Shown: positions 1 through 64,000 of the stretch, one piece after another
How the letters are laid out: every line of letters begins with the position of its first letter
Position numbering within the stretch: the first letter of the stretch is position 1
From: an uncultured delta proteobacterium
Lineage (GTDB): Bacteria; Myxococcota; Myxococcia; Myxococcales; Myxococcaceae
Length of the DNA stretch: 64,000 bases
Reading direction: 5' to 3'
Assembly: GCA_963771175.1 (NCBI GenBank)
Contig: CAVYSY010000048.1
Location: 1-64,000 of the forward strand
The notes under the pieces: generated by a model
The model's database searches: none
Told to the model about the DNA's origin: nothing
What the model saw: only the letters and a program-made list of their open reading frames with translations
Program-made: the position numbers and the translations under genes

Positions 1-3306
<3,306 letters not shown>

Positions 3307-3531
3307 GCGGTCCCTTTGGGGTTGGGGGTTGGGCCTGGGAGTGGGCTCTGTCCCTTAATGTTGAGAAGCCCACTGAAACATTTCGGCGACACCTTACGCC
3401 GGAGGTGACCCGAGAGGAAAATCCGGGCCCGACGACTGGATGCCTGCTCACGCGTTCCCCCTGCGCACTCGTGGACACCTGTCTCACCGGACAGGTAGCG
3501 ATCACCGCTCGGAGATGATTGGCTGACCTCC

Positions 3532-4080
3532 ATGGCGCGCGCCCTGTTGCTGTCGCTGCTCGTGCGGCAGCACCTCGCACTGAAGGAAAAGTTCCGAGCC
3601 CGCTACCCGCACTCGTGGTTGGTGTGGGAGGAGGGCGTCTGGAATGTGCCGGAGAACAGTGAGCAGAACCACGGCACCACGCGGCTACCCACCTCGGAGC
3701 TGCGCGACTGTCTGCCGGCCGGGGACGCCATGTGCTTCGAGCTGGCCCCGGTCACCGGGCGAGACAGGCTGCCGCTGGGGCGCTCCTCGCACAACGTGAT
3801 TGTCGTCAACGACGCCACGGTGTCGCGCGAGCACCTGCTGCTTCACTCCCAGCCGGATGGGCGCTGGATGGTGGAGGCGCTGGCGCAGGGAGGGCCGGCG
3901 ATGCTCAGCGGGAAACAGCTGCGGCCCGGCCTGCCCACGCTGATCGAATCCGGCATGCAGCTCCAGCTCGGCGACGTGCGGCTCACCTTCCACGACGCCG
4001 AGAGCTTCCACACCCGAATGGGCCACACGGCCGCCCTGTTGATGGCGCAGCAGCGCGGGCCCCGGCAGAGCCCGGCCTGA
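3532..4080 (+). CDS. FHA domain protein
   Basis: LGRSSHNVIVVNDATVSREH (GR..S..H FHA signature) and LQLGDVRLTF C-terminal strand. Confidence 0.85.
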   Translation: MARALLLSLLVRQHLALKEKFRARYPHSWLVWEEGVWNVPENSEQNHGTTRLPTSELRDCLPAGDAMCFELAPVTGRDRLPLGRSSHNVIVVNDATVSREHLLLHSQPDGRWMVEALAQGGPAMLSGKQLRPGLPTLIESGMQLQLGDVRLTFHDAESFHTRMGHTAALLMAQQRGPRQSPA

Positions 4081-4110
4081 GCGGGGCACCCGTCGAGCGG
4101 GGCCTCGTCG

Positions 4111-4807
4111 CTAGCGGATGGTGCCCAGGCTGGTGGGGCGCGGCTCGGGAGCGGTGGCCGCGTAGATGATGCCCCCGGCGACAAGCGCCACGGCGCCCGC
4201 CCCCGCCCACACCCACCACTTCTTCGTCAGGCTTCTCGCCCTTCACCTCCGCCTCGGCGGTGGCCGCCGTCTTCGCCCGAGGCGTCAGGGTGCGCTTGCC
4301 CGCGCCCTCTTGCGCCCGGCGCGCGGCGATCGCCTCCGCCTGGGCCCGCAGCGCCGCGGCCCGAGCCTTATCCCTCGCCGTCTCCTCCCGCGTCAGGCGC
4401 CGCTCCTGCTCCTTGCGCACCACCTCGTCCATCTCCGCGATGAGCTCCCGCACCAGCGGGGCGTTGGACGGCTCCTCCTCCGAGAGGGACAGGTAGCGCC
4501 GGTAGAAGAAGCCGGCGCGCTCGGCATGGCCGAGCTGCCGGTGGCACTGAGCGATGTTGAAGAGGAAGCCCGGCAGCGGCATCAGCCGGTACGCCTCGCT
4601 GTAGGCATCCAGGGCCTTCTGGAACCTGGCCAGGTCGTAGGCGAGGTTACCCTCGACGAACTTCGCGCGGGCCACCGCCTCCGTGTCGGGCGCTCCCGCG
4701 TTCATGTTGGCGGCACCCGCGCCCAGGGGCGCCACGGCGAGCAGCCCGGCCACCAGCACCAGGAGGACGGAGCGCTCAGCGAGCGAACGGATCGATGACA
4801 TCATCAC
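4111..4807 (-). CDS. Secreted TPR protein with C-terminal membrane anchor (one frameshift near 4230)
   Basis: Signal peptide; TPR helices FVEGNLAYDLARFQKALDAYSEAY and LFNIAQCHRQLG. After the frameshift the sequence reads KKWWVWAGAGAVALVAGGIIYAATAPEPRPTSLGTIR-stop (TAG at 4111-4113). Confidence 0.75.
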
Positions 4808-6066
4808 GCATCCCTACCTTCTGCTTGCGGTGGGTGGTGGTCCGCACCGGACCGCGCGCCGCGCTCCGGGGCGAGGGAGCGCCTCCCGGAGCGAGGGGGG
4901 CCTCGAGGGTCTCGGGCGAGTCGAGCCGCGCATCCTGCCCGCTCGGGGTGCCGGAAGCCGGCGAGGTCACCGCGACCGGGAGCGGCTCCGTCCCCGCGTC
5001 CGGCCAGAGGGCGAGCCCCGCGCCGATCAGCGCCAGCGCGCCCGCGGCGATCGCCAGCCAGGTGCGCCGCGACCGGAGCGCGAATCCCGGCACCGACATC
5101 GGCAGGGTGGGCCGCTGGGCATCCAGGAGGGGCTCTGGCGCCACATCCACCAGCAGCGCGGTGATGACCTCGGCGAGCTGCCTCGGGCGATCCGCGGGCT
5201 CCTTGGCCAGGCAGCGCAGGGTGAGCTGGGCCAGGGACTGAGGCACCGGCTCGCCCGAGGGCGTGTGCGAGGGCAGCGGCGGCGGTGGCTCGGTGATGAT
5301 CTTCACCATGAGCTGGCCGAAGTTGGACGCCTGGTAGGGAGGCCGCCCGCTGAGCATCTCGTAGAGGACGGCCCCCACCGCGTGGATGTCGGCGCGGTGG
5401 TCCACCGGCAGGCCCGCGGCCTGCTCCGGCGACATGTACGTGGGGGTACCGATGAGGGTGCCGTCCAGCGTCCCGCTGGTGCTCTCGACGGTGAGGAGCT
5501 TGGCCACCCCGAAGTCGAGCACCTTGACGAAGTCCGCCTGCCCGCCCTTGTGGATGACGAAGAGGTTGTCCGGCTTGACGTCCCGGTGCACCACGCCGAG
5601 CTGGTGCGCCGCCCCCAGTGCCGCACACACCTGCACCGCCATGCGGCGGATGCGCAGGACGGAGAGCTGCTCCTCCTTCATGAGGTCGGAGAGGCTCTGC
5701 CCGCGCAGCAGCTCCATCACGCAGTAGACGTGGCCGTGCTGGGGGTCCTCGACGAAGTCGAAGATCTCCACGATGTGCTCGTGGTTGATCTGATTGACGG
5801 CGCGCGCTTCCTGGAAGAAGCGCTGCACGAAGGTGCCGTCATGGGCGAAGGTCGGGGCGCAGCACCTTGAGGGCCACCTGGCGCCCCAGCCGCACGTGGC
5901 GGGCCTGGAAGACCTGCCCCATGGAGCCCTCGCCCAGGAGGCGCTCCAGTTGGTAGCTGCCGAGGACATCCCCTTCGTGGAGCTCCGCGTCCACGACGGA
6001 TGAACCTCCGACGGCGTGGAAGATGCCAGAGAGAACCGTGCTCGAGCTGAGGTCGTCGCCACCCAT
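4776..6066 (-). CDS. Transmembrane Ser/Thr protein kinase (frameshift near 5860)
   Basis: LLGEGSMGQVF, VALKVL, HRDVKPDN, DFG, GTPTYMSPEQ; TM segment WLAIAAGALALIGAGLALW; C-terminal VIDPFAR. Overlaps the start of the TPR gene. Confidence 0.9.
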
Positions 6067-6244
6067 GGGCGGCAAACCTTTTCATCCTCTCAGGCCCCGG
6101 CAACCCACGGGCCTCCAGAGGTCGCGAGGGTGACGACTCTTCTGCCCCCCGGACGGACACAGTGTTCCGTCCGAGGGTGTGCGGAAGTGAGGAGGGGTCC
6201 GCCGGGTGACGGTGGACCTGCACGATCAGCCTACGAGAGGACGG

Positions 6245-7786
6245 CTAGGCACAGGTGGTGCCACTGCACTTGCCCGCCGTGCCGTCCGCTTTGCGACAGA
6301 GCGTATTGGCGGGGCAATCCGTGGTGTCCGCGCAATCGGTCTTGTTGTCGCCGTCGTTGTCGACGTTGTCGTCGCAGACGTTCTCCATCTTGGTGGTGCA
6401 GGTGTTGATGACGCAACCGAAGCCACATCTGCCCGTACCGCTGGTGCAGTTCGGGTCCGCGCCCTGCCCCGTGGTCCTGCAATCCGTTCCCTTGTCGCTG
6501 TCGTTGTTGATGCCGTCGGTGCAGTTGGCCTCGTCGAGCGCCCCCGGCGTGCTCACGGAGCAGACAGTGCCTGCGGTCGCCGCCACCACCCCGGCGCAGT
6601 CGGTGTCGTTGCAGTCCTTGGCGCCATCGCCGTCATTGTCGCTGTTGTCAGCGCAGTTGAACTCCACCCGCGCGCCGCCCTTGCACCGGGTCCCATCACC
6701 GAAGTTCTTGTAGGCGCAGTCGGAGTCCGCGCAGTCGCCCTGCCCGTCCCCGTCGTTGTCCTTCTGGTCACCGCAGTCGGACTCGAACTTCTGCCCGGCG
6801 CGGCAGATGCAGCCACCGAGGAGGCCGCAATCCTTGAGGTTGCAATCGGCGTCGGCGCAGTCGGTACCCTGGTTGTTGTCGTTGTCGAGGTTGTCTCTGC
6901 ACTCGGTCTCGGTGCGCTGGTTGCCCGCGCAGACACAGCCGGCGCCACACGCCTTGGTGTCGCAGTCCAGGTTGTCCGCGCAGTCGGTGGGGCCGTCACC
7001 GTCGTTGTCCTCGCCGTCGCCGCAGGCGCTCTCGCTCTTGCTCAGGTTCTTGCAGGTGCAGCCCCCCACGGTGGCGTTGCACTCCTTGCCGTCGCAGTCG
7101 GAGTCGATGCAGTCGGTGGTGCCGTCGGGCTCGTCGTCCGCGTCATCGCCGCACACCCCCTCGCCACGCGTGCCTCCGATGCAGATGCAGTTCGGGCCGC
7201 ACGACTGATTGTTGCAGTCCGTGTCCGCGCAGTCCTTCTTGCCGTCCCCGTCGTCATCCGCGTCATCGTTGCAGTCCAGCTCCGAGCGCTTCTGGCAGGA
7301 GCCATCGATACACGCGAAGTCGGTGCCGCAGGGATTGCCGCACCGGCCGCAGTTGGCCATGTCGGTCAGGAGATCGAACCCCTCGTCCGTCTGGCCATCG
7401 CAGTTATCGTCGAGGCCGTTGCACACCTCGGTGCCGGGCCGCACCTCGCCGGTGCACACCACCTCGCCCTTGGCGTTACAGGAAGACTTGCCGGCCTTGC
7501 AGGTCCCCTTTCCCTGGGTGCCCGTGGGGCCGCCGTAGCAGGGCGAGTCGGCCAGGTCGTCCTTCTGGCCATCGCAGTCATCATCGAGGCCGTTGCACAC
7601 CTCGAGGGTCGCCTTGCAGCAGTAGCCGCGCAGGCCCGTGCGGGGAACGCACACCACGCCCTGCTCGGCGCAATCGGCGGCCGTGTCGCACGCGAAGAGG
7701 GTGTCGTCCGGCAGCTCCGGCACCCAGCACCCCGCGGCGGACACCGCGAGCAGGAGACAGCAAAGGAGAGAAGAGAAGGACTTCAT
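6245..7786 (-). CDS. Cys/Asp-rich repeat lipoprotein (MopE-type putative metal-binding motifs + DNDGDG..DCAD.DC repeats)
   Basis: Lipobox SAAGC; two EVCNGLDD.CDG motifs; DMANCGRCGNPC; about 8 E..C.D..DNDGDG..DC.D.DC repeats. Confidence 0.8.
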   Translation of the reverse strand: MKSFSSLLCCLLLAVSAAGCWVPELPDDTLFACDTAADCAEQGVVCVPRTGLRGYCCKATLEVCNGLDDDCDGQKDDLADSPCYGGPTGTQGKGTCKAGKSSCNAKGEVVCTGEVRPGTEVCNGLDDNCDGQTDEGFDLLTDMANCGRCGNPCGTDFACIDGSCQKRSELDCNDDADDDGDGKKDCADTDCNNQSCGPNCICIGGTRGEGVCGDDADDEPDGTTDCIDSDCDGKECNATVGGCTCKNLSKSESACGDGEDNDGDGPTDCADNLDCDTKACGAGCVCAGNQRTETECRDNLDNDNNQGTDCADADCNLKDCGLLGGCICRAGQKFESDCGDQKDNDGDGQGDCADSDCAYKNFGDGTRCKGGARVEFNCADNSDNDGDGAKDCNDTDCAGVVAATAGTVCSVSTPGALDEANCTDGINNDSDKGTDCRTTGQGADPNCTSGTGRCGFGCVINTCTTKMENVCDDNVDNDGDNKTDCADTTDCPANTLCRKADGTAGKCSGTTCA

Positions 7787-7788
7787 GT

Positions 7789-9071
7789 TCAGAAGCTCCC
7801 GCCAATCACGAGGTGGAGGGCCGTGCCGCCGGTGCCGCCCGTCCCGCTGGACACGGGGCCCAGTGACGAGGACGGCGGCGCGGAGCGGGCCGGGACGATG
7901 ATGAGCCACAAGAGACTGCCGCCGGCCAACGCGCCGCCGCCCGCCATGAGGGCCGAGGAGATCGCCGACTGCTGCCGGGCGGCTTCGTACTCGCGCCGGG
8001 TGACGCCCACAACGCCATTGCCATCCGGCGTCCGCGCGAGATCGGCCACGCTCTTCGCGCTCGTGCCGAGCACCACGCCCACGCCCACCGCCGCCAGCCC
8101 CACCATCGCGGTGTAGAACGCGGGACGGCTGAAGACGGAGGACTCGCCGGAGGACTTGCTCGACTTCTTCTTCTTCACGCCCGCCACCGCGTCCGCCGGA
8201 GGCCCTTCCGGCGCGGGGCCGTTGAGCTCCAGCCGCACCTGCACCTCCTCCGTCTGGCCGGGGGTGAGCGTCACCGACTTCGTATAGGGGGTGTACTCAT
8301 CGGCCTCGACGATGAGCTGTACCTCGCCGGGCGGCAGCTTCGCCTCGACGGTGCCCACGCCCAGCATGCGCTCGCCCACGCGCACCACGGCCTGCGACAC
8401 GTTGACGGACACCTTCAGCAGGGAGCGCGGCCTGGCCAGCTCCGACACCCGCTTCGCCAGCGTGTCGCCAGCCTGACGGATGAAGTTGCTGTCCGCCGGC
8501 TTGCGGCCCGTCACCACGTCCGTCTCCACCACGCCCCGGTCCCGATTGTACGTCCACAGCCGCAGCGTCCAGCCCCCGTCCTCCAGCGCCAGGCGCGCGG
8601 TGGTGAGCAGGTCCGCATCGAGCGTGTCGGCGAAGCCCTTGAAGCACTCGACCGACTCGCAGCGCAGGGTGTTCTCGTACCTCCGCCTCGAGCTGCTGCG
8701 GGACCTCGTCACATCGGCGCCACTGGCCACCTGGCCGGTGCGCAGCACCTGGGACTGGAGCCACCCCACCCACCGCTTCGCCACCGCGGCACCGGCGCGA
8801 TCGGGCGTGTCCAGGCCCACCAGCACGTAGCGCGGCTGCAGGTCCGCGCCCGGCGAGTCCGCGCTCGGCGTGCCCGCGCTCAGGTCCAGTCCCAGGCCGC
8901 CCGACTCCTGCGGGGCGCCCTCCGTGGCGTCCGGTGAGGGCTGCTCCTCGGCGGCTGGGTGGTCGCATCGCCGGAGAGGTCCAGCCCGAGACCGCCCTCC
9001 TGAGCACTGGCCGGGCCGGCGGTCAGCGCGAGCGCCAGCAGGCCGGCCATATACACGACGGGAATACGCAT
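7789..9071 (-). CDS. PEGA domain protein (frameshift near 8960)
   Basis: Signal peptide MRIPVVYMAGLLALALTAGPASA; PEGA-like LKVSVNVSQAVVRVG...LPPGEVQLIVEADEY...VTLTPGQ; C-terminal TM hairpin and LVIGGSF end. Confidence 0.75.
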
Positions 9072-9156
9072 GGGCTCTGTTGTATCGCGAACAGAGCCCG
9101 CTGCGGAGCACCCCAGGCCCCAACACCACACGCCCTTGCAACGGGGGCGAGCGGGG

Positions 9157-9223
9157 GACTTACGGACGTCCGCAAGTCATGTAGGCAAAAGCACACCTCA
9201 CTTACGGACGTCTGTAAGTGAGG
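9157..9223. repeat. Two near-perfect palindromes sharing the core ACTTACGGACGTCYGYAAGT (REP-like)
   Basis: GACTTACGGACGTCCGCAAGTC (9157-9178) and CCTCACTTACGGACGTCTGTAAGTGAGG (9196-9223), each with a single mismatch. Confidence 0.75.
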
Positions 9224-9244
9224 CGCGCGAAGGCGGTATCCAGG

Positions 9245-9283
9245 GGAAGGAACCCGCCAGCGGTGGACATGAGGGTTCCTTCC
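9245..9283 (-). terminator. Stem-loop downstream of the imm52 gene
   Basis: GGAAGGAACCC (9245-9255) pairs with GGGTTCCTTCC (9273-9283); 17-nt loop; no clear U-tract. Confidence 0.4.
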
Positions 9284-9313
9284 GCGGGCCTCGTGCCTCC
9301 CGTTCTCGTTCTG

Positions 9314-10060
9314 TTACTCGCTGACGGCGGGCGCGGGTTGGGGAAGCTCGATGAGCCCCGCCCGGTCCAGCAGCTCGCGCACGCGCCGGGTGAAGGCCAC
9401 ATGTTCGGGGTTGCTGGCCGTCATGGGCTCAGGGGAGAGGACGAGGAGCCAGCCCAGCGTGCCCACCGGCTCGATGCGCACGGGCGCCGGCAGCGGCGGC
9501 ACCTTGCCCCGTCGGCGCGACAGGTACGTCAACCAGCCCACCCGCACCTCGGACCTGCCCTCCTCCACCAGGTCCACCATCTCGGTTGAAGAAGCCATGG
9601 CGAATTCGGGGTCCCACGCCTTGGCCATGCTGGTGAGCACTTCCGTCAGGACGGCATTGCGCAGCAGCCGCTCCCGTACCGCGCACTCGCTGGTCAGCTT
9701 GAGCAGGCAGATGTTGGGATGGCTCCACGGCGAGTATTTGCCGCAAGAAAGATGGAGATCGGAGGCCCCCTCCTTCGCATTCCACATGATCCGGCTGAAA
9801 CCCAGCTCCTCGATGACTTCCTTGTCGACGGTCGCACGGTTCCTGCTCTGCAGGAGGAGCTTCTCCAATTCCATCACCTCCGGGAGGACAGGCCAGCCCG
9901 GCAGCTCGCGGGGGGCGCCACGGCCTGACCGGTACCACTGGGTGAACGACGGGTCACACCGCGCCAGCATGTGGAAGAAGAGCTCCGCGCGCCGGGCGCA
10001 CTCCCGCGCCGTCTCCCTCCGTGGGCCCCAGTACGCCCCCACGTAGTAGTCCTCCTGCAT
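9314..10060 (-). CDS. Immunity protein 52 (Imm52) family
   Basis: YYVGAYWGPRRETARECARR N-terminus, WDPEFA, VGWLTYLS, LPAPVRIEPVGTLG, NPEHV are characteristic of myxobacterial Imm52 proteins. Confidence 0.8.
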   Translation of the reverse strand: MQEDYYVGAYWGPRRETARECARRAELFFHMLARCDPSFTQWYRSGRGAPRELPGWPVLPEVMELEKLLLQSRNRATVDKEVIEELGFSRIMWNAKEGASDLHLSCGKYSPWSHPNICLLKLTSECAVRERLLRNAVLTEVLTSMAKAWDPEFAMASSTEMVDLVEEGRSEVRVGWLTYLSRRRGKVPPLPAPVRIEPVGTLGWLLVLSPEPMTASNPEHVAFTRRVRELLDRAGLIELPQPAPAVSE

Positions 10061-10285
10061 GCGTGCTCATCCCCTACCGTGCTGGTAATCCCGAGCAGTC
10101 TTGTACCCGGCCAGCTCCGTCAGTTTCCGGTCCACGATGTGGTTGTAGAGCATTGCCAATCTGGTGCGCGGAAGTGAGCGCCACGAATCGCCGTGGGGAC
10201 GTGCAGGCGCCCAAGCCGGCAGGACGAGGCCTTGATGAACACGAGGCCCGGGATACCCGCCTGTCGGCTGAAGCCAGTTCGGACG

Positions 10286-11449
10286 TCAACCCGCCCGGGA
10301 GGCGAGGTAGCGCGCCAGGGCCTGCGCTTTGGGAATCAAGGTATCCACCTCGATGAACTCCTCCACCGTGTGGAAGCCCTTGCCCCGAGGCCCCAGCCCG
10401 TCGATGGACGGAATCCCCATGGAGGACGAGGTGCTGGCGTCCGAGCCACCGCCCACCAGCGCCGCCTCGCCATGCCCCAGCCCGGAGGCATGGGCGCACG
10501 TGCCATACGCCGCCATCAGCGCCGCGGAGGCCTCGGTGCGCTCCAAGGGCTCGCGGGCCACCCCGCCGCTCACCTCGATGCGGGTGCCCGGGACACTGGC
10601 CGCCGCCTCCTCGGCCGCCTGGCGGAAGCGCCGCACCAGCTCCTCCCCGTCCGCGCGGGTGCAGAAGCGCAGGTCCACCTCGGCCACCGCGTGGTCCGGC
10701 ACCGTGTTCTTCCCCTGCCCGCCCGTCACCTTGCCCACGTTGACGGTGAGGCCGCGGGGGTAGTCGGTGAACTGCTGCACCCGGTCCACGAAGCGGGCGA
10801 GCGCCCAGAGGGCATTGGCCCCCTCCTGGTGGGCATTGCCCGCGTGGGCGGCCTTGCCGTGCGCCACCGCGGTGGCCATGCCGGTGCCCTTGCGCCGGGT
10901 GATGATGGCGTCCCCGGCCCGGCCGGACTCGAAGACGAGGCAGGCGTCCGCGCCGGCAATCGCCTGGCGGATGACACCCGCGCCCTCGGGCGAGCCCACC
11001 TCCTCGTCCGACACCACCACCAGCCGCAGCGGCGGCAGCTTCTCCAGGCCCCCCGAGGCCGCCAGGGCCTTGAGCGCCCAGGCGATGGTGACGAGGCCGC
11101 CCTTCATGTCCAGCACGCCGGGGCCGCGCCGCAGCGCCCCGTCCTCGCGGTAGCCCTCGAACTTGCCCGGGGGGAACACCGTGTCGAGGTGGCCCACCAG
11201 CGCCACCGGCTCGAGCCCCGCCCGCCCCTCCGAGCGGAATACGAGGTGGTCCGCGTAGCGCTTGCTCGGCACCACCTCGGCCACCAGCCCGGGAATGGCG
11301 AGCTGCTCGCGCAGCAGGGCACCGACCTTGCGCCCGCCCTCCGCGTTCTCCGTCCAGGAGTTGAGCTCCACCAGCGCGGCGAGCGCCTCCTCCATCTCCC
11401 CTAGCCTGCCCACCAACCAGCTGGCCGCCGCTTCACCTATCTCGCGCAT
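10286..11449 (-). CDS. M20 family metallopeptidase (glutamate carboxypeptidase-like)
   Basis: GHLDTVF, GPGVLDMKGG, SDEEVGS, HGKAAHAG, GGGSDA, DGLGP.G.GFHT. Confidence 0.9.
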   Translation of the reverse strand: MREIGEAAASWLVGRLGEMEEALAALVELNSWTENAEGGRKVGALLREQLAIPGLVAEVVPSKRYADHLVFRSEGRAGLEPVALVGHLDTVFPPGKFEGYREDGALRRGPGVLDMKGGLVTIAWALKALAASGGLEKLPPLRLVVVSDEEVGSPEGAGVIRQAIAGADACLVFESGRAGDAIITRRKGTGMATAVAHGKAAHAGNAHQEGANALWALARFVDRVQQFTDYPRGLTVNVGKVTGGQGKNTVPDHAVAEVDLRFCTRADGEELVRRFRQAAEEAAASVPGTRIEVSGGVAREPLERTEASAALMAAYGTCAHASGLGHGEAALVGGGSDASTSSSMGIPSIDGLGPRGKGFHTVEEFIEVDTLIPKAQALARYLASRAG

Positions 11450-11639
11450 CGTCTTCGGCCTCCCGCCAAGAAAACCCCGGGGCGCATCCCCGGTTGGACC
11501 CCGGGCATATGCCAGGCCCCCGGCTCCAGGGAAGGTGCCCCGGCGCCCGCCCGCCCGGCACGCCAGCGGAGGCGGCTCGGGGGAAGGAAACTTGCCGGGG
11601 ACGGTGAGGGTCCGCACCTCAAGGATAGGAGGACGAACG

Positions 11640-12074
11640 ATGGCGGACGCGCTGTGGATACTGGTGGCCAATTCGAGCCGGGCCAAGCTCTTCGCGACGG
11701 ATGAGCGGGCCGAGAGGTGGGACTTGCGCGAGGAGTTCCTGCACGAGGAGAGCCGGACCTTCTCCCGCACCCTCCTCAATCAGCCGGACAACCCCAACGC
11801 GGGCTCCCTGCACAAACCCCAGCCCGAGAGCGAGCCGGATGCTCGCCAGCAGCTCGAGCATGACCGCTTCGCTCGCGAGCTCGCCGCGCGGCTGGAGCGG
11901 GGCCTCAACGACCGTGCCTATGACCGGATAGTCATCGCCGCCCCACCGAGCTTCCTCGGCTTGCTGCGCAAGCACATCAGCCAGCGCGTCCACCAGCGGC
12001 TGATGCTGGACATGCGCGCGGACTACGTGAACGTGCCCATCCGGGAACTGCCCGAGCGCATCCCGCTCTCCTAG
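11640..12074 (+). CDS. Host attachment protein family (AtsE / baeRF-like)
   Basis: WILVANSSRAKLF...FARELA..LE...IVIAAPPSFLGLLRK; SD AGGAGG upstream. Confidence 0.85.
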   Translation: MADALWILVANSSRAKLFATDERAERWDLREEFLHEESRTFSRTLLNQPDNPNAGSLHKPQPESEPDARQQLEHDRFARELAARLERGLNDRAYDRIVIAAPPSFLGLLRKHISQRVHQRLMLDMRADYVNVPIRELPERIPLS

Positions 12075-12275
12075 GTAGGGAAGCGGGCAGGCATTGCGCC
12101 CGGTAGCCTCTCGCTGGCTCCGGGCGCCCTCCTCCCGAAGTCTCACAATCCCCTACACGTCCATGTCCCGGGGGGAGCCCTCCCACCGGGCGTGCTCCGT
12201 GGTACAGGTGGGGTGCTCGTCCGGTGGAACCCAGTCGCCCACCGACGACACCACCGTGCGGACGTAACGAGATTC

Positions 12276-14172
12276 ATGAGACTTCCCCTGATCGGTACCC
12301 TCAAGCTGCGTGGCCGCCTGACGCTGTACGTCACCCTGTTGGCCATCGTGCCGCTGCTGGCCTCCACCTGGCTGGGGGCGGGCGCCACCCGGATGATGAT
12401 GGAGGCGCAGGTCCACGACATGCTCCGCATAGAGGCCGAGGGCCTGAAGGACCTGGTCGAGGCCTCGCTGGGGGAGCGCGAGACGAGCGTGCGGAGCTGG
12501 GCCGAAGACGCGCTGCTGCGCGAGGCGCTGCGCACGGACAGCTACGAGCAGAGCGACGCGGTGCTGTCGCGGCTGCAGCTGCGCTACACCACCTTCACCG
12601 GCCTGGTGCTCTTCACCGAGGAGGGCCGGGCCGTCTCCGCCAGCACTCCGGCGTTGAGGGACTCCTTCACGGGCCAGGAGGAGGCGGTGCGCGATGCGCC
12701 CTGGTTCAAGGCGGCCCAGGAGGGGCGCTTCACCAGCACGACACTCACCCAGGAAGACCCCGTCTTCGGCATGCAGGTGCTGCACCTGGCCGCCCCGGTG
12801 ATGGACTCGCGAGGCGGGCGGCGCCTGGGCGTGCTGCTGGCGGCCTATGACTGGGGCCAGGTGGGCGAGGTGGTGAAGGCGGCGCTGGCCCGTGCCCGCT
12901 CGCGCAAGAACGACAGCTTCGCCCTCGAGGTGCGCACGGAGGCGGGCACCCTGCTCTTCGACTCGCGCGGCCCGGATGCCTGGAGCATGCCCAATCCCGT
13001 GATCGCCGAGGCCATCAACGGGCCGGAGATCGCGGACGTGGGGGACGGCTGGCGCTTCGTGGCGCTCGCGGACCCGGAGGAGGTCTACGCCCCCGTCAAC
13101 AAGCTGAGCACCGGCGTGACGCTGACGGTGCCCGTGGTGCTGGTGGTGGTGGCGCTGGCCGCCTTCCTGCTGGCGCGCGGCATCAGCCTCCCCATCACCC
13201 GGCTGAATCAGGCGATGCGCCGCATCGTGCAGGAGGGAGACCTCACCCAGAAGCTCGAGGTGCACACGAGCGACGAGGTGGGCGAGCTGGCCGAGTCCTT
13301 CGGCCAGGTGGTGCACAACCTGCGCGAGACGACCCAGAGCCTGCAGCGCGGCACGCAGGTGCTCACCAACACCGTGGCCGAGCTGACGCTCGCCTCCCAG
13401 CGGGCGGAGAACAACATCACCCGCCAGGCGGCGGCGCTGCAGCAGACGCAGGTGACGGCGCAGGAGATCAAGCAGACGTCGATGGTGGCCGCGGAGCGGG
13501 CGGACGCGGTGCTCAAGGTGGCCACGAGCGCCGATGAGCTGGGCCGCGGCGGCGCTCTCGCCCTCACGGAGACCATGAACGGCTTCCAGGAGATGCGCGA
13601 TCAGGTGAACAAGATGGCCGAGCACATCGGCCAGCTCAACGAGCGCGCCCGGCAGATCGGCGGCATCACCCAGACGGTGAAGAGCCTGGCGGACCGCTCC
13701 AACATGCTGGCGCTCAACGCGGCCATCGAGTCGGTGCGCTCCGGCGAGCACGGCAAGGGCTTCGGCATCGTGGCGCAAGGAAATCCGCACCCTGGCCAAC
13801 CAGTCCATCCAGTCCACCGTGCAGGTGAGCACCATCCTGGATGACATCACCCAGGCCATCCTCCAGACGGTGCAGCTCAGCGAGCAGGGTCAGCAGCGGA
13901 CGGAGGCGGGCCTGGCGCAGGCGCGCTCCAGCGCCGACAGCCTCCGGGCGCTGAGCGAAATCGTTCAGGACAACATGGGCGCGGTGAGGCAGATCGCCGG
14001 CGCGGTGAACCAGCAGAACGCCGGCATCGCGGAGATCTTCAGCGCCATGACGGACCTCTCCACCATGATGCACGACACCATGGAGGGGCTGCAGGCCACC
14101 CAGGAAGTCACCCAGGCGTTGCGCGACGTCGCCGAGCAGATGCAGCAGGTGGCGCGCAGCTACCGGGTGTAG
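12276..14172 (+). CDS. Methyl-accepting chemotaxis protein (Cache-type sensor, HAMP, signalling domain; frameshift near 13780)
   Basis: Two TM helices; HAMP motif DEVGELAESF; hairpin SNMLALNAAIESVRSGEHGKGFGIVA; continues in another frame to YRV-stop. Confidence 0.9.
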
Positions 14173-14183
14173 AAAGGGGAGCC

Positions 14184-14790
14184 ATGACTCCCCCGCCCCG
14201 CGCCGTCATCCTCGACCTCGGCAACGTCCTCGTCTTCCACGACAACGCGCCTGCTCTTCCGGCGCCTGGGCGCCGCGGGCGGGGCTGTCACCCGTGGAGA
14301 CGGAGCAGCGGCTGTCCGGCGCCGGCTGGACGGCCGCCAACCGGGGCCTGCTGGACGCCGAGGGCATCCGGCGCGACGTGTGCGACGCGCTGGGGGTGAG
14401 ACCTGCCCGCGGAGGAGTTCAACGCCCTGTGGAGCAGCCACTTCACCGTGCACGAGGCGGTGCTGCCGCGGGTGGAGGGGCTGGTGGGGCGGGTGAAGCT
14501 GGTGCTGCTGTCCAACACCAACGTGCTGCACGTGGCCTGGCTGCGCCCGCGGCTGCCGCTGCTGGGGCGCTTCGACGACCTGGTGCTGAGCTGCGAGGTG
14601 GGCCTCGTGAAGCCGGAGCCCGCCATCTACCAGCGAGGCGCTCAAGCGCGCGGGCTGCGCGCCGCACGAGGCCGCCTTCTTCGACGACCTGCCCGAGTAC
14701 GTCGCAGGCCGCGAACGCGCTGGGCATCCGCGGCCGTCTCTTCACCACCGCCCAGCCTTCGACGCGCAACTGAAGGCGCTGGGCCTGTAG
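14184..14790 (+). CDS. HAD family phosphatase (several frameshifts)
   Basis: AVILDLGNVLV (motif I), LLSNTN (motif II), SCEVGLVKPEPAIY, FFDDL (motif IV). Confidence 0.8.
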
Positions 14791-14796
14791 CGGGCG

Positions 14797-15453
14797 CTAC
14801 TTCTCGTAGCGTGCCACGGGCGGCTCGCTGCGGGCGGCCTCCGTCCAGGCCTTCATGGCCGGCAGGGCCAGCACCGCGTCGCGGTAGGCGCCGCACACCG
14901 CGTCCAGCTCCACGCCGTAGGTGACGAAGCGCGTGACGACGGGCGCGTAGAAGGCGTCCGCGATGGAGAAGGCGCCGAAGAGGAAGGGCCCGCCCTTGAC
15001 CGAAGCGGGAGCGGCACTCGCGTCCACAGGGCGGTGATGCGCGCGATGTCCTCGGCGACGCCGGGGGCGCGGCCCTCACCGGGACTTGCGGGCGCGGATG
15101 TTCATCGACATGTGGTTGCGCAGGTGCGGTGAAGCCCGAGTGCATCTCCGCGGTGACGGCTGCGGGCCACCGCTCGGGCCGTGGCGTCCTCGGGCCACAG
15201 CTTCGCCTGGGGGAACAGCTCGGCCAGGTACTCGCAGATGGCCAGCGAGTCCCAGACGACGAGCTCGCCGTGCCCCAGCGCCGGCACGCGCCCGCTGGGC
15301 GAGTGACTTCGCGATGTTCGCGGCGGTGTCCGCCTCGCCGAGCTGCACCACCACCTCGCGGAAGGGCTGCCCGGTGTGGGCGAGCGCGAGGTAGGGCCGC
15401 AGGGACCAGGAGGAGTAGTTCTTCGAGCCGACGACGAGGGTGAGCTCTTTCAT
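14797..15453 (-). CDS. Glutathione S-transferase family protein (frameshifts)
   Basis: GSKNYSSWSLRP, VWDSLAICEYLAE, AEMHSGF, FGAFSIADAFYAPVVTRF. Confidence 0.85.
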
Positions 15454-15487
15454 GGGGGCGCACCATAGCGCCCCCCTTTTTCGGAGT

Positions 15488-16096
15488 GCTCAGATCCCAG
15501 TGTGCCCGGGTAGCAGCCCCGCGCAGGCGCGAGAACAGCGAGCGGCGGCGCCGTCGGCGCACGGGCGGGTCGATGCGGTAGACAGGCACCGGCAGGCGGA
15601 TGTTCTTCAAGTCCCCGCGGCTCAGGCGCACCACCGGGGCAAACACCTGGCTCTGCACCTGCTGCACCACCGACTCACTGACGTAGAGGGAGCCGGGCCG
15701 GGCCAGCGACTCCAGCCGCGCGGCCAGGTTCACCCCCTCGCCGAAGATGTCCCCGTCCCGGTGCACCACCGAGCCCAGGTGGATGCCGATGCGCAGCTCC
15801 ACCCGGCGCTCGTCCGGCACGCACTCGTTGCGCGCACACAGCGCCGACTGCAACTCCAACCCGCAGGCCACGGCCGTCAGCGCCTCGTCGAACTCGACGA
15901 GGAAGCCGTCCTCGAGTCGTTTGATTTCACGTCCCCCGTGGCCTGACAGCAGGCCGCGCACGAGCCGTCCATGCTCCTCGCGCAGCTCGTGGTTGAGCGC
16001 CTCGTCCCGCCGAGCCTCGGGACTGAGCCCCACCATGTCCGTGAACATGATGGCCGCTACCTTCCTGGGTTCCGGTTGCGGTACCTCCGCCATCAA
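15488..16096 (-). CDS. Stand-alone class III adenylate/guanylate cyclase domain protein (3' end uncertain)
   Basis: AAIMFTDMVG, REIKRLEDG, LRIGIHLG, DIFGEGVNLAARLE, LKNI. A one-base correction in a G-run gives a stop near 15488. Confidence 0.75.
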
Positions 16097-16305
16097 CGCG
16101 TCTCCTTCCCCCCCGGCCAGACACAGGCGAATGTTACCCGACCGACACTCGCTTTTCGCCGCATCCCACCTCTTGACAGCGACAAGTAAATCACTTCTGA
16201 CGCATCGCGCAACGCACGGCCAGTCCGGGCCCGGGGGAGTCGTCAGGGAGAGGACAGGAGACGGCGCCCGAATGTCGCCCTGTTACCGTGGGCCACGAGC
16301 TCCCC

Positions 16306-16701
16306 ATGTCCGCGCCCGAGGACGAACACGACGAGAACGCCCCGCTGTGGCCCCCCCTGCTGCTGACGCTGGGCGTGCTCTTCCTCGCCACCGAGCTGCG
16401 GCACCAGACGCTGGCGCTCACCGCGCTCGCCGCGCTGGTGCTGCTGCCCACGGCGTGGCGGCTGATGGCGCGCCGGTGGATGCGCGGAGACGTGCTCCGC
16501 GGACTGGGCGCGGGCTTCCTCGCCAGCCACCTGCCGCTGCTCCTCGGTGCCTTCTCCACGTGGGACCGGCCCGAGTGCCGCGTCCGCCTGTGCCTGGAGG
16601 GCGTGCTGGCCGCGGCCCCCCTCATCCCCTGGGCCGGACTGCTCGGCACCCTGCTCTACTGGGCCTGGGCCGGACCGCCTCCGGGCCGTCGCGAGCGCTG
16701 A
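16306..16701 (+). CDS. Small hypothetical membrane protein (about 4 TM)
   Basis: Hydrophobic segments, high-GC3 codon usage, extended -10-like TGTTACCGT upstream. Confidence 0.6.
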   Translation: MSAPEDEHDENAPLWPPLLLTLGVLFLATELRHQTLALTALAALVLLPTAWRLMARRWMRGDVLRGLGAGFLASHLPLLLGAFSTWDRPECRVRLCLEGVLAAAPLIPWAGLLGTLLYWAWAGPPPGRRER

Positions 16702-16972
16702 AGCCTCTCTTCACTCCCAGTGCCGCGAAGCCAGACATCGCGTATCAAAACCAGGAACGACCCGAGCCCACCTGTCCGTCAGAGTGGGCCAACCGCTCAC
16801 AATCTCTCGCTTTCGGTCCGTCCATACACATTGCGATTGGATAAATAAAACCCGAAAGGCATTTGCATTTTCTCTGTCTTTCAAAAAGAGAACGCTTTCG
16901 CAGTAGTCTATTCATTCCAGCCGTATTGGCTTTAGGATTCCCGACAGCAACCGAACGCCTCGGGGGTCGCCC

Positions 16973-17446
16973 GTGCTTTACGTCGCGCTGGAGTGGGATC
17001 ACAAAATTGGAAAGCCAATGATTGGCTGGATTGTCGTGGAATGCGGAGGCGTGGGTGAGAAGTGCGGAGGCCCGGTCGCCCTGTCGCCACGAAGGGACGT
17101 CGCCTACTTCGTCGAGGAGAAGACCGCGGAACGGGATGCCAAGGCATTCGCGGAGTACAAGAATGCACAGCGAGAGGGTCGCACCGTGGAGCTGCCCTCC
17201 CAGGGACCTCTCAAGTGGCACATGCCGTATGCCTGGGATCACCAGATTTTCAGCCCGCTGATCCGCTGGGGCGTGCTGGAGTGGAACGGAGAGACTGGCA
17301 AGCCCGGTCCCCGGCTGGACGTGGCCTACTTCCTGGACCAAGACACCGCCGAGAGCGACGCGAAATGGTTCAGTCGGGAACGGGACCAATGGCTCGCCCG
17401 GAAGGTGAGCACCCCTCCTCTGACGCTTGCGCGTAAGGTAGGCTGA
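16973..17446 (+). CDS. Hypothetical protein with an internal two-fold repeat
   Basis: WDHKIGKPMIGWIVVE...RRDVAYFVEEKTAERDAKAF versus WDHQIFSPLIRWGVLE...RLDVAYFLDQDTAESDAKWF. Confidence 0.75.
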   Translation: MLYVALEWDHKIGKPMIGWIVVECGGVGEKCGGPVALSPRRDVAYFVEEKTAERDAKAFAEYKNAQREGRTVELPSQGPLKWHMPYAWDHQIFSPLIRWGVLEWNGETGKPGPRLDVAYFLDQDTAESDAKWFSRERDQWLARKVSTPPLTLARKVG

Positions 17447-17493
17447 ATTCTCGCCCAGGCACCTCGCCCGCTGGGGCGCATGGAGCCGCGAAG

Positions 17494-19560
17494 ATGAATG
17501 CCATGCATGTCACGTTCCTGGGCGTCCCGAGTCCCGTGGGTGAAGAGTTGGAGCGGGAACTCCAAAGGGAAGGGCTCGCCATCGAGTGCCGCCACCTGAC
17601 CCTGGAGAGTCCTTCCCTGCCGCAGGTCTTCCCCCCAGGGCTGGTGGTGCACTGGGACTCGGGAGGACCGCTGGAGGAGGCGGTCGGCGTCTGTAGGCGG
17701 CTGGCATCCATCTCTTCCCTGTCTCGCACCTGCCTGGTGGTGCTGACGCGTCGTGACGTGACCGAACAGGAGGCACTGCTCCTCGCCGGTGCCAGCAACT
17801 GCCTGGCGCCCGTCGGCGAGCGCTGGGCACCGAACCTGCTCGCGCTCACCCGGCGCATGGGCGTGCCCTCCCGGTTGGGAGCCCCGCCGGGGGGACCGGG
17901 GAGCTCGCGGGTGCCTCCGGAGAGGGCCCTGCAGACGCTGCTGGCCGCCACCACGGCCGACCTGGGCCACGACTTCTTCCGCACCCTGGTGAAGCAGCTC
18001 GCCGAGGCCTTCCGCGTCACCTGCGCCATGGTGGGCCAGAAGCTCCCCGAGCAGAACTCCATCCGGACGCTCGCCTTCTGGAGCCAGGGAGCCTTCCAGG
18101 AGGAAGTGACCTATCCGCTCCAGGGGACGCCCTGCCACAACGCCATCGCCTACTCCATCTGCCACTACGCGGACGACGTGAGCCGCCACTTCCCCGAGGA
18201 CCTGATGCTGATGGACCTCGGCCTGCGCGGCTACCTGGGCGCGGCGCTGCGGAGCACCAAGGGCGAGGTCATCGGGGTGCTGGCCATCCTGCACGACCAG
18301 CTCCTCGACGCGGGAGAGATGGACTTCGCGCTGCTGGGCGCCTTCGCGGCCCGCGCGGGCGCGGAGCTGGAGCGCATCCAGGCCCATGCCGAGCTGGAGC
18401 GCACGCGCGACTTCCTGCGCAACACGCTCGAGGCCGTGCCGGATCCGCTCTTCGTCAAGGACCGGACGCACCGCTGGGTGGCGGTGAACAGCGCCTTCTG
18501 CCGCTTCATGGGGCGCCCCGCGGAGGAGCTGCTGGGCAAGAGCAACATGGACTTCCTCCCCGAGCACCAGGCTCGAGCCTTCTGGACGCAGGACGAGCAG
18601 ACCTTCACCTCCGGCCAGTCCGGCGAGCTGGAGCAGAGCTTCACCGACAGCGCGGGGCTCACCCGGGCGCTCGTCACCAATCGGGCCGTCTTCCCCGGGG
18701 CCGATGGCCAGCCCGCCCTGGTGGCCGTCATCCGCGACCTCACCGAGCGCAAGCGCCTGGAGACGCAGCTGAGGCTGGCGGACCGGATGAGCTCCATGGG
18801 GACGCTGGCGGCCGGCGTGGCGCATGAGATCAACAACCCCCTGGCCTACGTCTGCTCCAACCTCACCTTCCTGAGCGAGCAGCTCGCCCAGGAGACGCTC
18901 CCGCCCGAGGCCCTGCCCGAGCTGCGCGAGGTGGTGGCGGAGACGCAGGAGGGGGCCGGTCGCGTCCGCGCCATCGTCCAGGACCTGAAGACCTTCGCGC
19001 GCTCGGACGAGGAGAGCCGGGGCCCCATCAACGTCCACCAGGTCATCGATGGAGCGCTGCGGCTGGTGCGCAACGAGCTGCTCCGCGGCAATGCCCGGCT
19101 GGAGCGGGCGCTCGAGCCGGTGCCGGCCATCCTGGGCAACGAGGCGCGCCTGGGTCAGGTGCTGGTGAACCTGCTGGTGAACGCCACGCAGGCCTTCCCC
19201 GAGAGGCGCTCCGACAACAACAGCATCCGCATCGCCACCAGGAGCGACGAGGCGAATCGGGTGGTGGTGGAAGTGGAAGACAACGGGGCGGGCATGAGCC
19301 CGGAGGTGCTGCAGCGAATCTTCGACCCCTTCTTCACCACCAAGCCGGTGGGTGAGGGCACCGGACTGGGGCTCGCCATCTGCCACTCCATCGTCCAATC
19401 CATGGGCGGGCAGATCGAAGTGCGCAGCATCCCGGGACGCGGCACCACCTTCGTGCTGTCCCTGCCGACCTTCGTGCAGGAAGACGAGGAGGACGGTCCG
19501 AGCACGAGGAGCCCGATGGCGGAAGGGCTCGAGCCCGAGCGCCTGCGCGCCATCGGCTAG
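17494..19560 (+). CDS. Sensor histidine kinase (degenerate receiver-like N-terminus, GAF, PAS, HisKA, HATPase)
   Basis: GAF (YPLQGTPC, HFPED, GYLGAAL); PAS (LFVKD...VNSAFC); AGVAHEINNPL; QVLVNLLVNA; DNGAGM; FDPFFTTK; GTGLGL. Confidence 0.92.
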   Translation: MNAMHVTFLGVPSPVGEELERELQREGLAIECRHLTLESPSLPQVFPPGLVVHWDSGGPLEEAVGVCRRLASISSLSRTCLVVLTRRDVTEQEALLLAGASNCLAPVGERWAPNLLALTRRMGVPSRLGAPPGGPGSSRVPPERALQTLLAATTADLGHDFFRTLVKQLAEAFRVTCAMVGQKLPEQNSIRTLAFWSQGAFQEEVTYPLQGTPCHNAIAYSICHYADDVSRHFPEDLMLMDLGLRGYLGAALRSTKGEVIGVLAILHDQLLDAGEMDFALLGAFAARAGAELERIQAHAELERTRDFLRNTLEAVPDPLFVKDRTHRWVAVNSAFCRFMGRPAEELLGKSNMDFLPEHQARAFWTQDEQTFTSGQSGELEQSFTDSAGLTRALVTNRAVFPGADGQPALVAVIRDLTERKRLETQLRLADRMSSMGTLAAGVAHEINNPLAYVCSNLTFLSEQLAQETLPPEALPELREVVAETQEGAGRVRAIVQDLKTFARSDEESRGPINVHQVIDGALRLVRNELLRGNARLERALEPVPAILGNEARLGQVLVNLLVNATQAFPERRSDNNSIRIATRSDEANRVVVEVEDNGAGMSPEVLQRIFDPFFTTKPVGEGTGLGLAICHSIVQSMGGQIEVRSIPGRGTTFVLSLPTFVQEDEEDGPSTRSPMAEGLEPERLRAIG

Positions 19561-19568
19561 AGGCACAC

Positions 19569-19603
19569 GAGGGGCGGCGCTCCGAGCCGCCCCTCTCTTC
19601 CTT
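19569..19603 (+). terminator. Intrinsic terminator between convergent genes
   Basis: GAGGGGCGGC / GCCGCCCCTC 10-bp stem followed by TCTTCCTT. Confidence 0.65.
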
Positions 19604-21675
19604 CACCGCTGGTGGGCGCGCAGCTCCTTCACCAGCCGTCCGGCACCGTAGACGTGCTCGAGGGCCCGCCAGCAGGCCCTCTCCGTGCACGGCCACCGCG
19701 CGGTTGGTCTCCGGCACGTACGCGAAGTCGCCCGCCCAGCGAGTGCAGGTTGCCGTCGAAGATGAGCCCCACCACGCGCCCCTCGCGGTCCACCAGCGGG
19801 CGAGCCCGAGTTGCCACCGATGATGTCGTTGGTGGTGGCCACGTCGAGCGGCGTCTCGCCGGGCACCTTGCCCTGCGCCTTCAGCCACGAGTCGCGGCAG
19901 CGGAAGGGCTCCTTGCCGGTGTGCCGCGCATAGGCGCCGGCGAACGTCGTCAGCGGCGGCACCTGCCGCCCGTTCTCCTCCCAGCCCTTCACCACGCCGT
20001 AGTTGAGACGCAGGGTGAAGGTGGCGTCCGGGTAGCCCGTGGTGCCATGGACCGCCAGCCGCGCCTGCGCGAGCAGCTCGCCGTTCTTCTTCAGCACGGA
20101 CTCCACCGTGTCCTCGTAGCGCTTGCGCACCTCGCGCGCCTCCGCGTCCACGCGGCGAGCCAGGAGGATCATCGGATCCTTCGAGGCCTCCACCGCCGCC
20201 TTGCCGCCCTCGAGCAGCCGCTGGCGCTCCTTCACGTCGCAGAGCCGCGTGCCCTTCACCAGCGCGCGCGCCAGGTCCTCCGGCGCCTCGCGGCCGAGCA
20301 CCGCCTGGACGAACGGGTCATCCGCGCCCAGCTCTCGCGCAGCTGGTTGAGGCCGAAGGTGAGCGTTGAGCACCTCCAGCTCGGCGGGATGGGAGCCTCG
20401 CGCAGCAGGCCCTGGCGCAGCGCCGGGCAGCTGGCGCGTCGGTGTACTCGCGCAGCCGCTCCGGCGTTGGGCTTGGGCAGCTCGTCGGCCGCGCGCACCA
20501 GCGTCGCGCGCGAGGCCGAAGAGCTCGGACGGGAAGCCGACGCCGGCCTCCTTCAGCCGGTACTCGGCGCAACATGGGGCGGTAGGCATCCAGCGCGCGG
20601 GCGATGTCGTCCCAGGCGCCCGCGGTGGAGGCCTTCAGCTTCGGGTCCGCCTCCACCTTCGCCCGCGCAGCTCCGCCTCGGCCTTGCGCTTCTCGGCGAG
20701 CAGCGCGGGGTCGGCCAGCGACTGGTGCCGGCCGCGCAGCGCCTTGAGCCCGTTCTCCACCGAGCGCAGCTGCGCGCGCGTGGTGCGCCAGCGCTCCGGC
20801 GAGGTGGCGGCGAACTCGCGCAGCATGCCCCTCGCTCCGCCAGGTACAGCAGCGTGATACGGCAGCGCCACGTCGCGCTGGAACTCCAGCTCCGCCACGG
20901 TGATCTGGCGCTCGGTGCCACCGGGGTGGCCGGAGACGAAGACCAGGTCGCCCTCCTTCGCGCCCTGCCTTCGCCCAGGGCAGGTAGTTCGCCGTCTTCA
21001 GCGGCTGGCCGGTGCCGTCCCACACGCGCAGGAAGGCCGCGTCGAAGCCGAAGCGCGGGAAGTTGAAGTTGTCCGCGTCCCCGCCGAAGGCGGCCATGGA
21101 GAACTCGGGCGCGAAGGCCAGGCGCACGTCCTGGAAGCGGCGGTACTTGTAGAGGTGGTACTTGCCGCCGTTGAAGAGCGTCACCACGTCGCAGCGCAGT
21201 CCGGCGCCGGTGGCGCACTCGCTCTCCACCTTCGACATCTCCGCCTTGAGCGCGGTGTTGAAGGCCGGGCCGCTCAGCCCCTGGGTGACGCCGCGTGGAG
21301 GCGCGCGGTGACGTCCGTCATCTCCACGAGCTGGTTGGCCTCCACCTTGGGGCAGCGCAGCTCGTCCTTGAGCTCCGTCGCGTAGAAGCCGGTGGCGAGG
21401 TAGTCCCGCTGCGGCCGGAGAGGTCCTCCACGCAGCTGCGGATGCAGTGGTGGTTGGTCATCACCAGGCCATCCGGCGAGACGAAGCTCGCCGAGCACCC
21501 GCCGGCCAGCCGCACCGAGGCCAGCCGCACCTGGTCCAGCCACTCCTGCGAGGGCTCGAAGCCGTAGGCGGCCTTCACGGCCGGCACGGGGAAGGCGTCG
21601 ATAGGTCCACATCCCCTCCTCCGCGGCGGCGGGGAGGGCCGACAGGAGAGCCGAGAGCGAGCGAAGTCGGTGCAA
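19603..21675 (-). CDS. S46 family dipeptidyl peptidase (many frameshifts)
   Basis: EEGMWT, GGCSASFVSPDGLVMTNHHC, FGGDADNFNFPR, YPDATFTLRL.YG, DIIGGNSGSP, GLIFDGN. Confidence 0.85.
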
Positions 21676-21811
21676 GGGCAAGCGTTCCTTCCGGTGATGT
21701 GAGAGGAGACCTGCGTTGTTGCCCGGGAGGGGCGCGCCGTCAACCCGAGTCGAGCCGGGCGATGCACGTCGGGCTTGAGTTGGGGGCGGGGACACCGGAA
21801 GGTTGGGCCGA

Positions 21812-22952
21812 ATGGCGACGAAGCACCTACGTCTACCTGGTCCCGGGCTTCTTCGGCTTCGCCAACCTGGGCGAGCTGCTCTACTTCGGGCACGTGCGCG
21901 ACTTCTTCGTGGCGGAGATGGCCCGCCGCGGCGTGGAGGTCGAGGTGGTGCAGGTGCTCTCGCACCCCACCGGCTCCATCCGCCGCGCACCGCGGACCTC
22001 TTCAAGGCGATCGAAGCCAGCGCGAAGGACGACGACGGCCCCATCGCACCTCATCGGCCACTCGACCGGCGGGCTGGACTCGCGGCTGCTTCGTCAGCCC
22101 GGGGCGCCTCCTGGGCGAGGGACGTGGACCTGGAGCGCTTCGCGCCGCCGGGTGCGCACGGTGGTGACGGTGTCCACCCCGCACGCGGGCACGCCGCTCG
22201 CGTCCTTCTTCCTCGGCTTCTTCGGGCAGAGGCTGCTGCAAGCTGCTGTCGCTCTTCACCGTGTACGTGCTGCGCTTCGGCCGGTTGCCGCTGCGCGTGG
22301 CCTTCCGCTCGGCAGCCTGCTGACGCGCGGCGGACGAGCAGCTCGGCTTCCGCCCGACGCTGCTGGACCAGCTCTTCGAGCAGCTGCTCGGCGACTTCTC
22401 CATCGAGCGTCGGGAGGCGCTGGTCCGCTTCCTGGGCGACGTGGGCAGCGACGCCTCGCTCATCCCCCAGCTCACTCCCGAGGGCATCGACCTCTTCAAC
22501 GCGGGCACGCAGGACCGGCCGGGGGTGCGCTACGGCTCGGTGATCACGCCAGTCCCGGCCGCCATCGCTGCGCACGCGGTGGAGCGCGGGACTGGACCCG
22601 TACGCCCAGCTCACACACACCGTGTACTCCTTCCTCTACGGACGGACGCAGAACATGCCCCTCACGGCGATTCCCCTGCTCACACCGGCACAGACGACGG
22701 CACTGGTGGAGGCCTACGGGGCCCTGCCAGGCCCGCAGGCGTGTGACGGCATCGTCCCGACGCGCTCGCAGATCCACGGGCGGGTGCTGACGGCGGTGCG
22801 GGCGGACCACCTGGACGCCATCGGCCACTTCGACCAGCCAGCGCACCGGCCGCCGCACGTGGACTGGCTCATCTCGGGCTCCGGCTTCCGCCGGCTCCAG
22901 TTCGAGCGCACTGTGGCGCACCGTGGTGGATTTCGTCCTGCTGGAGACCTGA
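21812..22952 (+). CDS. Lipase-like alpha/beta hydrolase (frameshifts)
   Basis: VYLVPGFFGF, HLIGHSTGGLDSR (GxSxG), TVSTPHAGTP, DGIVPTRSQ, ADHLDAIGHF. Confidence 0.8.
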
Positions 22953-22989
22953 TACACACGGGGCTCCCAAGACCGCCCTGGAGCCCACC

Positions 22990-23697
22990 TTGAGTCCTCA
23001 TCTCCGCGTCTGCTCTCCCCGGGCCCTCACGCTGGCGCTGCTCGTCGTGCTGACGGGCTGTGCCACCGTCCCCCAGACGCTGCCCACCGCCGAGCGCGTG
23101 CCCGTGCTGTTCGTGCACGGCACCGATGACACCCCGGGCGCCTTCTTCGCGATGCGCGATGCGTTCCAGGAGGCGGGCTGGCCGGAGGAGCGGCTCCATG
23201 CGGTGCGTCTGCACCCCAACAACGGACAGCTGCCCATCGAGGTGATGGCGTACCAGGTCCGCCGCGCGGCGGAGGGCCTGCGCAAGCGCACCGGTGCCGA
23301 GCGCGTCGACGTGGTGGCCTTCAGCCAGGGCACGCTGTCCACGCGCTACTGGATGCAGGAGCTGGGAGGCCAGCCGCGCGTGCGACGCTTCGTCTCCATC
23401 TCGGGGCCGCACCACGGCACGCGGGTGGCGTACCTGAAGAGGGACCCGGCCCTGGTGCAGATGCGCCCGGACAGCGACTTCCTGCGCGAGCTGAACCGCC
23501 ATGAGAATCCCTTCGGCGACACCGAGGTCTTCTCCTTCTGGACGCCGCTCGACAGTACCGTCGTCCCCGCCGAGAGCGCGCGCCTGCCGGGAGCCACCGA
23601 GCGCACCTTCCTCGTGCCCATGCACCAGCTCATGCTGAGCAGCCCGGCCGTCATCTCCGCGACAGTGGAGGCGCTGTCGGGGCCCTCGGGCAGGTAG
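22990..23697 (+). CDS. Lipase class 2 / esterase lipoprotein
   Basis: Lipobox LTGC; PVLFVHG; VDVVAFSQG; FVSISGPHHGT; D.TVVPAES. The TTG start is uncertain. Confidence 0.8.
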   Translation: MSPHLRVCSPRALTLALLVVLTGCATVPQTLPTAERVPVLFVHGTDDTPGAFFAMRDAFQEAGWPEERLHAVRLHPNNGQLPIEVMAYQVRRAAEGLRKRTGAERVDVVAFSQGTLSTRYWMQELGGQPRVRRFVSISGPHHGTRVAYLKRDPALVQMRPDSDFLRELNRHENPFGDTEVFSFWTPLDSTVVPAESARLPGATERTFLVPMHQLMLSSPAVISATVEALSGPSGR

Positions 23698-23705
23698 CCC
23701 TCGGC

Positions 23706-24440
23706 TCATGGCCGGGTGCTGGCATCCAGCACCTTCGCTGCCCACGCGAGGGCATCCGGACAGGACTCCATCAGGAAATCGAAGCGCCCGGCCTGGAGCA
23801 GCTTCACGAGAGGCTCGTCACGGGCGATGAGCTCCGGCACCTCCCAGGGAAAATTGATGCGCGGGGTATGTTCCAAGGAAAGTGCCCTCAGTGAGCCTGG
23901 AGCCGGTGGGCCGAGTTCGGCTTCGAGCCTGGCGTTGGATTCAGCCTCCTCATGGATGAGTTCCACCTGTCGCTCCAGGGAGCGTGAGTAGGTGTCGAAG
24001 AAGCGGTCGATACTCGAGGCGATGGGGAGCGCGTAGAGGTCTTCGTAGGTATCAACCCTCACAACGGGCTGAATGCCACCTGCATCTGCCAACGCGGGAA
24101 CCGTCGCGTAGTAATAGGCAAGCGCCTGCTCCTTCGCGAAGACGAGCAACGAACTGAAGGGCTCTGACCAGTCCCGACGCCACTCTTCATTCACGCCCGC
24201 GAGACCCGTCCAATCCTCGGCCCTGCTCGAAAGCAAGAAGAACTCATCCGGTAACCCGAGGGTCCCCACGCGGGAGAGAACAGCGGAAAGGAGAGGATCG
24301 CAAGGTAGTCCCGCCACCAGTGCCCCAGGGCTGGGCATGAATGAACCTGGGGGCTCCTGATACAGGTCCAACCCATACGTCCGGCACACCTGCAGCATGC
24401 GCTCGAAACCGGGAAGTGGTGTCACGGGCATCATCATCAC
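23706..24440 (-). CDS. Putative immunity protein (SMI1/KNR4, SUKH-like)
   Basis: Overlaps the toxin stop codon; DPLL.AV..R, YYYATVP.LAD..G.QPVV.VD, PIASSIDRFFD.YS motifs; visibly lower GC than flanking genes. Confidence 0.7.
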   Translation of the reverse strand: MMMMPVTPLPGFERMLQVCRTYGLDLYQEPPGSFMPSPGALVAGLPCDPLLSAVLSRVGTLGLPDEFFLLSSRAEDWTGLAGVNEEWRRDWSEPFSSLLVFAKEQALAYYYATVPALADAGGIQPVVRVDTYEDLYALPIASSIDRFFDTYSRSLERQVELIHEEAESNARLEAELGPPAPGSLRALSLEHTPRINFPWEVPELIARDEPLVKLLQAGRFDFLMESCPDALAWAAKVLDASTRP

Positions 24441-26119
24441 CCTCTCGCGAGCAGCCTCTCGATGTCCTTCAGAGCAGCCATCTCCGCCTCATCGAGAACC
24501 GAAATGGAGTGGGGAGCATGAAGCACATCGTACCAACGCCGGAAATGTCGATCGACGATCTCCGCCATCTTCTTCACCTCCGAGGCATCCACTTCGGAAC
24601 CACCGCGCTCCTTCCGAAACACCCCCCATAGCTTGTTGATCCGCTGATGGACCGGCCGAGCCAGCGCCGCGAGATTGTTACGCGCGTTGAGGTCTTCTCC
24701 CAGGAGGATGTGGGCGTACTCCAATGGCCGGCGGTGATGGATATCATACGCACCTCCGCGACCAATCATCATGGCCTCGGCAAGTTCTGGATGAAGCTGT
24801 CGGAAACTTTCGCGCGCCGATTTCCGGAGCTCGTCCTTTTCTCTAGTCGTCAATGGAGCATCGACGAGTTGCTCGAGCCGCTTTGCGAGCCCACTCAACT
24901 CGCGCTGTTCGCTCTTGGTGAGTGATTTGGCTTCCCGCAGGTCAACTCGTTCCCAGAGCTCTTTGAAGGCTTCACGTTCGGCCTTGGGAAGACGCTGAAG
25001 GAGGGTATTCAACCATCCCCGCGCCCTCGCACCACCCCGGTGAAGGATTCCCATCAGCTTGGGTGCAACCACCTTGAGGATGGCGCCTCCCCCGTGCACG
25101 GCCACGCCACCGATGACCCAGAAGGCCAGTTCCTCCGCGCCGATGCGCAGTGCCAGCCGGCCTGACTCCACCACCTCCTCGCGCCACTCGCGCAGGATGG
25201 TCTCGTGCAGGGCCCGGTACTCGGCGATGAGCTCCGCGTCCTCTCCGTGCAGCGGTGCCGGATGGAGCGTCTCCGCCTCCACCACCCGCCAGCTCGAAGT
25301 GGACTCACCCGGCCGGTGCATTCCCCGGAGCGAGAGCCGCACCTCCCGCGGCCCCACCCCGTGGGTGAAGGGCAACAGCGCCTGGATGAGCTCCCCCTGC
25401 AACCGCTCCCGAGCAGCAGGGCCGGCCTCCCGACCCGTCCCCTCGTATGCACCAGGCTCCCAGCCAGGAACCCCATCGTCGGCCAGCTTCACCGTCGCGG
25501 TGAAAGCGGCATCACGCCCGGTGGGTCCTCCCAGCAGGCGCACCATCTGCTCGGCGACGTGGGTGACGGCGGCATAGGTCTCCACGGAGACCCCTTCCCG
25601 CCTCACCGGTTGCGTCTTCGCCTCGGGTGGCCGGAGCACCTCCGAGGAGCCACGGAAGTCCACGCGCCAGTCCGTCCTCGTCCGGTGCAGGGTGAAGACG
25701 ACCTCCCCTGTCCTCTCACCCACGTAGGCCGTGAGGACACGCCGGAAGCTCTTCGCGAAGGTGGCCTCGCCCACCGGCTCCGCTCGCTCCTGCCCGCCCG
25801 AGGTTCGATGCGAGAGCAGGGTCAGTGCCCCACCCTGTGCCCAGAAACGCAGTTCCACCCGCGCGCCCACCTCGTCCACCCCACGGACAAGGCCCCACAC
25901 CTGCGCCAGCGCGCACTCGGCCTCCGCGCGCCGGGCCTCGGACAATTCCTGTCCCTCCTGGCGCGGCTCACGGAGGAACACCACCCCGGGCGTGCCCTCG
26001 GACACCCACCCCACGGGTGGCAGCAGCCCACCAGAGGCCATGACTCCCGTCGCGCACGCCTGCAGCAGCAGCGCGGCCAGACCCAGCAGCAGGCCCCGCA
26101 CGGCCCTCTCGCGACCCAT
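24437..26119 (-). CDS. SitA-like lipoprotein polymorphic toxin with C-terminal His-Me finger (HNH-like) nuclease
   Basis: Lipobox LLQAC; hydrophobic helix EELAFWVIGG; C-terminal YDIHHRRPLEY...LNARNNLAAL..PVHQRIN; coupled immunity gene downstream. Confidence 0.75.
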   Translation of the reverse strand: MGRERAVRGLLLGLAALLLQACATGVMASGGLLPPVGWVSEGTPGVVFLREPRQEGQELSEARRAEAECALAQVWGLVRGVDEVGARVELRFWAQGGALTLLSHRTSGGQERAEPVGEATFAKSFRRVLTAYVGERTGEVVFTLHRTRTDWRVDFRGSSEVLRPPEAKTQPVRREGVSVETYAAVTHVAEQMVRLLGGPTGRDAAFTATVKLADDGVPGWEPGAYEGTGREAGPAARERLQGELIQALLPFTHGVGPREVRLSLRGMHRPGESTSSWRVVEAETLHPAPLHGEDAELIAEYRALHETILREWREEVVESGRLALRIGAEELAFWVIGGVAVHGGGAILKVVAPKLMGILHRGGARARGWLNTLLQRLPKAEREAFKELWERVDLREAKSLTKSEQRELSGLAKRLEQLVDAPLTTREKDELRKSARESFRQLHPELAEAMMIGRGGAYDIHHRRPLEYAHILLGEDLNARNNLAALARPVHQRINKLWGVFRKERGGSEVDASEVKKMAEIVDRHFRRWYDVLHAPHSISVLDEAEMAALKDIERLLARG

Positions 26120-26285
26120 GGATTCTCTCCCCTCCCGGACCCCAGGCGTGGAGCCGTCCCCCAGCTTATGCCCGTCCGCCCTCCAGGCGGGGTAGCTCCA
26201 GGTTGGCGCGGGCCCGCTCCATCCCCACCGTCATGGACACACCCGGCGGCTCTCCGCCCGGGCGGAACCATCACGAGGGACGCGT

Positions 26286-26819
26286 ATGACCACGAAGTTC
26301 CCCAGCCACATCAATCTCCCACGCGAGGCCCGCGCGGAGCTCATCGAGCTGCTCAACACCTGTCTGGCCACCGCCATCGACCTGCACTGGCAGGTGAAGC
26401 AGGCCCACTGGAACATCCGCGGCCAGCAGTTCATCAGCCGGCATGAGCTCTTCGACGACGTCGCCGATCACGTCCGCGGGCACGCCGACAAGTTCGCCGA
26501 GCGCGCTGGAGCCCTCGGAGGCCAGGCGCAGGGCACCATCCGCCTCGCCGCCAAGAACAGCGAGCTGGAGGAGTACGACCTGAACGCGGTCAACGGTGAT
26601 GACCACATCCGCGCCCTCGTGGACCGCGTCTCCCGCTACGCCGCCTCCGTCCGCGAGGGCATCCAGCGCTGCGCGGACCTCAACGACCCGGTCACCGAGG
26701 ATCTGTTCACCCAGGTGCTCGGCGAGGTGGAGCAGGACCTCTGGTTCCTGGAGAGCCACCTGTACGGCTCCGCCGCCACGGGGCGTCAGGAGGAGCGCCC
26801 CCCCGCGCCCAACGCCTGA
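26286..26819 (+). CDS. dps: DNA protection during starvation protein (Dps)
   Basis: KQAHWNIRG.QFIS.HELFD, D.FAER..ALGG, D.VTEDLF, LWFLESH. Confidence 0.92.
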   Translation: MTTKFPSHINLPREARAELIELLNTCLATAIDLHWQVKQAHWNIRGQQFISRHELFDDVADHVRGHADKFAERAGALGGQAQGTIRLAAKNSELEEYDLNAVNGDDHIRALVDRVSRYAASVREGIQRCADLNDPVTEDLFTQVLGEVEQDLWFLESHLYGSAATGRQEERPPAPNA

Positions 26820-26911
26820 ACATCCCCCGGCCCGCTCGCCAGCGTGCGCGCGGGTCCCCCGGCGGATATAGAGGGCCCTCATTTGCAGGATTTTCAGGAG
26901 GGCCACCGCCG

Positions 26912-27772
26912 ATGACGCCGGGAACCATGGAAGGAAAGGTCTGTTTCATCACTGGAGCCACCTCGGGCATCGGGCTGGAATCGGCCCGAGCGCTCGCGCG
27001 TCAGGGGGCCACGGTGGTGCTGTCGGGACGTGACAAGGGTCGCGGCGAGGCCGCGCTCGCCGAGGTGCGCCGCACCGTCCCCGACGCGAAGCTGGACCTG
27101 ATGCTCGCGGATCTCACCTCGCTGGCCTCCGTGCGCCAGCTCGCGCAGGACTTTCAGCACAAGTACTCGAAGCTGGACGTGCTGCTCAACAACGCGGGCC
27201 TCATCCTCGACCGGCGCCAGCTGACGCCGGACGGCTTCGAGGCCACCTTCGGCACCAACCACCTCGCGCACTACCTGCTGACCCACCTGCTGCTGGACCT
27301 GCTGAAGTCCAGCGGCGCGGGGCGCGTGGTGAACGTCTCCTCCGAGGCCCACCGCGTGGGCTCGGTCGCCTTCCTCGACGATGTCCAGGCCGAGCGCGAC
27401 TACAGCACCATGAAGGTCTACGGCAACTCGAAGCTGGCCAACATCCTCTTCACCCGCGGCCTGAAGCGGCGGCTGGAGGGCACGAAGGTGACCACCAACT
27501 GCCTGCACCCGGGCGTGGTGCGCACCGGCTTCGGCCTCAACTCCGAGGGCATCTTCAAGCACCTGGTGAAGCTGGCCGCGCCCTTCATGCTGTCGGCCGA
27601 GGGCGGCGCCCGCACCTCGGTGTACCTGGCCTCCTCGCCCGAGGTGGAGGGCGTGAGCGGCAAGTACTTCATCAAGAGCAAGGTGGCCCGGGAGTCCAAG
27701 GCCGCGCAGGACGACGCCGCCACCGAGAAGCTCTGGCAGAAGAGCGCCGAGATGACGGGCGTGGGCAGTTGA
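26912..27772 (+). CDS. SDR oxidoreductase (retinol dehydrogenase-like)
   Basis: ITGATSGIG, LLNNAG, NVSS, YGNSK (YxxxK), HPGVVRT. Confidence 0.92.
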   Translation: MTPGTMEGKVCFITGATSGIGLESARALARQGATVVLSGRDKGRGEAALAEVRRTVPDAKLDLMLADLTSLASVRQLAQDFQHKYSKLDVLLNNAGLILDRRQLTPDGFEATFGTNHLAHYLLTHLLLDLLKSSGAGRVVNVSSEAHRVGSVAFLDDVQAERDYSTMKVYGNSKLANILFTRGLKRRLEGTKVTTNCLHPGVVRTGFGLNSEGIFKHLVKLAAPFMLSAEGGARTSVYLASSPEVEGVSGKYFIKSKVARESKAAQDDAATEKLWQKSAEMTGVGS

Positions 27773-27810
27773 TCGACTGAAGTTGCCGGAGCGCAAGTAG
27801 CCCCAACCCG

Positions 27811-27844
27811 AGGGGCGCGGATGTCCTCCGCGCCCCTGTTTGTT
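27811..27844 (+). terminator. Intrinsic terminator after the SDR gene
   Basis: AGGGGCGCGGA / TCCGCGCCCCT 11-bp stem followed by GTTTGTT. Confidence 0.7.
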
Positions 27845-27854
27845 CCCCCCTGTC

Positions 27855-29322
27855 ATGCCCACGCTCGAACAACTCCGTTTCGACAACAGCTACGCCCGCC
27901 TGCCCGCCAGCTTCGGCGTGCCGCTCGGGCCCACGCCCTTCCCGGACGCCCGGCTGGTCAGCGTGAGTCCGAGCGCCCTGCGCCTGCTGGACCTGGAGCC
28001 CTCGGAGGCCGAGCGCCCCGAGTTCGTCCAGGCCTTCGGCGGCACGCGGCCGCTGCCCGGCATGAAGCCGTTCGCCATGGTGTACGCGGGCCACCAGTTC
28101 GGCGTGTACGTGCCCCGGCTGGGGGACGGACGCGCGCTGCTGCTCGGCGAGGTGCTCAACGCCGCGGGCGAGCGGTGGGACGTGCAGCTCAAGGGCTCGG
28201 GACCCACGCCCTACTCGCGCATGGGGGACGGGCGCGCGGTGCTGCGCTCCACCATCCGCGAGTACCTCTGCAGCGAGGCCATGCACGGGCTGGACATCCC
28301 CACCACGCGAGCGCTGTGCATCCTCGGCAGCGAGGAACCGGTGTACCGAGAGGAGGTGGAGACGGGCGCCATGGTGGTGCGCCTGTCCCCCTCGCACGTG
28401 CGCTTCGGCACCTTCGAGTTCTTCCACTACTCCGGCCAGCACGAGCACGTGAAGGGACTCGCCGATTATGTGATTGAACGGCACTTCCCGCACCTCGCGG
28501 GCGCGCCGGACACGTACGCCCGCTTCTACGCCGAGGTGGTGGAGCGCACCGCGCGCCTCATCGCGCAATGGCAGGCGGTGGGCTTCGCACATGGAGTGAT
28601 GAACACGGACAACATGTCCATCCTCGGGCTCACCCTGGACTACGGGCCCTTCGGCTTCCTCGACGACTTCGACCCGGGCTTCATCTGCAACCACTCGGAT
28701 GACCGGGGCCGCTACGCCTTCGACCAGCAGCCGCGCATCGCGATGTGGAACCTCGCGTGCCTGGGCGAGGCGCTCCTCACCCTCCTCTCCGAGGACGAGG
28801 CCCGCTCGGCGCTCGGGACGTACCAGCCGACCTTCGCCACGCACTTCCTCGCGCGCATGCGCGAGAAGCTGGGCCTGCGTGAGACGCGCGAGGAGGACCG
28901 GGACCTCATCCAGGCGCTCTTCGCGCGCATGGCGGAGACCCACGTGGACTACACGCGCTTCTTCCGCGCGCTGGGCCGCTTCGACTCCTCGCCCGAGGCG
29001 CGCAACGACGCGCTGCGCGACCAGTTCCTCGACCGAGAGGACTTCGACACGTGGGCGGCGGACTACCGGCGGCGGCTCGCGGCCGAGGGCAGCCAGGACG
29101 CGGAGCGGCGGGCGCGGATGGGCTCGGGTGAATCCCAAGTACGTGCTGCGCAACTACCTCGCGCAGACGGCCATCGAGCGCGCCCAGGCGGGTGACTTCA
29201 GCGAGGTGGACCGGCTCCGCACGCTGCTGGAGGACCCCTTCTCCGAGCACCCCGAGCACGAGGCCTCCGCCGCGCCTCCACCTACGTGGGGTCGCCACCT
29301 CGTGGTGAGTTGCAGTTCCTGA
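27855..29322 (+). CDS. selO: Protein adenylyltransferase SelO/YdiU (frameshift near 29125)
   Basis: [56 protein letters not shown]-terminal VSCSS. Confidence 0.92.
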
Positions 29323-29470
29323 CCCGAAGCGAGCTCTCCCTGGGAGGGCTGGAATGAGGTGTAGGGTCGCTCGCCCCAGCAGCAGACGGCGGGCCTCGAA
29401 GGTTGCCGAGGTGAAACTCCCCGCCGGGCGCGCTTGTCCCCGGCGCACGGACTGGCCCAGCCTCGGCTCG

Positions 29471-30019
29471 ATGACCACGGACCTCACCCGAGTGCCCCTG
29501 CGAGGCAAGGACGACGCCTTCCATGTCGTCGTCGAATCGCCCCGGGGCTCCTCGGTGAAGCTCAAGTACGAGCCGAAGCTCGGGGCCTTCACCGTCTCCA
29601 AGCCCCTGGTGCACGGGCTGCGCTACCCCTTCGACTGGGGCTTCGTTCCCAGCACCCTGGCTCCGGACGGAGACCCGCTCGACGCGCTGGTGTACTGGGA
29701 CCAGTCCACCCATCCCGGCGTGGTGCTGCCCTGCCGCGCGCTCGGCGTGCTGAAGGTGGACCAGAAGAAGAAGCGAGGCGGCGGGCGGGAGCGCAATGAC
29801 CGGCTGCTCGTCGTCCCCACCATCGCGGCACGCGCGGAGAACCTGGGGGACATCAAGGACCTGTCCCGCCGGGAGCGCCAGGAATTGGAGCACTTCTTCA
29901 CCGCCGCCGTCGCCTTCGCGGACAAGGACGTGCACGTGCTCGGCTGGGAGGGGGCCGCGGCCGCCGAGCGCATGGTCGAGGAGGCCGCCGCCGAGTTCGA
30001 GAAGAAGGCCGGGCGTTAG
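29471..30019 (+). CDS. ppa: Family I inorganic pyrophosphatase
   Basis: VVESPRGS..KLKY, YPFDWGFVPST..PDGDPLD, NDRL, LEHFF. Confidence 0.88.
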   Translation: MTTDLTRVPLRGKDDAFHVVVESPRGSSVKLKYEPKLGAFTVSKPLVHGLRYPFDWGFVPSTLAPDGDPLDALVYWDQSTHPGVVLPCRALGVLKVDQKKKRGGGRERNDRLLVVPTIAARAENLGDIKDLSRRERQELEHFFTAAVAFADKDVHVLGWEGAAAAERMVEEAAAEFEKKAGR

Positions 30020-30028
30020 GAAGCAGTC

Positions 30029-30919
30029 ATGCCTCAGCCCACCCCCATCCGCGGGCTCGGCCCGGAGAGCCGGCTGGCCGAGGCCGCCCGCCGCATCCTC
30101 GCCAGCCGCCTCGCGGACGTGCGCCACGAGGAGGACGCGCTCGCCGAGCACCTCACCGAGGACGGCGTCCACGACATGCGGGTGTCCACCCGTCGCCTGC
30201 GCGCGGCGCTCAAGGTGTTCCGCGACCTGGGCGGACTGGCGCCGCTGGAGCGCGAGGTGAAGAAGCTCCAGGACGCGCTCGGCGAGGTGCGCGACACCCA
30301 CGTGCAGGGGGCCTGGTTGAAGCAGGCGGCCCGCCGGGAGAAGCCCTCGCAGCGGGCCGGGCTCGAGGCCCTGCGCGCGAGCGTGGAGGCCCAGCTCGGC
30401 GCGCGGGAGAAGCGGCTGCGGCGCGCGATGACCCGCTGGGCGGCTCGGACGGTGCCCGCGCTCCTGCGCGAGGCGAAGCGACTGGACGGCCCCGGCCGCT
30501 ACGGGGGCCAGCGCGTCAGGACCCAGCTCCGCCGCCGCCTGCGGAAGGTGGAGCGGCTCATGGAGGACTACTCGGCCGCACCGGACGCCGTCACGGCGCA
30601 CGAGCTGCGCAAGGAGGTGAAGAAGCTCCGCTATGAAGCCGAAGTCTTCCGCCCCGCCCTGCGCCGGAGGATGGAGGCGCTGCTGGAAGCGCTGGTGCCG
30701 CTCCAGGAGCTGCTGGGCGAGCTGCACGACTCGGATGTGCGGCTGGGACTGCTCGAGGGCTTCGCCGCGAAGGGCACCGCCACCGAGCGCACCGCCGCGC
30801 GCAAGCTGCTGGAAGTCGTGCGAGAGGAGCGTGCCGGCCGCGCCGCCCGGACAGCCCGGGAGCTGCAGCGCTGGCATGCCGAGAAACTGGCCCGCGGCCT
30901 GCGCCAGTTGTTGAAGTGA
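30029..30919 (+). CDS. CHAD domain protein (polyphosphate-binding)
   Basis: VHDMRVSTRRLRAAL, LGEVRD, AHELRKEVKKLRY, LQELLGELHD. Confidence 0.88.
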   Translation: MPQPTPIRGLGPESRLAEAARRILASRLADVRHEEDALAEHLTEDGVHDMRVSTRRLRAALKVFRDLGGLAPLEREVKKLQDALGEVRDTHVQGAWLKQAARREKPSQRAGLEALRASVEAQLGAREKRLRRAMTRWAARTVPALLREAKRLDGPGRYGGQRVRTQLRRRLRKVERLMEDYSAAPDAVTAHELRKEVKKLRYEAEVFRPALRRRMEALLEALVPLQELLGELHDSDVRLGLLEGFAAKGTATERTAARKLLEVVREERAGRAARTARELQRWHAEKLARGLRQLLK

Positions 30920-30962
30920 GGCGCGGGGCCGACCCGGCGCCGTGCTCCGTGTACCAGGCGAC

Positions 30963-31349
30963 CTACTCAAATCTCTCCGGAGGGGGCCGCGCTGGTCCCG
31001 TCACGTCCACCAGGATGGCCATGGGCTGACCCTGCACATCCCGGTACAGGGCGCGAATCTTGTCGCCCTCCCGGATGTCGCCCACCGTGGACATCTGCCC
31101 GTTCACCACCACGACGGTCTGCGGCTTCATGTGCAGCTGGACGTCGGGCGCGCCACGGACGGCGACGTGCACCCCCTCCGGGCTCGCCTGCTTCACGGCT
31201 CCCGAGAGCTCCCCCGGCGCGCTCTCCGCCGGGGCCTCCTCCGGTCCACCCTCGTCCTGGGGCTTCTCCTCCGTCTCCGCCGATGCCTGTGCCGCCCCCA
31301 TGAGCAACGCGGCCATTCCCGCCAGCAACCCGCTCGCGCCGATTCGCAT
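30963..31349 (-). CDS. Small secreted protein with a beta-rich OB-like domain
   Basis: Signal peptide MRIGASGLLAGMAALLMGAAQASA; VNGQ.ST..DIREGDKIRA.Y; SD GAGGGA. Confidence 0.6.
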   Translation of the reverse strand: MRIGASGLLAGMAALLMGAAQASAETEEKPQDEGGPEEAPAESAPGELSGAVKQASPEGVHVAVRGAPDVQLHMKPQTVVVVNGQMSTVGDIREGDKIRALYRDVQGQPMAILVDVTGPARPPPERFE

Positions 31350-31511
31350 CACATCCCTCGTCCTCTTCCGGGCAACTTCAAAGATGCACCCTGGGTACGG
31401 ACCGGCACCTCTGACGGGGACACTGGGAGGCCGAGTGCCTGGATGTCCTCCGGAGGGCCAGACACTCGGCGCTACCCATGGGAACCATTTGCGCGTAGAG
31501 GTGCGCCCCCC

Positions 31512-32763
31512 ATGCTCGCCTGCGGACTCGACTTCGGAACCAGCAACACCGCGATCGCGCTGCCGGACGGGACGGTGCTCCCCGTCGCCCCCGGCTACAC
31601 CGACCCCCGGCTCTACCGCTCCGTCATCTTCTTCCCCGAGGATGAGCGCGAGGTGTACACGGGCGTCCAGGCCATCAACCGCTACCTCGAGGACAACTCC
31701 GGCCGCTTCATCCAGTCGGTGAAGTCCTTCCTCCACAGCGCCTCGTTCCGCGCCACGCAGATCCGCGGCCGCACCTGGCTCATCGAGGACCTGGTCGCGC
31801 TGCTGCTGCGCCGGGTGCGCGAGGCCGCCGCTCCCCACGCCGGCGGAGCCCCCGAGAAGGTGGTGCTCGGCCGCCCCGCCGTCTTCACCCCCGAGCCCGA
31901 GGCCGACGCGCTCGCCGAGCAGCGCCTGCGCCGCGCCGCCGAAATCGCGGGCTTCACCCACATCCAGTTCCTCATCGAGCCCATCGCCGCCGCGCTCTCG
32001 TACGAGGCGCAGCTCACCCGCGACGAGCTGGTGCTGGTGGCCGACTTCGGCGCCGGCACCACGGACCTCACGCTGATGAGGCTGGGGCCCTCGCGGCGAG
32101 GCAACCCGGACCGGCGCGCGGACGTGGTGGGCTCCACGGGCGTGCGCATCGGCGGTGACCGCTTCGACGCCGAAATCATGCGCCACAAGCTGCTGCCCCG
32201 CTTCGGCGCCGGCTCCACCTACAAGGTGCGGGGCTTCAGCGACAAGCGGCTGCCCGTGCCCCAGCACGTGATGGCCAAGCTGCTCTCCTGGCACGAGATG
32301 TCCTTCATCCGCGAGAAGGCCACCCAGGAGCTGCTGGAGCTGATGCTGGAGTCGAGCGACAAGCCCGCCGAGGCCGAGGCCCTGTACGACCTCGTCATGG
32401 ACAACCTCGGCTACCGGCTCTTCCGCGCCATCGAGATGGCCAAGGTGCAGCTCTCCTCGCAGGAAGAGACCACCCTCGAGTTCGAGGAGGCCCGCATCCA
32501 CCTGCACGAGCGCATCACCCGCGCCGAGTTCGAGGCCGCCTCCGAGCCCCTCCTCGCTCCAGCTCCGCGAAGTCACCGAGGGGCTGCTGAAGCGCTGCGA
32601 GGGCGCCGGCGAGGTGGATGCCGTCTTCCTCACCGGTGGCTCCTCGCAGATTCCCGCCGTGCGCCGGCTCTATGCCGAGCGCTTCGGCGAGGGGCGCATG
32701 CGCACCAAGGACGCCTTCACCTCCGTGGCCGAGGGCCTCGGGCGGGCCGCGGCGTCCCTCTGA
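31512..32763 (+). CDS. Hsp70 family protein, YegD-like (frameshift near 32555)
   Basis: CGLDFGTSNT, EPIAAA, VADFGAGTTD, IGGDRFD, VFLTGGSSQIP; lacks a substrate-binding domain. Confidence 0.85.
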
Positions 32764-32769
32764 CGCGCC

Positions 32770-34152
32770 TCAGTGGCGCTGCATCCAGTCCAGGATGGGC
32801 GCCCACACCCGCGTCGGGGCATCGTCCGCCAGCCACAGGTCCGCGTGGCCGTAGTCGAACGCGCGGTCCGAGTCCGGCAGCCGCTGCACCACGTACCGGG
32901 TGACGTCCGTGCTCCCGAGCTGCGTGAGGGAGTGGAAGCCGTAACGGCCGACCCCACCCGCGGCGCCCACGTACAGCACCGGCACGCGCACCTCGCTCAG
33001 GTGGTCGTCATACGGGACGTCCGGCGCACCGCACCACATCGCGAACGTCTCCACCTGCTCGCCGATGCTCTGGAAGGGTGAGGACTGCTCCAGGCCCTCG
33101 AAGAAGAAGCGCTCGCGCGTCCACGACAGCGCGGTGGGGGCCCCCGCCGCGCTGACCTGGCCTCCGGCCCAGTGGTAGCCCGGAATGATGGGCGGTTTCT
33201 GCAGCAGCCAGGTGGCCGCGCCCGGGAGGAGCCCCGCCTGCCGGTTGGTGAGCCCCGAGAAGATGGGCGAGCCCGCGTCCGGCGAGCTGCTGGCGAGCGC
33301 ACCGAGGCCCTGGAGGAGCAGACCGACCTGACCGCCCTCGTACAGCCCATCGGCCTGGAGCTGCGCGAACAGCGCATGGCTCTGGCACGCCGCCTGGCGC
33401 TCCGCCACGTCCCCCGGCGCGAACGTGTAGGCCATGTCCACGGGGATGAACCCACTGACGTGGCGCTTCTCCGGCGGGAGCCGCGTCTCCGCGTTCAGGT
33501 ACGCGTAGGAGATGGAGGCCCCGCGGCTCCACCCCAGCAGCACCATCCGACCGACCTCGTTGGAGAAATACGCGCGCATCGCCCGTGCCAGCCCGAGCCC
33601 GATGCCCACGTCCCGGGCGTGCAGGCCCAGGTTCCAGTTCTTCATGAAGGAGAAGTCGGTTGTCCCCTGGGGAACATGCACCCAGCGCTGGTCGATGCCC
33701 CACACGTCCACGCCCCGCTTCGCCAGGAAGACGGCGAGGGAGTGCTCCCGCGACACCGCCGTGCTCGCGGCGCTCGCCAGGAACGCGCCCCGGAAGCCCC
33801 ACGCGTCCCCATGAACGAGGAACACGGACCTCGGCGTACGGACGGGCACTCCCGCCGACTCCTCGCGCACCACGCGGTGCAGGGTGATGAAGCCATGGTC
33901 CCCAGGTCCCACCCGGACGCGGAAGCTGTACTCGAAGATGTCCTCGAACACCTGACGGCGCTCGGGGGAGCCCAGCGAGCACGGCTCGTCGGAGAAATCC
34001 CCGGCACAGGGTTGCGCGAGGCCCGTCGGGCGCCCATGTTGCCGCGACTCCGCCGCGGCCCGGGTCTGCAGCCCGAACCCCAGGGCAAGTACCCAGACAT
34101 ACATCCACGCAGACATTCTGCCTGGAATCCGAACACCCCTGTCCTTCCGCAT
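32770..34152 (-). CDS. Secreted alpha/beta hydrolase
   Basis: VFLVHG, LAVFLA..GVDVWGID, LLGWSRG (GxSxG), DYGHADL. Confidence 0.75.
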   Translation of the reverse strand: MRKDRGVRIPGRMSAWMYVWVLALGFGLQTRAAAESRQHGRPTGLAQPCAGDFSDEPCSLGSPERRQVFEDIFEYSFRVRVGPGDHGFITLHRVVREESAGVPVRTPRSVFLVHGDAWGFRGAFLASAASTAVSREHSLAVFLAKRGVDVWGIDQRWVHVPQGTTDFSFMKNWNLGLHARDVGIGLGLARAMRAYFSNEVGRMVLLGWSRGASISYAYLNAETRLPPEKRHVSGFIPVDMAYTFAPGDVAERQAACQSHALFAQLQADGLYEGGQVGLLLQGLGALASSSPDAGSPIFSGLTNRQAGLLPGAATWLLQKPPIIPGYHWAGGQVSAAGAPTALSWTRERFFFEGLEQSSPFQSIGEQVETFAMWCGAPDVPYDDHLSEVRVPVLYVGAAGGVGRYGFHSLTQLGSTDVTRYVVQRLPDSDRAFDYGHADLWLADDAPTRVWAPILDWMQRH

Positions 34153-34257
34153 GGAACCCCCTCATCCGAATAACTGTTCATTCCAGTCATTCCTGACAAC
34201 TCCGTTCGCCTCATATTCATGCGAATCTGGAGTTGGAGAGGGGCGCGCGGAGACGTG

Positions 34258-35493
34258 TCAGCGTTTTCCGGAGAGCGCCGCGGCCTCGATGACGAGGTCG
34301 GCGTAGCGGTTGCGCGGGTCGGCCGGCACGGAGCCGTCACGGTAGTAGAAGGTGAACTCGTCCCACTCATCCGGCCGCGCATCATTGGCGAACATCCACG
34401 GGCCGATGGCGCCGGCACCGCTGCGCCAGGAGCAGAGGAACCAACCCCGGTACATGGCGCGCCGCTCGTCGAGCGTGAAGCCCTCCCGGTTGCGCAGACC
34501 GAACTCGCCAATGAACAACGGCTTTCCCAGGTCACGAGAAAGTGCGACGTGCTCGGAGAACCAGTGCGCGCCCGCGCGAGCCGTGGCACCCGCCTTCACG
34601 CCATAGGCCTCCGGGTAGAAGTGGACACTGCTGAAGTCGATGAAGGGCGAGGCCGTGTTGCGGCGGAAGCTGGAACCCCCCTCGAAGAAGGAGGAGGAGG
34701 CCGCGTCGCGCCAGAAGCGCTCGTCGTAGCCCGCGAAGGAGGTGTCGAAGCCCTCCTCGCCGGTGCCCACCAGGTGCCCCGGCGCGTATTGCTTCACCAC
34801 GGCGGCCACCTCGTCCACCCAGGCGCGCATCGCCGCGCCTTCGTTGTCCAGGCCCGTGCCCCGAGGCTCGTTGAGCAGCTCCCAGGCCAGCACGGCCGGG
34901 TGCTCGCCGTAGCGCAGCCCGTCCAGGGTGTTGACGCGAGAGAGCAGCCGCGCGACGTGCGCCTTGTAGTGGTCGATGACGGCGCGTTCGGTGAAGAAGC
35001 GCGGGTCCCCTTGCACCGGCGAGGGCAGCCCCGCCCACTCCACGTACTGCCGCGTGCCGCCGTACGCGTCCCAATAGTTGCCCAGGGGGAGGACGAGCTT
35101 CACGCCATACGCGGCGGCCCGGGTGAGCACGAGGTCCATCCCGCGCAGGCTCACCTCGTCATATTGCAGCGGGGCCACCTGGATGGCGGAGTCGCCGCGC
35201 TTGTCGGCTCCGTCGTTGTAGCCGTTGGTCCGCACCGCGTAGGCCCCGAGCGCCGAGACCTTGGCGAGCGTCTCCTCCACATCGGGCGACTCGGTGAGGC
35301 CCCGCCTCAAGTCCCGCGCGGCCGCCTCCTGGAGGTAGTACGCGTTGAGCACCACCGCCGCGGAGGGCGCCGCGCCCAGCCGCAGCGCCGGCCCCACGGG
35401 GCAGTCCGAGGCCTCGTCCTCCAGCTCCTGGAGGGGGTCCTCACCACAGGCCACCACCGTGAGCAGCAGCAGTAACGGGAATGGGGCACGCAT
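34258..35493 (-). CDS. GH5 glycoside hydrolase (endo-mannanase-like) lipoprotein
   Basis: Lipobox VVAC; NAYY, NYW..YGG..QY..W, AWELLNEPR (acid/base), SVHFYP, KPLFIGEFG (nucleophile). Confidence 0.85.
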   Translation of the reverse strand: MRAPFPLLLLLTVVACGEDPLQELEDEASDCPVGPALRLGAAPSAAVVLNAYYLQEAAARDLRRGLTESPDVEETLAKVSALGAYAVRTNGYNDGADKRGDSAIQVAPLQYDEVSLRGMDLVLTRAAAYGVKLVLPLGNYWDAYGGTRQYVEWAGLPSPVQGDPRFFTERAVIDHYKAHVARLLSRVNTLDGLRYGEHPAVLAWELLNEPRGTGLDNEGAAMRAWVDEVAAVVKQYAPGHLVGTGEEGFDTSFAGYDERFWRDAASSSFFEGGSSFRRNTASPFIDFSSVHFYPEAYGVKAGATARAGAHWFSEHVALSRDLGKPLFIGEFGLRNREGFTLDERRAMYRGWFLCSWRSGAGAIGPWMFANDARPDEWDEFTFYYRDGSVPADPRNRYADLVIEAAALSGKR

Positions 35494-35510
35494 GCGCGGG
35501 CTCACGGGGC

Positions 35511-36113
35511 TCAGCCCTGACGCTCGGGCAGGCCGAGCGCCTCGCGCACCTCGGCCACCTGGCGCGTGGCCCAATGGCGGCGATGGTTCTCCGCGGTGGT
35601 GAAGCTGCGCGTCTCCATCCGGTCGAGGTACAGCATGCCGTCCAGGTGGTCTATCTCATGCTGGAGGATGCGGGCGTACCAGCCGCGCGCCGAGATGGAC
35701 ACGGGCTGGCCCTTCTCGTCGAGCGCCTCCACGCGTACGGCGCGCGCCCGCCGCACCAGCGCGGAGAAGCCGCTGACGCTCAGGCAGCCCTCGTAGAACT
35801 CCACCGGGGTCGGGTCCTCCACCGCGAGGCGCGGGTTGATGATGACGTGGAAGTCCACCGGCTTGCGCTCGCGCGCGGCCAGCTCCTCCGGTGAGAGGGA
35901 GGCCTGACACTCGGCCCGGTCCTCGATGACCGCGAGCCGCACGTCGACCCCCACCTGTGGCGCGGCCAGCCCGACGCCCGGCGCATCCCGCATGGTGTCG
36001 CGCATGAGGGCGATGAGTTGCCGCACCGCCGGGCTCACGATCTCCTCGTGGGTAAGGTCTCTCGCGTGCCGACGCAGCACCGGCTCTCCAGCCTGGACGA
36101 TTTTCAGCACCAT
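35511..36113 (-). CDS. def: Peptide deformylase
   Basis: GVGLAAPQVG, EGCLS, QHEIDHLDG. Confidence 0.93.
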   Translation of the reverse strand: MVLKIVQAGEPVLRRHARDLTHEEIVSPAVRQLIALMRDTMRDAPGVGLAAPQVGVDVRLAVIEDRAECQASLSPEELAARERKPVDFHVIINPRLAVEDPTPVEFYEGCLSVSGFSALVRRARAVRVEALDEKGQPVSISARGWYARILQHEIDHLDGMLYLDRMETRSFTTAENHRRHWATRQVAEVREALGLPERQG

Positions 36114-36255
36114 GCCTGGGAGGATACGCGGCACGCGGTGCGCCAGCACAGCGGTCCACACGAATGACGGTTGGTTGGCGGAACGGGCCGGGGTGGCACC
36201 TCGGGAGGAGAGGCCGCTTGCCATCCACTCCGAAATAGGGTCTGGAGCGGGCGCC

Positions 36256-36672
36256 ATGAGTCCGAGCCTCGACGTCCGTAACCTGCAACACTCGGTGGAG
36301 CTGTCCGCTCCGCCCGAGGCAGTCTACGCCGCGTTGATGGACGCGCGGCAGCACGCCTCCTTCACGGGCTTGGATGCGGAGATCGACGCACGCGAGGGCG
36401 GCGCCTTCGTCACCTGCGGGGGGCGCAACAGCGGCTACACGCTGGTGCTCGTGCCCGGGCGCCGCATCGTGCAGGCGTGGACGCACCGGGACTGGCCCGA
36501 GCACCACTACTCCATCGTCACCTTCGACCTGGTGCCACTGGGACGCGGCACGCGACTCACCTTCACCCAGATGGGAGTGCCGGCGGAGGCCCATGACTGG
36601 CTCGACGAGGGCTGGCGCACCACCTACTGGGGACCCCTGGCGCGCTTCCTCGTCCTGCGTCGCCGCGGGTGA
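36256..36672 (+). CDS. SRPBCC / AHSA1-like domain protein
   Basis: APPEAVYAALMD, G.RIVQAW, GTRLTFTQ, GW...YW. Confidence 0.85.
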   Translation: MSPSLDVRNLQHSVELSAPPEAVYAALMDARQHASFTGLDAEIDAREGGAFVTCGGRNSGYTLVLVPGRRIVQAWTHRDWPEHHYSIVTFDLVPLGRGTRLTFTQMGVPAEAHDWLDEGWRTTYWGPLARFLVLRRRG

Positions 36673-36703
36673 CGCACCGAGGTCCCACCGAGCTCTCGAC
36701 GTC

Positions 36704-37096
36704 TCAAAGCGGAGGCGGGCTCTTCGCGGAGCGCTTCTTCAGAGCGATGGCGGAGGCGAGTGCCGCCAGGGTGCGAAGAGCGCTGGGAGAGAGCGAGGGC
36801 AGGATGCTCGCGAGGCGGCGCAGTTCTGGAGGATCGATCGGCTCGGCTGGGGTGGTTGGGACCGAGACCTCCTCGGAGCCGAGCCCCAGGAGCACATTGG
36901 CGGAGATGCTCAACGCCACGCAGAGCCGGTGCAGGGAGGGCACGCTGGGCAGCATGTGCCCGCGCTCGATGCGGCCATAGACGGCGGAGGCGAGACCCAC
37001 CATGGAAGCTACATCGGCCTGGGTGAGCCCCGCCCGCTCTCGGGCCCCCAGGAGCGCGGTTCCGATGGTGCGCTTCAGCTTGTGCGTTTCATCCAT
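36704..37096 (-). CDS. XRE-family helix-turn-helix regulator
   Basis: ARERAGLTQADVA..VGL...VYGRIERG.MLPSV..L..LC..L; C-terminal PPELRRL. Confidence 0.88.
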   Translation of the reverse strand: MDETHKLKRTIGTALLGARERAGLTQADVASMVGLASAVYGRIERGHMLPSVPSLHRLCVALSISANVLLGLGSEEVSVPTTPAEPIDPPELRRLASILPSLSPSALRTLAALASAIALKKRSAKSPPPL

Positions 37097-37147
37097 GCTT
37101 GGGCGACACTACCTCGAAAAGCGCATCGCGAGAACCAACTCCGGGGG

Positions 37148-37166
37148 TTGATACTGGATATTCCAG
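37148..37166. promoter_or_regulatory. Candidate operator palindrome in the divergent XRE/DUF2381 promoter region
   Basis: CTGGA-TAT-TCCAG (37154-37166) directly after TTGATA. Confidence 0.35.
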
Positions 37167-37289
37167 GTGGCTCGCGCGCGTCCCGCTGTTCATCCCTCGA
37201 CCCGCGAGGAGAGCACCGCGCCCCGCCGCGGAGGGAATCCGGCACGATGGCGGGCTCCGCGCTTCCCTGGATTCCGGAGACCTCGCCAC

Positions 37290-37964
37290 ATGCGCCCCCT
37301 CCCGCGAGGAGTCCTGCTCCCCCTGACCTGCCTCTGGGGAATGACCGCCATGGCCCATCCCACGGCGCCCGGAGCGGTCGGAGTCTTCTGCCTAGAGTCG
37401 GAGCTCTCGGAGCACGAACCAAAGGTGGGAGCAGGCCCGGAGCCGCCGAGGGGGGAACTGGCACAGCTCCAGGAGGAGAACCAGCGGCTGCGGGCGGAGC
37501 TCGAGCGGCGAAGCGCGGAGCCGGAGCCGGAGCCGGTCAGCCTCACCCGGCTGCGCAGCGGGGAGCTGATGGACGCGACCGGCGTGGAGGCCCGGGACAT
37601 CGCCGCGGAAATCAGGCTCACCCAGGGGGCGATGCTGTCCGTGATGCAGGCCGACAGCTACCGCGCCCGGGGGCGGGTAGCGGTGGAGCTGGTGCTGCTC
37701 AATGAGGGCTCAGCCGAAACCTGGGCGGGGGACAAGGCGGTGCTGGTGGGGGCGCACGGAGAGGAGCTGGAAATCCTCTCGGTCTGGACGACGGGACCCC
37801 TTGCCCCGGGCGGCAAGGGTCGGGTGCTGGTGGAGGCGGTGGGAGAGCCGTCCCCCAGCACGTACACCCTCCGGGTGTGGCAGGGAGATGGCGCTCGCGC
37901 CCTCATCGTCGAGAATGTGACGTTCCCCGACCCCCTCTCTCCCCTCCCAGGAGGAAGACCATGA
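37290..37964 (+). CDS. DUF2381 (TIGR02268) family protein, short form
   Basis: Signal peptide; coiled coil LQEENQRLRAEL; SYRA.GRVAV.L.L.N...W; L.PG..GRVLVE; YTLR.W; VTFP C-terminus. ATGA overlap with the kinase gene. Confidence 0.75.
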   Translation: MRPLPRGVLLPLTCLWGMTAMAHPTAPGAVGVFCLESELSEHEPKVGAGPEPPRGELAQLQEENQRLRAELERRSAEPEPEPVSLTRLRSGELMDATGVEARDIAAEIRLTQGAMLSVMQADSYRARGRVAVELVLLNEGSAETWAGDKAVLVGAHGEELEILSVWTTGPLAPGGKGRVLVEAVGEPSPSTYTLRVWQGDGARALIVENVTFPDPLSPLPGGRP

Positions 37965-39823
37965 GGAACGCGCCTCCCCCGCTGCCCTCCCTCGGGGATT
38001 GGGTCGGGGAGTACGAAGTGGTGGCGAAGCTGGGCGAGGGCGGCTGCGGCACCGTCTTCAAGGCGCGGCGGGGCACGCGCTTCTACGCCCTGAAGTTCAT
38101 CCGCGGTGTTCGCGGAGGCAAGGACGGGCGGGACGCCTGGGGACGGAGGGAGGCGTCCATCCTACTGAACGTGGAGCACCCCCACGTGGTGCGGCTGGTG
38201 GGCATCGGGTACTGGCCGGACGAGGAGACGGGCTGCTTCTACCTCGTCATGGAGTACGTCGAGGGCCGCACACTGTTCGCGTGGGCGGAAGAGGAGAACC
38301 CCTGCGCGCGCGAGGTGGCGCGCAAGACGCTGGAGGGTGCGCGGGCCCTGGCGGAGGTCCACCACCAGCACGTGGTGCACCGGGACGTGAAGGGCTGCAA
38401 CCTGCTGGTGCGCGAGGCGGACGCTCGGGTGGTGCTGGTGGACTTCGGCGCGGGAGGCTACGAGGGAGCGCCGCGTCTCACCCGCTACGGGCTCGCGCCG
38501 GGGACGGACCTCTACCGCAGCCCCGAGGCGGTGCGCTTCCACCTGGACAACGCCCACGACCCCCACGCCAGCCATCCCTCCCAGCCAGCGGATGACTTGT
38601 ACGCGCTGGGTGTCGTCCTCTACGAGCTGCTGACGGATCAGATGCCCTTCCGCGAAGACCTCCCGGAAGCGCGCATCCACGAGCTGTACGAGGAGATCCT
38701 CCATCGGGTGCCCGAGTCCCCCTCCAACCTCAACCCCCGAGTGCCACGGGCCCTGAGCGACCTCTGCATGCGCCTGCTGGCCAAGCGGCCCGACGCCCGC
38801 TACGCCAGCGCCCAGGAGCTGTGCGGAGTTCTGGAGGCGGCGCTCTCGAAGGCGGACGCGAGCTGGGACGTGCCCCTCTTCGCCTCGCGAGCCACCGCCC
38901 CCGCCCGAGCCGCCAGCCCCGCGGAGGATGACGCGGAGGTGGATGCGGAACAGCAATGGGTGATGGAGCAACCCGGCCAGCGTCGCGGGCGCGGCGAGCG
39001 CCCATCGGGAACACGGGAGCCAGCTCCCACGCCCGCGCGCTGGACCCTCCCGAAGATGATGGCCTGGGGCAGTCTCCTGCTGATGGTGTCGTTGGGGGCA
39101 TGGCTCCTCTCCCGCCCCACGAGTCTCGACCCCGAGCTGGCTTCTCCTTCCGCGTCGCCTCGCCGGGCCGGCCACGAAGTGGCGCCCCCCGCCGGGCTGC
39201 CGGAAGCTGACGGAGGCGCAGCGCCCCCCGTGGCGGCCATCCCTGCGCCCGTCGCCTCCGCGACGCCCCAGGAGGAAGACACGCGCGTGAAGAGCCAGAA
39301 GACCTCATCGAAGACCGGACAGAAGGAGTCTGGTTCCGCCGCTGGCTGGCGTGCCCTCACCACCGTCGCCATCTGCACTGCGGCGGCCGGCTGTCCCGCG
39401 GTTCCGGTGCGCCCGCCTCCCGTGGACTGCCCGCCAGAGACCCTCTCCTTCATGCGAGAGAAGCTGGGCATCCGCGTCGGAGACTACGCGAGGGTCGTCA
39501 TCGACAACGACAAGGGTGTTGGCTCCGTTCCCATCGCGGTGCCGGCGGGCGACATCGAGAGCGAGCTGACGGATGACCTGGGAAAGCTGCCGGGCGAGGA
39601 CAAGAGGATATGGCTGTACGGTCAGCTCTTCTTCGGGAAGGACCGGGTCTATGGCCGCTACACCAAGGCCCAACTGGAGGATTTCACCTTTGTCCCGGTG
39701 TGCCTGCAACTGCATGACCGGAAGGATGGCACCCTGGGAGTACCCAAGCAGCCGGGCTCCGGGCCGGGCGCTGCCCTCATCCTCAACGTAGGCTACGTCA
39801 TGGCGGTCCAACGCTTCGAGTGA
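37961..39823 (+). CDS. Membrane Ser/Thr protein kinase with C-terminal exported domain
   Basis: LGEGGCGTVF, YALK, HRDVKGCN, DFG, GT..YRSPE, DDLYALGV; TM MAWGSLLLMVSLGAWLL; C-terminal GQL..G..RVYGRYT.A...VPVC. Confidence 0.9.
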   Translation: MRNAPPPLPSLGDWVGEYEVVAKLGEGGCGTVFKARRGTRFYALKFIRGVRGGKDGRDAWGRREASILLNVEHPHVVRLVGIGYWPDEETGCFYLVMEYVEGRTLFAWAEEENPCAREVARKTLEGARALAEVHHQHVVHRDVKGCNLLVREADARVVLVDFGAGGYEGAPRLTRYGLAPGTDLYRSPEAVRFHLDNAHDPHASHPSQPADDLYALGVVLYELLTDQMPFREDLPEARIHELYEEILHRVPESPSNLNPRVPRALSDLCMRLLAKRPDARYASAQELCGVLEAALSKADASWDVPLFASRATAPARAASPAEDDAEVDAEQQWVMEQPGQRRGRGERPSGTREPAPTPARWTLPKMMAWGSLLLMVSLGAWLLSRPTSLDPELASPSASPRRAGHEVAPPAGLPEADGGAAPPVAAIPAPVASATPQEEDTRVKSQKTSSKTGQKESGSAAGWRALTTVAICTAAAGCPAVPVRPPPVDCPPETLSFMREKLGIRVGDYARVVIDNDKGVGSVPIAVPAGDIESELTDDLGKLPGEDKRIWLYGQLFFGKDRVYGRYTKAQLEDFTFVPVCLQLHDRKDGTLGVPKQPGSGPGAALILNVGYVMAVQRFE

Positions 39824-40045
39824 GGTGCCCCCAGGTGGAGCGGCCCTCGCTCGGACCGGACGCCCACCAGGGAACCACCCCGTCGAGATGCCTGGAGAGG
39901 CCTGACAGGAGCTTGATGCACCCGGGGCGGATGAGTACCCATCAGGTCGTGGGCAGCTCATGGACTCCAGGCGTCTTCTCACCAGGAGGTGCCCGCACTC
40001 CGCCACCGCACGGCCTCGTCCGTGCCTCCGCCCGGGAGCACCTCC

Positions 40046-41122
40046 ATGTCCGGCGACGACACGACCCCCGACAACCCCCGCCATCTCTTCACACGGGAGG
40101 GCACGCGCTACGAGCAACTGCGTGTGCTGACGTCCGAGCGGAACGAGCTGCTCGCGCGACGCCGCTTCCAGGACGGACCGAGCGGCCTCGTCCGCATCAA
40201 GCGACTGGTGGCCCCGTTCGACCCCAAGGTGCGCCAGCGCATGCTCGACGAGGTCCGGCTCTCCCTGCGCCTGCACCACCCGGGCATCGCCTCGGTGTAC
40301 CTGCTCACGATGCACGCGGGGGCGCCACATGTGGTGATGGAGTACGTGGAGGGCTTCTACCTGGAGACGCTCTCGAGCCTCGCGGCCGTGCGCGACCGGC
40401 CCTTCTCCCCCGCCTTCGCCCTGTATGTCGGCGCCGAGGTGGCCGATGCCCTCCACCACGCGCACACCCTCACCGACGATGCGGGCCAGCCACTCAGCAT
40501 CGTCCACCGGGGCGTCAACCCCCAGCACATCCGCGTGGGGCACGGGGGCGAGGTGAAGCTCACGGACTTCGGGGTGGCCTGGTCACGGCTGGTGCACCGG
40601 CAGCGCACGTCGCCCTGGAGGCTGCGCGGGGACCTCGCCTACGCCGCCCCCGAGTACACGCGTGCCGAGGCCGTGGATGCCCGCGCCGACATCTTCTCGC
40701 TGGGGCTGGTGCTGGTGGAGCTACTGACGCACCGCCACCCGCTGGACAGCGAGGAGATGGACGCCCACGCGCCAGAGGACCCGGCGCGGGTGCTCGGGGA
40801 GTGGGTGGAACACGTGCGGAGCGAGGAGCCGTCCTGGCTGCCGGTCCCGATGATGGTGGAGCGACTCCAGCGCCTGGGTCCCGAGCACGTGGAGTGGGCG
40901 GTGCACGGGCTGCCGGAGCCCCTCCGGGTGCTGTTGCACAAGGCCTTGCGGAGCGACCCCTCCGAGCGCTTCCAGACGGCGGCCGAGCTGCGCGACGCCC
41001 TCCGGCGGCAGCTCGCCCAGGGGGGCCCCTACGGCCGCGAGGAGGCCGCCGAGGAAATCCGCCGGGCCACCGAGGAGGCCTCGCACCTGACCGAGAAGGC
41101 CGACGTCCTCGAGCCGATGTGA
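40046..41122 (+). CDS. Ser/Thr kinase-fold protein, probable pseudokinase
   Basis: LHHPGIA.V, VVMEYVEG, LTDFG, YAAPE, ADIFSLG, DPSERF are present, but the catalytic loop reads HRGVNPQH and there is no Gly-rich loop. Confidence 0.85.
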   Translation: MSGDDTTPDNPRHLFTREGTRYEQLRVLTSERNELLARRRFQDGPSGLVRIKRLVAPFDPKVRQRMLDEVRLSLRLHHPGIASVYLLTMHAGAPHVVMEYVEGFYLETLSSLAAVRDRPFSPAFALYVGAEVADALHHAHTLTDDAGQPLSIVHRGVNPQHIRVGHGGEVKLTDFGVAWSRLVHRQRTSPWRLRGDLAYAAPEYTRAEAVDARADIFSLGLVLVELLTHRHPLDSEEMDAHAPEDPARVLGEWVEHVRSEEPSWLPVPMMVERLQRLGPEHVEWAVHGLPEPLRVLLHKALRSDPSERFQTAAELRDALRRQLAQGGPYGREEAAEEIRRATEEASHLTEKADVLEPM

Positions 41123-41147
41123 CTGGGTCGCGCGGCTCGGGAAGAGC

Positions 41148-42044
41148 TCACTCCCCGGCTCGCCGGCAAAGCCAGAGGCGGCCGGACACCTCCTCGATGC
41201 ATCGCTGGCCCGGGTCACAGACCTCTCCCGCGTCCGGCCCGCATTCCCGCTGGCATCCACCCAGGTAGCAGACGGAATCCTTGGGGCAGGACCACTTTCC
41301 CCTCCCACAGGGAATCACGCACTCCACCCGCGCGGTCCAGGCCTCCTCTAACTTGGCCGTGTAGTCGATGGGGTTGCAGGAAAGACCTTCGGGACACGGG
41401 TCGCGCAGGCAGTTGGGGCCGCGAATGACCATGCATTGGGCACGGTCGGTGCCCGCCCCCACGCAATCCTGCCCCTCGGGACAATCTCCCCCCTTGCAGA
41501 AGGGCTGGCAGAAGGAAGTCTCCGGGCCCGCCCGGCACACGAACCCGGCGGGACAGGTCGAAGGCCCGTCCAACTGGCAGGGCCGGCCACAATAGCCCTC
41601 GCCGCACAGCAGCCCTCGCTCACAGGCCTCCTTCAGGAATGTCGTCGTCTCCAAGCAGGGCTGCCCCTCCTTGCGCTCGCCCACGAGGACACACCGTCGC
41701 ACCAGGGGACCATTCTCTCGCAATTGCCGGGTCCGGCAGGTGAAGCCCTCCTTGCATTGCAAGTCCGTCATACACGAACTATCAACACAAACTCTTTCGC
41801 CATCCGACCATAAATCCAGACATGCGAGCGGCGGCGCACAATCCTTCTGGTCCTCGCAAGAACGCCCGTAGGTCAGGAGCGCGCGTCTTTCCTCTCGATT
41901 GAGGATTGGCACAACATTCGTCCCCGGCGGACTCAAGCCCAGGATTGTCCGGTGCTGTTGCAGTCTGGCCGCACAGTGGTCGAACATGAAAGGCAGGGGG
42001 AGTAACAGTCCCACGATGACCCCCAGCACCGTGCGCTTCTTCAT
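41148..42044 (-). CDS. Cysteine-rich exported protein
   Basis: N-terminal hydrophobic helix followed by more than 30 Cys in repeated C..C....C units; lower GC than flanks. Confidence 0.7.
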   Translation of the reverse strand: MKKRTVLGVIVGLLLPLPFMFDHCAARLQQHRTILGLSPPGTNVVPILNREERRALLTYGRSCEDQKDCAPPLACLDLWSDGERVCVDSSCMTDLQCKEGFTCRTRQLRENGPLVRRCVLVGERKEGQPCLETTTFLKEACERGLLCGEGYCGRPCQLDGPSTCPAGFVCRAGPETSFCQPFCKGGDCPEGQDCVGAGTDRAQCMVIRGPNCLRDPCPEGLSCNPIDYTAKLEEAWTARVECVIPCGRGKWSCPKDSVCYLGGCQRECGPDAGEVCDPGQRCIEEVSGRLWLCRRAGE

Positions 42045-42289
42045 TCACACTCCCAGTGACAATCCCGTGGCTGATCCACCGGACCCTCGCAGCGCCAGAT
42101 GCGCTTCTTCTTACGGTCTTTGCAACCTTTTGGCTCCGTCAAAAGCTCTTGTCGCCGCTCTTCCTGTTGCTCCTGAATGTCCTTTTCCATTGCATCATCC
42201 AGGTATCCGTCCTTCCCATAGAGTTCCGGGCACCCGGTCCCCAACGAGCCCACCAACAGCGCGAGCCCCACTGTGAAACGCCGACACAT
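42041..42289 (-). CDS. Small lipoprotein
   Basis: Lipobox LGTGC; ATGA overlap with the downstream Cys-rich gene; lower GC. Confidence 0.6.
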   Translation of the reverse strand: MCRRFTVGLALLVGSLGTGCPELYGKDGYLDDAMEKDIQEQQEERRQELLTEPKGCKDRKKKRIWRCEGPVDQPRDCHWECE

Positions 42290-42345
42290 GAAAAACCCCG
42301 AGTGGTGAGACGGTAGCTGAAAGCGACTTCACTCCCAGTATAATC

Positions 42346-44253
42346 TCACCAGGGCATGCGATACAGCACGATGTCGGAGGTTGGCGCATGGAAGAGGTAC
42401 TCCGCGCCACGCTGTTCCCGCAGTGCCCGCTCCGCCGCCGAGCCTCCCCGCACTCCCACCCAGCGCGGCTTCAGCGCGTCGATGCGCGCGAGGTAATCCC
42501 TCACATCGCCTTCGCTCGGCACGTACTCCACCCGCGTGCGGTAGTCCCGGGTGAAGAACTCCGCGAGGAAGTTCACCGACTCGTCATAGGCCACCACGTC
42601 GCCGGCCTTCAGCTCGCGCTCCTTGAGCAGGTTCCACTCGGTGGGCCACAGCCAGTCCACCACCTGCAGCGCCGAGCGCTCCAGCGGACCCGCGCGCAGT
42701 GCTCGCTTGAAGTGCTTCGTGTACATGAACAGGTCCGCCATCTGGACCTGCGCGCTGGCCCCCTGCCAGAAGGTGACGCCGAGGAGCACCAGGAAAGTCA
42801 AAGACAGACCCGGCCGCAGCGACCCGCGCACCAGCCTCCCGTGGACGACGCCCAGCGCCACCAATCCCGCGGTGGCAACGCCCATCACGAATCGCGGCCA
42901 CCATGCCGCCTGCACCGTCAGCGCCACCAGCGCAAGCGCCAGGATGGGCAGGTTTCGCTTCCAGCTCCTCGGGCTCACCAGCTCCAGCACCAGCAACAAC
43001 AGACACGGCACCAGCAGATACGCGAACACCGGGCCAAAGCCTCCCGTGCGCACGTCCGGCCAGAAGGTGGGCGACTCCACGTACCAACTCCGCAGCAGGT
43101 GCGCGAAGGCCCCGGGCGCACCGAAGAAGAGCGGACTCTCTCCGGGCGGAGTGCCGTAGAAAACGGCCGGATCAAACAGCCCCGGCAGCTCGGTGCCCAG
43201 CAGCGGCACCTTCACCTTGAAGGCCCACAGCGGGTTGCCCGTCTTCCACAGGTTCTGGAAGTACTTGAACGAACCCACCGCCATCAGCGCGAGCAACGAC
43301 AGTGCCATGTCCCCCGCTCGCCGCCACCGCTCGCCCCTCGCCTCCCACAATTCCAGCGCGCCCCGAACGGCCACCCACGGCCCGAGCATCAACAGGTGGA
43401 AGGCCCCCGTCATCTTCGTGCCCGCGTACAACCCGAGCGCCAGCAGGCACATCCACCGGTCTCGCGCGGTGGGGCGCTCCCGCATGAAGAACACCGCCGC
43501 GCTCAGGAAGGCGCCGCACGCCACGTCCACATGCGTGCTCCACACCTGGAGGAACATGGGCGGCAGCAGCACCCACGCCGCGCCCACGCCCGCCGCGAAG
43601 GCCTTGCGCGCTCCCGCCGCATGCGCCCAGGCCGCCGTCACCGCCGCTCCCAGCACCGCGAAGGGCAACTGCGAGCTGTCGTCCAGCCGGTTGTCGAGCG
43701 GGAAGATGCAGTTCCACGCCGCCAGCAACTCCACATTCTTCGGGTGGCTCTGCGTCCACGGCACCGACGTCTCGATCCAGTCCAGCGACGCGGTCTGGAT
43801 GGCATAGGCGGTGATGGGCACGTGGTACCACGTCGGATCCCACGTCCAGGACTTGTAGATCCACACCAGCAGCGCGGCGAAGAGCAGCACGCCCACGGCG
43901 GCCACCACGGTGAGCACCGCCGGCTCGCGCTCCCGCCACGCCTCGCGGGCCAACCGCCTGGGCGCGCCCACGTCCGAGCGCAGCAGCACCAGCGCCCGCT
44001 CACGTCCCAGCCGGCGCCACGCCACCCACGCCGGCACCGCGAACACCACCGGAGCCAGCAGCCCGAGCCACACCGGCCGCAGCAGCCCCGGTATGCCCAG
44101 GGCCTGCATGGCCACGAGGATGAGCGTGGGCGCCACCAGCAGCGTGGCGATGAGGCGGTGCAGCACGCCCTTGTCCGGGTAGAGCGCGGCCGCCACCAAC
44201 CAGCTGGCCCCCAGGCACATCCACGTCTCGATGATCCAGATGATCCAACCCAT
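42346..44253 (-). CDS. Polytopic membrane protein, probable GT-C fold glycosyltransferase
   Basis: More than 10 TM helices; WDPTWYHVP (D-x-x-x-YH loop typical of ArnT/PMT-like enzymes); HVDV, GTK, GNPLW. Confidence 0.6.
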   Translation of the reverse strand: MGWIIWIIETWMCLGASWLVAAALYPDKGVLHRLIATLLVAPTLILVAMQALGIPGLLRPVWLGLLAPVVFAVPAWVAWRRLGRERALVLLRSDVGAPRRLAREAWREREPAVLTVVAAVGVLLFAALLVWIYKSWTWDPTWYHVPITAYAIQTASLDWIETSVPWTQSHPKNVELLAAWNCIFPLDNRLDDSSQLPFAVLGAAVTAAWAHAAGARKAFAAGVGAAWVLLPPMFLQVWSTHVDVACGAFLSAAVFFMRERPTARDRWMCLLALGLYAGTKMTGAFHLLMLGPWVAVRGALELWEARGERWRRAGDMALSLLALMAVGSFKYFQNLWKTGNPLWAFKVKVPLLGTELPGLFDPAVFYGTPPGESPLFFGAPGAFAHLLRSWYVESPTFWPDVRTGGFGPVFAYLLVPCLLLLVLELVSPRSWKRNLPILALALVALTVQAAWWPRFVMGVATAGLVALGVVHGRLVRGSLRPGLSLTFLVLLGVTFWQGASAQVQMADLFMYTKHFKRALRAGPLERSALQVVDWLWPTEWNLLKERELKAGDVVAYDESVNFLAEFFTRDYRTRVEYVPSEGDVRDYLARIDALKPRWVGVRGGSAAERALREQRGAEYLFHAPTSDIVLYRMPW

Positions 44254-44398
44254 GGCGCTCGCGGACAGTGCCCCAGCCCCGCCAACCCCGCAAGCCGTGT
44301 CTCCAGAACTGGACCACCGACACACGGTGTGTCTTTACCCGGCCCGCCATCTCGCAGATCATGCCCGCCCTACCGATAGCAACCCTCCGGAGGTTTCC

Positions 44399-45661
44399 GT
44401 GGCGACCCCATCCGCTGACGTCCAGCAACAGTCCCGGCAGTACAAGGACAGCGCCGCCGCCAACATCCTCCAAGGCAAGCCGGAGCAGGCCCTCGCCGAC
44501 TACCGCAAGGCGCTGGAGCTCCTCCCCCAGGACTCCGCCGCCCGCCTCAAGGTGGCCGAGCTCCTCGCCCAGCTCGGCCAGCGGCAGGAAGCCGTGCGCG
44601 AGTTCCAGTACCTCGCCGTCCGCTACGCCGCCGAGGGCCAGACGCTCCACGCCATCGCGGCCTGCAAGCTCATCCTCGCCCTCGACCCCAACCACCAGGC
44701 CACGCAGGAGAACCTCGCCAGCCTGTGCGCGATGCAGAGCGCCGAGGAGCGCCAGCGCGAGGCCGATGCCGAGCGGGACTCCACCGGGGAGCCGTCGTCA
44801 CTCCAGGCCACCACGGAGTCGCCGAAGCCGGCTCCCACGCCCCTGTTCTCGCAGCTCCCCCGGGACGTCTTCGTCGCCCTGCTGGGTCTGCTGGAGATGC
44901 GCCGGGTGTCCGGCGGCGAGCCCATCATCACCGAGGGTGAGCGGGGCAACTCCATGTTCATCCTCGTCCAGGGCACCGTGCGGGTGGTGCACACGCCCGA
45001 GAACGGCCCGCCGCGCACGCTCGCCGAGCTGGGCGAGGGCTCCTTCTTCGGGGAAATGGGACTCATCTCCGACGCCCCGCGCGTGGCCAGCGTGGTGGCC
45101 ATCCGCGACTGCACCCTGCTGGAGGTGACGCGGGAGATGCTGGCCCAGCTCGGGGAGCGCTTCCCCGTCCTCGAGCAGGTGGTGCAGCAGTTCTACAAGG
45201 ACCGGCTGCTCGACAACCTGCTCGAGTCCAACCCGCTCTTCCAGCCGCTCTCCGCCGAGCAGAAGCGGGCCATCGCCGAGCGATTCCAGAGCCGCACCGT
45301 GGAGCCAGGCACCGTGCTGCTCCAGCAGGGTCAGCGCAGCCATGCGCTCCACCTGCTGCTGCGCGGGCGCTGCTCCGTGGTGCATCAGGATCCCGAGGGC
45401 GGCGAGCTCCCCTACCCGGACATGCTGGAGGGCGCCGTCTTCGGGGAAATCTCCCTGCTGCTCGACCTGCGCGTCACCGCCACCGTGCGGGCCGCCACCT
45501 CCTGCCTGCTGCTGGTGCTCGACCACGAGACCGTGAGGGAGCTGGTGCTGCCCCACCCCGAGGTGCGCCGGACCCTCACCCAGCTCAGCCGCGAGCGCCT
45601 GGACCGGACCGCCGCGCTGCTGGCCGAGGGCGCCGAGGTCCCGGGCTCCTTCCTCATCTGA
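44399..45661 (+). CDS. TPR + tandem cyclic-nucleotide-binding domain protein
   Basis: TPR ALADYRKALEL.P; two CNB domains with FFGEMGLI...PRVASV and FGEISLL...VTATV. Confidence 0.88.
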   Translation: MATPSADVQQQSRQYKDSAAANILQGKPEQALADYRKALELLPQDSAARLKVAELLAQLGQRQEAVREFQYLAVRYAAEGQTLHAIAACKLILALDPNHQATQENLASLCAMQSAEERQREADAERDSTGEPSSLQATTESPKPAPTPLFSQLPRDVFVALLGLLEMRRVSGGEPIITEGERGNSMFILVQGTVRVVHTPENGPPRTLAELGEGSFFGEMGLISDAPRVASVVAIRDCTLLEVTREMLAQLGERFPVLEQVVQQFYKDRLLDNLLESNPLFQPLSAEQKRAIAERFQSRTVEPGTVLLQQGQRSHALHLLLRGRCSVVHQDPEGGELPYPDMLEGAVFGEISLLLDLRVTATVRAATSCLLLVLDHETVRELVLPHPEVRRTLTQLSRERLDRTAALLAEGAEVPGSFLI

Positions 45662-45676
45662 GCGCCACGCCGGGCG

Positions 45677-46264
45677 CTAATCGCGATCGTAGATGGGGTT
45701 CTCCGTCAGCCACGCGGCGAAGAGCGCGTCCGCGAAGTCCTTGCCGGGAATGAGGGCACCCCGGCTGGCCTCGCCGGAGACGAGCAGCCCCTTGTCCGGC
45801 AGATAGGTGATGAGGAGACTGTCGCCCTTGCGCACCGCCCGCAGCGACTGGACGAGCTGCTCCGAGTGCTGCCTCATCTCCGGGGTGCGCATCGCCGAGG
45901 TCCGGGAGAGGAAGTTGCGGAAGGAGTTCACGAGCTGCTCGCGATTGAGGCTGCGCCGGAAGTGGAGCTGAAGCTGCTTGGGGCCCTGGGCGGCAATGGC
46001 CTCGTGGGTGGAGCCCGGCGTGTGCTCCAGATACAGACCCCAGACATAGAGTTCGAAGAAGAGCTTCTTCTTGAGCTCCATATGGTCCAGGACGAGTTCC
46101 CTGCCCTGAAGGAAGATGGCATCCGGTAGGCGGACCCCCGCGGTCACCTTGGCCTGAGCCGTCCCCGCGACCAGAGCCAGCGCCAACACCAGCCACCGCA
46201 GCCACCGCAGGCGCCCCGCCCCCCACCCCTTCATCACCTTCGCGTCCTCTCGGTTGCGCTGCAT
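45677..46264 (-). CDS. Chalcone isomerase-like family periplasmic protein
   Basis: Signal peptide; AGV.LPD, K.FF.LYV.GLYL, KGD...ITY.P..G, G.DFA.ALF..WL. Confidence 0.78.
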   Translation of the reverse strand: MQRNREDAKVMKGWGAGRLRWLRWLVLALALVAGTAQAKVTAGVRLPDAIFLQGRELVLDHMELKKKLFFELYVWGLYLEHTPGSTHEAIAAQGPKQLQLHFRRSLNREQLVNSFRNFLSRTSAMRTPEMRQHSEQLVQSLRAVRKGDSLLITYLPDKGLLVSGEASRGALIPGKDFADALFAAWLTENPIYDRD

Positions 46265-46420
46265 GTCGTTGAATGTGGACACGATGCAAGGAGATGGCCA
46301 GTCTGGTTTATCCAAGTATTCCCCGCGAGCGCTTACCTGCTCGCCAGGGAAGGGCCAGTTGGACAGCGGGCATCCGAGCGCCGTGGGCGGGGACGGGTTC
46401 ACCTGCCCACCTTCAATGGC

Positions 46421-47782
46421 ATGAATCCCTTTGATGAAGAGGAACGGGGAAGGGGCTTCCGTCCCGAGCTCATCGACGGCGTGCGCACGGCGGCCCTTGA
46501 GCTGAAGGACGAGGATTCGGACTTCGACGCGCTCATCGAGAGCATCGGAGATGCGCGCTTCGTGCTGCTGGGCGAGGCCACCCACGGCACCCACGAGTTC
46601 TACAGGGCCCGGGCCACGCTCACCCGGCGGCTCATCGCCGAGCAGGGCTTCGCCGCGGTGGCCGTGGAGGCGGACTGGCCGGACGCCCTGCGGCTCAACC
46701 AGTACATCCAGGGCGAGGAGGGGGACGCGGAGGCGAAGCACGCCTTCGACGACTTCCAGCGCTTCCCCAAGTGGATGTGGCGCAACGCCGAGGTGCTGGA
46801 GTTGGTGGAGTGGCTGCGCGCTCACAACGCCGCGCAGGGGCCCAATGGGGTACAGGCGGGCTTCTACGGGCTGGACCTCTACAGCCTGCATGCCTCCATG
46901 CGCGAGGTGCTGCGCTACCTGGAGACGCGAGATCCCGAGGCAGCCGAACGGGCGAGGGCTCGCTATGCCTGCTTCGACCGCTTCGGCCCGGAACCACAGG
47001 CCTATGGCCATGCCACGTCGTATGGCTTCGAGGACCCCTGCGAAGACGAGGTCATCCAGCAGCTCCTCGAGCTGCGCCAGCGCGAGGTGGAGCACGGGAC
47101 GCGGGAGCAGGACGCGCTCTTCTACGCGCAGCAGAACGCGAGGCTGGCGATCGACGCGGAGACCTACTACCGGGCCATGTACGCGGGGCGCAACGCATCC
47201 TGGAACCTGCGCGACACGCACATGGCGGACACGGCCGACGCCCTGTCCGAGTACCTGAGCCGCCGCCACGGCAAGCCGGCGCGCCTGGTCATCTGGGCCC
47301 ACAACTCGCACCTGGGCGACGCGCGCGCCACGCAGATGGGCGAGCAGGGCGAGCTGAACCTGGGCCAGCTGCTGCGCGAGCGCCATGGCCGGAAGACCTT
47401 CAACGTGGGCTTCACCACGTACTCGGGCACCGTCATCGCCGCCCGGGAGTGGGACGAGCCGGGCCTCAAGCGGCGGGTGCGGCCGGCGCTGCCGGGCAGC
47501 TACGAGGCGCTCCTCCACGAGGTGGACATCCCCGGCTTCCTCCTCCGAATGGAGGACCTGGGCGAGGCGGGCGCGGGCCTGCGCGAGCGGCGGCTGGAGC
47601 GGGCCATCGGCGTCATCTACGCGCCGCACTCCGAGCGCCACAGCCACTACTTCTACGCGGACCTGCCGGCGCAGTTCGACGCCGTGCTGCACTATGACCT
47701 GTCGAGCGCCGTGCGGCCGCTGGACGCGGACGCCGGCTACGAGGAGGAGGATGCCGCGGACACCTGGCCATTCGGCATCTGA
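46421..47782 (+). CDS. Erythromycin esterase family protein
   Basis: VLLGEATHGTHEFY, AVEADWPD, FP.WMWRN, GFYGLDLYSL, WNLRD.HM, IWAHNSH.GDAR, QFDA. Confidence 0.9.
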   Translation: MNPFDEEERGRGFRPELIDGVRTAALELKDEDSDFDALIESIGDARFVLLGEATHGTHEFYRARATLTRRLIAEQGFAAVAVEADWPDALRLNQYIQGEEGDAEAKHAFDDFQRFPKWMWRNAEVLELVEWLRAHNAAQGPNGVQAGFYGLDLYSLHASMREVLRYLETRDPEAAERARARYACFDRFGPEPQAYGHATSYGFEDPCEDEVIQQLLELRQREVEHGTREQDALFYAQQNARLAIDAETYYRAMYAGRNASWNLRDTHMADTADALSEYLSRRHGKPARLVIWAHNSHLGDARATQMGEQGELNLGQLLRERHGRKTFNVGFTTYSGTVIAAREWDEPGLKRRVRPALPGSYEALLHEVDIPGFLLRMEDLGEAGAGLRERRLERAIGVIYAPHSERHSHYFYADLPAQFDAVLHYDLSSAVRPLDADAGYEEEDAADTWPFGI

Positions 47783-47838
47783 CGTCAGCCGAGCGAATGC
47801 CCCGCGGCGTGGGAGCACTCGGGATATAGGGGGCGACC

Positions 47839-48621
47839 GTGATGCTCGAGAGCTTCCTGATAGGTGAGGGGCAGCGGCCGACGGTGCTGCTGCACGGTTT
47901 CCTCGGTACGGGGCGCAACCTGCGCTCACTGGCGACGGCCTGGAGCGCGGTGGACAAGGACCGCCGCTTCCTCCTGCCGGACCTGACGGGCCATGGCGCC
48001 TCGCCCCGGCTGCCACCCGGGGCCACCCTGTCCACGGTGGCCGAGGACGTGGTGGAGACGGCGCGCGCGGCGGGGCTGGTGGGGCCGCTGGACCTGGTGG
48101 GCCACTCGCTGGGTGGGCGCGTGTCGCTCGCCGCGAGCCTCCGTGCCCCCGAGGACGTGGCCAGCGTGACGCTGCTGGACATCTCCCCCAGCCCCATCCC
48201 CACCGCCTTGTCCGAGAGCGGCAAGGTGCTCGAAATCCTCCGGGCCGCGCCGGCCAGTGCGCCGGACCGGAAGACGATGCGGGCGGAGCTGACGGGGCGC
48301 GGACTGTCCGGGCCCCTGGCGGACTGGCTCATCATGAACCTGGAGTCGGCGCCGGACGGAGGTGTGCGCTGGCGATTCGATCGCGAGTCGCTCGCCGAGT
48401 TCCACGGGAGGGTGAACGGAACAGACCTGTGGGCCGCGCTGGAGCGTCCGGGCGCGAGGGTGCGCTGCATCCGGGGCGGGCGGGCGCACTACGTCTCCGA
48501 CCCGGACCTGGCGCGGATGGAGGCCCTGGGCTGTCCCGTGGCCACGCTGCCGGAGGCGGGCCACTTCGTCCACGTGGATGCACCGGACGCGCTGCTGCGC
48601 TGGCTCACGGACTGGCGCTAG
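47839..48621 (+). CDS. Alpha/beta hydrolase (YbfF-like esterase)
   Basis: LLHGFLG, DL.GHG.S, VGHSLGG, LLDISP, AGHFVH. Confidence 0.88.
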   Translation: MMLESFLIGEGQRPTVLLHGFLGTGRNLRSLATAWSAVDKDRRFLLPDLTGHGASPRLPPGATLSTVAEDVVETARAAGLVGPLDLVGHSLGGRVSLAASLRAPEDVASVTLLDISPSPIPTALSESGKVLEILRAAPASAPDRKTMRAELTGRGLSGPLADWLIMNLESAPDGGVRWRFDRESLAEFHGRVNGTDLWAALERPGARVRCIRGGRAHYVSDPDLARMEALGCPVATLPEAGHFVHVDAPDALLRWLTDWR

Positions 48622-48642
48622 CACGGAGCGGACCTCCCCTCC

Positions 48643-49428
48643 ATGGAACGCTCCACCCTCCTCATCTGGCTGGCGGTCCTGGCCGACGGTCTCGCGGGAC
48701 TGGCGGGAGGACTCCTCTCGGAGCGATGGCTCACCCGGCACCTGTCGGCGCTGATCGCCTTCTCGGCCGGGGCCTTGCTGGGGGCGGTGTTCCTCGAGGT
48801 CCTCCCCGAGGCGGTGGAGGCCACGGGGCCCTCGGCCTTCCAGTGGGCGCTCGCCAGCTTCCTGGCGCTCACCTTCTTCGAGTGGTTCCTCGGCCCCCAC
48901 CACCACGACCACTCCACCCATGTGCCCGGTCACCATCACCATGCCCACCTGGGGACCTCGCCCACGGTGGTGCCGTCGCTGCTGGCCGCGGACGCGCTGC
49001 ACAACATCGGAGATGGCGCGGCGGTGGCGGCGGCCTTCCTCGTCTCACCCCAGGCCGGGGTGGCCACCGCGATGGCGGTGATTGCCCACGAGGTGCCCCA
49101 GGAGGTGGGGGACTACGCCCTGCTGCGCGCCGCGGGCTTCTCTCGGCCCCGGGCCCTGCTGGTGCTCGGCGGAGTGCAGCTCACGGCGGCGCTCGGAGCG
49201 GGCGCGGTGCTGCTGGGCTCACAACTGGTACAGGGCCTGGAGGGCATCATCCTCGCGCTCGCCAGCGGCACCTTCCTCTACATCGGCGCCACGGACCTGC
49301 TGCCGGAGCTACACCACAGCCCGACCCCGAGAGCGCGGCGCGGCTGGATGGTGGGCTTCCTGCTCGGCCTGGCGCTCGTGGCCCTGGCGGGCGTGGTGGA
49401 GCGACACGTACTCGGTGCACACGGCTGA
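48643..49428 (+). CDS. ZIP family metal transporter
   Basis: AGALLG.VF...LPEA, His-rich loop HHHDHSTH..GHHHHAH, DALHN..DG, AHEVPQEVGD, DLLPEL. Confidence 0.9.
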   Translation: MERSTLLIWLAVLADGLAGLAGGLLSERWLTRHLSALIAFSAGALLGAVFLEVLPEAVEATGPSAFQWALASFLALTFFEWFLGPHHHDHSTHVPGHHHHAHLGTSPTVVPSLLAADALHNIGDGAAVAAAFLVSPQAGVATAMAVIAHEVPQEVGDYALLRAAGFSRPRALLVLGGVQLTAALGAGAVLLGSQLVQGLEGIILALASGTFLYIGATDLLPELHHSPTPRARRGWMVGFLLGLALVALAGVVERHVLGAHG

Positions 49429-49530
49429 CGCGCCGCCGGTGCCCGTCACATCCCTGGAGTGACTCCTCCATCCCCCATGGCAGCCACCTCCGGCTGCCCC
49501 AGTGATGGATTCACCCACAGAGGAACCTCC

Positions 49531-49956
49531 ATGGAACCAGCAGCCGCGCAACCCGTGACGACCCCCTCCGAGCCGCTCGTGCCCAACCAGTACGAATTGC
49601 TGGGCAGCGGCGTCTCCATCAACTTCTCGACGACCAGCATCACCGGCCAACCGCTGTTCCACTACCAGGACTCCTGCCGAGAGGTGAACGCGCGCGGGGA
49701 TGAGATCCGCCAGGAGGAGACGGAGATTGGAACGCTGGTGACCATCACGCTCGAGCCGGATGCCGATGCGGGCTCGTTGCTCTTCACCGTGTTGATTCCG
49801 AGGGCCACCGTCCAGAACATCGGCAGCGAGCTGCGCATCACCACGGAGGGCATCATGGCCCGCAGCCGGTTCGCGCGAGGCCCCGCCGCCGACGCCCAGC
49901 TCCAGGAGTATCGGGTGGTGACGCTGAGGGGCCAGGCGACCTTCGTCATCTCCTGA
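49531..49956 (+). CDS. Hypothetical beta-rich protein
   Basis: SD AGAGGA; typical codon usage; PNQYEL...STTSITGQP.FHYQD...IGTLVTITL. Confidence 0.65.
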   Translation: MEPAAAQPVTTPSEPLVPNQYELLGSGVSINFSTTSITGQPLFHYQDSCREVNARGDEIRQEETEIGTLVTITLEPDADAGSLLFTVLIPRATVQNIGSELRITTEGIMARSRFARGPAADAQLQEYRVVTLRGQATFVIS

Positions 49957-50045
49957 CGTTCCGCCCGGCGAGGGAGCAGCCAACGGGGCGCAGGCAGCCC
50001 CGAGCGCCCATCGCCGGGCAGTGCCCGCATGGACAGGGTTCCAGC

Positions 50046-50904
50046 ATGCAGCTCGGTTCCAAGCGCATGCTCGGAGAAATCCTGATGGAGATGGGGCTGA
50101 TCGACCGCGCCCAGCTCCGCCTGGGTCTGGTGCACCACCATGAGACCCGTGTGCCACTCGGCCGTGCGCTCGTCCGGGAGGGGGTCTGCACCGAGGCCGA
50201 CGTCCTGCGCGCACTCTCCCAGCAGCTCGGCATCGAGGCCATCGAGCTGGAGCGCGAGCCGCTGGACCGGAAGCTCACCCGGCTCGTGCCCGCGCGCATC
50301 GCCCGACGGCACCGGGTCGTGCCGCTCCGGCTGGAGAAGGGAGAGCGCGAGGTGCTGCACATCGCCCTCCCCGCCCCGGCCTCGACTCGAGGCGCTGGAC
50401 GCGGTGCGCGCCGTCTCCGGCAAGCCCCGCGTCGAGCCGCACCTCGCCTCGGACTCGGCCCTCGCCCAGGCGCTCACCGCGCTCTACGGCATCCAGGAGG
50501 ACACCCACGAGCCCGCCTTCGAGCCCACGCCCCCGTCGGGACCGGGCGCGCCCCTGCTGCTCTACGCGTGGCCTCCCGTCACCGCCACCCTCATCTCGCG
50601 AGCGCTCGGGCGGCACGGCATCCAAACGAAGGTCGCCTCCCCGCTGGAGGTGATGCACACCGGGCCCTCGGACCTCGTATTCGCCCCCGTCCAGGCCATG
50701 GAGGGCCTGCTCGCGGGAGAGGCCCGGATCGCCGGCGCGCTGCTACTCTCCGGTAGCTCGGATGACGAGGACCTCGAGCGGGCCCACCGGCTCGGAGCGA
50801 AGGGCTACATCTCCAACCCGCTCGACGGAGAGCTGCTGCTGCGCGCCATCCGCCGGCTGCGCCCCTCCTCCGACGACTCGTCGCTGTCAGGACCGAATGG
50901 CTGA
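50046..50904 (+). CDS. MshEN (GspE N-terminal) domain protein with receiver-like tail (frameshift near 50385)
   Basis: LGEILMEMGLID..QL...L and LGRALV..G......VLRALSQQLG; C-terminal LGAKGYISNPLD.ELLLRAI. Confidence 0.75.
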
Positions 50905-50930
50905 CGGCGGAGAGAGGCCGCGGTCCGCGC

Positions 50931-51692
50931 CTACGGGAAGATGACGCCGATGGGCGGCTCCTCGCTGGTGAGGAAGCGCGGGTAGGTCGCCGTGTACCGG
51001 TTGGTCTGCACGAGCAGGCGGTTGCCCTCGAAGTGCATCCCGTAGACGCTGGTGCTCCCACGGTACGTGCCGAGGAAGCCGGTGCGGGAGACCGACAGGT
51101 CCTTCGGATTCAAGGCGAAGAGACGCACGTGCACGAGCCCCGAGCCGCTCGGCGTCCCCTTCGACGCGAAGGAGACGGCGAGGCCCTTGCTCTCCTTCGT
51201 CGCCACCGTGACGCTCGCGGCGTACGAGGAGTCGAGCACCACCGTCTGTGCCTCGCAGTGCCGCGAGGGCATCCGCTGCACGGTCAGCTGGTAGCGCGGC
51301 GGACCGTAGCGGCCCTGCGGCGGCGTGGTGACGAAGTACCAGCAGCCTCGGAGCTGCACGGGGGGCGCGGCCAGCGAGGAGAAGGACTCCACGTCCGTGG
51401 AGAGCAGGAACTCCACCGCCTGCTCCTCGGTGTACTCGTTGGCGGGCCCGAACACGGGCTCCGCCTCGGCCTCGTCCGCCTCCTCCACGAGCGCGGTCGG
51501 AGCCGCCGCCGTGCTGGCCATCAACGCCTCGATCTGTGCGTTGTCCCAGGCTTCATGGAGCGCGTCCTCCGCCTTCTGCTCCTCGGTCCGGAGATCCTCC
51601 TCGACCGGTGCCGGAGAGAGCTCCTGAGCGAATGCACCGCCAGCCCCGAACAGCACGGCCGTCATGGAAACCGCCCGAATCATGTGCCTCAT
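50931..51692 (-). CDS. Secreted hypothetical protein (acidic N-terminal half, basic beta-rich C-terminal half)
   Basis: SD GGGAGG; signal peptide MRHMIRAVSMTAVLFGAGGAFA. Confidence 0.65.
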   Translation of the reverse strand: MRHMIRAVSMTAVLFGAGGAFAQELSPAPVEEDLRTEEQKAEDALHEAWDNAQIEALMASTAAAPTALVEEADEAEAEPVFGPANEYTEEQAVEFLLSTDVESFSSLAAPPVQLRGCWYFVTTPPQGRYGPPRYQLTVQRMPSRHCEAQTVVLDSSYAASVTVATKESKGLAVSFASKGTPSGSGLVHVRLFALNPKDLSVSRTGFLGTYRGSTSVYGMHFEGNRLLVQTNRYTATYPRFLTSEEPPIGVIFP

Positions 51693-51804
51693 GTCGTCCT
51701 CCCTTTCGTGGATTCCCACGAATTCAAGCAGAGGAGGCCAACATTTCCAAGGAGGGTATAAAAGCCCCCGGAGGCGGACCTGGGCGGAGGTCGACTCCAG
51801 GGCC

Positions 51805-54096
51805 CTACTCGTTGCTGAAGAACATCCCGGCGACGCCGCCGCGCGACGAGTACTCCAGCATCGGGAAGTCGTCGGTCGCCACGGACGGATCGTTGAAGAG
51901 GTTCGGGACGTCCTGGGGCGTGAGGCCCTTCGAGAAGACCGCGCCAGCCCGGAGGGGCTCGACGAGGCCGATGCCACGCAGCGCCTCGCGCACGGGGGGA
52001 ATCTCCGCCAGTGCGTCGATCTTCGCCGGGTCGGCCTCGAGCGGCCGATCCGAGGCGACCACGTTGAAGCCACTCTGGTACGAGGGGAACAGCCGGACGT
52101 ACTTGAACGAGCGCCCCAGCGTGGAGAGCACCAGGCGGGTCTCCGTCCCGAAAGCGTGCTGGATGATCACGCCGCCCTCGGTGAGACGCTGCTTCACGAT
52201 GTCGTAGAAGTCGGTGTGGAAGAGGCTCGAACCGCCGGGCAGCCGCGGATCCGAGAGGTTGATGGACACGATGTCGAACGTGTCCTTCTGCCGGGTCAGG
52301 TAGTGCCTGCCGTCGTCCACCACCACGCGCACGCGCGGGTTGCGGTGGTAGCCCAGGTTGTGGGGCATGAACATATCGGCCACCTCGACCAGGGCGGGGA
52401 GGATCTCCACCGCGTCGATCCGCTCCATCTGTGGATACAGCCCGAGCGCGCCCGCGGTGATGCCGTAGCCACTGCCAATCACCACCGCCGTCTTCGCCTC
52501 GGGGTGGAAGAACATGCCCAGGTGGCCCTGCATCTGCTGCACGTACGAGGTGCTCGCCGCCCCGAGGTAGTGGATGAGCCTGGTGTGGTTGTTGGTGACG
52601 CTGAGCAGCCCGCCCGGCAGCGCGTTCACCTGGAACACGCCGTAGCGATCCTCATCGCGGTACACCATCTTCTCGTGCGAACCGAGCGTGACGAGCTCCT
52701 CCGGCATCGACAGCGGCACGAGCGTCACCACCAGCGTCACCGCGCCCAGGCCGATCAACTTCGGCAGGCGCTCGCGCACGCCGAGCAGGAAGACTCCCGC
52801 GGCCACGAGGCAGGCGAAGGCCACCAGGTAGCCGATGGTCCGGTACACGCCCACCGAGGGCAATGCCCAGAAGCCGACGAGCAGCGAGCCCGCCACCGAG
52901 CCCACCGTGTTCACCAGATAGAACAGGCCCGCCGCCAGACCCGAGCGCTCCTGGGTGAGGCGCGAGGCCGTGAGGCTGAGCGGGAACAGGCAGCCCATGG
53001 CCAGCATCATCGGGGCCAGCAGCACCAGAATCTGCAGGATGCGAGCGACGAGGAACACGCCACTGCTGGCCGGCAGCGCGCGCTCGAGCTCGGCCTGATG
53101 GTGGATCCACCACTCCGACATCGCCGCGCAGGCCACCGTGAGGGCAGCGGAAGCAGCCAGCACTCCACCCATCAACTCCGGGATGCGGCGGCCGAACCGG
53201 CGCAGCAGGCGCTCGGCCAGCCACGAGCCCGCCGCGAGCGCGCTGAGGACGCACGCCATCAGCATGCTGAAGGCATACACGCGATTGCCCAGGAAGTAGC
53301 TGGACAGCCGCATCCACGCCACCTCCACGCCCAGCGTGAGCAGGCCGCTGGTCGTCGCCACCGTCAGGAGGATCCACTGGGGCAGCGAGGGGGACTCCGA
53401 CGCGGGCTCGGAAGCCGGGGCCGGCTCCGGGGACGGGGAGGGCTCGGAGGACGGAGCCGGGGCCGCTTCGGGCGTGCCACGCGCGAGCAGCGCCGGGAGG
53501 CAGGCGGCGGCCGCGAGCAGGTTGAGCAGGGCCCCCGCGCCCACCGAGCCGCGCACCCCCAGGGTGGGCAGCATCACGAAGCCGCAGACGAGGGTGCCCA
53601 GCGAGGCGCCCAGGGTGTTGAGCGCATAGAGGATGTTCACCCCGCTCACCTGGATTCCCGAGCGGCGCGCCGCCGCCACCATCAGCGGGAAGGTGGCGCC
53701 CATCAACAGCGTGGGCAGCAGCACCAGCGCGAGCACGAAGAAGAAGACGAGCGCCACGCGCGCCAGCCCCTGCACGTCTCCGCCGATGATGAGCGTGTCA
53801 CGCACCAGGAACAGCACGAGGCCCGCGGCGCCCGCGGTGAACGCGATGGCCACCTCCACCCAGGCGTACGCGCGCAACGGCAACCGCAGCAGGTCAGCCT
53901 TCCGGCCTGCCAACCACGCCCCGAGCGCCAATCCCACCAGGAAGGCCGCGAAGGTGGTCGAGGCCGCCTCCACCGTGGAGCCCACCATGTTGGACAGCGA
54001 GCGGACCCACAGGGTCTCGGCGATCAGCGCGGCGGCGCCCGAGAGCACCGTCGCGACCTTCAGTCCCAACCACGCACGATTCTGGGTGCCACTCAC
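51805..54096 (-). CDS. Fused multi-TM (MFS-like) / spermidine synthase-like SAM-binding protein B
   Basis: SGAAALI.E..W.R, LMGATFP, LYALNTLGA, VIGSGYGITAG, DAVEI, DDGR.YL, FDIV..NLSDP. Confidence 0.85.
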   Translation of the reverse strand: MSGTQNRAWLGLKVATVLSGAAALIAETLWVRSLSNMVGSTVEAASTTFAAFLVGLALGAWLAGRKADLLRLPLRAYAWVEVAIAFTAGAAGLVLFLVRDTLIIGGDVQGLARVALVFFFVLALVLLPTLLMGATFPLMVAAARRSGIQVSGVNILYALNTLGASLGTLVCGFVMLPTLGVRGSVGAGALLNLLAAAACLPALLARGTPEAAPAPSSEPSPSPEPAPASEPASESPSLPQWILLTVATTSGLLTLGVEVAWMRLSSYFLGNRVYAFSMLMACVLSALAAGSWLAERLLRRFGRRIPELMGGVLAASAALTVACAAMSEWWIHHQAELERALPASSGVFLVARILQILVLLAPMMLAMGCLFPLSLTASRLTQERSGLAAGLFYLVNTVGSVAGSLLVGFWALPSVGVYRTIGYLVAFACLVAAGVFLLGVRERLPKLIGLGAVTLVVTLVPLSMPEELVTLGSHEKMVYRDEDRYGVFQVNALPGGLLSVTNNHTRLIHYLGAASTSYVQQMQGHLGMFFHPEAKTAVVIGSGYGITAGALGLYPQMERIDAVEILPALVEVADMFMPHNLGYHRNPRVRVVVDDGRHYLTRQKDTFDIVSINLSDPRLPGGSSLFHTDFYDIVKQRLTEGGVIIQHAFGTETRLVLSTLGRSFKYVRLFPSYQSGFNVVASDRPLEADPAKIDALAEIPPVREALRGIGLVEPLRAGAVFSKGLTPQDVPNLFNDPSVATDDFPMLEYSSRGGVAGMFFSNE

Positions 54097-56867
54097 GGCG
54101 CGTCGCCTCCCGCCAGCTTCTGACGCAGCGACTCGCGCAGCGCCTGGTCTTCAGGGCTCATCGGCCCCAGCCTCCCGAGGAACTCCAGGTGGGCGAGGGC
54201 ATCCGCGTTCAGGCCTCGCTGGGCCGCGACCCGCGCGAGGATGCGGCGGACGCCGGGCACCAGCGGACCCCCTTCATAGAGGCGCAGGAGCGCCTCGTCC
54301 GACACCTCACGGCCGAGCCGGAGCATCAGTCCGAGCCGCATCTCCTGGTAGCGCAGGTCGCCCCCGAGCGACTTCTCCAGCCCGTCGAGGACGGACAGGG
54401 CGCGCTCCAGCTGGCCGTTGTCCACCAGGCTCGCGGCCATGGACATGCGGATGCGCGGCGCATCGTCCTCGTCCCCCCAGGCGAGCATGCGCTCCACGTA
54501 CGTGAGCGGCAGCGGCTTGCGCCCGCCCTCGGTGAGGAGCTGCCTGCACATGGGGTCGAGCGAGCGACTCACCGCGTGCAGGGCGAAGCAGCGGGTGCCC
54601 AGGGTGTCGCGCGTGAGCGGCTCGCCGGAGAAGCCAGGGACGGTCAGGTCCACCTGGGCGAGCATCAGCGGGGACCAGGGCTTCACCTGCTGCTGGGTGA
54701 GCGAGGCCGAGGCCATCACGAACTCCAGCTCCGGCTGGTCGAAGGTGTTGAGGGGCGCCTCCCAGTCCGTCTCGAAGAGCTGGTGCTTGCGCAGGATGAG
54801 GTGGGAGAACAGCTCGTTCATCCCCATGCCGAGCTGATGCGCCTCATAGAGGGCCACGAGGTCCTTCGGCCACGCCTCCTCGGGCAGCGGGTGCGGGGTG
54901 AGCGGCTGCTTGCCACACACCACCTGCGTGTACACGGAGGTGAGGAACACGAAGTGGCAGTCCGCGAAGCTCTGGCGCAGCGTCTCGAAGACGATGCGCG
55001 CGCCCTCGGGCTGCACGCGCGCGTCGAACCACATCGAGTACACCCCGCCGTCGGTGAGGCGGCTCTTCACCAGCTCGAAGAACTCGCGCGTGTAGAGCTT
55101 GCTCGACGAGAAGTAGAGCGGGCTGGTGACGGTGTTGACGATGGCGTCGTAACGCTGGTGGGTGCGGGCGAGCGCGGTGAGCCCATCCTCCAGGAGGAGC
55201 TGGAAGCCGGGCCGCTGCGCCAGCCCGAGGTTGTTGGGCGAGAAGCGCGGGAGGGCCTCCGCCACGGCCGGATTGATTTCCACCCCGTCCGTGTGCGCGA
55301 AGAGGCTGGCGGTGGCGCCCGCGGTGATGCCGGTGCCCACCCCGAGCACCAGCGCCCGCTCCCGCTTGGGCGCGTAGAGCGCGGGCGAGGTGCCGACGAT
55401 GAGCTCGCTGATGTTGGTATGGCCCGAGCGCGAGGAAACCAGCGACCGGTAACCATTGATGATGACGGACTGCTCGCCCTGGGCGTCACGCACCAGGCTG
55501 AGCGCGCTGTCGAAGCGCTTGAGGAGCTCCGTCTCGCGCACACCGGACAGGGTGCGCTTGAGGGTGTCGGAGGAGATGAAGTCCCGGTAGGAGAGCTGCA
55601 GCAGCGTATCGGACCACGTCAGCCCGAGCAGCACGAGGAGCGGCGCCGGCAGCAGCCGCGTCACCAGGGAGGGCATCCGCGAGCCCTCGCGAGCGAGGAG
55701 CCCCAGGAGCCACAGCCCGGCGGGGAAGAGCAGCGCCAGGGCCCGGAACGAGAGATTCTCGTAGAGGAACGCGACGGACAGGACATAGCCCAGGCAGTTG
55801 CCGAAGCTGGACACCGCGAGCATGCGCCCCGCCGTGGTGCGCGCGCCCTTGAGCTGCCCGAGCAGCGCCGGCACCGTGGCGCCGAACACCGTCAGCGGCA
55901 CCAGCCCCATCGCCGTGAACACCAGCGCCTTGCACAGCGAGCTGAGCAGCGGCGTCACGCCGAACGCCACGTTGAGGTGGCCCCAGAAGTGGATGAGCGG
56001 CTGCAGCAACAGCATGCTCGCCCCGACGGCCGCGGCGCCCACCAGCAGCAACGTCTCGAAGCGCAGCCCCCAGCGGTACGCACGCCACGTGCCGAGCGCG
56101 ATGCCCGCCAGCGCCATCGCCAGCACCAGGGCGAAGTTCTCGTGGAAGGGCCCGAAGACGATCTCCGTGAGCTTCAGCAGGAAGAGCTGGTACAGGCCGC
56201 TCAGCGCGCTGGCCACGAAGAGCGCGGCCACCCACCGGAACGGAACCGCCTCGTGCTCGTCCTGCGACGCCTCCCGGGGAGGAACCTCCAACTGGCGGAG
56301 CACCAGCGCGCTCACCAGGTTGAGCAGCGCCAGCAACAGCAGCGTCTGCTTCACGCCCAGCGCGCGCAGCAGGGCGTACTCCATGGCCAGCACGCAGGCG
56401 GCGCCACCCAGGTTGTATATCCAATAGACGGCGTTGAAGGCATCCGAGTGCTGGACGTTGCCCAGATGGTGCCGGGCATATTCCGAGAAGAGCGGCACCG
56501 AGAAACCGATGAGCAGCGCCGGCACGAACGCGAACAGGAACGCGGTGAGCGCCACCATCCAGCGGCCATGTCCCAACGCGGGCAGCAGGTGCTCGAGCAC
56601 GACCTGGGGCTCGCTGGCGAATGTCAGCGCGACCAGCAGCGCGTACACGCCGATGCCCAGCTCGACGAGCCACAACCAGCGCACGAACCGGTGCGACACC
56701 CACGAGCCCAGGCCGATGCCCAGCAGGAAGCTCGTCAGGATGGCGGCGTTCACCTGGAACATGTCGCCCAGGTGGGTGGTCAGCAGCCGAGAGTAGAGCA
56801 ACTCATAGGCGATGCCGCACCAGCCCGACAGCAACGCGACGATGGGAAGAAGCCGGCGGATGGACAT
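54093..56867 (-). CDS. Fused multi-TM (MFS-like) / spermidine synthase-like SAM-binding protein A with helical C-terminus
   Basis: SGWCGIAYELLYSR, LVLGVGTGITAG, DGVEINP, EDG...L, YDAIVN, KLYTREFF...L..GG; GTGA overlap with gene B. Confidence 0.82.
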   Translation of the reverse strand: MSIRRLLPIVALLSGWCGIAYELLYSRLLTTHLGDMFQVNAAILTSFLLGIGLGSWVSHRFVRWLWLVELGIGVYALLVALTFASEPQVVLEHLLPALGHGRWMVALTAFLFAFVPALLIGFSVPLFSEYARHHLGNVQHSDAFNAVYWIYNLGGAACVLAMEYALLRALGVKQTLLLLALLNLVSALVLRQLEVPPREASQDEHEAVPFRWVAALFVASALSGLYQLFLLKLTEIVFGPFHENFALVLAMALAGIALGTWRAYRWGLRFETLLLVGAAAVGASMLLLQPLIHFWGHLNVAFGVTPLLSSLCKALVFTAMGLVPLTVFGATVPALLGQLKGARTTAGRMLAVSSFGNCLGYVLSVAFLYENLSFRALALLFPAGLWLLGLLAREGSRMPSLVTRLLPAPLLVLLGLTWSDTLLQLSYRDFISSDTLKRTLSGVRETELLKRFDSALSLVRDAQGEQSVIINGYRSLVSSRSGHTNISELIVGTSPALYAPKRERALVLGVGTGITAGATASLFAHTDGVEINPAVAEALPRFSPNNLGLAQRPGFQLLLEDGLTALARTHQRYDAIVNTVTSPLYFSSSKLYTREFFELVKSRLTDGGVYSMWFDARVQPEGARIVFETLRQSFADCHFVFLTSVYTQVVCGKQPLTPHPLPEEAWPKDLVALYEAHQLGMGMNELFSHLILRKHQLFETDWEAPLNTFDQPELEFVMASASLTQQQVKPWSPLMLAQVDLTVPGFSGEPLTRDTLGTRCFALHAVSRSLDPMCRQLLTEGGRKPLPLTYVERMLAWGDEDDAPRIRMSMAASLVDNGQLERALSVLDGLEKSLGGDLRYQEMRLGLMLRLGREVSDEALLRLYEGGPLVPGVRRILARVAAQRGLNADALAHLEFLGRLGPMSPEDQALRESLRQKLAGGDAP

Positions 56868-57131
56868 GGTGGTCAGGGTCGCGCAGCGTAACAAAGGCGC
56901 CCGCCCCGTCGAGCTTCATGGTGGCCTCCTCCAGAGTGGCGGTCCCCTGCCCGGTCGGCTCCCTATTTCTGGCCCGCGGGGCGAGCAGCCGGACAGGGGC
57001 CTCCTCGATGGGGCCGTGAGGAGTTCCTCGCCGCTCCCCGTGCCCGAGGGACCGTGCCTTGTCCGTCCCCCCGGAGGTGAAGACCGTTCCAGGAGCGGCC
57101 CGGCCCCATTCCGGATCGCGGGAGACGCGAC

Positions 57132-57359
57132 ATGCTGAAGCTCCGCGCGCTGTACGCATTCCTGTGGTCGCTCGTCCTCACCCCGGCGCTGGCGCTCGCC
57201 CAGTCCGGCGAGCCCATCGAACCCTATGAGCCCTACGAGGCCACCCGCTGGGGCCTGAGCTGGCTCTGGCTGGCGGTGCTCGCCGTCATCATCGTCGCCC
57301 TCGTGGCATGGGGCCTGTCCCGGGACCGATATCAGCGGGGGCCTCCGCTCACTCGGTGA
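57132..57359 (+). CDS. Small exported/membrane protein (signal peptide + one TM)
   Basis: SD GGGAG; MLKLRALYAFLWSLVLTPALALA then WLWLAVLAVIIVALVAWGL. Confidence 0.65.
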   Translation: MLKLRALYAFLWSLVLTPALALAQSGEPIEPYEPYEATRWGLSWLWLAVLAVIIVALVAWGLSRDRYQRGPPLTR

Positions 57360-57493
57360 CAACCCTGTCCTCACCTCGCTCCGAGGGCCCCGGGTGCATG
57401 GTAGGATCGCCCCGAAAACCGGGAAGCGGCACATACGAGCTGCCTCAGCGATTCGGGCGAGCCCATGCGCCTTCCGTATCGGGGAAACGCGAC

Positions 57494-58102
57494 ATGACTT
57501 CGAAGCAAGGCACCTTGGTCCTGGGCTCACCGGAGGAGCTGGAGTGGCGACTGACATTGGTGAATCCCGCGGACACCGCGCGCGGCTATTTCTTCAACTG
57601 CGCCCTGAACCAGGTCCGGCTCCATGCCGACGCGGAGGCGCTGAAGCGCTGCACTGAACTGCTCGGGGAGGAGAAGATCACGCCCTTCTTCAACTATCCC
57701 ATCACCACGCTGCTGCGGCTGCTCTACAACGCGACGTGGAGCCTGAGCGAGAAGCACGAAGGTTTCGAGAAGACGCTGCAACACCTGGGGCGCCAGGTGG
57801 CACAGGACTTCCTGAGCAACGCGGTGGGCAAGACGCTGCTGCTGCTGACTGGAAAGGCCCCGACGCAGCTGGTCAACAGCCTGCCCTCGGCCTACCGGAC
57901 GGGCTGGCATCACGGGCAGGGCGCGGTGAAGTGGACGAGCCCCCGGCAGTGCATCGCGAGCATCCACGGCAACGTCATTCCCTACCCGTATTTCGAAGGG
58001 GTATTCCAGCAGGTGTTCGGCGCCATGGGGGTCGTCAACATGCAGGTGAAGGGACGACAGGTGGAGCCGGTCACCAGCGAGTACGCGTTCTCCTGGAACT
58101 GA
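57494..58102 (+). CDS. DUF2378 (TIGR02265) family protein
   Basis: L..RL....P.DTARG.FF...L, FFNYP, FL.N.VGKTL, L...LP.AY, EY.FSW C-terminus. Confidence 0.8.
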   Translation: MTSKQGTLVLGSPEELEWRLTLVNPADTARGYFFNCALNQVRLHADAEALKRCTELLGEEKITPFFNYPITTLLRLLYNATWSLSEKHEGFEKTLQHLGRQVAQDFLSNAVGKTLLLLTGKAPTQLVNSLPSAYRTGWHHGQGAVKWTSPRQCIASIHGNVIPYPYFEGVFQQVFGAMGVVNMQVKGRQVEPVTSEYAFSWN

Positions 58103-58195
58103 GCCTCCTGCCGGGAGCCGTCTCCGGTGGGCAGCGCGGCCGGTCGTAGGGCGCGGAGACCCGGAGATGTCAGAGGGCCGTGTTACCCGACCTGT

Positions 58196-61078
58196 ATGAC
58201 AATCCCGAAGAGACGTGGGGGGATGGGTCTGTTCGCGGGCCTGTGTCTCCTGACAGGACAGGGGTGCCAGACTTCCGCCGGACCCGAGCAGCAGGATGCA
58301 GCCGGAGTGGTGGAGCGGCTGCGCTCACATCGGATGGACGTGAAGGAGGCAGGGGCGAAGCCCCGTTCCGTGCTCCCGCCCGCGGACAAGACGCGTGTGG
58401 AGCGCGTGGAGGGTGGGCTCTCGGTGAGCCCGGAGAAGCCCTCGCGCGGGGACTCGCGGCGCCCGGCGCGCGTGGTGCTACCCGAGGTGGCGCAGCGTCC
58501 CTTCCGTGTGAAGGACCTCGCCTCGGGGCTGACGATGGACGTGGCACTCGAGGGCGCGACCCCGGCGAAGGCCGAGGTGGTGGACGGCTACGTCGTCTAC
58601 CCGGACGCGCACCCGGAGGGCGCGGACGTGGTGCACCGCTTCACGCCCGAGGGCACCGAGGACTACCTCTCGTTCGAGCAAGCCCCGTCCAAGCCGGAGG
58701 TGAGCTACGGCCTGACGCTGGGGGCGGGTGCGGCGGGTCTGCGCCTCGTGGAGGACACCCTGGAAGTGCTGGACGGCAGCGGGGCCCCGCGCCTGCGCAT
58801 GGCGCCGCCGTACCTGGTGGGGGCGGACGGCCGCGTCAGTCTGGCGCACGTCTCCGTCGAGGGATGCGCGGTGGACACCCGCGCCTCGGCGCCCTGGCAG
58901 CGGCCGGTGACGGTGCCCGGCTCGCGCCAGTGCCGGGTGCGCGTGGGGTGGAACGCCGAGTCGGTGAAGTACCCGGCGGTGTTGGACCCCGTTTGGAGCA
59001 CCACCGGCTCGCTCTCCCTGGCGCGGGGCGCGCTCACCACCACCGTCCTGCCAGACGGCCGGGTACTGGCGGTGGCCGGCATCAACTACCAGGTGGGTGT
59101 GCTCTCGAGCGCGGAGCTGTACGACCCGGTGACTGGCACCTGGGCTACGACGAGCTCGCTGGCGACGGCGCGGCAGCTCCACTCCGCCACCCTGCTCGAC
59201 TCGGGCAAGGTGCTGGTATCCGCGGGCAGGTCCCCGGACTACGAGCCCCTCGGCACCGCCGAGCTGTATGACCCCGTCACGGGCACCTGGAGCAGCGCGG
59301 GCTCCCTGAACACCGCCCGATACGAGCACGCGACCGTCCGCCTCGCTGACGGGCGTGTGCTCGCCAGCGGTGGCAGTGATTCCATTGGTGCCTCACAGAT
59401 GAGCGCGGAGCTGTACGACCCGACCACCGACACCTGGTCGCCCAGCGGATCCCTCACGGCTCCACGCGAGCACCACAAGATGCTGCGGCTCTCCAACGGG
59501 AAGGTCCTGACGGTCGGCGGCATGAATGCCTACAACCACGACCTCTATGAGCCCTCCACGGGCACCTGGACAGCGACCGGCTCGATGGCCACCTCCGTGT
59601 ACTCCCTGCTCATGGCCCCGCTTCCCGATGGCCGTGTGCTGGTCACCGGTGGATACGAGCCCATGGCGGAGGTGTATGACCCCGCCACGGACACCTGGAG
59701 CCCCACCGGTACTCCCCCTCTGGTGCGCATCGAGGCAACGGCCAGCGTGCTTCCGGATGGCCGGGTGCTGGTGGCGGGCGGTTCGAACAACTCGAGCTTC
59801 GACCCGCAGATGGGCGTCACGCAGGTGTATGACCCCGCCACGGCCATCTGGAGTCTCGGAGCCACATTGCAGCAAGCGCGGAGGAGCCACTCCGCCAGCG
59901 TGCTTCAGGACGGGCGAGTGCTCGTCGTGGGCGGCATGGGAATCATCGACTATGGGCCCATCGCCAGCGCGGAGGTGCTGCTGCTCGGCGTCGACGACGT
60001 GACGTCGCCTGTCGCCACCCTCACCTCGCCCTCGGAGGGCGCCTCGGTCGCGGGGGAGGTCATCCTGACCGTGAGCGCCTCGGACGACTACGGCGTGAAG
60101 CGGGTCGAGTACTTCGATGGCGACACGCTCATCGGCACCGCCATGTCCGCGCCGTTCTCCTTCTCCTGGTACACCCAGTGGGGGGTGGCCAACGGTCCAC
60201 ACGTGCTGACCGCTCGGGCGTACGACGCCGCGGGCAACGTGGGCATGAGCTCGTCCGTCTCCGTCATCGTGAACAACGACGTGACTCCTCCCACGGTGTC
60301 GATCACCGCGCCCACCTCGGGCGCCACGGTGAGCGGCACCGTCACCATCTCCGCCTCCGTGAGCGACAACGTGGGCGTCAGCTGGGTCCATTTCTATGAT
60401 GGGACGACCCTGCTGGGCACCCTCACCACCTCGCCGTACTCGCTCTCGTGGAACACGGTGGGCCTCTCCAACGGCAGCCACACGCTGCTGGTCAGGGCCT
60501 ACGACGCGGCGGGCAACGAGGGGCTGAGCACCCAGGTGCAGGTGACGGTCAACAACCCCGTTCAAACGGGAATGGCGGTCCATGACTCCACGCTGGGCGC
60601 GCCCCGGTGCGGCTCCTCGGGCAACTCCTGCGACTCGGGCACCCTGCTCAATGGTCGGGCCAACCTGGGGCCCGAGGCCAACGCGCCCAACACCGTGGAC
60701 ACCTGCACCGACGGGATCAGTGGCGCCTACCATGCCGACGAGTCGCTGGATCGACTGAAGGTGTCCACGCTCGATGGCTCGCCCCTCGCGGCGGGGAAGA
60801 CGGTGCGCATCGACGCCACGGTGTGGGGGTACGGCTCCTACTCCGCCGACTACCTGGACCTCTATTACGCACCGGATGCCAGCGCGCCGAGCTGGACGTT
60901 CCTCGGCACGATGACGGCCACCGCCGCCGGCTCGCACGTGCTCTCCAAGACGTACACACTGCCCTCGGGGAGCACCCGCTCGGTGGTGCGCGGGGTGTTC
61001 CGCTACAGTGGCTCCGTGGGCACGTGCCCGGGCGGCGCCTATACGGACGTGGACGACCTCGTCTTCAATGCGCAGTAG
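58196..61078 (+). CDS. Kelch-repeat lipoprotein with two bacterial Ig-like domains and a conserved C-terminal domain
   Basis: Lipobox-like GQGC; about 7 L.DGRVLV.GG...AELYDP.TGTW repeats; two Big-like domains (NG.H.L.ARAYDAAGN); C-terminal C..CDSG.LL.GR..LGPE...DESLDRLKV...DDLVF. Confidence 0.85.
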   Translation: MTIPKRRGGMGLFAGLCLLTGQGCQTSAGPEQQDAAGVVERLRSHRMDVKEAGAKPRSVLPPADKTRVERVEGGLSVSPEKPSRGDSRRPARVVLPEVAQRPFRVKDLASGLTMDVALEGATPAKAEVVDGYVVYPDAHPEGADVVHRFTPEGTEDYLSFEQAPSKPEVSYGLTLGAGAAGLRLVEDTLEVLDGSGAPRLRMAPPYLVGADGRVSLAHVSVEGCAVDTRASAPWQRPVTVPGSRQCRVRVGWNAESVKYPAVLDPVWSTTGSLSLARGALTTTVLPDGRVLAVAGINYQVGVLSSAELYDPVTGTWATTSSLATARQLHSATLLDSGKVLVSAGRSPDYEPLGTAELYDPVTGTWSSAGSLNTARYEHATVRLADGRVLASGGSDSIGASQMSAELYDPTTDTWSPSGSLTAPREHHKMLRLSNGKVLTVGGMNAYNHDLYEPSTGTWTATGSMATSVYSLLMAPLPDGRVLVTGGYEPMAEVYDPATDTWSPTGTPPLVRIEATASVLPDGRVLVAGGSNNSSFDPQMGVTQVYDPATAIWSLGATLQQARRSHSASVLQDGRVLVVGGMGIIDYGPIASAEVLLLGVDDVTSPVATLTSPSEGASVAGEVILTVSASDDYGVKRVEYFDGDTLIGTAMSAPFSFSWYTQWGVANGPHVLTARAYDAAGNVGMSSSVSVIVNNDVTPPTVSITAPTSGATVSGTVTISASVSDNVGVSWVHFYDGTTLLGTLTTSPYSLSWNTVGLSNGSHTLLVRAYDAAGNEGLSTQVQVTVNNPVQTGMAVHDSTLGAPRCGSSGNSCDSGTLLNGRANLGPEANAPNTVDTCTDGISGAYHADESLDRLKVSTLDGSPLAAGKTVRIDATVWGYGSYSADYLDLYYAPDASAPSWTFLGTMTATAAGSHVLSKTYTLPSGSTRSVVRGVFRYSGSVGTCPGGAYTDVDDLVFNAQ

Positions 61079-61094
61079 TGCCTGAGCCGTGAGG

Positions 61095-61130
61095 GAGGGC
61101 GCCGGGTGACTGTTCCTGGCGCCCCCTTCC
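61095..61130. terminator. Stem-loop between convergent genes
   Basis: GGGCGCCGGG ... CCTGGCGCCC stem with one G-U pair. Confidence 0.45.
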
Positions 61131-61183
61131 GTCCAAGCAGGTCGCCAAAAGTTCCGAGCTGGGGCAGACGCCCGTGGGTGGCT

Positions 61184-61948
61184 TCAGCCCGTCTTGCTCG
61201 ACGGCTCCTGGGGACCCTCCCTGGCGGGGGTGGGAGGCGAGGAGGGGGCCGTAGATGTCAACCGCTTCCCGGGGAGCCGCAGGTCCAGTTGCTTCACCAC
61301 CGGGACCTCCGCCCGGCACTTCGGGCAGCACGAGGCCTCCTTGCGGATGGCGGCGGCGCAGGCGGGGCAGGGGCGGCGGAAGCGAGCCTCCACCCGGTGC
61401 TCCACCCCGCCCGCGACGAGGCCGCTCACCCCCTGTACGGCGGCGAAGGCGAGCGCCAGCGGCGGGGCGAGGAAGAGGGCCACGCCCAGCCCCACGGTGC
61501 CGACCTCTTCCAGCCTGATGAGCCACTTCAGGGGGCGGAAGAAGGCGTTGTCCAGCCGGTCCACCGCCGAGTGCAGGCGCCGGCGCAGGGTGAGGCTGCC
61601 CATGGCCAGCAGAGCGCCGCCCACGCCGAGCACCCAGCCGGGGACCCCGCCCAGGGGCGCCTTCAGCGTGGCCACCATCACCAGGGCGCCGCTCGCCGCG
61701 CTCAGGCCGTACTGCACCAGCCCCAGCAGCTCGCGCAGGTCGTCGTCGCGGTACATGAGGGTCTCGAAGCCGAGCACCACCGCGAAGGCAGCCATGGGCC
61801 CGGGGCGCGCCACCCACGTCAGCTCGGGTGGCAGCGTCACGTGGCCCGTGAGCGCGGCCACCGCCACCGCCAGCAGGCCGAGCCCCGCGCGAGTTCCCGC
61901 GGCGCTGCCCAGGCCGAGCGCCTGCGAGACGAGCGCGAAGGGCGTCAT
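61184..61948 (-). CDS. DUF4126-like membrane protein with C-terminal zinc ribbon
   Basis: LGLGSAAG.RA..LL, LP..L.W; several TM helices; CPAC...CPKC. Confidence 0.65.
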   Translation of the reverse strand: MTPFALVSQALGLGSAAGTRAGLGLLAVAVAALTGHVTLPPELTWVARPGPMAAFAVVLGFETLMYRDDDLRELLGLVQYGLSAASGALVMVATLKAPLGGVPGWVLGVGGALLAMGSLTLRRRLHSAVDRLDNAFFRPLKWLIRLEEVGTVGLGVALFLAPPLALAFAAVQGVSGLVAGGVEHRVEARFRRPCPACAAAIRKEASCCPKCRAEVPVVKQLDLRLPGKRLTSTAPSSPPTPAREGPQEPSSKTG

Positions 61949-62637
61949 GGCGTTGCTCCCGGGAGCGCGCCGAGCCAGCCCCGCGCCGTCGCGAGCCACA
62001 GCACCACGGCCGCCACGGCGGCAATCAGCGCGAGCAGCAGCGCGCCCCACCCGGCGAGCAGCACCACCTCCCATGGGGCCACGGGCAGGCCCTGGCTCTC
62101 GCGCTGGAGCTGCCACGAGAGGTAGCGCCGGATGAAGAGGCCGGAGAGGGTTATCTGGACGGCGCTCAGCGCCAGCTTGAGCAGGGGCCCCACGGCGGGG
62201 ATGAAGGTGAGCAGCTCCAGCAGGGCGACAGAGGCCGCCAGGATGCAGCCACCGGCCAGCCGCAGCGTCAGGCGCGAGACCAGCCCTCGCTGGGGCGTGA
62301 GGAGCCGCATCGCGGGCCGCAGCAGCTTGAAGCGCATCCAGTCGAACGCCACCGCGAGGAGAATGGAGTTGGCCAGGGGGAACCAGCTCGCGGCCATGGA
62401 CGCCACGGACACCAGCCCCACCACCACGCCCAGGTGCAACGCCGAGCGCGAGGTGTGCAGTCCGTGCAGGACGGCCCGGTCCGAGGGGCTCGGGAGCGTC
62501 TCTTCACCACAGCGGGGGCAGGGCCTGCCGCGCAGCGCGGTGCCTCCGGGAATCCGCTCGGCGCAACCACGGCAGCGGCCAGAGAGCAGCAGGGCCAGCG
62601 CGTGGGTCTGTTCAGGGGCAAGGGAGGTGGAATCCAT
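61945..62637 (-). CDS. Membrane protein with N-terminal zinc ribbon
   Basis: CRGC...CPRC followed by about 5 TM helices; ATGA overlap with the downstream gene. Confidence 0.6.
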   Translation of the reverse strand: MDSTSLAPEQTHALALLLSGRCRGCAERIPGGTALRGRPCPRCGEETLPSPSDRAVLHGLHTSRSALHLGVVVGLVSVASMAASWFPLANSILLAVAFDWMRFKLLRPAMRLLTPQRGLVSRLTLRLAGGCILAASVALLELLTFIPAVGPLLKLALSAVQITLSGLFIRRYLSWQLQRESQGLPVAPWEVVLLAGWGALLLALIAAVAAVVLWLATARGWLGALPGATP

Positions 62638-62708
62638 CACGGTGTCTTCCCGCCAGCCGGAGTGCAGGGACACACCGGCTGCCATCATGGCTCAATCCAG
62701 GAGGGAGC

Positions 62709-64000
62709 TCAGCGAACGGCCCAGGTCGTCGGCGGGACGTGGAACACGAGGTCCGGCCGGCCCACCGGCGTGAGGCTCGACGCCCCCGCCTGCAGCGAGC
62801 CCGCCAGCGTGGGCACCACCTTGAAGCGAGCGCTGAAGGGCTCGGCCGCGCCTCGCGGTGGGAGGGTGAGGCTCACCGCCCCGTCCTCCACCTCGTAGGC
62901 CGACACCCGCCCCTCGCGCACCAGCGCATCGAGGCTCGCGCGGTCCACCTGCACGCCCGCGGGCAGTCCCTGGCGCAGCGTGAGCCCCATGCCCGAGGGC
63001 GATGCCGCCTGCACCGTCAGTTCCACCGGCATTCCCACCTTCGCCTCGGCCGGGCCCTTCACGGCGAGCTCCAGCCCACGGCCCGCTTCCTCCGCGCGCC
63101 ACGGCACGTAGGCCGCCAGCGTGAGGGAGAAGCCCAACCCGGGCACCGCCGGCTCCGCGCGCACCGCCCACGTGTGCGCCCCCGCGGAGCCGGGCACCGC
63201 CCCCTCCAGCGCGAGCACCTCGCGCAGCGCCTTCGCGTCGAGCGTCCCCTCCGTCACCACCTTCCCGTCCCGCTCCAGCACCACCCGCACCTGGGGCGGC
63301 AGCGGCTCCTTGAAGAGCGTCAGCGCCGCCCGGAGTCCCACGTGGTTGGCGCGCCCGTCTCCCCAGCCCGCGCTCGGGCCGGTAGCCCGCGAGCAGCGAG
63401 GTGCCCAGGTCCGCCAGCGGCGCCTCCTTGTCCTCCGCGAGCGCCAGCACCGCGAGCGCGGTGGCCTCGGTCTCCGACGGCGCGAGCCCATCCGCGCGCA
63501 CCACATCGGCGTCCACCGGCAGGAAGGCCGAGCCGTCCGGCCGCTTCTTCAACGCCTCGCGCACCTGCTTGCGCAGCGTGTCCCGCACCGAGCCGGACAC
63601 GCCGCCGCTCGCGAGGATCGCCGCCGCCGTGTACCCGTCCCGCACCCGCGACAGGTAGCGCTCGAAGGCACCCGCCGCGCGTGCATGGAAGGCGGAGGCC
63701 CGGCGTCCGCCCTCGGGCGAGCCCGCGCCGGCCCGCGCACCGTTCGGGAGCAGTCCGCGGTGGCCACCAGCAGCCGCTGCAGCGTCCAGCCATCCGCGCC
63801 CTGGCACGTCCCGTCAGGACGCTGGGCCGAGGCCACCTGCGAGGACAGTCGCTCCCCCAGGCGCGCCAGCACGGGGTTGTCCGGGTGCGCCAGCGCCGCC
63901 TCGGCCAGCAGCGCCGCGGTGGCCACGTCCGGCGCGCGGCCGGCCCGCAGCACCCGCTGCCCGGCGAGGGCCGCCATGCGCTTGAGCTCCTCCGCGTCCG
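62709..64000 (-). CDS. C-terminal part of an alpha-2-macroglobulin-like protein (frameshifted; start lies beyond the right edge)
   Basis: Helical AQRPDG, EATALAVLAL, GWGD region followed by a beta-sandwich ..LPAGVQVD...F.VVPTLAG.L end typical of the A2M receptor-binding domain. Confidence 0.6.

Follow-up and report, generated by a model that had tools for sequence, protein, structure and literature searches.

A Candidate In-frame Lipoprotein Cistron within a Myxobacterial Receptor Ser/Thr Kinase Gene

Nested and two-product genes and the layout of the kinase locus

Shorter cytoplasmic proteoforms that arise from in-frame internal starts are already known in bacteria, ClpB-80 and IF2-beta being examples. 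In phage lambda, the spanin genes Rz and Rz1 show a different arrangement, with a lipoprotein gene nested in the gene of an inner-membrane protein that has a periplasmic domain. Rz and Rz1 together span the envelope, but Rz1 is translated from the +1 frame and has no sequence in common with Rz. VirB10 of the type IV secretion core consists of a cytoplasmic N terminus, one transmembrane (TM) helix, a Pro-rich region, and a barrel. Further in-frame internal initiation proteoforms, CheA-S, SctQ-C/SpaO-S, and Spa33-S, are described in a review (PMC13515050), the accessible text of which gives differences in localisation and no nested lipoprotein. For M. xanthus, the accessible text of PMC3986340 describes clusters of HTH-Xre and Ser/Thr kinase (STPK) genes in which an STPK gene is followed by a kinase-like gene. 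Clusters of STPK, kinase-like, HTH-Xre, and DUF2381 genes are reported to be differentially expressed in phase variation (PMC3986340; bioRxiv 10.64898/2026.08.28.747804), and the accessible parts of these papers make no mention of an internal start, a lipobox, or a likeness to VirB9 or VirB10.

The window, which is the whole 64-kb stretch of DNA analysed here, contains a locus that resembles the M. xanthus clusters in gene order, as far as these are set out in the accessible text, with DUF2381, an STPK, a second kinase-like gene, and HTH-Xre nearby. Its features are as follows.

36704..37096, minus strand: gene of an Xre-type HTH regulator, divergent, next to the cluster (Pfam HTH_3, E 2.9e-9)
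37290..37964, plus strand: DUF2381-like gene for a secreted protein, upstream of the kinase (Pfam PF09544, E 1.7e-13)
37947..37959, plus strand: ribosome-binding 13-mer CCAGGAGGAAGAC, 1 nt before the kinase's own ATG, repeated exactly at the internal GTG
37961..39823, plus strand: Ser/Thr kinase ORF of 620 aa, ATG at 37961, stop at 39821-39823
39056..39112, plus strand: TM helix 1, MMAWGSLLLMVSLGAWLLS, aa 366-384, the best 19-aa hydropathy window (mean Kyte-Doolittle 1.65)
39164..39270, plus strand: linker with conserved synonymous sites (commonest-codon share 0.74-0.85 vs 0.37-0.51 expected)
39179..39181, plus strand: GTG of a linker motif GAA-GTG-GCG (codon tables, consensus)
39239..39256, plus strand: linker block encoding (T/I)PAPVA (codon tables, consensus)
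39270..39275, plus strand: Shine-Dalgarno (SD) sequence AGGAGG, with the family-conserved AGGA core at 39273-39276
39287..39289, plus strand: putative internal start codon GTG, in frame, 11 nt after AGGAGG
39287..39391, plus strand: signal peptide of the predicted internal product, 35 aa, with a Lys-rich n-region, an h-region, and A-A-G before Cys
39392..39820, plus strand: predicted 143-aa mature domain that begins with the lipobox Cys, modelled as a VirB10-C-terminal-like beta-barrel (AF2 model, pLDDT 94.1)
40046..41122, plus strand: shorter second kinase-like gene, downstream (Pfam Pkinase, E 2.2e-24)

The 620-aa ORF consists, in order, of a Ser/Thr kinase, a TM helix, a Pro/Ala linker, a signal-peptide-like segment, and a barrel domain. 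The kinase is of the Hanks type, with Pkinase (PF00069) matching aa 18-286 at E 6.2e-38. The stop codon of the upstream gene overlaps the kinase ATG (ATGA). This gene scores 51 bits against a cut-off of 29.2 for DUF2381 (PF09544 / TIGR02268), the match covering profile positions 133-287 only.

If the kinase gene were also read from an internal start, it would resemble the genes of CheA-S, SctQ-C, ClpB-80, and IF2-beta in giving two products with a common C terminus, from an SD sequence and a start codon inside the coding sequence. Long and short forms of the known proteoforms are often found in one assembly, SctQ being a case in point. In the kinase, by contrast, initiation at the internal site would leave a type II signal peptide at the N terminus, and the short form would reside elsewhere as a lipid-anchored protein. 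The locus has the nested lipoprotein gene in common with Rz/Rz1, but here the gene would be in frame, and the short product would be the tail of the long one. The accessible literature describes no internal start that uncovers a signal peptide such that the short form is exported and lipidated while its longer counterpart remains an inner-membrane protein.

The putative internal start site in the window and in homologous fusions

An earlier note on this DNA had placed a perfect SD at 39270-39275, 11 nt before an in-frame GTG at 39287, and had derived from that GTG a 178-aa product with a Lys-rich n-region, a short h-region, an AAGC motif ending at 39392-39394, and a domain of about 140 aa. These coordinates and features were all confirmed. 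The internal GTG is preceded at 39268-39280 by an exact copy of the 13-mer that precedes the kinase's own ATG, and the window contains exactly these two copies, in different reading frames. Shuffled sequences gave a mean of 0.16 matches with at most one mismatch, and two matches occurred in 2 of 100 shuffles.

Matches were found in 57 of 151 genomes and in 11 of the 51 genera of the family, and nearly all of the matches listed lie within open frames of 540-980 aa. The 114 kinase fusions that were aligned are the best-scoring part of about 595 matches; they mix paralogues and orthologues and are not independent samples, so that naive probabilities calculated from them make the case look too strong. 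Queried with the 178-aa product, a word-indexed search yielded four matches, all of them kinase fragments on short contigs. Since linker, TM helix, and barrel share one reading frame in 114 of 114 fusions, the full-length form is, on this comparison, also under selection.

The earlier note had looked to a DNA-level alignment of homologous kinases, in which random Val codons or a missing SD or Cys would have spoken against internal initiation. The alignment contradicts that outcome. The aligned codon is a start codon in 100 of the 114 fusions (GTG 72, ATG 13 plus 4 with ATG one codon earlier, TTG 11), 88 of these 100 sites have an SD core, and the Cys is present in all 114. Every Val at the site is encoded by GTG (72/72, with no GTC, GTT, or GTA), whereas GTG makes up 65.9% of the Val codons of the same genes and the others 34%. 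Leu is encoded by TTG in 11 of 12 cases, against a background of 10.6%. The 14 rows that lack a start codon at this position all carry an in-frame ATG 5-8 codons upstream, and in all 14 the SD is absent before that ATG. Representatives at no more than 60% identity (n = 61) show the same range of codons, with GTG in 43, ATG in 7 + 3, TTG in 3, and other codons in 5.

A tree built from the barrel alone requires at least 19 codon changes at the site, of which 14 are from one start codon to another and 5 are to a non-start codon. The 14 start-to-start switches alter the amino acid, and there are no synonymous Val changes. Where Val is conserved elsewhere in this alignment, the codons are mixed. 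By this comparative evidence, the internal codon is conserved as a start codon and not as an amino acid.

At distances of 5-18 nt before the start, an SD core (AGGA, GGAG, or GAGG) was counted at 88 of 100 sites, compared with 1149 of 5816 (19.8%) control in-frame start codons. A duplex energy with the anti-SD of -4 kcal/mol or lower is reached at 83% of sites and 42% of controls. The strength is moderate, however, with a mean of -4.9 kcal/mol and a share at or below -6 kcal/mol that is no higher than in the controls. The earlier note held the long spacing against its own proposal; the 11-nt gap stands, but the caveat loses force, as AGGA cores in the family are followed by a spacer of 10 nt at 56 sites and of 7 nt at 25. 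At alignment column -5 the encoded residue alternates between Lys, Glu, and Gln, yet xAG is kept in 101 of 114 rows, which points to a constraint on the nucleotides and not on the protein. The 15 nt after the internal start have a GC content of 0.535, compared with 0.70 for ORFs, and the 60-nt folding energy at the site is -11.8 vs -21.9 kcal/mol; equally weak folding is seen in 1.7% (median) of control windows from the same genes. The site has both an SD element at a working distance and an open mRNA, as is expected of an internal initiation site.

The signal segment, the barrel domain, and DUF2381

The lipobox Cys codon, TGT, encodes residue 36 of the predicted product. Residues 1-23 have a net charge of +4, with two Lys/Arg among the first seven, and they form a positive N-terminal n-region only if translation starts at GTG 39287. 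The 12-aa h-region, ALTTVAICTAAA, has a mean Kyte-Doolittle hydropathy of 1.83. The sequence TVAICTAAAGC, with Ala and not Leu at position -3, fits the relaxed lipoprotein pattern of PROSITE PS51257. Rules of this type expect the lipobox Cys within the first 15-35 residues, and Cys36 is one residue beyond that limit. In the family the Cys lies at a median of +37 (range 21-60), compared with about +20 in stand-alone paralogues. Conservation of the segment is high: [GAS]-Cys occurs in 114 of 114 fusions, and among the 111 rows scored, the n-region is positive in every one (+1 to +9) and the 12 aa before the Cys have a mean hydropathy of 1.64. The lipobox is non-canonical, as the earlier note had cautioned, but this carries less weight because AAGC is, together with LTGC, the commonest lipobox of the family (11 each). 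Position +2 is Pro in the window and Lys in none of the 111 scored rows. Lys at +2 is a reported inner-membrane retention signal in M. xanthus, according to the accessible text of PMC3222651.

The h-region was also considered as a second TM helix, which would leave the barrel on the cytoplasmic side, and the Kyte-Doolittle value of a 19-aa window at aa 465 is indeed above 1.5. Three points speak against this candidate, and it was set aside: the stand-alone paralogues are exported lipoproteins, two Cys of the barrel are invariant, and the segment has positive charges in front of it.

Neither the 178-aa product nor the tail of the full protein matches a family in Pfam/NCBIfam at E values up to 1, and the same databases gave no family for two stand-alone paralogues. 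The best Foldseek matches of the barrel model are VirB10 homologues (E 3.6e-4). With VIA-align, five VirB10 homologues score Z 9.7, 9.3, 9.0, 8.7, and 8.2, the first two being 6gyb_c (root mean square deviation 2.9 over 106 residues) and 3jqo_A, and the next unrelated fold scores Z 3.8. As modelled, the domain folds like the VirB10 barrel; it matches the VirB10 / TrbI family by fold and not by sequence profile. The long form of the kinase also has the layout of VirB10. It differs in that the cytoplasmic part is a Hanks-type kinase, and the modelled barrel is smaller, about 140 aa vs about 190-200 in the matched chains, with a single short helix. A further difference is that the barrel would carry its own lipid anchor, in place of one on a separate VirB7. 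The genes adjoining the barrel kinase are DUF2381, kinases, and the HTH gene.

A full-length DUF2381 paralogue from the same genome was modelled as a VirB9-like two-domain protein. The model matches VirB9, TraK, and DotH with Foldseek E values of 1.6e-9 to 1.2e-5 and VIA Z scores of 10.6 and 9.9, and on this basis the DUF2381 protein adjoining the kinase folds like VirB9. DUF2381 and the kinase tails have been uncharacterised; these two folds offer a first structural view of both and suggest that the core scaffold of type IV secretion has been reused for signalling. Prediction of a complex between DUF2381 (residues 27-305) and a stand-alone barrel gave no answer (score 0.00, run without controls) and is evidence neither way.

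Nine stand-alone paralogues of the barrel were examined in the same genome, and all nine are ordinary lipoproteins by sequence, with a Cys that aligns with Cys36. They are about 162 aa long from the first ATG, in open frames of 166-220 aa, and their signal peptides are 16-28 aa long. They share 29-39% identity with the barrel of the window (alignment A1), the same Cys position, and a DUF2381 neighbour, but they are separate genes without a kinase, a TM helix, or a linker.

Readings of the putative internal start

We prefer the reading, to which we assign a probability of about 0.6, that the kinase ORF holds a second in-frame cistron and that one gene yields both the kinase and a free, lipid-anchored barrel. 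The earlier note had proposed a receptor kinase and a free lipoprotein copy from one ORF, and the comparative evidence supports this. It also suggested that the copy might be a decoy, a ligand, or cargo of outer-membrane exchange. Initiation at ATG 37961 would produce the 620-aa inner-membrane kinase: its kinase domain would lie in the cytoplasm, a single TM helix would cross the membrane, and a linker rich in Pro and Ala would lead through the periplasm to the VirB10-like barrel at the C terminus. Initiation at GTG 39287, where the mRNA is GC-poor and folds weakly and AGGAGG/AGGA lies 10-11 nt ahead, would produce a 178-aa prolipoprotein and put a normal type II signal peptide at its N terminus. 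This product would be exported by Sec, lipidated on Cys36, and cleaved by signal peptidase II, and with Pro instead of Lys at +2 it would be sorted to the outer membrane. The barrel would then exist in two forms, one tethered to the kinase in the inner membrane and one anchored by lipid alone. Both forms probably work with the adjacent secreted, VirB9-like DUF2381 protein as a trans-envelope sensing module.

An unlikely alternative is that the conserved NTG and AGGA are a nucleic acid element in the linker, the signal-like segment being structural or a slowly decaying relic of a fusion. Such an element might serve recombination or gene conversion as a handle by which barrel cassettes are swapped, bind a protein, act as a promoter inside the gene, or impose a programmed pause on ribosomes that have passed the TM helix. 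The stretch 39164-39270 is the only part of the aligned ORF that was flagged for synonymous conservation (55 non-redundant fusions), with codons such as GAA (103/105), GCG (107/108), and GTC (73/86). It also contains a second start-like column at GTG 39179 (GTG 82, ATG 10, TTG 10, GTA 8), which has neither a usable SD spacing nor a signal peptide after it, so that some constraint on NTG triplets here could mimic start-codon conservation. The copy L133 has kept the linker and the barrel with no kinase within 2.3 kb upstream, its homology starting near the GAA-GTG-GCG motif. Pairwise identities of kinase and barrel correlate weakly (Spearman 0.23), and gene conversion among such clusters is proposed in the accessible text of PMC3986340. 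A plain NTG, however, should admit CTG, which accounts for 52% of Leu codons and is found in only 1 of the 12 Leu rows. A decaying relic fits poorly with a Cys, an h-region, and a positive charge that are kept in 114 of 114 fusions while the length of the n-region drifts from 21 to 60 aa. RNAalifold found no consensus RNA structure in the linker (-0.35 kcal/mol), a scan of 36600-41300 found no sigma-70 promoter or terminator, and inspection of the linker by eye gave nothing convincing for sigma-54, ECF-type spacing, or a C-box-like heptamer. An internal promoter would complement internal initiation and not replace it.

The earlier note had left room for a second reading, in which only the full-length protein is translated and the internal lipobox is used post-translationally. 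The tail would be lipidated, with or without a cut by signal peptidase II, and the barrel released or anchored. A continuous ORF in all 114 fusions suits this reading, as do the lipobox Cys, the h-region, and the positive stretch, which are kept throughout. Nevertheless, we consider it improbable. It needs neither a start codon nor an SD and leaves the conservation of both unexplained. After TM helix 1 (N-in, C-out), moreover, the h-region would have the wrong orientation for the lipoprotein enzymes, judging from the usual topology of type II signal peptides. We know of no precedent for a lipobox processed about 110 residues after a signal-anchor helix. Internal initiation is therefore favoured over internal cleavage.

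Chance is hardly credible. On that reading a GC-rich gene would simply happen to contain two Glu codons that resemble an SD, a Val codon of a common type (GTG), and some Ala/Thr residues of mild hydrophobicity, none of it functional. GAG-GAA pairs and GTG are common in the genome (GTG is 5.8% of all codons) and an SD core lies near 19.8% of in-frame start codons, but the arrangement recurs in 100 of 114 homologues and is shifted in the other 14, at a mean barrel identity of 38% (55 non-redundant rows), and the stand-alone paralogues have the homologous segment as their signal peptide.

Extending the nested cistron to the cluster as a whole is more tentative, although possible. The locus may represent a large myxobacterial family of receptor Ser/Thr kinases built on the type IV secretion core scaffold, with a VirB10-like kinase, a VirB9-like DUF2381 protein, and genes that give two products. 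Free barrels anchored in the outer membrane would co-assemble with the kinase-tethered barrels and DUF2381 as a trans-envelope complex, the ratio of the two starts would set its stoichiometry, and control of the nested cistron would reside in the conserved nucleotides of the linker. The pattern extends across hundreds of paralogous kinase genes, and if the reading is true, myxobacterial genomes encode an entire class of lipoproteins that annotation overlooks. Because such clusters are linked to phase variation in M. xanthus, the function should be genetically testable.

A stop codon between linker and barrel was also sought, and no clean natural split gene was found; the short open frames are contig ends (L131, L132), frameshifted copies (L002, L013, L014, L016/L019), and the kinase-less L133.

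Conservation of a putative internal start codon

The window is GC-rich, and its kinase ORF encodes a 620-residue protein with a protein kinase domain at residues 18–286 (Pfam, E 6e-38). C-terminal to this domain, neither Pfam nor NCBIfam gave a family match for the 620-residue protein. The features are as follows.

37961 (ATG) to 39821–39823 (stop), + strand: kinase ORF, 620 aa (ORF reading)
Residues 366–384, + strand: TM helix 1, best hydrophobic window MMAWGSLLLMVSLGAWLLS (hydropathy), followed by a Pro/Ala-rich linker
39239–39256, + strand: conserved linker block (codon conservation)
39270–39275, + strand: Shine-Dalgarno (SD) sequence AGGAGG (sequence)
39287–39289, + strand: putative internal start codon GTG, in frame with the kinase ORF (sequence)

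The earlier note had described an internally initiated lipoprotein within the kinase gene, and all of its coordinates were found to be correct when rechecked on the sequence. Downstream of GTG 39287 lie MKSQKTSSKTGQKESGSAAGWRA, LTTVAICTAAAG, the Cys (39392–39394), and 142 more residues. The reported Lys-rich n-region (net charge +4) and h-region (hydropathy 1.83) are present, and the lipobox-like segment satisfies a relaxed pattern. The Cys of a lipoprotein is usually found at residue 35 or earlier; here it is residue 36, which exceeds that limit by one.

The DNA-level alignment of homologues proposed in the earlier note was made over the last 250 codons of 114 kinase fusions. These comprise the window gene, 4 paralogues from its own genome, 29 tool-chosen best-per-genome loci, and 80 rows taken in list order from 120 further listed rows of a search with ∼595 matches. 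Short open frames, contig-end rows, two own-genome rows already included, and the list's final rows were left out of the 80, and the sample excludes 445 unlisted matches. The column of GTG 39287 reads GTG 72, ATG 13, TTG 11, GAG 9, TCG 3, CTC 2, ATC 2, ACG 1, and CTG 1. In the four rows with CTC or ATC, an ATG stands one codon earlier, so a start codon is present at the site in 100 of the 114 fusions. All 14 remaining rows contain an in-frame ATG 5–8 codons upstream, still 5' of the Lys-rich stretch. Among 61 representatives (≤60% identity), the counts are GTG 43, ATG 10 (three adjacent), TTG 3, and other 5.

Valine at the site is encoded by GTG in every row, although the genes as a whole use GTG for just 65.9% of their Val codons; at other conserved Val columns of the alignment, GTG is mixed with GTC, GTT, and GTA. 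Leucine is TTG in 11 of 12 cases (10.6% of Leu codons) and CTG once (52% of Leu codons). A tree inferred from only the barrel columns requires at least 19 codon changes at the site: 14 are switches from one start codon to another, with the amino acid changing among Val, Met, and Leu, and 5 lead to a non-start codon. No synonymous Val change was seen at the site on this tree. Naive probabilities of the codon pattern (9e-14 and 2e-10) overstate the case because the rows are related; more weight falls on the pattern of substitutions.

Putative ribosome-binding site and signal peptide, and the linker

An SD core (AGGA, GGAG, or GAGG, 5–18 nt upstream of the start codon) occurs at 88 of the 100 sites, compared with 1149 of 5816 (19.8%) control in-frame start codons of the same genes. 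AGGA and the start are separated by 10 nt in 56 rows and by 7 nt in 25 others. An anti-SD duplex energy of −4 kcal/mol or lower is found for 83% of sites versus 42% of controls, and very strong duplexes are not enriched at sites over controls. The residue at column −5 varies among Lys, Glu, and Gln, yet xAG is retained in 101 of 114 rows, and at column −4 the codon table shows GAx or GGx retained, a pattern that is one of constraint on the nucleotides. The 13-mer CCAGGAGGAAGAC 5' of the internal GTG (39268–39280) is identical to that 5' of the kinase ATG (37947–37959), where it belongs to the 3' end of the upstream gene and is read in a different frame; the 64-kb window contains no further copy. 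The GC content of the first 15 nt after the internal start is 0.535, against 0.70 for ORFs, and the 60-nt folding energy is −11.8 kcal/mol at the site, against −21.9 for 60-nt segments elsewhere in these genes; since Lys codons contribute, both values overlap in part with the signal-peptide evidence.

The lipobox-like Cys is also present throughout, preceded by Gly, Ala, or Ser in 114 of 114 fusions. Every one of the 111 scored rows has a net positive n-region (+1 to +9), and mean hydropathy over the 12 residues preceding the Cys is 1.64. The start and the Cys are 21 to 60 residues apart, a spacing that drifts across the family. If the segment were useless in the full-length protein, retention of these features amid such drift would not be expected. 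The +2 residue is Pro in 62 rows, Ala in 17, Thr in 16, and others in 16. None of the 111 has Lys, which the accessible text of PMC3222651 reports as an inner-membrane retention signal in M. xanthus.

The linker complicates this picture. Strong conservation of synonymous sites is confined, within the aligned ORF, to the 105 nt before the SD (39164–39270): across 55–114 homologues, the share of the commonest codon is 0.74–0.85 versus 0.37–0.51 expected (for example, GAA 103/105, GCG 107/108, and GTC 73/86). Within this stretch, the column of GTG 39179–39181 (motif GAA-NTG-GCG, in the window GAA-GTG-GCG) reads GTG 82, ATG 10, TTG 10, GTA 8, and CTG 1, with SD-like bases only abutting the codon and no signal peptide after it. 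A search of the linker gave no consensus RNA structure and no sigma-70-like promoter. The constraint may reflect control of the nested cistron, a signal for pausing downstream of the TM helix, or a handle for recombination. Start-codon conservation could in principle be mimicked by a constraint of this kind, and we therefore place the probability that the internal start yields a second, lipoprotein product at about 0.6, not higher.

The earlier note had offered two readings, internal initiation and internal cleavage of the tail. Its observation is confirmed, and the comparative data support initiation. Cleavage of the long form at the lipobox is less likely because it requires no start codon and because the h-region, coming after TM helix 1, would face the membrane in the wrong orientation. 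In-frame internal initiation itself is of a known kind; here, it would uncover a lipoprotein signal.

The barrel family and its DUF2381 neighbors

The 178-residue product had 20 matches in the assembly from which the window comes (58 contigs totaling 9.8 Mb, 82% complete). Nine examined matches are stand-alone genes of about 162 residues from the first ATG (open frames of 166–220 aa), and all nine carry an N-terminal textbook lipoprotein signal peptide of 16–28 residues whose Cys aligns with the lipobox Cys of the window. Four others (L003, L004, L006, and L015) are kinase tails with the layout of the window gene. The paralogous kinase-barrel genes L002, L013, L014, and L016/L019 contain frameshifts or stops and are either decaying genes or assembly errors in the 82%-complete draft. 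Linker plus domain matched in 57 of 151 genomes and 11 of 51 genera of the window's taxonomic family, with ∼595 matches in total; among the matches listed, nearly all lie in open frames of 540–980 aa, pointing to kinase fusions. Locus L133, from another genome of the genus, has the linker from the GQEVAPP motif onward, with homology beginning near GAA-GTG-GCG, followed by an intact lipobox and barrel. A stop codon lies 5' of this copy, and the 2.3 kb upstream of it contain neither a kinase nor a TM helix; it could be either a remnant or an orphan cassette.

The barrel was modeled with AlphaFold2 from an alignment of 71 domains (pLDDT 94.1, pTM 0.88). Among known structures it most resembles the C-terminal barrels of VirB10 homologues, which take all the top places (Z: 6gyb_c 9.7, 3jqo_A 9.3, 7okn_A 9.0, 6odi_b 8.7, 7o3j_A 8.2, 2bhv_A 6.3, 8cb2 5.6), with an r.m.s.d. 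of ∼3 Å over ∼106 residues; the next fold has Z 3.8, and Foldseek concurs. VirB10 consists of a cytoplasmic N terminus, a TM helix, a Pro-rich region, and a barrel. The long product shares this order but differs in having a kinase in place of the cytoplasmic part.

DUF2381 genes adjoin the examined barrel genes throughout the window's genome, stand-alone and fusion alike. Eight stand-alone lipoprotein genes (L005, L007–L012, and L017) each have one immediately upstream; among the kinase fusions, one lies upstream in the window, C3, and C28 and downstream in C33, C32, C39, C31, C30, and C26. The window's DUF2381-like ORF (37290–37964), whose closest named homologues are from Archangium, ends in ATGA and overlaps the kinase start. 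Its Pfam profile match is limited to the C-terminal half (positions 133–287), and its N-terminal part has a signal-like segment and then a charged coiled-coil-like stretch. A full-length paralogue (L008:508–1422, own genome, contig 11) was modeled as a pair of β-sandwich domains with a long helix between them (pLDDT 81). The top matches are the VirB9 homologues TraK, DotH, TrwF, and X. citri VirB9 (Foldseek E 1.6e-9 to 1.2e-5; VIA Z 10.6 and 9.9), and generic sandwich folds rank after them (Z ≤8.8). The overall r.m.s.d. to VirB9 is high because the interdomain angle differs. DUF2381 (TIGR02268), with no function assigned so far, thus models as a VirB9-like two-domain protein. The likeness to VirB9 and VirB10 is at the fold level, with no sequence-family match in Pfam or NCBIfam.

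Proposed assembly and related clusters

With internal initiation, one ORF would give two products. The long one would be an inner-membrane kinase with its barrel reaching into the periplasm, and the short one, from GTG 39287, a prolipoprotein that, once exported, would be lipidated and cleaved and would probably travel on to the outer membrane. Taking the type IV secretion core and SctQ-type long/short pairs as analogues, we infer that free barrels, tethered barrels, and DUF2381 could form one envelope-spanning assembly reporting to the kinase. At the level of folds, the models tie this large, uncharacterized kinase family to the type IV secretion core, which was not expected.

As far as the accessible text of PMC3986340 describes them, M. 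xanthus has clusters of STPK, a second kinase-like gene, HTH-Xre genes, and a related upstream gene; the STPK/HTH-Xre clusters are differentially expressed in phase variation, and gene conversion is suggested for them. Clusters of STPK plus DUF2381 are referred to in a 2026 preprint (bioRxiv 10.64898/2026.08.28.747804). The accessible text of these two sources does not mention an internal start, a lipobox, or VirB9/VirB10 likeness, nor did searches of the main texts of the open-access literature find such a description.

In the window, a second, shorter kinase-like gene (40046–41122, +) lies directly downstream, like the STPK/PKc-like pairs of M. xanthus. Beyond it, 41148–42044 (−) encodes a protein without a Pfam family that is 298 residues long, Cys-rich, and secreted-looking.
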